DNA of 62,899 nucleotides, filler included, from Choristocarpus tenellus KU-1152 (lineage: Eukaryota > Protista > Phaeophyceae): assembly GCA_964200185.2 (NCBI GenBank). It is 9 parts of 9 records of this genome, joined end to end, with 100 filler letters (N's around TTAATTAATTAA, not from the genome) between each part and the next. Parts side by side here need not be neighbours in the genome. Positions count along the whole stretch, not along the records: positions 45,486 to 51,512 come from CAXNAD020009137.1; 8 more parts are not named here. The stretch is one strand, 5' to 3'. Every line of letters begins with the position of its first letter. Position 1 is the stretch's first letter. Below, one piece after another: positions 1 through 62,899 of this stretch. The notes beneath the pieces are model-generated. The model was not told the DNA's origin. It made no database searches and saw only the letters and a list, made by a program, of their open reading frames with translations. The translations under genes and the position numbers were made by a program.

Positions 1-88
1 CTTGTCTAATAAAAGTGCCTGACGTAGTGTGACTGACACGGACACATTTTGACCTGTCTGATGACGTGCGCAATAGATAATAATATAA

Positions 89-126
89 GAGCACCCCACC
101 ACCAAGGGCTGTGCTCACTCCGCTAA
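89..126 (+). mobile_element. Possible Helitron 3' terminus (hairpin followed by CTRR)
   Basis: GAGCAC-CCC...GGG-CT-GTGCTC stem-loop at 89-116 is followed after 6 nt by CTAA|T, matching the Helitron hairpin plus CTRR|T end pattern. Confidence 0.35.
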
Positions 127-182
127 TAAATAAATCCATACAACTTAAAGCAAAGACTATTGGAAGAGTTCTCTTTTGCATA

Positions 183-324
183 CGACTGATGCCTTGATCA
201 CAATGTGACGGTGATTTCTATCATACTTTGAAATCGGACCACCTCATTCCTCAGTCCCGACTGATGCATTGATCACAATGTGACGGTGATTTCTATCATA
301 CTTTGAAATTGGACCACCTCATTC
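183..324. repeat. Tandem duplication, 2 copies, period 75 bp
   Basis: cgactgatgc(c/a)ttgatcacaatgtgacggtgatttctatcatactttgaaat(c/t)ggaccacctcattc occurs at 183-249 and 258-324. Confidence 0.9.
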
Positions 325-1086
325 TCATACGCACACGCATATATATATATATCCTATATATATTTAAGTAAGTCAATCTGTTCCCGATCACTTGGAAGTG
401 ATCCCAGGAGGACAGGGGGGTGCTACTCAACCAATGGAAGTTTACTGTCCTGCCCATTCCTCCTGAGTTCATTGGTGTATTTAAAGCCCAAAAGCTGACC
501 AACCATGATCTTCTGTTCCAAACACAACAATAGGCAGTGACAGGGATCAAGCTCAGGAGCAGATCGACAACTTGGAAACCGCCTTCGCCACCAGCCTGCT
601 TGAAGCTCAGGAATTCTCTTTGAATACTAGTGCAAGCTGCAGGCAGAAGGAGTCAGGAAGGAATGGCATGACGCGCAAAAATCGTCAAACGACACACCTC
701 CTTGGTACCAGTCCTGGTGCCTGTTGAATGCCATGATCTTGAGGAAATGCATTGTTCTCTATATTATTTGGCCCTGTTACCTTTTATCTTTTTGTTCTCC
801 TCCGTTTAATAGTATGTCAAGAAAGTGAGGTCACCCTAATACCTTCGTAAGTTCACGTGATATGGGATCTTAGTCGTAATTATTCGAACATATTTCCAAA
901 CCCGAGAGTAACGAGCTTTTTTCGCACACGCTGTGCGGTGCGAGCACCACTTACACATAATTTTCTTCCCGTACACCATCAACACGTGCGATAGCCGACT
1001 TGAAGAGCCACCAACAGGCGCGAGAACCACCAGCATAATCTATTATTTACTATTTAAAGTCGTAACAAAATCCAGCAGGGTATTGT

Positions 1087-1600
1087 GAGCCAAATCAATC
1101 GAGAGATAAGCAGGGTTGGACCCTCTTGCATTCCAAGCCGTCTTTCTTACCCTCTGAGTGAAAGTATCTTAGAGGGTACGGGTTTTGCCCTGTTTGTCCA
1201 TTTGGGGCTTGGCTTCCCATGGGGTTTTTGTGATATTTTTCCTGCTCCGAAATGTTTCGGAGTAGGTAATATGTATATGTTACGAAATGGTTTGTCCGGA
1301 ACAAGGATACTGACACTTCCTAACAATTACGACGGATAAAATGACAAGGAAATCGCAACATTGGATTTCGGCCCCCGAATGGACGCGGCCCTACCCTCTA
1401 AGATACTTTGACTCTCTACAATACACTACATTTCATTCCTTTATGTATGCAGTAATGTATAGAAATATGATACACCCTCTTTCCACACACAAAGTGATAT
1501 CACAATTCAGCAAAGCCTCTTTCTACTACAACAGAGACTTTTTTCCCTTTCTCGGGATCCTTAAAATGCAACCCTGTCTACCTCTCAATTAGGTTGGCTC
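1087..1600. mobile_element. MITE family C (about 250 bp, GAG...CTC termini) carrying a nested family A MITE
   Basis: Left end GAGCCAAATCAATCGAGAGATAAGCAGGGTTG matches the reverse-complemented right end GAGCCAACCTAATTGAGAGGTAGACAGGGTTG. Flanks are TGT/TGT. An uninterrupted inverted paralog lies at 2798-3049. Confidence 0.75.
1156..1414. mobile_element. MITE family A (about 260 bp; TIR GAGT(C/G)AAAGTATCTTAGAGGGTA), Sola2-like termini
   Basis: 23-bp TIRs are visible at both ends. Further copies lie at 30500, 42498, 43913, 51613 and 54725. Confidence 0.9.
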
Positions 1601-2069
1601 TGTGATCCACTCATTCTAATTTAACATTCTCCCTCCCCCTTTTGCCATCGTCAGTGCCCTCTTGCTCGCTGCTCCTCAAGACTGGAACTCTCTTGTCTCA
1701 CCGTTCTTTTTTCTCCTTCTCGAGGTACTCAGAACGAATATCCAGTCTCTTCTCCTTTCTCCTTGTATCACACCTTTTTGACAGGGGTTCATATGGGTGA
1801 CAGGAGACAATTACAATTTTTCTTCCCTTGGTCACCATCAGGCCTTCTAGGAATGCTGACAGCAGAAGTCTCCGCCTGAGTAGTGACTGATCGAATTGCC
1901 GACTACTTCTACACCTTAAAGCAGTGATTACAATGCAGGAGAACGTGAGTAAACAAGAGAGCACCAATGAACGACAAGACGGAATTTGTGCATAAATGGA
2001 ACCTATGCTGCAGAAATTCAGGACCAACGGAACACACAACAGTAATGCTGCCAGTGGCCCCATGCCTAC

Positions 2070-2315
2070 AACCTTGAGGCCTTCTCCTCGTTAGACGGAG
2101 ACCCTGGAGTCATGATGTAGAACACAGGCCATTGGTAGGACCCAATGCACACAGTAAGGCGACCTGAGCTCTCTTGCATACCGTCGAGGTTGTAGAGAGA
2201 GACCCTGAAGCCATGGTCTATAACGCAGTCCATTGATGCAACCATGCGTACACAATAATGCGGCTTACACTCTCTTGCATAGTCTAAAGATTGGGGGGAG
2301 AGATCCTGAAGCCAC
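2070..2315. repeat. Degenerate tandem repeat, about 100-bp period, about 2.5 copies
   Basis: The anchor gaga(c/t)cctg(g/a)ag(t/c)ca recurs near 2098, 2199 and 2300. ctctcttgcata recurs near 2169 and 2270. Confidence 0.65.
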
Positions 2316-2797
2316 TATCTCCAATCCCTAATCCTCACACACAAAAAGTAGAACAGAATAAATTGTGTAATAGCAAACGTGGGACAAATCAATATTTCAC
2401 TCATTGTGCTCCTAACCAGTGATAAAGAGTGTCTCAAATATTTGTACCTGATGATTTGAGCAATGTTGAAGATATCTCTCGTCATTCCATCAACATGTGT
2501 AAGTGTTTTGTACTTATGCGTGGAGAAGGTCAAGACCCAAAAGAAAACGGGAATTACCCAAGTTTTGCCCGTTTCGTATTTTAAACCGGCATTTAAATCT
2601 TCCGTAATTCACCCATATTTGTATGGATGAAGTGCTACCATAAGATTGCCTTGAGGCCTTAAATTTCTGTATTTTTTGAAAAATTTCGACAAATTCAGAA
2701 AATATCCTGAAAGCATTCGTAGAAATATATCATTTTTGCAGGTACTTGTCAGCATCTTCAAAATGCAACTCTGGGTATCTCTCGTTTACTTTGACTC

Positions 2798-3049
2798 CAA
2801 ACCAACTGAGAGGTAGGCAAGGTTGCATTTCAAGGATTCCGAGCAAGAACAAACACATAAAAAATTGTACAATTGCAGAGTTTTTGCTGGATACTGGTTT
2901 TACTTTGTGTGTGTGGAAAGGAGGAACATCAATTTTGTGTTCATTGTTGTGAACATTAAGCTACGAAATAGGGTGCATTGCACAGGGTAAGAAAGATGAC
3001 TTACAATGCAAAAGGATCCAAACCTGCCTACCACTAAATTGGTATGACT
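2798..3049. mobile_element. MITE family C copy (inverted relative to 1087-1600), abutting the end of another related TIR at 2757-2797
   Basis: caaaccaactgagaggtaggcaaggttgcatt ... ccaaacctgcctaccactaaattggtatgactg. The internal reverse complement tctttcttaccctgtgcaatgcac is the empty site of the 1156 insertion. Confidence 0.7.
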
Positions 3050-3807
3050 GGAGAGAAGATAATTATGTATTAGAGTGTTTGCGCAAAATGAAGTGCATTA
3101 TGGTATTTTGTCTAAAGGAAGTAAGAAAATCTACTTCGAAAATCAGATTGCGCAAAGTGAAATTCACTATCAAAAAGAAAAAATGCAAAAAACAAGGAAC
3201 GCCACCCGAAGGTGACGGGGAAATTCAAACCGTCTTCAGCACCCTTAGTGGCGCCCTTAGTGGGCGCCCCTTGACGAAAGAGCAGTCTCACGTAGCCCAT
3301 GTGAGCTTCCATCTATTTCGACCCTTCCCTGGACATTTCTCAGTAGATTGAGAGATGGAGGTAGGTCTTTGTCCGAATGGTGCAGACTTCTATCGCTTGC
3401 CCTACCTGTGGCTAAAGCAAGTGGGGGTCGAAGCACAGGCTGGGGATTGAATGTGACTGGTTGAACGGGTTTTGATGCATTGCTTTTTGGAATGAACAAG
3501 GTCCGTATTTCGCAGGAACCTAAGCAGGTTGTTTGATTAAGGCAGCACAGACAGCGGGCAAGGAGTTCTGGGTTAAAACAGGTTGAAGCATCGATGCGAG
3601 GGTTGCCAGTACACTGTTGACAACCTCTTGGTGCGGCAGTGAAGTTTGGCTTGATACCTCAACGTGCATGGCGTCCTGTTCTGGCGAGGTAGTCCTAGTT
3701 CCTTCCTAACGATTAGGGTTTCGGCTGAGTCAGCGAAAGGGTGTGACATGGTGGCAAATAAAACACGGGCATTTTTATGTTATCCAAACCATTGCGACTC
3801 TTGTCCT

Positions 3808-3976
3808 GGGTCAAAGTATCTGGGGGGTGGGGGGTGGTTTGTGAGGGGACGTCCGTTTCGGTCATACAACTTTTTTTTTTGCTGACATTTCAAATCCGAC
3901 ACATGCGACCAAATCACACCAAAAGAGTGAAAATCGAAAAAAGGGTGAAATGCCGACGCCGGTACCCCCCTCCCAG
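3808..3976. mobile_element. TIR family B short element (GGGTCAAAGTATCTGGGGG...GTCCGTTT), right TIR truncated
   Basis: The left terminus matches those at 8327, 32364 and 62856. An inner right-TIR remnant gacgccggtacccccctcccag at about 3955-3976 lacks the terminal atactttgaccc. Confidence 0.7.
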
Positions 3977-5199
3977 TGATCCTACGAAAGCTGCATGTTG
4001 GCGGTGTTTCATAGAGGAGAGGCCCAGACCCCCCGCACTTGTAGGCATCTGTGCCTGTACTTGTTGGTGGGTCTCTATTCGGAGAGACCTATTGTTGCAC
4101 TCTCCCTCAAAGAAGTCCGTCACCTCTGTCGTATCGGCTATCTCCATTATCCTCTCTAGTGTCCACAGGGAGGTATTGTCTGCTTGCTCCATGGTGAAGC
4201 GTGCCAGGAGGGGGGGAGTGACCCTCACAAGATAGCCTAGCCGGGAGGAGAGGGACCAGGAGTTGAGGAGCCAGGCCACCTTCTTGTCCTCAATCTCGCT
4301 TAGGTGTGTGGCTAAAGCTCGTGTCCCAGAGCTCTCTATCACCTCCTCCATGTGAGCTCGATTGAAGTAATCTGTTCCTACTGGAGCCCCTAGAGTGACA
4401 AAACCACTGGGGTTAGGGGCTAGGTTGATTCCTGTCGTGGAAAGGAGCTCTAGTTCCGAGGGCGTGGGTTGGTGGCCCTGGGGAGTTGCGGCAAATGTCT
4501 TGCCCATGTTTAGGTTGATGCCTACGTCCTGGAGATTAGGTTTTAGCTGCTCGAAAGCAGCTATGATAATAGTGTTGATCTCCCTCGCCGAAATGGGCGT
4601 GTCATCCTGATATCTCCGGGAGGAAACCCCTTGGGGTCCGAAAACTGATTGGACCTGTTGCAAGGCCTTGTGTGTCACCATGAAATATAATAGGGGGCCT
4701 AGTGGGTCTCCCTGTTGGACCCCAGATCTTGATGGTAGAATCTTCGTCCCTCCCTCATCTAGGGGGAAAAGAAAATTCCTTGTATTCCCATATACCTTGG
4801 AAACATAAGATAGGAGGCCTGGTAGGGTCTCTGGGAGGGCCTGGATGAAGGCTGAGTGGCGTACGCTGTTGAAAGCATTCCTTCCGTCCAGACTGATGAC
4901 CCATTCTCCGCACTCATTCCTTAGGCGGATATCCAGGAGTGCACGTTCAATGCAATTTGGGACCCCGACGCCGAATTGTCCTGCTCCCCTGGAAAATTCC
5001 TCTAGGTAGGGGCGCCAGTCCGTGCAGAAAGCTGAAGCACATGCCCTCCTAACAAAAGACCCACAGGCAACTGGGCGACACTTCTCCTCGATTGCGGACA
5101 GTCTGGAGTTAGTGGGGAGCGTCCAGAACTCTAGGGGTAGGGCGTCCGGGGAGGTGTAGGCTAGCTCCCATAGTTTTGCAAACGCCTCTGCCACTTCCT
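3977..5199 (-). mobile_element. Non-LTR retrotransposon reverse transcriptase, CRE-clade-like; 5' part cut by a linker, 3' part truncated
   Basis: Open frame with RPVACGSFVRR, QFGVGVPN, ISLDGRNAFNSV, SGVQQGDPLGPLLY, RYQDD, GINLNMGKT, LGAPVGT and QAQMPTSAGGLGL, the motif series of CRE/SLACS-type RTs. Confidence 0.9.
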
Positions 5200-5299
5200 N
5201 NNNNNNNNNNNNNNNNNNNNNNNNNNNNNNNNNNNNNNNNNNNTTAATTAATTAANNNNNNNNNNNNNNNNNNNNNNNNNNNNNNNNNNNNNNNNNNNN
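5200..5299. other. Artificial assembly linker; the same linker occurs at 22588-22687, 32427-32526, 36805-36904, 40950-41049, about 45386-45485, 51513-51612 and 54870-54969
   Basis: Identical 100-bp N/TTAATTAATTAA/N spacer carrying stop codons in all six frames. It differs from the plain 10-N gap at 50389-50398. Confidence 0.97.
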
Positions 5300-5388
5300 C
5301 AGTCAATTTTGGGTCAAGCCCATCCTCAATGAAAAGCTCCATCCTCAATTTTTGAAATTGGCTGTTAAAAAGGTCTTGTCATACCCTT

Positions 5389-5482
5389 TCATTTGATATT
5401 TATATTGTTGTATAACTGTTGTGGCGATACGGTGAAAAAAACAAGATTGTCACAGAGGGCGAAGCTACTGGGACCACTTTAT
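5389..5482 (-). repeat. Fragment of the large family B-associated element
   Basis: tttgatatttatattgttg...gtgaaaaaaacaagattgtcacagagggcgaagctactgggaccacttta is homologous to 42437-42497 plus 42765-42799 and to the reverse complement of about 35042-35137. Confidence 0.7.
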
Positions 5483-7289
5483 TTACACAGGTTTTCCTTT
5501 GATGGTTTGAGATTTACTCTTGTGCCTCAGGTTTGTCGTACAAAGTTGTTGGCGTTCAAGTCTATATTTCTATTATTTAATTCGCCCACACAACAGGTAC
5601 CACTCCTGTAATAGTCTCTCTCTCTCTTAAGTAGGACTGGATTGACTTATCGAGATTGGAGGTAAGGTAGGAGGGGCACGAGCTCTACTACTTTCAGACT
5701 TCTAGATCTCACCATACGAGAGTCTAGAACCAAGCGCTCATTCCAAAAATGTCTTCTTTGCTAGAATGTTCTTCTGGAATGTTCTCATTCAATGTCTCAT
5801 GGCGTAAGGGCAGCTGGATAACCCGCTCCATTCTTCTTTCGCAGGCGTGGTTTGAACATTCGATAACCCAACGCTTGGCTCTCTTTTCCAGGATTTCTGG
5901 CGTCTCACAATAGACGGTGTACATGGGGCGAGACGGTTCCTTCTCTTAACAAAATCTTCTCCTCCTTCCCTCTTCCTCCTTATCTAAGGCTACCCCCCTA
6001 TACATGCCTTGCTTTGCACTTAGAGAAGGCAGTAGACATACATCTTGTTGGTGACATCTAGGTAATTCTTGTTGTTGAATCTGACGTATAGTTGTGCAAC
6101 CACATTCTGGAAGGATACTGCGCCCCTCACATTTTTCGACATACATGAAGGTGTATCGCCCTCACTGAACTGAACGTCAGGTTGTTTCTATCCTGTTGAG
6201 CATAACAAAATTTGAACTTAAGACTAATAATGTTGTGTAACCAACTTCTGTGAAATGGGGAGCGATGACAACCATCAGCGATGACAACCATCAGAGATGA
6301 GGTTAGAAAAGAAGTGAGAGATGGAACTGAGCTACTGCTGGGGACAGTTGAGAATCTAACAATATTTGCAAATGCAGTGAAGGGCTTAGTGTGCGATCAA
6401 TCAGAACAGAAGACACAATCACCAACTTTCCTGGTTCGAATCCACTACACAAATATTATCGTAGTAGAAGAAGAAACAGGTCTCACCTGTCAGATCCGAA
6501 GCCATCATCGACTAGACATAAACCTATGAACAACTGGAATTGAGGGAAATATACGTGTGGTGTAATGCATTGTGAAGATTCGATGTGATTTGTGAAACGT
6601 TCGTCTGCTTTTGGTTCTATTGTGAATTTTAGAAAACTAATATCCGAACTTTTTCTCATCCGAACTAATTTGAACTGTTTATACCATCCATCATTCAAGA
6701 CAAATGCTTGAAAAAAGTCCTCAGTCGTACCCCCATTATTTTATTATTATCTCCTCTTACCCCAATGATCACAAACAAATTCTTGTTTCCCTTTCTCACA
6801 ACTTCTTGGCTTCTTCTTGTTGCTTTCATTCTAAGGTATTGTTTTTTCAACCTTAACGAGCATCTTAATGTTGTATTACTAGTGTTTGTGGTATATTCAT
6901 CCACCACGTCGACTATAGGATACTCAAAATATGGATTTCCAAGATAAGAACTCTAGTTTCGAAATTCTTGTCATATAGATAACCATTGAACGCAAGGTAT
7001 ATACATAATTATCCTACAATCATTTCACTCTATTCTACAAGATATATACTAGAAGATATGTTATTTGTATGGTATGTGGAGGTGGGATACGAAGAAAATA
7101 GGGTTGCCATTTGGTTCTACTCAGCTAAATGACTAACTTGTAAATACAAGAACCTGATTAAAAATCTGAAAAGACTCTCCGATGTTGGATATTTGCTAAG
7201 CACATGACGTCAGAGACGATTTGGTACGAACAAGGAATTTCTCTTGTTTAGTTTCTGTGTTGATATGCACATCTTACATCTTGGACAAG

Positions 7290-7700
7290 AAGCTTGCATT
7301 ACATTCGATGACTTCTTCAACACAGTGGATACCATGGGTAGCGGCATCTCCCAGAGAAAGGGTGACGACGAACCCAGGAGCGATGCCCTTGGCTGCTCTG
7401 GGTGATAACTATCGTGAAAGGGTATGCTCCCGAAGCGAAAATCCCGATTGTGGAGAGACGAAAGAGCAAGACTTGGCCACTCATCGAGGAAGTGGGGGAT
7501 TGGTGAGGGGGCGGGCTGTCTTCTGCCTCCCTCCCGAAGCGGATTGGTTTCAGGGTCACTTCGCTTATGCTGCTCGTGGTGGTTGCACAGCCTCTCTGGG
7601 CGTACTGGCTTGTGGTTTGCCAGTTGATCCTGTGAGTGTTGTTTGTTTTGAAACAAGTGCCAATTTGCTACTAAATATAATACACACTTGCGTATTCAAT
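7290..7700 (-). pseudogene. Heavily decayed Helitron/Pif1 helicase C-terminal remnant
   Basis: Frameshifted peptides occur in the expected order: PERLCNH (cf. GLCNGTR), GQVLLFRL (cf. VLIPRI), YPFTIVITQSSQGH (cf. YAMTINKSQGQ), DAATHGIHCV (cf. VFAHGQLYV). Confidence 0.4.
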
Positions 7701-8326
7701 GCACTAAGTGGGCTTTGAGGCTGTTGCTTCCACTGTGTGATAGCAGTCGTTGGATTCTTTCCTCTGTCTTCTGTCCAAGAGTACCAGCACTTTGCTCTGG
7801 GTGGGAAGGGATAACACGCCACTGAGCATATGGTATTTTCTCTCTTCGTTCTCAATCGAGACTCCAAAGCTGTGCTGTGTTGGAGATAAGCTCACACACT
7901 AAGCCCTTCTTCATTGCATTTGCATATTCTCCACTATTTCCTTATATCTGTCTTTTGTCCAGTGTATGCAGTGCTGCCATGGGGGGTTTGGACGTTACAG
8001 GCTTACCTTCATTCACCACGAGGTCAGTCTAGACGAAAATACTTCACAGACAAGAGGATTCGATATTCGCTGTGGGATGCTTAGTTAGAGGCTCTACTTG
8101 CAAACCCCTCTACACTAGCCCTTTGCGACCACAATATTGTACTTTGGACAGAAACCAGTTCCAAAATCCAAATCTGTGTAGGAGTCCCTCCCTACGTCTA
8201 AGCAGGCAGCATCATCGATTTGCCATCGATTTTAGTACTAGATGCAAAGCAGTTGAAGCCTCTAGCCTAAATGTTTGTTTGCTTCCGGACGAAAGGGAGG
8301 TACTAGGGGCATGAGCTCCCCTCATT

Positions 8327-8372
8327 GGGTCAAAGTATCTGGGGGGGGGGTGCCGGCGTCCGTTTTTCGCCC
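8327..8372 (+). mobile_element. TIR family B terminus
   Basis: GGGTCAAAGTATCT-G10-TGCCGGCGTCCGTTTTTC. Confidence 0.8.
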
Positions 8373-8799
8373 ATTAGTTGGTCATTCGCTTCGACGCCTC
8401 CCTAACGTGGTTTGTCCACTCCGATCATCACAGTCGGGCAAGGAGGCCTCTGTTGTAGTCGAGAGACTCGGAGGGAACATGATGAGCCTACACGCGGAGC
8501 CAGCGCCAGATAGGGATAGTGGTACTATGGGAGAGGGTGTGGGAGAATATAGTGAGCTGGCGTTTCAGACCGAGACTATGAAGGTGAGTTATGCTAGCTG
8601 GGATGATTTTTCGCTTGTTTTTCGCCCTTCAGCCACCGTCTGAAACATTGATCCTTTATGATTTGAATATTTAGGCTGTTCCTGTGCCCTTTGATCCTGG
8701 TTTGCTCTTTGTTGGATTTTATTTATTTTAAGTGTGTGAGTGTATGTTTTGTGGACGTTTGCGGTAGTTCCATCCATGAGTTTGATCCTACACTCTCTC

Positions 8800-9260
8800 T
8801 TCCTGCCCAACACCTGTTCCTATTTTGCTGCCCTTTCTTCTCCCCTCCTAAAGGCGGACGGGGATGCGCAACCTCTGCTAGTGCAGTACTTCAAGTCAAT
8901 CGTCCGTGCTGCAGCCAACCCAGAGGTAAAAAGATTTCATGTTGGGATTGCAGCTTGGTGTAAGGCGTGTTATTATTTCTGGTAGTACAACCCTCACTAT
9001 TGTGGTGCTTGTTCGGCATTGCTTGATAATTCCTGCCATGATAACCTGCATCTTGGTACAAGGTAGAAGGTGGTATTGATATTGTGGAGGCACTGAGTTG
9101 CTGAAGATTTTGGTTCCTCTTTCTGCTCAGCTGGCATGATTGTTGTTGGCGTATGATGTCCAATGGAAGGATTCATGAATTGTTGCATCTCAGGTATATC
9201 TACAGCACCTACACACATGAAAATGACTGTCTTCCAATCAATACTTCATGTGGATGTTCG
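8800..9260 (-). mobile_element. Decayed RTE-type LINE 3' end
   Basis: Fragments RCRLSWQE and SGLAAARTIDLKYCTSRGCASPSAFRRGEERAAK weakly parallel the better-preserved copy at 33240-33645. Confidence 0.4.
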
Positions 9261-12200
9261 TCTGGAAATTCTTCAGTTTAATTGTGACCTAACCTGATAC
9301 TTACCTTCTTCTGTCTTCCTTAAGGAATTGCATGATTGCATTGTCTGCCTGGGACCCATGGAGGTACCCAGGAGTCTACTACAGGCATTGGCGGCCCCAC
9401 TGCATGATGTGACAGGGAGAGAAGTGAAGGTGTGTGCTCTCTATGCAAGTAGTGTCATAGTGATTCCATGTAACCCACATATTTTTTCCCTGTATGCATC
9501 AATTTTTGTTGCATTTTGCATTCTGTCCTGTTTTTATTGTATTACATTGTTTTCATGTTTGTGTTGATTTAAGGACATTCAGGTGTGGAGATTTTGTACA
9601 ACAGTGCAGTGAAATGTAATGTTGCAGTTCATCTGCTGCTTTCAAAAATAGGAATTTTAGATGTTGCCCTGATTTTGCATCTTCTTTGTTGCTACAGTAT
9701 TCTTTTGTGGTATGGTGAAGTCATATTTTGAAAATGTGATTGGTGCTTGTTTTAGTCAATGAGTTACATTGCTGCTGTGGAATGAGAACAAGGCATTGTT
9801 TGGTGTAAGGTGTCCTTGCTATGATCAATGCTTTGCTTCCCAAAACACTGTCCATCAATTCGAGACTGTGTGTCGATTGACTTGGTTCTATCTTGGGACG
9901 TACTGACGAGTAGTAAATAGCGGTTGACAAATCTTCTTGTGAAATGTATTGCTGTTTTATGAGACTCAAAGGTTATCCCCTCTGCAAGTACTACATCTTT
10001 TGGTTATTTTGGTGTTCTGTATATAGTATATATTTATTGGTTCCAGTTTGCTTGAATGATTTGTGATGCACCTATTTTATGATAAAAGAAAGGTATTGCT
10101 CAGTACTTTCAATCCTCAGGGGAATTTAAGTAGAAGATACAAAATATATCAAATTAATATATCAGAAATACCTTGTTGTGGCTCAAAGTAAAATCCATTT
10201 GTTGCAGAAACTAGAAGTTCACTGATCCTTGAGTCACTGTTCAAAAGTGGTGGGTGTAGAAAAGGTAGGGCATGGCTAACATGCATTTTGTTCTGGAAGC
10301 TGCTTACCTCCAACCTTTGGAACCCCTTCATTGCACATAAAACCCGACCTACGCCTACATGATAAAGCAAGTTTACAAGGTTGTTTCTGTTGGGGCGAGA
10401 TCTCTGTTCAAACCTTGGTGTCAAAATACGAGAGTTAGCCCTGAATACTAAATATGTATATATATATATTTGTCTAGCATCATCCACACTTTACTCCCAC
10501 ATTTAAGTAACAAGGGAGTATTCCCGGTGAATCAACAGCCATATAGAAACCATGTAAGGTAACTTCTGAAACAATTACCATTTCGTTTTCTCTTCACCCC
10601 CTCCCTCTTCACCAATCTGGGCCTATCTCAGCGTGTGAGTTCTCCAGCATGCAAGCCATCTCTGCAGACTGGCTGTGCAGGTTTCATGTACTGTCCTCCT
10701 CCCACCACGCTCCCAAGGGAACCCAGGAGTTATGATGGTGCCACGCCTATGGCCTCACCTCATAGTTTGCACCAGGGTCATCCACCACCTTCATGACTTC
10801 AAGTCTGAGGAGAGGCGGGGGATTACTTGTATTTGTTTTTTACCCTACAGCACTTGGCTCTATCCTCTACAGGCATGAGGCCATGGTTTGAACACTGTGC
10901 ATATTCCTTGGATATTTGATAGCTAGACTGTATGGTGGAACCCCTTGGAAGATGGGGCATTCGATTTTTACGAGAGTATTGCACTTGGTATGAATAGGAT
11001 TGAGGGGGAGAGGGTCCATGCCTGTTTCTGGACTCTGGTGTTGTTGTAGTAGGATTTTTTTGTGTGAATGTTGTGTGGATTGCTGTGAGGTCTATGACGC
11101 AAAAACTACAAGTCAGGTTTTCATATACAGGGCCACCTCCCTGTGGTTAAGTGTCCTGACAGTTTCATCTGTACCATTTTGAATGCGTTGAAGAGTTTTC
11201 ATGTTTTTATTCAGTCACTGCATTTTGTGAAAAGAGGTATGTCCCAAGTGGGCACATATGGAAAGAATGGGGTTGGGCAGAGATGTGATTTGTGTTCAGT
11301 GAGTTTGAAGCAATTGATGGAATGGCTGCTGGGTCACGGAATGGGCTATGAGGGTGGAGGAGGCAGTGCTTTTTTCAAGGATGTGGATAGGAGAAAAAAA
11401 ATGTATGTTTTTGCAAAATATCAACTATCCATTTCTACTGTGCCCTCGAATGTTGTGCAGTGTGTTTTGACTTGTATATGGCACTGTGGTTTGGGGGCAT
11501 GAGCTGGAAGCTTCTAGCCCCTAGCCCTTGTGGTGCCTTGTTGATGTTGTAGCTGAGAATTACCTCACTCCAGTGTACCTATGCAATAAATTGTGGGTGC
11601 CATGGCTTACTATAGTAAGACATAGCTGTGGTTGATGTTACCTCCCCAACTGCTGCATAGGTTTTGGCTTTGATGGACATCCATCAAGACAATAGGGACG
11701 CTAGTTGTCAACATGATATCTTGGATTGAATTTCGTATTGTGCCTAGTGGAGGTGTTGAGGCAAAAGGGAACAGCAAAGCTGTTCTCTCAGTGTACAAGC
11801 TTGTGGGAACATTACAGAGAAGGCATAGGTCTTCAAGACTTTATTATGCATAAACGATAGTTCTTGTGTAAACAAAGTATGGACAGACTTCATGGTTAAA
11901 GAAAGCAGTGTTAATGGTCTTTTTCACTCCTTTAAAAAAAAATTATATTGTGCTTTCACAATTGAGCAGCACCTGAAAAACTTAAGATCAGTGCCGAAAA
12001 TGATGTCAAAATAGAACAATGTGGAAAAAGCCAGCAACACAGGCAAGACAGAGTGTTATCATGATGGTAGAGATCAATAAAAAAACATGTATACTACATT
12101 TTTGTCTCGAAAAAAGGAGTTGAAATTCTCTTGTACAGCATCCTTCGTGTAGGCAGTGAAGCATTTATTTTGATATTCAGTTTTGTTTGTTTCGACCTTT

Positions 12201-15200
12201 CAATCAAATGGTTCCAACTCCCTTGAAAGTTTCCTCGTTCTAGTTAATGTCAAAAGACACACGGGCTAGAAGCAGGTGTGGAAGTACTCCCCATATTAAC
12301 TTCAATGATGGACTTGGAGGTGATTCATGTGTTGTAGGCGAGAAAGTTCCTCTTGAAGTTTTTTACCAACACAATTCTGGGAGTGAATGAGAATCCTCTA
12401 TCCCAAATGCTTCAATAGAACCTATTCTTAGTTATTTGGAAGTACTGATTAAGTTCTTGCACTGAACCAATGAGATGCATCTTCAACCCTGGAACCTCCT
12501 CTACTACCCAGCATATTAAAAAATCGCGTTTGTTGGGCGTAAACTATTTTCTGCAGCAGGCTTGCACGAGAACTGACTTGAACTTTAGTCAACTTGTTTT
12601 CGGGAGGGAGTAATCATGATTTACCTTTTCAGAGGTTTACCTTTTCAGAGGGGTGTCTTCGACTAGGACCTCAGTTCTGACCATTGAAAAATATCTTGTG
12701 TGTGTGGATGATGGACAAGGGATTAGCACATACTCAATAAAAATAGAGAGTCCCATAATCTACATACTTGCTTGGGAACTACTTGATGGGAAAGTAGTGG
12801 TGGGAGGTGTATAGGAAATAAACTTGAATTGATAGGAGACCAACCACAGCAGTCAAACGACTAGAGGGAACTGCAAGCAAGAAGTAGAGCAAATAAAAAT
12901 ACAAAGGAGAATCTCTCTCTCCACAAGCAGACATAGTGGAGAAAGCAAAAAGCAATCAAAATGCAGTCATGGTACTTTGGTCCCAGGCATAACAATATTG
13001 CAACTTCAAGCTCCCTTGACACAGGATTATGTCAGGACTAACACATGTTAATTAGTGTTCGGTCGCATTTCCATATTGCCACACGTAACAACTTCTTTGA
13101 AAGGCAAAGTGAAGAAATATTTATCCACAAAGAGTTCAAACTTACCTAGTCGAGACAGAATAACAAAAATTACAATTCGATCAACTCTCTCAAGAGTCAC
13201 AAGGCAAAACATATTCTGACTCGGAAGATACTTGCCTATCAGGGTACGATAAGCTAGCTCCATGTAAACACACAGCACCAAGAATTAAAAGAAACTTGTC
13301 AACCTGGCATGCTCTCTCAGGATGGCACCATACAGTAGCAACAACTTGCACTACACACAACAACAAACTCTTGCCTACTACAAAACACACCTGGAAACCA
13401 AATAGACTGTTGCATTGTTGAGGGAGGATTGCAAAGCATAAACAGAAAGGCCTGTCACACTTGTCTATGAAAATATGCTCAAACTGAAAAATCAAATACT
13501 GTCACCTCATCTCTCCCCATCTCTCTCACATACTGCCTACCAGGGGTAGGTGTCTAAGCCTCATGCCCTATCCCCATATGTTTGTGCTCCATGATGACGA
13601 AGTTGTGTGAAATGAATTAAAAAAAGACACCACAATGGTCTTGTAGTAGTACACACTAAGAACACTGGAACACAGCGGCACTTTATGACTTCAATGCATT
13701 CAATGATACATATACAGCCTTCTACAGGATTGCCCCCTCTCCATAGCAAATCCTTCCCCCTCTAGAAAAAACTCACTCATTGTCTCTCCTTGTTAGAAAC
13801 CAATCACACTTGTGAGAGGAATGGCATCAACCACCCAGGCAGTATGGGGCCTGCCCACCATTGATATACGGATCACCATATAGAGTCACCAGAATTTGTC
13901 GTCAAAGCAGGTCAACGGTTGGAGGCCCCATGAAAATGTTGACAAAGAGGCAAGGGCAGTAGTAGACATGGAGAAAGGGGATCAGGTGGTAGGTATTTAG
14001 TGGGAAAGGTAAAGAGAGAGGAAAGAGAGTCTAGTGTATCTATCAACCTGCAGAGACAAACTCGAGCATGCAAAGGAAGAGCAGGGATTGAATTATGGTA
14101 TAGTAAATAATAAAAAAAGTGAGTCCACCGGTGTAGACAACAGCAGATACCAGTGACAGTTAAAGAAAGGTTCTACCTTGGACCATGGACAGGGTATTGG
14201 GCTTATGCTAGTCTCCTATCAACTGCAGGTACAAACAACCCCCAACTGAAGATGTAGAATGTTCTTGTTCTAATTCTTGTGAGAGTGCAATCTGTAAATG
14301 ACAATGACAAATGCTGTATCAGGCGGGCTCAAAATATTGCACCGGCGGCATTAATGAAAAAAATATATTATCACATACTACAATCTTAGACAACATTGGC
14401 ACGCAAGTGAGGTGAACAAAAAACTTGGAAAAATAAAACCATACAAAAATATTCAACATACAAAAGTTACAGGAAAGAGGGGAAACCCCTCCCCCCAAAA
14501 GTCTGCATCGAATTCAAAACGCACCAAGAAACAACAGATAGATTTTTGAGCCAAAACTACAATGCCTCAAAAAAAGGAAGAATGGAATAAAAACAATTGC
14601 TTTTCCTAACTCCAGCAGTCAACAACAATGAACAAGATCATGCCGTGTTTGGTACAATAATCGTACTAATGCAACTTATGGTACACGTACACATAAATAC
14701 AGAGCAAAACCGATTTCTTAGACAGAGCAAGCAATGATGAGCCTGTACAACGCCTTCCACTGGTGATTGAAGTACATAACTAAGCTACAAATACACACAC
14801 ACACATATATATATACAGTTAACGTAGGCACATCATCAACAGTGAAAGGCAGGTCAATCCCGCAATAGGTCGGAGTTTATTTGAACTTAAAAGACAAAGG
14901 ATTACAGATTGGTTTCATTATTTGCAACAAAAAAAAGGGTACACCCTAAAGTCACCTTTGTACCCCCCGCATTGTTAAAAAAAATAACATCCATTGCACG
15001 AACAAAAGTACAATTCTGATTTATAGAGCAGCAATAGAACGATTTTAGAAACTGATTTCCAACCAATAGCATTCAATCCTCCAAAATAGCAGTGGTAAGT
15101 CCGTATGAAATGACTTGGACATAAGCAAGCAACCCCATTGTCAGTACTCTAGAAGCCACCATCCATGAACACACCTACCTACCCACAGATAGACTCAAGA

Positions 15201-15207
15201 CACACAC

Positions 15208-17815
15208 CTGTCCTAGGGAAGCAACTGAGTCACTGAGCAGCCACCCCAACACTCCTCCTGAAATGATGCAGAATGGGGCTGGGAAACCAAGGAATGCCTG
15301 CAGCAGTGTATAAAAACCCGAAAACATTATGAGGCCAATGGAAGAGTCAGTCAAAAGCAACCAATAAAAAAAAGAGAAATCAGATGGATGTATTGCTTGA
15401 TCGTATGAGAGAGACAAAACAGCATACATACATAACTTTGAATAGCAAACTTCTGTAACATCATACACAGTAGTTCCTCAAAGGAAATTCCAACCTTGGG
15501 TAGAACAGAAAAATTAAACAAATTCATTTAGGCACGCACGCACATAACGTACGAGTCTCCAATTATTTATTTTTTTAAACGTGTATCCAAGACCAGCCAG
15601 CACGTGCAGAAGGAAACGCCTCCAAATTCATAGAGAAATCACTTGTAATGTACCTCGTTGAAAAGAAAAAAATCAAGAGGGCTTTTTCTTGTGAAGAGTG
15701 CCAGCAGGTCAAAACCCCTTCTGTCTTCTCACTATGAATTATGAATAGTCAGAGTACAAGTCTCTCGAACCTCCCCCAAATGACCACCTACACCTCACCT
15801 ACCCACTAAAACAGAAAACACTCAACTGTGAGATGCTAGACGCATGTCATGTCACACAAGCAACACAATAATACACTCACCGACATGCAACCTGTGGTGA
15901 TTGCAACAATAGCATCTGCGTACACCTCGACAGCGTCTCCCCAGAGAAGTGCGCATGCTGCAATGACCAGCCCAATGGCTGTTGAGTTGACCCCCTGAAG
16001 GAAAACCTGAAAGTCCGGGACGATAGGGAAAGCCCCAGTGGGGGGGGGATACAGTGTAGAGTGACGGGGACAGATAAGAAAAGTATTTTCTTTTCTTCTT
16101 TTTTTTTAAGTTTATCGTGAAGGACACGTGTGAAAGGGATAATGAACTTAAAACAATGGAGAGAACGTTTAAAAAACCTATCTACACAGGATGTCCTTCT
16201 AATGGGCCAAGTACGCTAAAAAAATGTAAAAAATAATAAAGTAACCAATACAATGCCGCTATTTTTTTTTGGCAGACTGGACACGATAGAAGGTATACCC
16301 CAAAAAATAATTACATCGCTGCCTTCTACAACAACAAGCAGCGTGTACTGATAGCCAGACCAGGCACCGCCATCTGCAATCAGATCATCTTTGGTTCACT
16401 GGTGAGAGGCAACACCTCCCCAATACCAAAACATCGTGTGAAGTTTGTGTGTGTGTGTGTGTGTGTCATGTTCAACACAGTTTTCTCCTAGGTATGTCAT
16501 CTGAATTGACACACACACACACACACACACACACTCCATCGAGAATATGAATTAGAGATTAACGTCCTATGCGCACATGATGTCAGTTACATCAACATGA
16601 ATGTCAGTTACATCAACATGATGTCAGTTACATCAACATACTACTGCACTGAGGTATGCGAGGACCAATACAATACATCAACATTTTTTTGAAGAATGCT
16701 GGAAAGATGTGTGAGATGCACAATACCCTAACTCTAACTCCATCAGACCTGATGGAACACACTGCAACATGCACACACAAGTTGGACGTATTTAGGGTTA
16801 GGGTCGATACACGTATCAAAACTTGACAGAAAAAGGTTAAGCTTTTTCACCAAATGTTACTTTAGCGAGGTTTGATGACACAGGAGGAAAGACGTAGTCG
16901 TATTTTTGTACAAGTAAAATGTAGTGTTGTCAAATAGTTTATTTTAAAATTACTTCCATTTTTTTTTCCCACTGGAGTGGAAAGAGATCCCAGCTAAGTA
17001 AATTAGCACCATTTCAACACTAAATTTGAATTTAAAGGAAGTGTTCGCCTTTGATATTTAAAATGGTACTACTACTGTGTGTGAATATTCATTTGTGTAT
17101 TTGAATATTCATTCAAAATATTTTTGGGAGGACTGTTGCTTACAAAAGCACAGACCACATCACACCCATCCCACACGCTTGGCTACAAATCATAGTTCCA
17201 AATATATTGGAGTGGTGACTTTCAGAACAAATCAGAGATTCCTGTAAAACCATACACCAGGTAGATCAACAGATCGGTATGATGCTTTTAAGGTATGCCA
17301 CCATAATACATCTATACCACTGATGGTATATATTCAATACTTCGTCATGTCATTCTTTCCTTTCACAGTAGTTACAATGCCATACCATTCTACCAACACT
17401 GACAGTTTAATATTTGGTACTTATCCTACTACACATATATCATACTCTGTTTCAAGAGCGCTGCCTATACACATCAGGAGCAACAAAAAAAAAAAAATCC
17501 TTGGGAATCATAATATCACATCACACCCATCATATTGCCAGCAGCGTCAACCTTCCAGCAAAATTGTCATCAGGCACTGGGGGCTCGAAGTTGGAATTTC
17601 TGGTGGTGTCAACCCCTTGAAAACACCGACCATCAGGTATAAAACGCCTGATCAAAGCATCAACTCCTCTTTACACAATCAAAGACAAACAGCAAGTGGC
17701 AGTTCATCTTTACACAATCAAAACCCCACCACCAAGATCGCAGAAAAAATCGACCTTCTCATATCTTCAACATCGGCATCACCTATTCCCCAATACGCCT
17801 GATCAAGACTTTTCA

Positions 17816-17846
<31 letters not shown>

Positions 17847-20800
17847 ACGCTTTGTCTCCTATGTAAAAGAAGGTTCAACGATGTTTGAAAAGAAAATCAT
17901 ACTCAAATCATACTCAACACGTTCACCATAGCGGCTTCCACGAGGTGAGTGGACTTCGCCAGAATGAGAGTCGCAGTACTGACAGAATGATGGGAAAAGT
18001 CACTGAATGTCTCTCGCCTCTGCCGGCAGTCAAGGAACACAATTTTAGACCCACAAACTTTCCCACGATGAGCACAAGGTATCAAGCCAATAGACCCCAA
18101 TAAAGCTTGGGAGATGAAACCCTCTACTGGTGTGCATGAAAACTGAGGAGTAAGAAGGCATTAACTAATCAGAAACACCAGAATTTTGAATATATTAGTC
18201 CATGTGGCAAGGTTGAATTCCTCAAAGCAGAAAAGCGGGTTGTTCCGTTCCCTCTCAATCCTCAAATATGTCAAACATTCTAAACCTACCATCATGCATC
18301 TTAATCTGAGGTGTCCTTAAAAAAGTTGTTCTATTAGGAACACGCAACACTCTTGTTGCCGCTGGGGTTTTCTTTTCAAGAACAGTATGATTTACAGTTA
18401 CTAAAAGTCTTCACGCAATACTTTTTTTTTTTGCAGAAAAGATGTACACACCATGTATTTACTCCCCTCGATCACAATTAGATTGAAAAACAAAAAACAA
18501 AAACACACACATATACATATACATATACACAAACATACATTAACATAAACTCATAAACGCCTTACATGCACGCAGCCAATATGTAAAGAGGAATGTAGAG
18601 ATTTCCATTGCTCCAAGTAACATACCTTGAACCAGGTGATCTTCCTGACCCTGGACCAGAACGGAATGAACCCAAAGATCAAAGACACTCCTGGCCCGAA
18701 GAGTCCAAGCCAGCCCACAAACGCACCCGGCAAACCGTTGGATACCGCCCCAAGGTAAGAGGAAAAGTTGAACAGAGGCCCCGGCAACGCCTTCAGGAAT
18801 CAATAAAATGTCGCACACACACATGTACACAAAGGACCATTCGGCCGGTGTCAATTCATTGGAGAGGGAATTTAGAGGGGGGAGGAGGGGGGCATCACTG
18901 CAACGTTCCATCGAGCTGGTTCAACTGAGGAGTTACAACCTTTGGAAGGCATGTTGCATCACTTTCGAAATTAGGTAGTTCACGATGTGAGGGGAAGGGA
19001 GGTAGGTGTAAGTACGCAGGAGGGGGGTGTATGTCTGAGCATGTTTCTACAGAGCCTGTGACAAAAACTTACCAAAAGCTTACCAAAAAGAGAGCGCTCT
19101 CTGAAAATAATCCCCACCAACGTCCTAAAATTCTTACTCACAAGCACGGTCCGCAAGACATTGCCATACCTATAGCCACTTAGAGCTTTCAAATTTTGCC
19201 ACTTTTTTGCTCACCACAAAAAGTCAAAATACAAGGACAGGCCTGGAAAACTGACCCAGAACTCATCAATCGATCCACGCACATCGGGCCAATAATAATA
19301 ATAATAATATTCCCAACTTCTTTATAATGGTACATTTATAATGGTACATGAAAGGACTTCGAAATAATAAAGAGTGCTGATTCAATCGGTCAAAGGGTTT
19401 CTGTCTTGTGTGCCTCGAAATTTGCTCGTATCTCCATACTCCAGCAATTTCGAAACTCCTGCAAGAGAGGATGCGTCAATACAGGGTTGCCTACCTAAAA
19501 TAACAAAAAAGGAGAGAGTTCGAATCAGCCAACTGACTTCAACGAACAAAACAAGTCTGGTTACTCTATCATTCGCCAGAACAAAAAACATTAAGGATGA
19601 ACACAAACAATTCAACAAATAAAAATTAAAAATACGCATGAAACGGTAAGCTTGAGACGATGGTATGCTCTGCTCATCCCTTGAACAGTATCTCCACGCT
19701 TCTCAGTGCAACAGAGGCTAAAATGTGCAACAAATTGCCAATAACCCCTCACTAGTAGTTTTGAATTACAGATCAACCCATACCCTTTCACATGGAACAC
19801 CAAGCGTCGCTCTCCTCAACCAATATATAACCAATATATACTGGATTCTCTTGGATATAACCTTACCCTCACTGCCACTTTCCAGACCTTTTCCAAGGGC
19901 GAAACTAGATACACAGTACACACAACAAATACTATCTACAAATACTATATCTATCTACAAATACTATCTACAGGAGGATTATTTTTATTCTCAAGCTCCC
20001 GACGTTTAAAACCACCCAAAAAGGTCCTGTTCCAGACTAGCGCTGTAAAAGGCGGTCAGTCAAGAGAACAGTCTGAGAACAGTCTGTGAAAAAAAACTCG
20101 AGGAACAGACGGTGGAAAAAATAAATAAATACACATAGCACAACTGACAACTGCGAACAAACGCACATTCGTCGACAATATAAATACAATATAAATACAC
20201 ATACACATAGTTTATTCTTCCTTTCTCTGACTGCCTGGCTCCTCCTACACCTATTGCTGTGGTACATACAACTACACAAGTGGAGACCCGCCTCTGGCTC
20301 CCGTGCAGTATAACCCTTGACTTCTGAGGAAGGCAAGGGCCACTCGCCAGTCTTCACTCAGCAAGTGTGCAGGACCACTGTCGACGAGTTCGTTGTTGGT
20401 GATGAGGTGCACTGCACCCCTATTGAATGGACGGCTCAACCCCTTCCGAACCTCAATCCCCCACTACGGTATCACCGCAATGCTGCATGCTGAGGAAGTG
20501 TGTTTCAGGCAGGGGTTGGTGCAGTACTCACTCCGTACAGCCCATCACATCAACAACAACAAACTCGTAAACCGGGGTCTCCAACACTTGAGAGGTCACT
20601 TTGCAGCCAGAGCTCTCTTTTCTCGAAAGGGGAGATAACACCATGCGCTCGACGTGGTTTCCACTTAGTTGAGGACACATGAAGCGTGCTTTTGTTTTAG
20701 TTGAGGACACATGAAGAGGTGCACACATCACACCAACATGGTACACATGCAAGGATCCCAGCCAGGCCAACCACAGGAAAGTGATAACAGCCTTTAACTG

Positions 20801-22122
20801 ACTGTGCTCAACACATAAAGGTCTTTCCATTTGGAGCAGAAGGTTACGCACATTTGGTACAGTAGTAACCACATCCATACACATCAATACAGATTCATGT
20901 AAAAAAGGTACCCTTGACAATATTGATATCACACTTTGGGGGGGGGAGGGGGGGGGGAAACATGAATGGTGAGGGGTGTAGCCTTCATGACTTTTCCCAA
21001 TAGTATGCAATACAGAAATGACCTAAACATCTAGACATCAACTTTTGTGTCGTAAGGATCTTCAAAATGGTTATGTTGTTATACTTGGGACAGTATGGGG
21101 GGGGCAGCCGGATTGTCCAGGATATGCCGCACCCCTCTCAGTATCCTCCCCATCCCCCCTCACTAAAAAAAATCCAGAACTCTCCATCTACTACAACGCC
21201 ATACCTGGCTCAATGCAAACCCCTGGTAGAATTGTTCCTTCGTCAACCAACCAGGGTCAACCACCTCGTCCAAAAGCATGGGCAGCACCACCTTGAAATA
21301 TGCACATTGCACATTCATTTTTATTTTTTCCATCATTTTTTGTTGAGAAGAGCAGAAAAAAAAAAGTCAGGAGGACATAAACAGAAAATTGGAAATAATC
21401 AGGTAAAAAAATCAAGGTGGAAAATGTATTAAAGAAAAAAGCAGCAAGAAAAAAACACACCATGGGAATAGCTTCACCCCATAGATGTGACGCTGACGGC
21501 ACATTTATATGCCTTGATTTCCCCAGAGGGAAAAAACATTAACAACGCAAGTCATCATTTCACACCCTCTCAATCAGCATACCAAGCAGGGGGGATGTCG
21601 GCTATTTTTACCACATTTTACAAACAAGTCAACAGTGTCTTCCCACCATTATTATCGATATCAACAAAGATCCACCCACGCAGGAAAATGAACCTTACAC
21701 TCTTTTTATTGCCAGTAATGATTCACCTTTTTTACCACTGGGGACAATTCTTTTTCGCCAAATGGGAAGTAAACACAATTTCTTTTTTTTCACTTTGAAA
21801 AAAATTGAAAACCACCTCACCAAGCACAAACAGCAAGAAGATGGCAACATCTCTCCTCCCAATAAAATAAAATGATAAAACCACACCATCAAAACTGCAC
21901 CAAAGAGTCAATGCCACCACCAAACGGTCACCTGCCCCCCCCCATAGATGATGGAACCAATCCGGAAAAAGGACTCGAACAGTCCCTCCAGGCCATCATC
22001 ATTGAACACGCTGACAGCTATGATGAGCACAAAAAGCCACACCACAATGATTACTCCTCCAAGCCACATGGGAATATCAATACGTGAGTACGTCTTGTCT
22101 TCTAAGCTCTGTTCTGCCGACG
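15208..22122 (-). CDS. Chromate ion transporter (CHR family), C-terminal half; partial 5-exon model
   Basis: GT-AG exons at about 22122-21932, 21291-21205, 18790-18626, 16006-15881 and 15297-15208 splice in frame to ...LFESFFRIGSIIYGGGQ|VVLPMLLDEVVDPGWLTKEQFYQGFALSQ|ALPGPLFNFSSYLG...GLFGPG...WSRVRKITWFK|VFLQGVNSTAIGLVIAACALLW...|AFLGFPAPFCIISGGVLGWLL..., containing the CHR GGG and PGP motifs. 5' exons are not in this contig. The stop is either read-through to 15175 or in an unidentified exon. The first acceptor is uncertain. Confidence 0.92.
16447..16534. repeat. Inverted (GT)n / (AC)n microsatellite pair within an intron
   Basis: (GT)~10-CA...TG-(AC)~13, separated by about 40 nt. Confidence 0.85.
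16575..16639. repeat. Minisatellite, 3 x about 20 bp
   Basis: acatga(a)tgtcagttacatca repeated three times without spacers. Confidence 0.9.
17816..17844. repeat. (TTC)n microsatellite, possibly a (GAA)n retroposon tail on the minus strand
   Basis: About 9 TTC units are seen directly. The tail interpretation is inference. Confidence 0.8.
20200..20640 (-). mobile_element. Decayed RTE-type LINE 3' remnant in a CHR intron
   Basis: Frameshifted peptides QVLETPVYEFV (cf. EVLETMLYGCV), RQWSCTLAE/KTGEW and AREPEAGLH resemble the RTE C-terminus. Confidence 0.45.
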
Positions 22123-22687
22123 CTGCCATATCAAGCAATGGCGAGGTGGGGCAGTGGAAAGAAGTTATATAAGGCTGGAATATTTTTTTTTCAAGCACAC
22201 TACCAATACATGCTGCACCCTTACCAGTAAATCAAAAGTCCTATACCTTTTTCTTTTTTTTCTTTTTTTTTGGGGGGGGGACCAATGTGATCTGAAAACA
22301 TATGATCACTCTTTCTTGACACAGAAAAGGCAGTAAGTATGACAAAAAAAATAATTGTTCTACTGTTCCTGTTTAGTATTGGTCTATCCACCTCTCGAAA
22401 CAATATGTGACAGTACTAGTGAATAGGGTACCGCATCATTTGCATTGAAACAACATGATCAATACAATCCATCGGCACCCGCACCACAGTCTTGTAGCAG
22501 GAAGAGGGGGGGGGGGGGGGGAGAGGACGGACTTGAAGTTTTCAAAGCAAGGGAGGCAGAGAGGGGGGTCTAGGATCATATTGTTCANNNNNNNNNNNNN
22601 NNNNNNNNNNNNNNNNNNNNNNNNNNNNNNNTTAATTAATTAANNNNNNNNNNNNNNNNNNNNNNNNNNNNNNNNNNNNNNNNNNNN

Positions 22688-22726
22688 CCTTACAAACCAC
22701 CCCCCTCCCCCCAGATACTTTGACCC
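22688..22726 (-). mobile_element. TIR family B terminus at contig start
   Basis: ...ccccccagatactttgaccc is the reverse complement of the family B end. Confidence 0.85.
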
Positions 22727-25289
22727 TACAAGGAGATGTGATCACAACACCATAACAATCTCTGTGCGTCACGTCACTCATTTATTGACTTCTTGACTCC
22801 GATCCGCCACCCAGTTTGCGCAATCTGAGAACATTTTTCTGAGGTTCAAGCAGGTGAAGATGAAAGTCGTATCGTCGTTGACCTACCCTTGTTTCTCAAC
22901 TCACTGTCACTTCTTGCAAAATGCAGAAGCTCATTGGTGGCCAGTTCGTTGTCCTTAAAACACGCCAATAGCAATGTCTTCAAAGATCGCTTCGTTCCCA
23001 TGATTGGATACAAGTCAATGGAGAAGTTGGACCATTATTGATACACGACGGTGGTCTAACATCAAAGATGGATACATCATCACATTTCGAAGAAGACATA
23101 TCGAGTCGACAAACGAGGATCTAGTTAATGCATTGAATTCCTCCTCATTGGGGTGTGGAACCCTATGCCCTTTATGAAAGGACAAATATTCGACAAGGTA
23201 TACATAGATATTTAGTTGATAACAGTGACAGGGATCAAGTACCAACCTGTTCCTATCCCCTATTTAATATGTTAAAAGTCAAACATATATTTGGTATTAT
23301 TAGCCGTAATTCTAGTCTGGGATTGGATCCTTACCTTGACCCTAGCCAGCCCATGTACAAAGCCAAAGGCATTACAAACTACAGCACTACTTCTAATTAA
23401 CTACAAACCATCATTTTTTTGCACTGCGACTACTTGCACTTGGTCTCTTGTGCCTATTTCTCAAGCGTGAGTGAAAGGTCCCACAGCTTGTTGCTCTGTT
23501 TCCTTCCTAAAATCTTGCAAAGTCGTTGTCTGGACTCAATAGAGCCTTCCCTCCACTACCTAGGTTTCAGCATATTTTTAGTGGTTAGTGACAGACATCA
23601 GTGTAAAGGTGTACGTATCCGTCGTTCTAGCCACAGGTCCATCATCAAAATCACCTCAAAATAAAATTCGCATATGGCCTTGACTGACCCCTCGTACTCC
23701 TTTGAAAAGCGTTCTCAGGTAACCACTGCGCCACAAACCTTCTGCAATATACACTTCACTTAATGTGAATACAAGCATGTATCTCACAGTGCACCTTCAT
23801 CGAGTAAACTTAAGATTACTTACGATATTCCTCTTAGCTCTACCACGAATAATTGTGCTGACGTTACCTCAAAAGTGTATGTGAGCGTTATATTCCAGAA
23901 TGAATGAGATACGAACCAATAAAGTGCAATTGCTGTTGTAAGTCTCAACTCTATACATGCCGAACATGAGTCGGATAGGAAGAAAGGCACCCAAACAATC
24001 ATCCAACTAGTTGGGGGGAAGTCAACTTTGAACGCATTTTTTAGGTAGTTCAGTTGAAAATTTTCAACGATTCCTTAGGTCACCATTTTGATGCAGTTAA
24101 GCAAGACCGTGCTCCATCTGTGGTGAGGAAGAACCTAGAAACCTTTGACAAACAAGATGTGGTGGCGAAATACGAAATTCACCCTATTCGAAAAAAAGGA
24201 AAAAGAAAAAATGACCTGAAGTGGAAATATACACTTCATCATTGCTTGTGGATATTGCTATGACATCCACCCATCTATAGACTGTGCTACGCTGCATTAA
24301 AGACTGGTAGAATGCCTCTCTACAGACCTAGAGCTTGTTACCCCCTAAAAGTAAGATGGGTGGAAATCTTAGGACCTCCTGGTCCCAGCAGAAGGAGACC
24401 ATGATACTCGTACAACTACTCCAGCATATACTCTGGCTGCAGCTATATCGTTTGCCTGGAGGACAAATGGAGGGTTACCAAAACTCCCACTATAATGAAA
24501 TATCAAGTAGCCAACAGGCAACAACGGTACAAAAACAGTATGTACAAGAACTCTGAACATCCCACTCATAGGAGACTAATACATATGCTGCTCAAGTTTC
24601 TAGAGTGTCGAGTAGGGCAGACAGGACAAAGACTCAGCTAGTCTAAACACCTTGTCACTGCAGTAGGAGTATATATATGACGGAATACCTCTCGACAGCG
24701 CGTCATCTTGATGTTCACAATTAAATCTAATACTAGACATTCGCTTCTATCCCCATGTGTCAGTTTTTCAGTGGTAGGCATACAACCTCGAACTAGTCAT
24801 CTGTTTCTCAAAAGTAGTTAAGTACTGAGAAACTATATGAACAAAATCAAATCCAAAAAATGTGATACACCTCTCATTCCTCTCCCCATTACCGTAGGAA
24901 AATGCTATAGATCTCAACGCCCGGTAAGGACAGGACACGATCGACCTAATTCTGGAGTATATTCAAAATCAAATGACACAACTATTGACTACCCATCATT
25001 TCCAGCAGGTCGCTTTGGGCTCCAATCCCTCCAGCATATAATCAGCCAGTGCAGCGAACAAGTTGAGTTTCCAGCGGGATGCGGACGGTTACTTAGCGCC
25101 CAAAGATGTTGGAAATTGAACCGTGTAAGACACCTGCAAGGTTAGGTGTAATATCCACGGGATCAATTATATTGAGGATAATGGACTGGAGAAGGCATCA
25201 CATAGGATGGGAAGCATATCCCTTCTACTTGATACAATCGATTCCAGTGGAAGGTAGTGCACCTTGATCTTCGGCGTATTCTTACCATG

Positions 25290-25480
25290 GCTCAGGTCGA
25301 TTTAGAAGGGTTCTGGATTCCTAATATCTTGCATGCCTTGCAGTAGTGCCCCGACAACTGGCGACGCTGCTTGCAGTTGACACACTGCTGTGTTCGAGGG
25401 GGTGAAGCACGTGGAGTCCGTCGACCCGAAATACCATCATTCCTAGTTAGTCTGATATTTGCTGGCTTCGTCATATGATG
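25290..25480 (-). pseudogene. Cys-rich remnant resembling a piggyBac transposase C-terminal domain
   Basis: HHMTKP...QQCVNCKQRRQLSGHYCKACKI (CxxC...YCxxC). No DDD core or TTAA-bounded TIRs were found. Confidence 0.3.
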
Positions 25481-27899
25481 ATCCAGGGTGGAGACACTAC
25501 CGACCCACACTTCTATGGGTTGGGAAGCCAGGGAGACGACAACGCATGTGTTAGAACTCATCTAGAACATGCAATTTTGTTGTGGTTGTCCTCCTCTGTC
25601 TTGTGGTCAATTTCTACGCTTTCCCACGACATAGAAAGACCAGAGTGTATACTTATGGTTTTTGAATAGGAAAGCTCCTAAGAAGGAAGGTGAATTAAGA
25701 CAGAGAGGGTCGTCCAACACTGCAAACTGTCAACTCGCACAAACAAGAACAATACCTGGACCTACAAACTGGGATGAGGATAGTACATCAGATCCTGGAC
25801 ATGATACTTGCAACCTGCGATCACCGCACACTCCACTCTCTCAAATACAATGAGCACGCCGATGAGTCAATGCTCCCTGTGAGTTATCACAACTTCCAGA
25901 CATGCATAGAACGGCAGAAAAAACCCACCTGTTTTGGCAGGCAATGTTGCTGACTTCGCAGAATACTGCAGCGTGCAAAATGGGGACTGGGGTTTGGAAG
26001 CGGGCGATGTGGCTGGATATTTGGAAGGTGAGACATCTGTTGGCACAACCCGACGAACACCCTTGCGTATCATGCCGGCTTTGACGTTTTACAACCCGGT
26101 GAAGCAAGCGTACTTTCTTAGTGATGATGTGATGATAGCCTCCACGTTTTTCGTAACACACTTTATGTGCTCATCATGCGTCATTTTCGTGGTTCGTATC
26201 AGCTATATTTTTCTTTGAGATCTAACGATCTTCAGAATCATTAATGAATGAAAATGTTTCTTTTCTCTTGTCGAGAGTTTATTATGAGAGAAAAAGAATG
26301 TTGGAGGTTCCTACTTTTTAAAGAGTGGCACTAAGACAAGGGAAGAGGAGGGAAAAAAAATGGATTGTTAAGAAAGATACAAATTATACTGTCACATCTT
26401 GATGTATATTGTTATACCGACCGTACATTTTCAACTATGAATTGAAAGAAAGTAAACTATTGAATTGACTTTTCCATGACACATCTGCAAAATGTCGGAG
26501 GTAATAAAAATACAATAAATGAAAGAAGCAAGATACCCAGAACTTAGAAGTACAACGAGAGAACAAAATTTAAAGTATGGGACTTAGTTGTTGATGTGAG
26601 TATTTCTCTCCGACTCCATCTATTCAATATTTTGTATTCGAATATGGAGAGGGTATGTAACTGGAACATAGGTTCCTTCTAAACCCTTAAGTCGTTCAAG
26701 CGGTGCAATACCCACCCCTTCACAACCACCTATGGTATGAGGAGGATGAATTGCTACTCAACCGTACAACTATGCCTATGTTCAGTTTATTAGAACAGGA
26801 ATCCACAAGCCACAAGCTCTTTTTCATGTTGTTGATTTGAGGTACCCCGCACTACTAGCCGTTGATCGTTTCTTTTCCCTTCCCATTTTCTTTAGTCATA
26901 ATAGTGTCACTACTCCTTTGATTGATGTAGGCTTTGCCAAGGAGGGAAGGAAACACTCAGTACCAGTGAACGATTAAATAAAATGCAACAATGCGTCACA
27001 CGTGACTTCTTCCTGCACCGACAACCCCAAGGGAGTGCACACCACTTGTGGACGGGGAATCAACGAGCAGTGCGAGATGTCTGAACTCACAATAAGAGAA
27101 CAAGGCTCGCAAGTAGGCCGTCCAGTGCGAGCGGGTTAATTAGGCAGAGAACGCTCAATAGAAGAAGAGGGAGCCTCCCAAACATCAAACACAGTGCATG
27201 GTGTAAGCGGGGACGAGCATACAGGGATGGTCTCTCTTGATTCCGCATCAGGTGAACAAGTCATTAGTGTCTCGCATTGGACTTTCAGACTGACATTTGT
27301 CTCTCTTCGCAATCAAGTTGCACCCCATATACGACTGCAGTAGTCTACTTCATGCATCAGCGCCATCGATCTACTAAGCATACACTTGGACGAGTGCAAA
27401 CTTTCAGATTCGATAACATCATCCATTCATAATTTCAATCTTATAAATGATTGTAAATGATGAACATTGTATCCTGCGATCTCTTCATTCTCTGCAATGG
27501 TGCGTTCTAAACACCGGTCTATATGGATAGTCGCTGGATCACATCTCTAATCCTAGAGTTTTCCCCATAATTGAACTCGCCAAAGAAAACGGTCAACATC
27601 ATCAACTTGTACCTGCCACACCAATATATGTTGAAAATACTTTTTTTTCATCGTCTTGTTCTCACATTGTCGATCTCATGTGTGCAATCTACCTCACTCT
27701 CTCGCTCCAAATTTGTTGCTTCCATATCAACGGAGAGTCAACCCACCCATTTGTTATGTGGTCTGACAGCAGTATTCGATCAGAGGAATAAAAGCAACCA
27801 TGTGTAGATAGAGGAGATTTTGGGTTGTTTTTCTTCTATTTCCACCCTAATAGAATGCAGCCTCTCCTACTTGGTTGCGTTTGCCCTACCCGGTTCTAG

Positions 27900-28480
27900 T
27901 TTTGTTTCGAATTTGGGACATAAGGATTCGCTGCCACTTCGGGCCTATTCCATTGGATGTGATGAAATTGAGCTTGTTTCAGGAGAAAATGCAATTCCGA
28001 GGTTGGGAGTCGTTTTGCGATGACACCCCCGTTGTATACTTCGTACTTTTTGGAGGGGATATAATTGAAAGGGAACAATTTTGCATCGTAGTGGTGATGA
28101 AGAATTTGTTTACACAAGAAGAACATGAGAAGGAGTGTATCAGTGACCAAGTAATGAAAGTTCAGACCCCCAAAGGCTGTTCGAGTGCGACCACGTTCAT
28201 TGTTGGATATGCTCCAACCGAGCACAAGTGCAAACGCGGGAAGGTAGATTACAACAATTGGGAGAAGAAAAAGGTCTGCCTGCTGGTCCTTCAAAAAGTG
28301 ATGGAACAAGTGCCTTCAATGGATAAAGAGCTTTCCTTAATGGACATGAATGCCCGCACTGAAAGGTAGAATGAGAGGAAAGCATGCATGACAACCTACG
28401 GATGTGATGGATGCGCAGACTTGCACTCAACACATTTTTTGCCTACCCAAAGACCAAACTCTCACACATACTAATGAGGA
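27900..28480 (+). mobile_element. RTE-type LINE AP-endonuclease remnant
   Basis: IGCDEIEL, VMKVQ, TFIVGYAPTE, EQVPSMDKELSLMDMNARTE and FCLPK follow the APE motif order (F.V.YAPT; MDANARTG), with stops and frameshifts. Confidence 0.75.
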
Positions 28481-29888
28481 AAAACGTTTCTTGAAATGCA
28501 TTCTCATACATCAACGCGCGATAGACGACTCTTTATCATCAATAGGATTGAAATAATCTTAGTATGTGTCGTCTCACATTTTGCAGATGTGTTGGAAGAA
28601 AAACCAACGAAAGGTCCATTAAATTTCACCACAACCTTGGAAAAAGTAACAGTTGTTGTAAATGTGGAAGACTCTTTTCTATTTACTAATCTTATCATGG
28701 AGATGGGATCGAACCTCCAGCAAATTCCACACCTTCACCGAATTTGCAACCAATGAGAAGGAATCGAAATTATCCATGACTCTACATTTGATCGACTCTA
28801 GGAGTTTCAATGCAATAGATTATGTACAGTCGAAAAATATTGTTCTCGATTTAAATATTGGAAAAATTCTACTCAGCATTCATGAAGTGTCAATAATCAT
28901 AAACAAATGAATAATATTGACCAATATAAGGTACCTGTCCATTACCTAGACAAGAACAGTGGTAGTAGTAATGAGGAACATGATAGATACATGATTGGTG
29001 TAGTGATGTCAAATCGAGTCTAACAAGTGGTTGGGTGTGTTTGGTATTAGAGACAGCAACTAATAGTCATCTCCTAGCAGTCCTAACCTCGAAAAAAAAA
29101 CATTATCGTGTTTCACAGCAACCTTTCTACAAAGAAATATACTACTATAGCTGAGTTTTGTGTGTCTAGGCTCATAGGCAGATCGATTTCTGGATGAACT
29201 CTAGCAATTTATGTGGTGAGTGGTTGGGGGGCTAGGAGTTTCAACAGGGGTAGTGAGAGCACACCCGCAACAGGTTTTGAGGCACACCACAGACATCGAG
29301 CTGGAGACACTGGGTCAGTGAGTAAGGTGGACCCAGACCGACTTGTGATATTCTTCCCTTCATCCTATACCATCTAGTTATTTCATAGAGTTAGTCTGGG
29401 AGAAGTTTGAGGTGCTACATGTATCATCTTATGTTTCTTTACTGTCTTCAGATATGTTGATATTTGGTACCACAATGTTTTGTCTATATTTCCAGATTCG
29501 CACTTTCCTTTGTTGTGTTCTTCCACTCTCTTTTTTGTTGATAATTCTAGTGTAGAGAGTACAGAAGTATACTACGGAGTATGTACTTTGTATATATATA
29601 TTTAAAAGTTCTTGTATATGTTGACTTTTTTGTCCTGCAGCAGCAACATCTTCGTTTTTTCTCACTAATGTCAGAAATAATTTTGTTTATCCAACTGGCA
29701 TTTCGTAGATATATTGAGATGAGTAGGACGAGAAGTATGATGGAACGCAATGAGTGCAACAAATCATATTACTCATTGTTCAGATTTGCTCTTATATCCA
29801 AAACTTCTCTGTTCGAAAAAATCCCAAACCTTCAAAACTTTCTCTATCCAAAAAATCTAGAACGGCCCAATACTTCATTACCCAGCAT

Positions 29889-30275
29889 ACACAATTCGAC
29901 GTGGATTGGTGATACCCTCTCCCTCAAATCATTAGGTCCTAATGAGTGCTACCCCGCACATTATGACCAATGTGGCAACTTAGCCTAAAATGTTGCTTTG
30001 GTAATGCTCCGATGCCATCATCAATTGCCCAACAAAAACCCCACAACTGATAAATCACCTCCCAAAGTGGGAGCGACCCACTCCACGGTCCACTAGTCAC
30101 GCACATAGTAACCACACAGCTTTTGGATACAAACTTCCCCCATATTAATAGGGACATTCCATACCTATCACTTGCAATCTTATCAATTACCCAGGCACAC
30201 ATAACACACACAATGTGAAATGAGCTTGGAGACACTCCCTCAAATCATTTGGTCTTAAGGAGTGTGCGACCCCAT
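29889..30275. repeat. Two diverged direct copies of an about 65-bp segment, about 320 bp apart
   Basis: acacaat...tgg(t/a)ga...ctccctcaaatcatt(a/t)ggtc(c/t)taa(t/g)gagtg at about 29889-29955 and 30207-30273. Confidence 0.7.
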
Positions 30276-30499
30276 GCAATGTAACACGCACTGTAACTCC
30301 CATATCACCAATTTATTGCCCATCTACATATCTGTACTCCTGCTATTTAGAACATATGTATACCTACAAGAAAATAGCCTTATGCACCTGGTCTCAGAAT
30401 GTTCCCCCCCACCAGGATGTGATTCCCTTGGCCTACCCTGTTCCTTTCTGATTAATGAGCAACTGTGAGGGTGGATGGGTGAGAAAATATTGCTAAGCT

Positions 30500-30755
30500 G
30501 AGTCAAAGCATTTGAAAGGGTAGGGCCGCGTTTGTTTCGGACCATAAACCCTATGTTGCAAATTTGATGGATTTTGGCTATCGTGTTCGTTAACAAGTGT
30601 CAATATCCTTGCTCGGGACACACCTTTCATTGTCGTACACATTTTAGGTAAATGCGTGATCACAGAAAACTAAAAAAGGGCATAAAAAACGTGGGAAGCC
30701 AAACCCCGAATGGACAAAGAGGGCAAAACTCCTACCCTTTTGAATGCTTTGGGTC
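30500..30755. mobile_element. MITE family A, diverged subfamily (TIR GAGTCAAAGCATTTGAAAGGGTAG), 4-bp TSD AGCT
   Basis: The internal sequence is homologous to 1156-1414. AGCT lies at 30496-30499 and 30756-30759. Confidence 0.8.
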
Positions 30756-30919
30756 AGCTTTCTCTTCTAGTCTCTCCCGATTCTTTTCCAACCTCCTAAT
30801 GATTTCTCTCTTACAGTTTTCAGCCTCAGAGGTTTACAACTGACACGATATTTCAGTCCAAGGAGCTGGCATCTATTTTTTGTGTGCCTGTTTGCATGTG
30901 TGTGTGTGCCAAGTAATCT

Positions 30920-32144
30920 TGTAGTGAGCGTATTGTGACGTTGACTGGGCTTAGAGGAGGCTCACTGCCACAATGAAGCACTATGGATAGTTGAGGTGGA
31001 CGAAAGAGGGTGGTCGGATGGCCTGTTCTGTAGTTGTCACCTTCCATTCGTCCTCCTGCTTTTTTTGTGGTCAAGTAGAGTTGCAGAACTATCTTTCCTC
31101 AATCATATTGAGTACAATGAGTGGGGTGGTCTGTGGAATGATTTTTCTGATTGCGATGATGCCATCACCCAAGTATCCTGCTGCGCGACTACCTCCTCAC
31201 CCTCCAACCACGGATTTTCTTCCTTCAATGAGGGAAGAAATGTCTCCACATACCACTCCTGGTACCACTTGGTGTTGTGATGGTCACGACAAAGTTGTAC
31301 TACTGCCCCCTCTCGTGGCGGGCTGAATTTTTTCGCACCTGCTTGATGACACAAACACGCAAGATTCCGATCTTTCGGTCGGAATTGTGCGAAGATCTCG
31401 ACCCGAAAAGGTGCAGATGAACATCACCTTAGAAATGTGACTCTTGTGCTGTACCTTGGTGGAGCCCACCTTTTCCTCCCAGGGGGAGATACGGATGCAC
31501 TCCCTGTCATAAATGAGGTAGAGCAATGCTTCGTAAATATGAATCGTGTTGAGGCCGCTTCTGTAATTGATGCAGTTCCTTGCTGCTTGGTCAAGGATGA
31601 AATCTCCCTTGTTCTTTTCATGCATCAGTGACTGCCTCAGGGTAATGCGCCGTTTCACCTTCGTTGCACCCATCACTTTTAGACATCGCCGAAGCTTTGA
31701 GCTGCGGGCTATGAGAAAGGCTTTGGTTGGCTTGACAGACAGCTGATCGAGGGTCAGGGTTTGATTCGCATCGTTAACCTTTCGAATCCTTACATACTTT
31801 ATCGATGTGAAATCCAATGGCTGGCCCCTTCATGACGCTGATTTCAGTGAAAGCATGTTGCCATTGTTCAATTAGTTGTTCTCGTAGTTGCGCCAACCAC
31901 AGTTGTCTTGGATGTTGTTCGCCAACTCCAAACTATTCTTCCAACTCTGATCCTGAAAATGGGGTCAAAAAAGGACCATTTTTTCGGTTCCACTTATCGG
32001 AACAGATTCAGAAATAATTTGGACTAACAATTCTATGGAGAGGTTCAATTTGAGCATAAATCACTAAAATGTCTTTGTATTCGAGGAGAAACGACCAAAA
32101 CAAGAGTGAAAACTCATGACCTCGCAAACTTATCGGACAGGGAG
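30920..32144 (-). mobile_element. Decayed plant-type mariner (DD39D-like) transposon
   Basis: KVQHKSHISKVMFI, QEWYVETFLPSLKEENPWLEGEEVVAQQD and EPPLSP..RSLQ appear in order across frameshifts. The terminus ...GACAGGGAG|TA lies at 32144-32146. Confidence 0.75.
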
Positions 32145-32363
32145 TAGAATCTTCTTCTTCAATCTATCTCCGTTCCTTGAGGCTATACGGGATGGACAAG
32201 TTTTCTCTAATCGTGGAAGGGTCTGAATAAAAAAGAACCCAGGTTTCAGGGAAGAATAAATAAACCTCATTGTCTGGTTCAGAATGCAAATGCAAGAAGA
32301 GTGGGAAAAAGGAGGTTATACTTAGTCAGAAGTTGATTTAGTGGGGTTAGGAACCAGCCGTTT

Positions 32364-32426
32364 GGGTCAAAGTATCTGGGGGAGGGGTTTGTGAGGTGGC
32401 GTCCGTTTCGGTCAAACAACTCTTTT
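32364..32426 (+). mobile_element. TIR family B terminus running into a linker
   Basis: GGGTCAAAGTATCTGGGGGAGGGG...GGCGTCCGTTTCGGTCAAACAACT, similar to 3808-3880. Confidence 0.85.
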
Positions 32427-32729
32427 NNNNNNNNNNNNNNNNNNNNNNNNNNNNNNNNNNNNNNNNNNNNTTAATTAATTAANNNNNNNNNNNNNNNNNN
32501 NNNNNNNNNNNNNNNNNNNNNNNNNNTGATACATCCAGAAATGTCACCCTCATGTCCACCACAAGGTAGGTTGGAGGGCAGTGGTGTAGGATAACTGGTT
32601 TTTTCTAACATATTCTATATTATTAACATTTGAATGATTTTTTATTGGTTTTTCCTGACACATCCAAAAATGTCAGAGGGCATAAGAATAAAAATAGTAG
32701 AAATAGTGGTGAAATTGTGTAGTGAGTCG

Positions 32730-32791
32730 AACGTGCCGACAGCATCTAACTCCTTCCTTACCTAATCCAAGTCAATCTACTATAATATAGA
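32730..32791 (-). mobile_element. Possible non-autonomous Helitron 5' end; related sequence at about 5615-5680 (+)
   Basis: The minus strand reads A|TCTATATTATAGTAGATTGACTTGGATTAGGTAAGGAAGGAG. It shares gattgactt...gatt..aggtaagg.aggag with 5615-5680. Confidence 0.35.
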
Positions 32792-33239
32792 TGGTAGTAA
32801 GAAGTCGGCTTTTCTTGGTAAAACCGACACATATGTGCCTCTTCTGTGACCTTAGACAGTTCAGTAATCACATTTCTCATCTTATTGTGATTGAAAATAT
32901 GTGTAAAACCCAATACATGAATTTTCTCACTTCAGTTATATATTCCGATCAATCAAACCGAACATGATTGAAGTATCGTCATACACAATATACACGATCA
33001 CCAATACTCGAATACTTCGAGGGATTCGAAACCTTTAAAAAAAGGTAGTCTATCCGCAACACACATCAATATTGTTTGAGAGAAGAGAGAGTAAACAAGG
33101 ACTATAAAAAAAATAAATGGTGGTAGATGAGAAAATATATATATATATATTCACAACACAAAAACAACCACCCATCAAAAATTACACGAAGTGATGACAG
33201 AAGATGAACAAAGGATGAGAGTAAGCCCCAAAAGAAAAA

Positions 33240-33645
33240 CAGTGTTAACCACACAGCGTCGTGATATATTTGGTGGATTAGGCAACCTTAGCTGCTACTT
33301 TGGTGGGGCGTACATCAGCTATTACAGCTTCCTTGGAACGCCATACTGCCATGAAGCTCCTTGTGGTGTTAGCAACACACCCATACCACTCCTGTTGGAC
33401 AGTCACCTCCTTCGTGCTCCAACCCTCACCTCCAATCCCGAACTTGTGAAGGTCGTCATGGAGTCATGTCCACCATTTCTTCTCCTGTCCACCTTGCTTC
33501 CATCTTCCACAAGCACCCTCCCCCAAACATCAGCAATATCCTGGGAAGTCCGTCGTCATCCCTACTGCGAGAAACCGACCCAGCGAATACCAACCTCCCT
33601 GTGCGCACCGTTCCCTCAATATTATCACACCCACCTGTCTCAGGA
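33240..33645 (-). mobile_element. RTE-type LINE ORF C-terminal remnant
   Basis: GCDNIEGTVRTGRLVFAGSVSRSRDDDGLPRILLMFG ... KWWT*LHDDLHKFGIGGEGWSTKEVTVQQEWYGCVANTTRSFMAVWR is a typical RTE post-RT C-terminus. Confidence 0.75.
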
Positions 33646-35041
33646 CTTTAAAAAAAAGGAAGGATATCATCGTCCCGTTCCCGTTTCCATAAACTATTCA
33701 CCACAAGAGGAATTATACAATAATAGTGTAGTAAGGAACAACGACAAAGAAATTGTGTGGATGAGATATATAAATAAATATAATCTTTCCCACAGACACA
33801 TTGCAGAGATTGCCACATAGCAAACACAAGAAATACAAAGTATTGGTTAGTTTGGTTGTCCAAAATTATTCACAGTACAGAGAAAAATCTACCGAAATTA
33901 GATTATGTGGGAAGTGGTCAACTATATGAGAAAAGACTCGACTAATAATCTTCCAAGTGTTGGGCGGAAACTGTGGGGGGTGCAGCACGACCTCAGATTC
34001 GCACGTTTCAACTTTCAATGTCGTTGGCAAGATACGAACGATGCGGCGTAGTGGCATCGAAATTGGGGTTCAAGGAATCTTGAGACTGACTGGATCATGG
34101 GGAAGGAAGTCCAACCCTGTTCCTAAAAATCTCCCCCAAGAGAGAGGTGCATCGGAAAAATCAGGATCCTGGCGTTCCACAGGTGTGCTCTTGGTCGTCA
34201 GTCAGGGGTGTCCTAGGGGTTGCACGGTGACACCTAGAAGTCGACAGATGGGTTTGGGGATTTTTGGCCGATAGAGGGAGGGTTGGGAATAATAATCTCG
34301 ATCTGACCTCGTCCTATGAAGGAACGGATTCTTCCACGTATAGGTCAGCACACCACTTTCTCAGAGTCGCACTGTTCGAGGTCTTTGATGATGTGATACA
34401 ATTGATCCCGCATAGGGAGTATGGCAATTGGGGGGGGTTCTTGTGACTTTTGCTACAGGATGGAGCATGGGGGAGCAACGAAAGCTGGGAAAAAGCACGA
34501 GCAAGGGTTAGAATGCGGGAGAGGGGAAGTACCCTTGAGTATAGTCGCCAAATGTGCCCGGACGCGGAGTTTGAAGCTGAAGATGACCGAGAGCAGGATG
34601 AAAAGAGTGAGTTGAGGGAGGAGAACCCCAATGATCCCCCTTGGACGGAGAGTGACACATTCGAATTAGTGTTTTGATATTGAGGAGAATGAGAAGAATC
34701 CTCGCATAAGAGCCCTTCCCATTTTGTTACCTCTTCGTCGCTATTGCTTATATATACAATCGACATGTTAGAAATGTCGCTGTAAAGGAGTGACAGAATA
34801 GACTGAGACCAAAACCAAAATGAAAGCTACTGCTGTAACTTTTTATTTGATAACATTGAGTTTGTCACTTTCACAAAACCTATTTCTAAAACAGGATACA
34901 AAAAGAATCAATCCATCAAAATTTTTGCTTTCGTTTTACTCATGTCTTTGTTGTAGAGTGCATAGGTTCTTTTTCCCTTCTTTCCTTTCTTCCAAATTAT
35001 TTTCTACATTGTTTGCCTGCTTTTTCCTATTTTATTTTTCT

Positions 35042-36365
35042 CTAAAGTGGTATATGTAGCTTCGCGGTCTGTGGCAATCTTGAATGTTTTCACCTTTTTT
35101 TCACAACAACAGTCATACAAGATTGCATGTATCAAATGAACAGGTATGACAAGAGCTTTTGAAGGTTTGTATGCACGAATGTCCAGGCTTCGGGGAACAG
35201 GAACTGTTTCCCGATCAAGTAATGGAAGAAGCGCCAGGGAATATCTCCGGTGCAATTTTGAAGGTGAAAACTTCAATACGGACAAAAATGAAGTGGTTGA
35301 CCGAACTCCTTGCAAAAAACTGATTTGGGTCAGGTCGCTGCCCAAGTTTGACTGGTGTGCAAATACCGCTAAAAAATTCAAGATTTGCGGACATCTTTTT
35401 TACGCCTTTTGTGGACTTTCTGTGAGCACACACACGCGTGACTTACACAACAACATGAACCACAACGGTGAGACCAAGAGAGCCGCCAAGGCCACTCTTC
35501 CCCCTGGATCTACCCTCGGCACCTTCTCTGCCAAGAGGTGACCAAAAAAAAAGTACCGTGTGATATCCGGTGCGATGTTAGGTGACGAGAAAGTGCGTGT
35601 GGTGTGGTGCAGCAGTATGATCAAATCGCGCAATGGATCACGTGGCCGCGACACTGATGCCGAGAGAAGATGCACGGAAAGCATTATTACCACACAAGAG
35701 TGGTTGGATCTTCAATCACATTGGAGCACTGCTCTGCAGTCTCTGCCACCTCGGGAAAGAAGGAAGAGAGCAGTGAGTCCATCACTAGGTGTGGTACAGT
35801 GACGAAGTCTGTGGGGAAGCCTGGTCATGGCGGACGAAGGGAGAACCAGAGTGACCGATCGAAGGAAAAGTTGGGGAGGAGAGCTGTGTGATTGCGTGCC
35901 ATTGTGCTCAGGAAACCCCTAAGTAAAAAACCCGGGTGTAGAATATCTTAGTAGTTGACAGTTGCTGCAGGCTGCATCTGTTTGGAAGCTATGTGAGCTG
36001 GAGTGGCTTAGGAAACTAGAAAGAAGGTGTTAGGGTTGGGCTACAAGAGCTCTGACGCCTGAAAGAAGGTAACCCATTTCTGACGCTCAACGAGGAAATG
36101 TGATAGTAAAGGCTCTAACACTGCGAATCCTGTACCTGTGTATGAACGACGGGAAAGACCGTCAAGCGGCGCTCGAGATGGCAGCAGGATATGCGATGGT
36201 CAGGTCGGAAACTGTGAGTAAATGGGAGAGAGACTTCCTAACTAAGGGTCACATCAAGGTCTCGGAGTAAGGGTGAGACGAGGGGCGTTTCGTTCTGGGC
36301 CTTGACGAGGACATCCTTGCCGAGATCAAAGAGTGGGTTCGCGAACACACAGGAAGAAAGGGTGG
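35042..36365 (+). mobile_element. Large decayed DNA-transposon-like element (paralog of 41116-42799), ending in an HTH-like transposase N-terminal fragment
   Basis: About 35042-36065 is collinear with the reverse complement of 41515-42799. 36109-36361 encodes KALTLRILYLCMNDGKDRQAALEMAAGYAMVRSETVSKWERDFLTKGHIKVSE*G*DEGRFVLGLDEDILAEIKEWVREHTGRKG. Confidence 0.6.
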
Positions 36366-36904
36366 GGAGGCTTTTCCCCCACCTAAACCCTATACTTTAA
36401 TCAAGTAATAGTGTATGTGTTGCCACTCTTGGTGACCTACAATCTGTGGTTCGAACCCCAATATGACCAGTCTTTCTTCAAAAAATAAAAATGGTGAAAA
36501 ACAAAAAACGAAGCACGTACTCTGGAGGGCATTGTGACGGGCATCACGAATATGCTTTTATTTTCTAAATCCGATGTCTACATCAAAAGTTATGACGGGA
36601 CAACCCCAGACGCATAAGCTATTGCGAACTTCCTTTCTCTCTTCAGAATCAGTTTGAAGTAATATTGACAGAGTTAAATCCCGGCTACGCCAAATTGTCT
36701 CGGTAACTACGTAAGTGGCACTCTCTAGACGTGTCATGCGTTTTAACCTAGAATCACCAGGGAGATGGGCATGGAGGGGTTTATTGGACTCTTGGGATGC
36801 CTCTNNNNNNNNNNNNNNNNNNNNNNNNNNNNNNNNNNNNNNNNNNNNTTAATTAATTAANNNNNNNNNNNNNNNNNNNNNNNNNNNNNNNNNNNNNNNN
36901 NNNN

Positions 36905-37040
36905 GTGTCCATTTGAGCCATAATCAGGAAAAGTTATCCATCCGACGTATGCAACCAAATCACCAAAAAATCGTGGCATGAAAAAATTGGCCCCAAATGG
37001 ACAGCCGCCACCCTTCCCCCCCCCCCAGATACTTTGAGCC
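36905..37040 (-). mobile_element. TIR family B terminus with subterminal sequence shared with 41116-41200
   Basis: ttatccat..gacgtatgcaaccaaatcacc.aaaatcg.g.catg.aaaaattg.ccccaaatggacagcc.ccacc...cccagatactttgagcc. Confidence 0.8.
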
Positions 37041-37432
37041 ACCTATAGTTGAAAATGTGTAACATCATTTTGCTGACTCCTTGCCACATAAAATCGAGGC
37101 ATTGCCTTGTCAATTTTTGAGATACCACTCTTCCACCAACACAGACAGTCGTGAACAGTCATGCAATTGACTGTCCCAGTGGAACAGTGGCATTTCAAGA
37201 TTTACAAAATCAGAGATAATTGGATCAAATTCAATCTGTGCGAGGATATAGACTGGGTAGGAGGTGGAGTCAAGGAAACGGGTTCAAGGGGAAAATGAAG
37301 ATTGAGATGAGTACTTACGGAGAGTGTGCAACTAGTGGTTGATGACCCGAGGATTATGCTGGGTAGCTCCCCAGCCTCTGATTTTGTCAGATGATGAAAG
37401 ATCTCTAATCCACTGGGACAGTGAGACAACTA

Positions 37433-39166
37433 CTCCCTCTGTTTGGCTTGATTAAACACCTATGAGTTTGGAACGGTGGTATGCCATACCCTGGAACAAT
37501 GAAGTTCTGGGAAGATAGGATATGTTTGTATACATGGTCATTAAGCTCTGTTTAAAGTTTGGTGGAAAAAATCGGTACATCTTCCCCTCAGCCTGCAGGA
37601 ACACCATCCCCTTAGCCACCTAAGACGCATCTACATGCACTACTATCTGCCTATCCTCCTGTGTCTTGCGCACTCCCTTTATGTTGTTATCGCCTAAGTG
37701 ATTCAGCACAGCCTTGTACTGTGCGAAGAGACTCTTGCAGACCTTGTTATGGGTCTCAGTATCATACTCTTCGTATCTCTTCACCACATTTTGGACAAGT
37801 TCCTCGATGTTGTCCGACTGAAGGCACCCTGACCTGGTCTGCAGAGAACGGAAAAATCCGAGGTCCAGAGTGTTCAAATCCGGTGACTGGGCAGGTTGCT
37901 TGAGCACACATATTGAGAAGCCTCTAGCAGTGGCCCAATCACCCATTGCTTTCTCGGTAGATGCTGTATGTGACCCTCCATTGTCATCCTGAAGGAAAAC
38001 AATGTCCTGCTTTAACAGGAATGGGTGAGACACTAGAGCTGGCAAGACCTTTTCGGTGAGCATTTTCTCATAATGCTCACCAGTCATGTTGACAGTCTTT
38101 GTCTTGATGGTACCTAAGGCGCCATTACAGGATGATCGTCTTCCTGCAACTTGCTCTGTCAGTTGCCAAATGCTGATCTTCCCGTTCCACCAAGTTCCAT
38201 CCTCCAAAACACGGGGGCGTGTGTTCGCAGTTAGAAACATTACTTCTGGAATGTGTGGCTTGCTTGTGACGCAAGGACACTTAAGTGGTGCCTTTCCAGG
38301 CTTGATGTAAACCCTCTGTCGTTCAAAAACCGGGCCAAACCCTTTTTTATTGAGGTGGACACGGTCAAACATGGGCTAAAACTCATGCCCCATACCCTTT
38401 TTCAGGATGCTGCTCATGACAAAGGCCACCCTATCCACCTTTTGTTGGTCGGAGAGGAAGGGCTTGATGACTCTTCGATATGGTTTGACCCCCGTCTCCT
38501 CGTTATACCTCATCTTCCCTAGGATGACTTTGACCTTCGCAGCCCATCTCCTCTGACTAGTCTGTTCCAACACATGGACTGCTTTAATCGCATCAAAATC
38601 CTCTTGCGGAATGGCACTTGGTCGTTCATTTCGACCAGAGGCTAAACCCATGCCCTCCCCATTGTCGCAGCTCCGTGATGCCACCCTCACCAACCGAGCC
38701 AACGTTGTTATGGCCATTCTGTACTTCTGTGCAATTTATGATCGGGCACCTCGTTGGACCCTCCCACAAGTCTTGTGCAACCGAAAGCACTCTCCGACGG
38801 CAGCTTGCCGCTTGTACATGGGGATGTCTTTTGACTTTCCCATCGTGCATATTATGGTGTTGATTGGTTCAGCTAATCTTGAGAATTTGAAATTCTGGTG
38901 TGTTGCTATCACCCCTCTCAATAGGAAGGCAACCAAACGTAACTGCACGATTTCATTGTTTTAGGTCCAATTTTCACACCCTGCAACAAGGTGTTCTACC
39001 TCCACTGGCACTGTCCTCGAGAACGGCAAGCCCCCAGACGTTGCTTAGGGGCTTGTTTGAAAGCTCATGATTTGTCCATTAACATGATTTATCACTGAAC
39101 AATAATTTAGGACACCCAAGCCGGGGTCCACACGCCCAAAAATATAGGTGTTTCAGTCAGAGGGAG
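37433..39166 (-). mobile_element. Full-length DD39D (plant-type, Stowaway-related) mariner transposon with TA TSD
   Basis: TA|CTCCCTCTG...AAACACCTAT at the left end and ATAGGTGTTT...CAGAGGGAG|TA at the right end enclose a transposase frame. Confidence 0.92.
37620..38843 (-). pseudogene. DD39D mariner transposase pseudogene (about 407 codons, two in-frame stops)
   Basis: Single frame from MGKSKDIP at 38843, with stops at 38736-38738 and 38376-38378. The first catalytic motif is decayed (VHLNKKGF versus VHLDEKWF). QDDNGGSH...SPDLNTLDLGFF has 39 residues between the second and third Asp. Confidence 0.9.
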
Positions 39167-39879
39167 TACATGTTAGATCGCTGTATCTACTCTGGTGCAC
39201 AGTGATTTTGTATGTAAGAGTTTAGAAGGTTGCGGGTGAATTAAATGGAGTGCACAAGAGATGAGCTTATCAGCTGTCCCTAGTAAGGTATAGAGTTTTT
39301 GTGATGTTGGGAGTAGAACTAGGAACTGCTCTGCCCTACAATGTGACTCTATCTCCCCGCTCTTGACTCCCCTCCTCCCATCCCTGCCCCTGCAAATCCA
39401 CCTACGGTCTTCATACCTTGTCTCTCCCCCACTTTCATGTGGTATGTTAGGGTACGAAGGGTGAACTGGTAGAGGCTTTCGGGAAGTTGCTGCAAGGTAT
39501 GTGGGATGGCAAACAGTTGACAATCTACCCTCGGGAATTCAGGGATGTCCTGTGCAAGCATGCATGCCAGTTTGCAGGATACGGCCAGCATGATAGGTGA
39601 GGATTGTATCTTATTTCATTTAATTGGTGCAATTGCTCAGAGCGACTTGTGCTGTAGTACTCTAGACCATCCACTTGCAAGAGAAGCTCCTCTGAAGCAG
39701 TTGTATGTATCATTAGTTGCTGTAAACACTCTTCAATGGAAATTTCAGGCGTACACACATTGCAACACAGACTCCAAACTGGTTTGTGATTGAAATATGT
39801 TTTTTACTAGCTATAAATGCCGAAATCAAGCAAGAAATACACCTGGTACCCGGATTTGGGCGGATGTTGAGTGTACCTG

Positions 39880-40520
39880 AAAATACTATCTACTATTTCC
39901 GTAGCTTTGCATGTTGCTACAGACTGCTGTTGATGCATCTTCGTTCAACGGTCTTGACCACAAGTTCCACAGATTTGGATTGTTCTTGGCATTTCTTCTA
40001 ATCCATGGGTCTGCCACTTAGAACGGTTTGTAGTGCTCCAAAAGAGTACAGATCTGATGGATGCAGCACTGTGCTGAATACTCAATAAATATGAAGTGTT
40101 TGTATTCTATAGTGCAAGGGTAATATTTAGATACAGGAACCAATGATGTGTAATACTGCTCGAAAATTTTATCTGGCAGTACCTTGGCCTGTGCAAAATG
40201 CTGGATTGTTCCAAACATAGTACCATGTGGATGTATACTCATGCTGTAGAAGCACATGGTAAATGTGCCCATATATATTTTGTATATTTCCATTTCGTGT
40301 TGAATGGTATGACCTAGACCCCAACCCTAGGTCTACCTGGAGGCCTATGAGTCCTTTTTTCATTTAGTGGAAAGTAGTAGGGAAGGGGCCTGGCTGTGCA
40401 TCAGCAAAGTCTTAACACTGTATACTTTTGACCGACCTTCCTCAACCCTACACATAGTCATTCCTGTTCTTGAAGGGTCAAATTTGGGTATATATGGATA
40501 CCAAGATAGTTACACCCCAC
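39880..40520 (-). pseudogene. Possible KDZ (Kyakuja-Dileera-Zisupton)-like transposase remnant
   Basis: Ordered but decayed peptides YPNL..NRNDY, GTFTMCF..HPHGTMFG, CCIHQICTLLEHYKPF and CINSSL*QHAKLRK resemble the GIFT.FC.HG / NAC.LH.YC / INSQ..EQ motifs. Confidence 0.35.
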
Positions 40521-41115
40521 TTCATTTATCACATATGTGTCTTGCAAACCCTAGGTGAAAATGTTGTGCAACAACAGGACCTGTTGGGGAATTGTAGAGA
40601 GAGTTGGTGCTATCACCAACTGGGAGCAACCCTCGAGATGAGCCAAGTATTTTTCAACCACTGCTGTGGTGTACGTTCCTTGGTCTCAATGCTATGTATT
40701 CAAAGTAATAGTCTGAAGAAATGTCGACAAAGCTGAAGTACAGCGCGACAGTATCTTGAAACAGAGGGTCTTTATGGAGTACTTAATCAATGTCAGATTA
40801 CTCATTGCTGGTATTAGTTGAATGAGAGGCTTATTGGGTCAAAAATAGTGTGCAATTCTTGACCCATGTCGATCTTTCACCAAGGCATATCAAGCCCTCA
40901 GTACAATTAAAAATATTATGTCTTGCCGAGTATATTCTATAATTCCCCCNNNNNNNNNNNNNNNNNNNNNNNNNNNNNNNNNNNNNNNNNNNNTTAATTA
41001 ATTAANNNNNNNNNNNNNNNNNNNNNNNNNNNNNNNNNNNNNNNNNNNNGTATAACCTATGTTGTATACTTGTGTCAGCACAAACAACGTAAGGATAACA
41101 CTAGGTTATTCGACA

Positions 41116-42799
41116 GGGGGGGTGGTGGCTGTCCATTTGGGGTCAATTTTTGCATGTCGCGATTTTCGGGTGATTTGGTTGTATATGTTGAATGGATAAG
41201 CGCACTTTTCTTGGTTTTGTACCAAATGGACACCCTGGTGTTGACCGCTCCCGCCCCCCAGATGCTCTGGGTCCCAACCCTAAGTCCAGGAACAAAAGTG
41301 AATGTGCGGCATCTTGCAATACCTTTCACACCATACCACCAGTATGCAAATAGTCTCAATCTCACCTCCTCTTCTTCCCTGGGATCCTCATCGATGGCTA
41401 CCTCCACCTGCTTCGCAACCTCTTCGAAGTAAAGGGTTTGATGGTAGCGAAACATCTCCACGGCTGCAAGTGTTAAGATTGCTTTCTCCTCCGGCTTGCG
41501 ATCCCTTTCGACCCTCTTTCAGGCTTCAGCGCCCATGTAGCCCAACCCTAACGACTTCTTTCTTGTTTCCTTAAGCCACTCCGGCTCCCATAGCTTCCAA
41601 ACAGCCAGGGCCTGCTGCAACTGTCGACTACTAAGATATTCTACACCCAGGTTTTCGCTTAGGCGGTTCCTGAGCACAATGGCACGCAGTCGCACTGCTC
41701 TCCTCCCCAACCTTCCCTTTGGCCGGCCACCCTGGTTCTCCCTTCGCCCGCTGTGACCAGGCTTCCTCACAGACTTCGTCACTGTATCACCTGGTGATGC
41801 ACTCACCGCTCTCTTCCTGCTTTCCCGAGTCGGCAGAGACTGCGGAGCAGTGCTCTGTATCAGTTGAAGATCCAACCATGTTTGTGCGGTATGCTTTCAA
41901 TGCATCATCTCTCAGTGTCAAGGTCGCGGCCGCATGGTCCATTTCGCGATTTGATCATGCTGCTGCGCCACAGTACACGCACTTTCTCGTCACCTAACAT
42001 CGCACTGAGCGTCACACGGTACTTGTTTTTCTGTCACCTCTCGACAGAGAAGGTACTGAGGGTGGATCCAGGGGGCAGAGTGACCTTGGCGGCTCTCCTT
42101 TTCTCACCGTTGTGGTCCATATTGCTGTGTGGGTCACCTGTGTGTGTGCTCACAGGAAGTCTGCTAAAGGCGTTAAATAGATGTCCAAGAATCTTGTTTT
42201 ATTTTTGGTATTGCCACACGCACCGTATTTTGGTAGGGACCTATCCCGGGTCAGGTTTTTGCGGGGAATTCAGCCAACCACTTCATTTTTGTACCTTCTG
42301 AGGTTGTTACCATAAAAATTGCGCTGGAGTCATTCTCCCGCGTTTTCGCCATTCTTTGATTGGGATATAGTTCTCGTTCACTGGAGTTAGTACATTCCTA
42401 CATACAATGTTCAACCCCTCTTGGCATAAGCGTTGATTTGATATTTATATTGTTGCATACCTCTCGTGGCAAGGTAGTGAAAAAAAAACAAGATTGCGAG
42501 TTAAAGTACCTTAGAGGATAGAGGCGCATTTGTTTGGGGGCCAAAACCCAATGTTTGTTGCGAATTTGATGTAATTTTGGCTATCGTGTTTGTTACGAAG
42601 TGTCGATATCCTTGTTCCGGACACACCTTTTCATAACGTACACATCTTACCCACTACAAAATTGTTTCGGAGTAGGTAAAATGTCATAAGAAACCAGTAG
42701 TAGGAAGCATAACCCCAAACGGACAAACAGGGCAAAACTCGTACCCTCTAAGATACTTTCACTCTTGCCACAGACAGCGAAGCTATTGGTACCACTTTA
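41116..42799 (-). mobile_element. Internally deleted copy of the large family B-ended element, interrupted by a family A MITE
   Basis: 41116-41200 matches the family B subterminal region of 36905-37040. 41515-42799 matches 35042-36065 (for example RKRAVS, GRRENQ, LGRRAV). Confidence 0.75.
42498..42764. mobile_element. MITE family A with 4-bp TSD TTGC
   Basis: TTGC|GAGTTAAAGTACCTTAGAGGATAG ... TACCCTCTAAGATACTTTCACTC|TTGC. Paralogs near 5445 and 35075 show the empty site aagattg(c/t)cacaga. Confidence 0.92.
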
Positions 42800-42819
42800 G
42801 GTAGGAAGTAACAGCCCGA

Positions 42820-43290
42820 CTATATTGCTGTATTCCAGTGACTTGCAGTAGTGATGTACTAGGGAGGTTTCGTGGACTGTAGGAGACGCAGCATGGTATT
42901 GCTAATGACCAGCAGGAGAAAGTACCCGAGAATGTTTCCACCCGAGACTGCAATAAGACAGTAGATATGACTAGCATCTGTATTCCAGGGACTTGTAGTA
43001 GTGATGTACCAGGGAGATTTTGTGGATTGTGGGAGACGCAACATGGTATTGCTAAGGGCGTGCAGGAGGAAGTACTCGATAATTTTTTCACATGAGGCTG
43101 CAATAGGACGGATGAGTGGCTGATTTTAATGACCGAAGACCAATATTGACGGTAACTACTGTCTTCCAATGATTTGCATGTAGTGATGTACTAGGGAAGA
43201 TTTTGTTGCTTGTAGGAGATGCAACATGGTATTGTCAAGGACCTACAGGAGAATAGACCCAAGAATATTTCCACAAAGACTGCAATAGAA
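42820..43290. repeat. Tandem repeat, 3 diverged copies of 150-180 bp
   Basis: gtagtgatgtac(t/c)aggga...ggaga(c/t)gca(g/a)catggtattg...caggag...gactgcaata recurs near 42848, 42997 and 43180. Confidence 0.85.
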
Positions 43291-43912
43291 TGGTAGTAGA
43301 TAGATGATTGATTTCTAGAACCTACACAGACCAGACATCAGCATGGATGTTAGGATGTATTGTAGTGTTGTTTTTGAGAGAGCTAGCAGAAGTTTGTTTT
43401 TCTCTAGTTTTGGAGAAGTAGATTTTGAGGGTGTATAGTGTCTGAGCAGCAAGGGAGATTGTTCATGGATAGTGCTACCGATGCACTATAGACACCATCA
43501 GTGGAGTAGATAATAGGATGGAGAGGGTAGTGATATATATACCGTATCTACTGAGTCACTACTGTCCATTGATTTGTGTCATCTTCTAGATACGCTTACT
43601 ATACTGAAGACAAGTAAATAAGTGATTCATAGTAAATTTGCGTGGACGAATTGCAAACCCCGCACTATAGGAATAATAGCGGGTGCCACCAATTGTGAGC
43701 CCCACAAGTTCAGTCAGTGGAATTGAGACCACAAGCCCCTTGTAACATTAACATTATATATTCACACCAAGCTACTTATTGTTCTCTATCAAGGAACATG
43801 ATTGATCATCTTAACCGTGGGTCCAGTGTGGAATGTTTCAACAAGAACCATGTAGTAGTATCACGAATTTTGGGGTTAAAATGGTATAGCTATGAGTGCT
43901 ATGAGTGCAATT

Positions 43913-44171
43913 GAGTCAAAGTATCTTAGAGGGTAGAGCTGCGTCCATTTGGGGGCCAAAATCAAATGTTGCGATTTTGATGTAATATTGGCTGTCATGT
44001 TTGTTAGGAAGAGTCAATATCCCTGTTCTGGACACAACTTTCCATAACGTATACTTTTTACCTACTCCGAAACATTTCAGAGTAGGTAAAATGTCATTAA
44101 GAACCCATGGGAAGCCAATCCCCAAATGGACAAAGAGGGAAAAACTTGTACCCTGTAAGATACTTTCACTC
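43913..44171. mobile_element. MITE family A (inverted relative to 1156-1414)
   Basis: GAGTCAAAGTATCTTAGAGGGTAG ... TACCCTGTAAGATACTTTCACTC, with flanks AATT/AATA. Confidence 0.9.
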
Positions 44172-44308
44172 AATAAGCGCTTTATAAAGTGTTTGTACCT
44201 GCAATGGTTGTGGTTGTCGTGACTCCTGGTTCTAGCGGCTTTGATAGCGCTTGTACCACTAGGAATGCTATGAACACTACTTAATGCACTATTGGTTGTT
44301 TAATCATA

Positions 44309-45099
44309 CAACTTCGGCAACGTAACACTCAATGCTACAATTTTAGGACTCTTTTGCTCTACAACATGTGTTGTTGGGATAACATTCGAGGGCCAGATAC
44401 TTTGTAATATCTAAGTCTATTGTCTGTGTAACGCCACAGTCTAGTGGCTCTATAACTTCTGTGGTCTAGAAAATGCTTGATCCTATTTGCTCTATAACCC
44501 CTGTTGTCTAGCACATGCTTGATCCTATTTGCTCTGAAACTCCTAAAAGCAACGGTTTGGCTCATTTGTTCCATAATGCACATACATTGTCTGGACAACC
44601 CTTGGGGACATTTGCTCTACAATGTCCGTTGTTTGGCAAGTGCTTTTGAGTCGATTCGGTCGAAAGCATCTGTTGTCCAGAACATCATTCAGGGACGTTT
44701 GTCACGGTTGATGGGTCTAAATGGTGGTTTCATAAATTTATTTTGAGGTTAAAGTCCTAGATTTCAATTTTGTACTTGACTATTTATTTTTTAGTAATTT
44801 TAAGCCCATAATTCGGTGGACATGTTTGTTCAGTCATTTTTATATACCAATCACAGCAATAAAGTGAATACTCAAAGCGAGAGATCCAGCATGTTTGAAG
44901 ATCTTTCCATTAAGGCGTCCTCTACAAGCCTCATCTTCACCCAACAGGCTGGTAGAGTTGAGGTACATATACCATCATGGTAGGATTGTGGAGCATTTTG
45001 CAACACAATGACTCTATAACGTCCATTGTCCAGAAATTTTTTTATGAGTAACGCTAAATCGTCAAGTTATGTTTTGTGAGTGTTACGTTGTCTGAGGTG
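44309..45099. mobile_element. Possible non-autonomous TIR element (about 790 bp) containing an internal 42-bp tandem repeat
   Basis: caacgtaacactca near 44318 is inverted as tgagtgttacgttg near 45077. atgcttgatcctatttgctct occurs twice at about 44473-44535. No TSD is seen. Confidence 0.4.
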
Positions 45100-45525
45100 T
45101 CATTGGTGGATTGGTTAAGACAGCTTAGTTCCCACCTTGTGGAAAATGTAACCGTCAAAGCCACTTGTGTTACCCTATGTGTTGAAACCAGAATCGAATG
45201 CATCGTACACGTAAGCAAAATTCGTGGCTACGAGTGAAGAGGAATCATGGTGTTGCAAAGCACCGATGAGTAAGCTGCGTAGTCTGTGTTGTGAGTAGAT
45301 ATGCTTGTGCTGCAAAGCACCGATGTATTTATTCTGTTGCAATTGAAGTCATTGATCTCTCAGTCAAGAATGATGTGATGTGAATNNNNNNNNNNNNNNN
45401 NNNNNNNNNNNNNNNNNNNNNNNNNNNNNTTAATTAATTAANNNNNNNNNNNNNNNNNNNNNNNNNNNNNNNNNNNNNNNNNNNNGGGAAGGAAAATGTT
45501 TGAAAAGGGAGGGTGGGGGGGGGGG

Positions 45526-45569
<44 letters not shown>

Positions 45570-46402
45570 GGGAAAGGCAGAGCAGAGGAAGGGAGGGTAG
45601 ATGGAACAGGGTTCACTTTGGGGTGCTTAAGGAGAGGGCTTTCAATACAAAGAGGCCTATGCAATACTACAGGCACGTAGGTGAGGGTCAAGATGTTGAC
45701 TGATCAGAGACAGTTCATGCCCTATCCCTTCCCTAATCCTGGGCTTTCCTTATACCCCTCCCCCCCTGCCAGGTGTTGATAACATGCACTCCCTCTTACA
45801 TACGGGAACATGGGGGCAGGATGAGGGAGGTAGGCGTAGTACACTAACCAATCGATCTTGCATCCAATCCAATCCAATAATACATACCTCTACGAACAAG
45901 TCAAATGCTCTCCAATCCCACCCTGGAACAAATGCAGACAACCCTAACCCTAAACCCTTCGGGCAATACATGCACATGTCCACACTCCAGCACGCACACA
46001 CACACACAACACACAGTGCTCACAAACCACAAAGCCAACTAAATTGTTGAGAAACCCATGGTCTCTGCCTTCACCCCCTCCTTGCCTCCTGGCGACTACA
46101 GTACAGCTTGCCCACACTTGCTGATAATGTCGCAGAGACATTTATTCATCGCTTTGCTTGCCCTGGGAGATTTCTTATGAAACGATGTTGAAGTTGTCTC
46201 GAACTATGTGTTACTCCAATGAGGTACCACCCCAGTGTCTCATCCTGTACTGAAACGATCTCTCCTCTACGGTGTTAATTAATCCACCATAATGTTAATT
46301 AATGCACCATAATGTTAATTAATGAAATACGCAGCAAACTACAGGCAACCAGACCCATTGCTATGCAATATGCTCCCCTCCCCTACCAACCAATGCACTT
46401 AC

Positions 46403-48140
46403 TGTTGGACCTGGCGTGCATCAGCCAAGGCAGCCCCTAGAATATCGCTGAGATTGCTGGACCTTAACCCTGTGCCACTAAGAACAGGATGAACCTCCCA
46501 AGCTTTGCCAACACCCAGTTCCTATGGTGCATATGTTGGGCAGGCATGGGGGCAAGGGGCATACATTAGGGTGCAGGCTCACAAGGCTGAGTGAATCACT
46601 TCAGACACCCATGGTCTCTTTGCATGCAAGCTCGAAATCTATCACAGAATTGCGAGACTGACCAAGCAAAGGATTTGGCCGGGGTTGGGGCAGAAGAAGC
46701 TGGTGTGATAAGGGGTACGGGAGCCTCTATAGAAGGGTGAATTCTTCCACGTAGTTAATTGTCTTCTCAAGTAAGAAGTTAGCTATGATTGTCCACTGTA
46801 GTGTTGGTACTCGTTTTTAGACTCACTGCAGCATGCTCACAACATACCATTTTCAAATTTCCTTTGTCTGCTTCTGATAGTGCCACTCCTACCTGAACCA
46901 CATTTCTCAACCTACCAATGGACAGTTGCACACTTTTACAGACACGCCTGTAGTTCAAGAGTATGATCCCACTCAGTCTCTGCATACTTTTTGAGGAGGG
47001 CTAGGTACTGATGGACTTATTAAGCCTCCTTACAAGAGCCCCCACTCCACTCTAGCGCAGAAGGTAGTTTGGTGCTATCACATGTTTGACAACAATCTTC
47101 CCCACTAGGTGAAGGTACACTGCCAATGTGTGGTCATTTATGCACTTCTTAGAACTCGGAGCTAATGTAAAAGTCATCCCAACTCACCTCCAGCAACCTC
47201 GACACATCCTGGGTTGCAGTGGGGGGGGCATAGAGTAAAACCTTTCGATACTCTTGTCTTGTATCCTGCAACAATGACAATTGTGTATAGCGCACAGCAG
47301 CAGGAAGGACAGAAGTTGTCATCCAGTGGGGTGGAGATTGAACACTGGTAGTCAGCGATGAATTGGGCGTGTGGCATGTGGATGGGTAGTCGAGGGAGCA
47401 TTAAGCTCGCGAGGCGCATGGAATATGCCCAAGGCGGTCTCAAGGGGATACAAGAAGGTGGTTTGGTTGCAAATACATTTCAGCCAAGTCTTATGCTTCA
47501 TATGTTGACTCTTTGAAAAAATATTAACTGCATACGGAGATTGCGCTACGATATTCACATTTTACCAGAGGGAGAGAGCGAAAAAGGGCCTAGGAAAATA
47601 GGGCAGGAAGACACACGACAGTCCCAAAATCAGAAGAGACCCTTGTTGTCATGTGCCAAAGAGGACACAAATGTGGAGAAGAATAGGGACAGGATTGATC
47701 AGATGTCCCTGAACGGAGGTACCATTCAAATGCTGGGGAAGACAATGAAAACGATCTCCCAGTGAGGGAGCACTACAACCTCACGTGAGAAGCGTTGTAG
47801 CAGGTCGGTCAACATGGACATAGCTAATTCTGCGGCAAGGTCTACCCCAAAGGCCGGAATGAGGCGCGTCTTCGACGACCCTTGACTGGGGTATTTCGCA
47901 ACTGGATTATGGGTTCAGGTCGGGGAGATGGGGGACAGGGCGAAGGAAAGAGGCGAGGGAGGTTAAGGCATCAATATCATGTCATGTATGCTTTTGGGAA
48001 ATATCATTAAGGAGGAGGATATCTTTCTCGACATACGGCATTGCGGCACTAGGAATCTGTAACAGCAGAAGATATAACACACCTAGGATAAGCGTGGCGG
48101 CCTTTTCGTGCACATCTACGACATTCTGAGCTTCATCCAT
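46403..48140 (-). CDS. DUF2064 / TIGR04282-like GT-A glycosyltransferase (arsenosugar-biosynthesis-associated family); first 4 exons, 3' end missing
   Basis: GT-AG exons 48140-48083, 47901-47780, 47265-47188 and 46521-46403 splice without stops to MDEAQNVVDVHEKAATLILVAKYPSQGSSKTRLIPAFGVDLAAELAMSMLTDLLQRFSRE|DTRQEYRKVLLYAPPTATQDVSRLLE|ELGVGKAWEVHPVLSGTGLRSSNLSDILGAALADARQVQ. LILVAKYPxxGxSKTRL matches the family signature (LIIFAKxPxPGxVKTRL), and NLSDILGAAL matches DLGxRLxxA. Confidence 0.85.
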
Positions 48141-48588
48141 GAGGTGCCCTGGTCTGTCTGTATCAGTGGTCGTGGAGTGTGGATACGCTTCGAGCAAAAT
48201 AAGCAACCCAATCTTGAGAAGGAATCAGCAGTAACGAGAAAGCAAGATGTGATATATCAAGAGGAAGGACTCCACACACTAGAGGATTACTCCTTCGGTA
48301 CTCGTTCCTGCCTTGTGTTTCAACTACTACAACCAGTACAACAAAGATTCAAGAAATGTGGGATAACAACTCATGTGAACCTAACGAAAAAACTACTATT
48401 TTTGCATAGTACTCCTTCGAGTTTGCAATACCGGGGGAGGCTTCTATAGGAATCTTAAAGTAGAGTAGATCGCAACACCATCGCAACACTACTGTTAAAA
48501 CGACTTGCTCAGCGTAGGCATACACAATACAAGTACACAGAACGATAGATCGAAAGGTGATCCTGGATAAGTCCACCGCTTGCATAGG
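48141..48588. promoter_or_regulatory. Putative bidirectional promoter / shared 5' region
   Basis: 448 bp, with no repeat recognised, separate two divergent start codons. Confidence 0.55.
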
Positions 48589-61600: not shown

Positions 61601-62855
61601 GACACAGAAAAGTTTGAAAAGTTACTACTAATTTTTCTGAGAGGAAGAGCTACAACTAAGGAGGACCCTGGTGTTACAGTTGTTGCACAAGTATGACTGT
61701 CTTGATAGTAAAATACTTGAAGGGAAAATATCAGTTCCCTTGGTTCTTATTCATCTTGGCCTCAATGGAACAAAACTACATTTGTCTTCAGAAATATCTG
61801 CAAGGTGAAGAAGTTTCTCTTTATGGAAATTGATTGTACGGGTGGTACGACCAACCATATTTGTTGTCATACCCCCCTTCGTCTAATCATTACAATACAA
61901 CACCGAACGTACACACAGCTTTCATATGGAAGCTTCAATAGCACCTCGCAACCACATGCATCCTACTCTGCTGTTGACTATTCAAGGGTGAGAGTACTGG
62001 GCCTGTACGGCCATACGTCAATTCCCACAACTTGTAATTTTCTTGTTTGTTTTACCATAGGCCTCAGCATTCTTCTGGTATCGCCAGAGAGACTTGATAT
62101 TTCGACAAAAATCGATATTCGTTTAGCGTGGTAATCCCATTATAATCGCATTTCCTCTGTGACATGCCTCCAACTTAGGTCGAAGTGCCATGCTCGCATT
62201 TCAGAGAGATAGAAGTGATGGATTTAGGTGAATAAATGAACTTCTGGAGAAAGAAGAACAAGGAGTTGTACTCTTTTCCACTTCTACGTCACACATGTAA
62301 TATCAGTCAGTCTAGTGGGTGGGTAGGAGGTCTCGGCGCAAGTCTATAAATATTTACCCATGCCAACAAATCTCCCCTTGAAGATGTAACATGAAGTAAA
62401 TAGAACATACCCTCTTATCCCTGGTCTACTAGCGAAACGAAGTGAAAAAAAAGTCTCCCTCAAGTAACACGAGCGACCCAAGAGCCATTAGAAACCATTT
62501 GTGTGTCATGTGAGACGATCTATTTCTCTTCTTAATCTTTTCAACTATATTAGTCGGACGAACTTCCTGACATTTGCGCTCGGGTGGTTCCTGTTCGTCG
62601 GCCGTGACATGACCACCTTACTGCATTTAATGCTCCTGGTGACTTGAACATCTCTTAGAGGAAAGGAAGATATTTCAAGTCTACAACACAACTGGAGTAT
62701 GCTCTCTGCCTGTCTCAGGGATTTCTACACTTGCGATTTGCTCTCCACCCACATACATAGATAGGACGACACCAAGTACTCACCAGAGAATTTCTGAGTT
62801 CAGAGAAGTAGTTCTCAACGCCAAGGTAAGAACGTCACTTATCAGTCACAGACTT

Positions 62856-62899
62856 GGGTCAAAGTATCTTGGGGGGGGGTGTCGGCGTCCGTTTTTCAC
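62856..62899 (+). mobile_element. TIR family B terminus at the window end
   Basis: GGGTCAAAGTATCTT-G9-TGTCGGCGTCCGTTTTTC. Confidence 0.85.

Follow-up and report, generated by a model that had tools for sequence, protein, structure and literature searches.

The window, the whole stretch of 62,899 nucleotides of Choristocarpus tenellus DNA analysed here, contains a minus-strand gene with four GT-AG exons at 48140-48083, 47901-47780, 47265-47188 and 46521-46403. The exons measure 58, 122, 78 and 119 nt and are entered in phases 0, 1, 0 and 0; their in-frame join of 377 nt gives 125 codons with 2 nt left over. Donor sites read GTGTGT, GTTGTA, GTGAGT and GTAAGT for exons 1 to 4, and all acceptors are AG. 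The 5'UTR covers at least 48141..48373, a stretch in which no upstream ATG was found. The coding part of exon 1 (48083..48140) starts at the ATG, spans 19 codons plus one base of the codon that is completed in exon 2, and gives a variable acidic N-terminus. Judged by eye, this N-terminus holds no signal-like or transit-like stretch, so the product is probably cytosolic. The codon split between exons 1 and 2 is GTT, and the protein there reads L-I-L-V-A-K-Y-P-S-Q-G-S-S-K-T-R-L. Exon 2 (47780..47901) encodes a loop of nucleotide-binding type, K-Y-P-x-x-G-x-x-K-T-R-L, and the first helix, and carries a match to the TIGR04282 family. Exon 3 (47188..47265; 26 codons) covers the second beta-strand region, R-K-V-L-L-Y-A-P, and exon 4 (46403..46521; 39 codons and 2 nt) contains N-L-S-D-I-L-G-A-A-L and ends in CA ahead of the donor GTAAGT.

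Contigs of the public run X3 join 48083-47901, 47780-47265 and 47188-46521, skipping exactly the three introns, each of which starts with GT and ends with AG when read on the minus strand. The joint over intron 1 (47902..48082) skips 181 nt, with CT..AC ends on the plus strand, and lies in contig record 15, which spans 48083-48373 and from there jumps to exon 2. Intron 2 (47266..47779; 514 nt) and intron 3 (46522..47187; 666 nt) are bridged at 47264/47779 and 46520/47187, the cut being shifted by +1 in both. Intron 2 is also covered by an unspliced X3 contig (record 14, 47238-47808). The run type is absent from the X3 record; two introns of the adjoining gene are likewise missing from its contigs, and with five GT..AG introns skipped in all we treated the run as transcript-derived. 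The locus was not found in any run recorded as RNA. The gene is expressed and correctly spliced, and the X3 junctions bear out both the four-exon model and the reading frame given in the preliminary description.

The gene is incomplete in its piece of the window (45486-51512): the four exons there account for only some 46% of the product, its N-terminal half. Part of intron 4 lies within the piece (45568..46402), with exon 5 beyond a poly-G tract and the piece edge; the genomic contig X1 stops within the poly-G tract. X3 record 13 matches as far as 46403 and then continues for 107 nt into the fifth exon, whose start reads Q-E-G-A-V-I-F-V-G-M-D, the V-G-M-D being read from a loose end of 30 letters. 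This start was found nowhere in 45486-51512, and the later exons are likewise absent from the piece. An IGxDxP motif had been predicted to follow exon 4, and the V-G-M-D of the X3 contig fits that prediction.

The neighbouring gene is HID1, arranged head-to-head, and the same pairing occurs in Discosporangium. A gap of at most 190 bp (48374..48563) separates the diverging transcripts, the innermost X3 contigs ending at 48373 (minus strand) and 48564 (plus strand), and is presumably a shared bidirectional promoter. The pairing is not kept on the eukaryotic contig L007, where the neighbour is a UGGT-like gene.

Family membership was examined by searching each exon separately, not as one joined peptide. 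Exon 2 matched NCBIfam TIGR04282 with an E-value of 2.3e-6 (27.5 bits, profile positions 5-43), and a local DUF2064 HMM matched exon 3 at E 0.02 and exon 4 at E 1e-5. Scanned against Pfam, the segments that carry the exons had no match; the DUF2064 model corresponds to residues ~109-201 of the orthologue P0003, mostly in the missing exons. Full-length brown-algal and other eukaryotic orthologues pass Pfam PF09837 DUF2064 at 46-56 bits (gathering score 25.8 bits). On TIGR04282 they score 77-97 bits, under the curated whole-protein cut-off of 134 bits, with Actinomycetota genes at 152-154 bits and bacterial ArsS-linked genes at 204-222 bits. A better match to CofC had been raised beforehand as a possible objection, and the opposite was found: on CofC (TIGR03552, PF01983; cut-off 105 bits) exon 2 scores 12.5 bits and the orthologues 21-36 bits, always below both the cut-off and the corresponding TIGR04282 score.

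The family loop K-x-P-x-x-G-x-x-K-T-R-L is present in exon 2 as A-K-Y-P-S-Q-G-S-S-K-T-R-L, and the exon keeps every residue (K, P, G, K, T, R and L) that is invariant or nearly so at the N-terminus in alignments A1, A2 and A5. Over 70 sequences the columns K, R, L, the D of G-x-D-x-P, and D-G-G are invariant. The G-x-D-x-P and D-G-G-Y/W motifs occur in the orthologues; both lie outside the piece, V-G-M-D being seen only via the X3 contig. The gene shares with TIGR04282/DUF2064 the N-terminal loop, the two later motifs in its orthologues, the fold and a core of about 190 residues. It differs in being eukaryotic and intron-bearing, in forming its own clade, in its extra N- and C-terminal tails and in its lower TIGR04282 score. 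The ArsS, ArsM or TIGR04283 neighbours or fusions of the bacterial genes are also not known for the eukaryotic gene. Of the original family assignment, the DUF2064 part is supported through the orthologues and the gene is TIGR04282-like, but its orthologues fall short of TIGR04282 proper. As to the identity of the gene alone, we are almost certain that it is a eukaryote-type member of this DUF2064/TIGR04282-like group. NCBIfam titles the family 'TIGR04282 family arsenosugar biosynthesis glycosyltransferase', formerly 'rSAM/selenodomain-associated transferase 1'. In the literature we found no demonstrated activity for any DUF2064 or TIGR04282 member, the mentions of these names that we came across being non-biochemical.

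A phmmer search with exon 2 against 1.84 billion proteins returned 15 matches with E-values of 1e-3 or less, of which the best had 85% identity (E 1e-12). The named brown-algal matches came from Discosporangium (85% identity over exon 2), Sphacelaria, Pylaiella, Ascophyllum, Ectocarpus and Hapterophycus. Exons 2, 3 and 4 are collinear and contiguous on P0003 (residues 33-73, 74-99 and 100-135), and they match full-length orthologues of all these genera except Hapterophycus over their whole length. The TIGR04282 match of exon 2, the phmmer matches and the contiguous alignment to P0003 indicate that the gene is not a product of chance. The entries CAM9796199.1 (Discosporangium) and CAM9215314.1 (Sphacelaria), together with those of Pylaiella, Ascophyllum and Ectocarpus, are orthologues that are 73-85% identical over exon 2 and have the same exon borders. 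The gene has exon borders in common with the Sphacelaria locus L001, those of exon 3 among them, and with locus L002, and several introns are common across brown-algal orders. The gene is conserved across the Phaeophyceae with the same intron positions. The brown-algal entries are deposited as 'unnamed protein product', several models being partial or reading through introns, and none is annotated or studied. A JGI label reads 'glycosyltransferase A (GT-A) superfamily protein (DUF2064 family)'. No mention of the DUF2064/TIGR04282 family in algae was found in the literature.

Phylogenetic analysis placed these genes in a eukaryote-type clade of brown algae, a pelagophyte, small eukaryotes and a fungus, with entries from Chrysophaeum, Cryomyces, MMETSP and EukProt as well as compact contigs bearing plainly eukaryotic genes. 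The clade has an SH-aLRT support of 91, a long stem branch and no bacterial sequence inside. In both trees it stands apart from the clade holding all 19 sampled ArsS-adjacent genes (SH-aLRT 96). No donor lineage emerged, the backbone support being only 72. With several eukaryotic lineages in the clade, a fungus among them, any transfer would be old and not specific to brown algae.

The preliminary description had proposed a host-integrated gene, possibly acquired by horizontal or endosymbiotic transfer. Integration is upheld by the introns, their conserved positions and the synteny with HID1; the gene belongs to the nuclear genome of the host and does not come from a contaminant. That only the N-terminal half lies within the piece, and that one X3 contig retains intron 2, could be taken to mean that the locus holds contaminating bacterial DNA, a pseudogene or ORFs arisen by chance instead of a functional host gene. 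Such a view is scarcely credible in the face of four spliceosomal introns with spliced transcripts, an adjoining eukaryotic HID1 gene whose pairing is conserved in Discosporangium, a full set of intact N-terminal conserved residues, and the identity of exon 2 to copies in other brown-algal orders; the contaminant and pseudogene readings were rejected on these grounds. As for acquisition, a recent move from bacteria into brown algae would suit a family that is mostly bacterial, with thousands of bacterial relatives and the Pfam title 'conserved in bacteria', and horizontal transfer accounts for about 1% of brown-algal genes (bioRxiv 10.1101/2024.02.19.579948). The brown-algal genes nevertheless nest with pelagophyte, MMETSP, EukProt, eukaryotic-contig and fungal sequences in a bacteria-free clade on a long stem, with introns common across orders. 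A plastid-derived gene with a plastid product is opposed by the lack of a visible targeting presequence in exon 1. Both recent transfer and plastid derivation are accordingly very improbable.

Because the piece holds only part of the protein, the fold was studied on P0003 and not on the four-exon fragment. The AlphaFold (AF2) model of P0003 has a pLDDT of 90.7 and shows the Rossmann-like alpha/beta/alpha arrangement of the GT-A/nucleotidyltransferase fold, superposing on solved members. The best PDB match in Foldseek was 3cgx, a DUF2064 structure (E 9e-14, TM 0.69/0.80, 23% identity). Next came the CofC/FbiD guanylyltransferases 6bwg, 7p97 and 2i5e (E 3e-10 to 1e-7, TM 0.53-0.62 by query), with GlmU, TarI, KdsB and RmlA further down at around E 1e-5. 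The structural neighbours that suggest a nucleotidyltransferase are 17-23% identical in sequence. Exon 2 aligns with residues 11-49 of 3cgx, a putative nucleotide-diphospho-sugar transferase of Desulfovibrio desulfuricans G20, but this sequence match is weak (E 0.077), and 3cgx is bacterial and without assigned function. The nearest family with demonstrated chemistry, transfer of NMP to a phospho-acid, is CofC/FbiD (2-phospho-L-lactate, PEP or 3-phosphoglycerate guanylyltransferases). It shares the fold, a K-x-R-L type loop and acidic motifs, whilst the gene scores far lower there and is not a member, and a link to F420 is not known in brown algae.

From the fold and motifs, the product would be a CofC/MobA-like enzyme with a nucleotidyltransferase (GT-A) fold. 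The P-x-x-G-x-x-K-T-R-L loop of exon 2 would hold the NTP, with the metal bound by acidic residues of two motifs, G-M-D-x-P in exon 5 and D-G-G-Y in an exon further on, outside the piece. The enzyme would pass NMP to a small phosphorylated compound and release pyrophosphate, yielding NDP-X. A 5-dimethylarsinoyl-ribose phosphate might conceivably be one candidate substrate. We lean modestly towards nucleotidyl transfer as the predicted chemistry. The explanation as a whole, an expressed nuclear brown-algal gene for a eukaryote-type DUF2064 protein with CofC/MobA-like nucleotidyl transfer, seems to us reasonably probable.

In bacteria the family does keep company with arsenic genes. L126 is a bacterial arsM-arsS-(TIGR04282::TIGR04283) operon, and ArsS, scoring 380-440 bits, adjoins the gene in a quarter of the metagenome loci (20/80), which confirms the bacterial association with ArsS and ArsM stated in the preliminary description. 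ArsS was found at none of 80 Actinomycetota loci, though the proteins there pass the TIGR04282 cut-off; the genome scan with alignment A1 returned Actinomycetota only, making these 80 loci a biased sample. The exon 2 segment alone, used as a query in bacterial genomes, found no related loci. No ArsS-like ORF was found in the piece or at six eukaryotic loci, and eukaryotic genes rarely cluster. An ArsS profile of 15 sequences gave at least 8000 candidates, which were bacterial and able to mask eukaryotic matches, and an Atlas look-up of ArsS returned bacterial clusters only. Literature searches found no report of ArsS, DUF3641 or TIGR04167 in algae, and no paper on arsenosugar steps after ArsS or on any step in a eukaryote.

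The role first proposed for the enzyme, attachment of the aglycone, is not its likeliest chemistry, since the nearest characterised relatives of the fold are nucleotidyltransferases. A true Leloir-type glycosyltransferase, placing a sugar onto an aglycone, would agree with the database labels, namely 'GT-A' at JGI and 'nucleotide-diphospho-sugar transferase' for 3cgx and the Cryomyces protein, and a few Leloir enzymes do appear far down the Foldseek list (e.g. COLGALT1, E 4.5e-5). All top structural neighbours of known activity are nucleotidyltransferases, however, and we take the K-T-R-L loop to resemble the G-x-G-T-R-L loop of sugar-1-phosphate nucleotidyltransferases. In bacteria, moreover, the gene has a separate GT2 (TIGR04283) as its partner or fused to it, and glycosyl transfer would fall to that GT2. 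A Leloir activity is thus improbable. Another alternative, the arsenosugar-pathway reading of the preliminary description, is an algal enzyme that follows ArsM and ArsS and acts on a dimethylarsinoyl-ribose or dimethylarsinoyl-adenosine intermediate. The NCBIfam title of TIGR04282 and the bacterial members sitting with ArsS and ArsM (L126 and the metagenome loci) point this way. The ArsS product is known to be 5'-deoxy-5'-dimethylarsinoyl-adenosine (PMC13598754), leaving later steps that we did not find in the literature. Arsenosugars are abundant in brown algae (PMC11009773), and an AS3MT/ArsM homologue is listed for Ectocarpus (PMC5398495). Set against this, the eukaryotic proteins score far below the ArsS-linked ones on TIGR04282 and under its cut-off, and passing that cut-off need not mean ArsS linkage, as the Actinomycetota loci illustrate. 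Comparison with bacterial sequences, suggested as a check in the preliminary description, went against the idea, with the eukaryotic genes outside the ArsS-linked bacterial clade in both trees. Their own clade includes the rock fungus Cryomyces, and the eukaryotic copies examined have no ArsS-like ORF close by. We consider an arsenosugar role unlikely. A still less likely idea is that the old eukaryotic-algal DUF2064 branch may be the missing activating enzyme, converting a 5-dimethylarsinoyl-ribose phosphate that stems from the ArsS product to an NDP-arsenoribose, from which a GT2 would then serve glycerol-type aglycones.

Seaweeds store arsenic mainly as arsenosugars, which are relevant to food safety. 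To our knowledge only ArsM and ArsS have been given a place in the synthesis of these compounds, and for both the work was in a cyanobacterium. Caution is needed: the eukaryotic genes form a branch apart from the ArsS-linked genes, the name 'arsenosugar glycosyltransferase' is also given to Actinomycetota proteins without a nearby ArsS, and the fold suggests nucleotidyl transfer. Brown algae and many other eukaryotes nonetheless have a conserved, intron-bearing and expressed relative of this bacterial arsS-adjacent family, a concrete knock-out candidate for arsenosugar synthesis. If the activating-enzyme proposal were true, brown algae would be the first system in which arsenosugar formation in eukaryotes could be approached genetically.

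The minus-strand DUF2064 gene begins with four exons, placed by three-frame reading and a phase check: exon 1 runs from the ATG at 48140 to 48083 (58 nt), exon 2 from 47901 to 47780 (122 nt), exon 3 from 47265 to 47188 (78 nt) and exon 4 from 46521 to 46403 (119 nt). Together they total 377 nt: 125 full codons and two bases over. Their donor sites read GTGTGT, GTTGTA, GTGAGT and GTAAGT, and all acceptors are AG. Exons 1 and 2 share a split Val codon (G+TT), their join reads L-I-L-V-A-K-Y-P-S-Q-G-S-S-K-T-R-L, and exon 4 encodes N-L-S-D-I-L-G-A-A-L. The four in-phase GT-AG exons of the preliminary description, including the exon 1-2 string, were reproduced, and its span of 46403-48140 is exactly the coding span. 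The 5'UTR extends to at least 48373 and has no ATG, which makes the one at 48140 the first start codon. Within intron 4, a 20-bp unit is repeated in tandem about 2.6 times (46274-46325).

The locus is present in three public sequencing runs, all from one study. With contigs mapped to 45600-50380, one run (X1) gives a single collinear genomic contig. Contigs of another (X3) skip 47902-48082, 47266-47779 and 46522-47187, each with minus-strand GT..AG ends, and likewise skip two introns of the plus-strand neighbour (48712-49234 and 49340-49769). Because these contigs lack GT..AG-ended introns of both genes, X3 was treated as transcript-derived, though none of the runs is recorded as RNA. The proposed splice junctions are thus borne out, as the X3 contigs skip exactly introns 1-3, and the DUF2064 gene is real and expressed. 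Low-depth unspliced X3 contigs were also seen at 47238-47808 (DUF2064 intron 2) and 48683-49139 (intron 1 of the neighbour), and could be pre-mRNA, retained introns or DNA carry-over.

Only about 46% of the DUF2064 protein is encoded in the piece studied (45486-51512). The match of one X3 contig (record 13) stops at 46403 and is followed by a further 107 nt absent from the piece. Translated on the minus strand from the exon 4 CA onward, the final 30 letters of this contig yield Q-E-G-A-V-I-F-V-G-M-D. The V-G-M-D past exon 4 has the I/V-G-x-D form of the IGxDxP motif predicted to come next. As this extension lies nowhere in the piece, exon 5 and the exons after it lie past the poly-G tract that stands at the left end of the piece. 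This tract (45513-45567), within which the X1 genomic contig stops, an N run (50389-50398) and C-runs near 50330-50470 probably mark homopolymer or assembly breaks, and they account for the missing 3' exons. Short telomere-like interstitial repeats (CCCTAA/CCCTAAA; TTAGGG three times) occur at 45940-45958 and 51317-51338, and other X1 contigs match only these stretches.

Homology searches were run exon by exon on unjoined exons. Pfam gave no match to any of the DUF2064 gene exons, and against NCBIfam the exon 2 segment matched TIGR04282 (E 2.3e-6, 27.5 bits, profile positions 5-43 of 189), with CofC well behind (E 0.081), favouring the proposed family over its nucleotidyltransferase competitor. 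Exon 2 matches every conserved column of the N-terminus (K, P, G, K, T, R and L). Its phmmer search of 1.84 billion representatives returned 15 matches at E<=1e-3, including CAM9215314.1 of Sphacelaria rigidula and, at the top, CAM9796199.1 of Discosporangium mesarthrocarpum (85% identity), a different species and the nearest named relative of the host. Exons 2, 3 and 4 align contiguously to residues 33-73, 74-99 and 100-135 of P0003, a full-length orthologue from Logan, and their borders recur in the Sphacelaria and Discosporangium loci; several relatives' genomic gene calls run on through the intron just past R-F-S-x-E. A word search with P0003 recovered orthologues from Pylaiella, Ascophyllum, Ectocarpus and Hapterophycus, all titled 'unnamed protein product'. 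Together the matches identify the host as a brown alga or very close kin to one. Full-length eukaryotic orthologues bear out the claimed membership in part: they pass DUF2064 (46-56 bits, cut-off 25.8) but reach only 77-97 bits on TIGR04282 (cut-off 134), compared with 204-222 for ArsS-linked bacterial genes and 152-154 for those of Actinomycetota.

The neighbour is a HID1 gene (Hid1/Dymeclin superfamily; 48564-49922), with a Pfam Hid1 match for each of three plus-strand exons (48589-48711, 49235-49339 and 49770-49922). Its start, M-G-S-S-S-S-K, looks like an N-myristoylation-type sequence. Downstream of its exons, a stretch of about 36 bp recurs as a direct repeat (50960-51040). HID1 and DUF2064 stand head to head, with at most 190 bp between the diverging transcripts in the window, and a Hid1/Dymeclin gene is also head to head with the Discosporangium orthologue. 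This conserved pairing upholds the view that the gene is host-integrated and not a contaminant.

AlphaFold, given an alignment of 70 sequences, modelled P0003 with confidence (pLDDT 90.7). With this model, Foldseek ranked the DUF2064 structure 3cgx first (E 9e-14, TM 0.69/0.80), followed by the CofC/FbiD guanylyltransferases 6bwg, 7p97 and 2i5e and then the sugar-1-phosphate nucleotidyltransferases GlmU, TarI, KdsB and RmlA. The K-T-R-L loop, which we take to be of the G-x-G-T-R-L type, and the acidic motifs G-x-D-x-P and D-G-G-Y fit NMP transfer from an NTP to a phosphorylated acceptor better than the aglycone attachment originally suggested. In bacteria the glycosyl-transfer step would come from a fused or adjacent GT2 (TIGR04283), suggesting a possible division of labour in which TIGR04282 would activate the substrate and TIGR04283 would transfer it.

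In 80 metagenome loci retrieved with a family alignment, a radical-SAM gene adjoins DUF2064 in 20 (7 of the 28 that extend 3 kb or more to each side), and the four of these neighbours scanned are ArsS by TIGR04167 (380-440 bits). One metagenome contig (L126:5633-9323) carries a compact operon of arsM, arsS and a TIGR04282::TIGR04283 fusion, preceded by genes for a YHS-domain (seleno)protein and an ECF sigma factor. By contrast, ArsS was found within 8 kb in none of 80 Actinomycetota genome loci (L008-L087), yet their proteins clear the TIGR04282 cut-off. They belong to a different conserved cassette (e.g. L004:6028-11002), in which the DUF2064 gene is accompanied by genes for a 427-442 aa protein of unknown kind, a GT2 scoring 42.6 bits on TIGR04283 (cut-off 182), a beta-propeller protein and a molybdenum oxidoreductase, and the 'arsenosugar biosynthesis' label looks over-extended for this clade. 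The asserted co-occurrence with ArsS and ArsM therefore holds for the ArsS-linked bacterial clade but not for the whole family.

Two quick IQ-TREE trees, of limited weight because their samples are biased, placed the brown-algal sequences in a single clade (support 99) nested in a eukaryote-type group (SH-aLRT 91) with the pelagophyte Chrysophaeum taylorii (P0175), the rock-inhabiting fungus Cryomyces antarcticus (P0180), MMETSP and EukProt entries, and metagenomic sequences whose contigs bear plainly eukaryotic genes (UGGT, Urb2, NDUFA12, SET, MPC). The gene is intronless in compact eukaryotic genomes from metagenomes (L007, L168, L169). The 19 ArsS-adjacent genes, without exception, group in a separate clade (support 96) and Actinomycetota form a third (support 99); the backbone joining the three (support 72) gives no resolved order, and no donor lineage is identifiable from the two trees. 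Of the suggested horizontal or endosymbiotic acquisition, a transfer confined to brown algae is unlikely, the clade being common to a pelagophyte, a fungus and other eukaryotes. A role in brown-algal arsenosugar synthesis is favoured by the NCBIfam family name, the genuine association with ArsS and ArsM in bacteria, the abundance of arsenosugars in brown algae (PMC11009773) and the AS3MT homologue reported in Ectocarpus (PMC5398495). The sub-cut-off TIGR04282 scores of the eukaryotic orthologues, the separation of their clade from the ArsS-adjacent one and the presence of the gene in a rock fungus weigh against it, and we consider such a role improbable.

The gene is a member of a known, uncharacterised family whose orthologues public databases already hold without names, and our literature search found no paper tying DUF2064 or TIGR04282 to algae. 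Fusions may hint at substrates of the family: P0274 (442 aa) joins DUF2064 to a SAM-methyltransferase domain, and P0253 (400 aa, 24 member sequences) has CofC, NUDIX and DUF2064 matches in one protein. As a candidate for an open pathway the gene is reasonable, though its support is weak, and the L126 operon would be a good bacterial reference locus for biochemistry.
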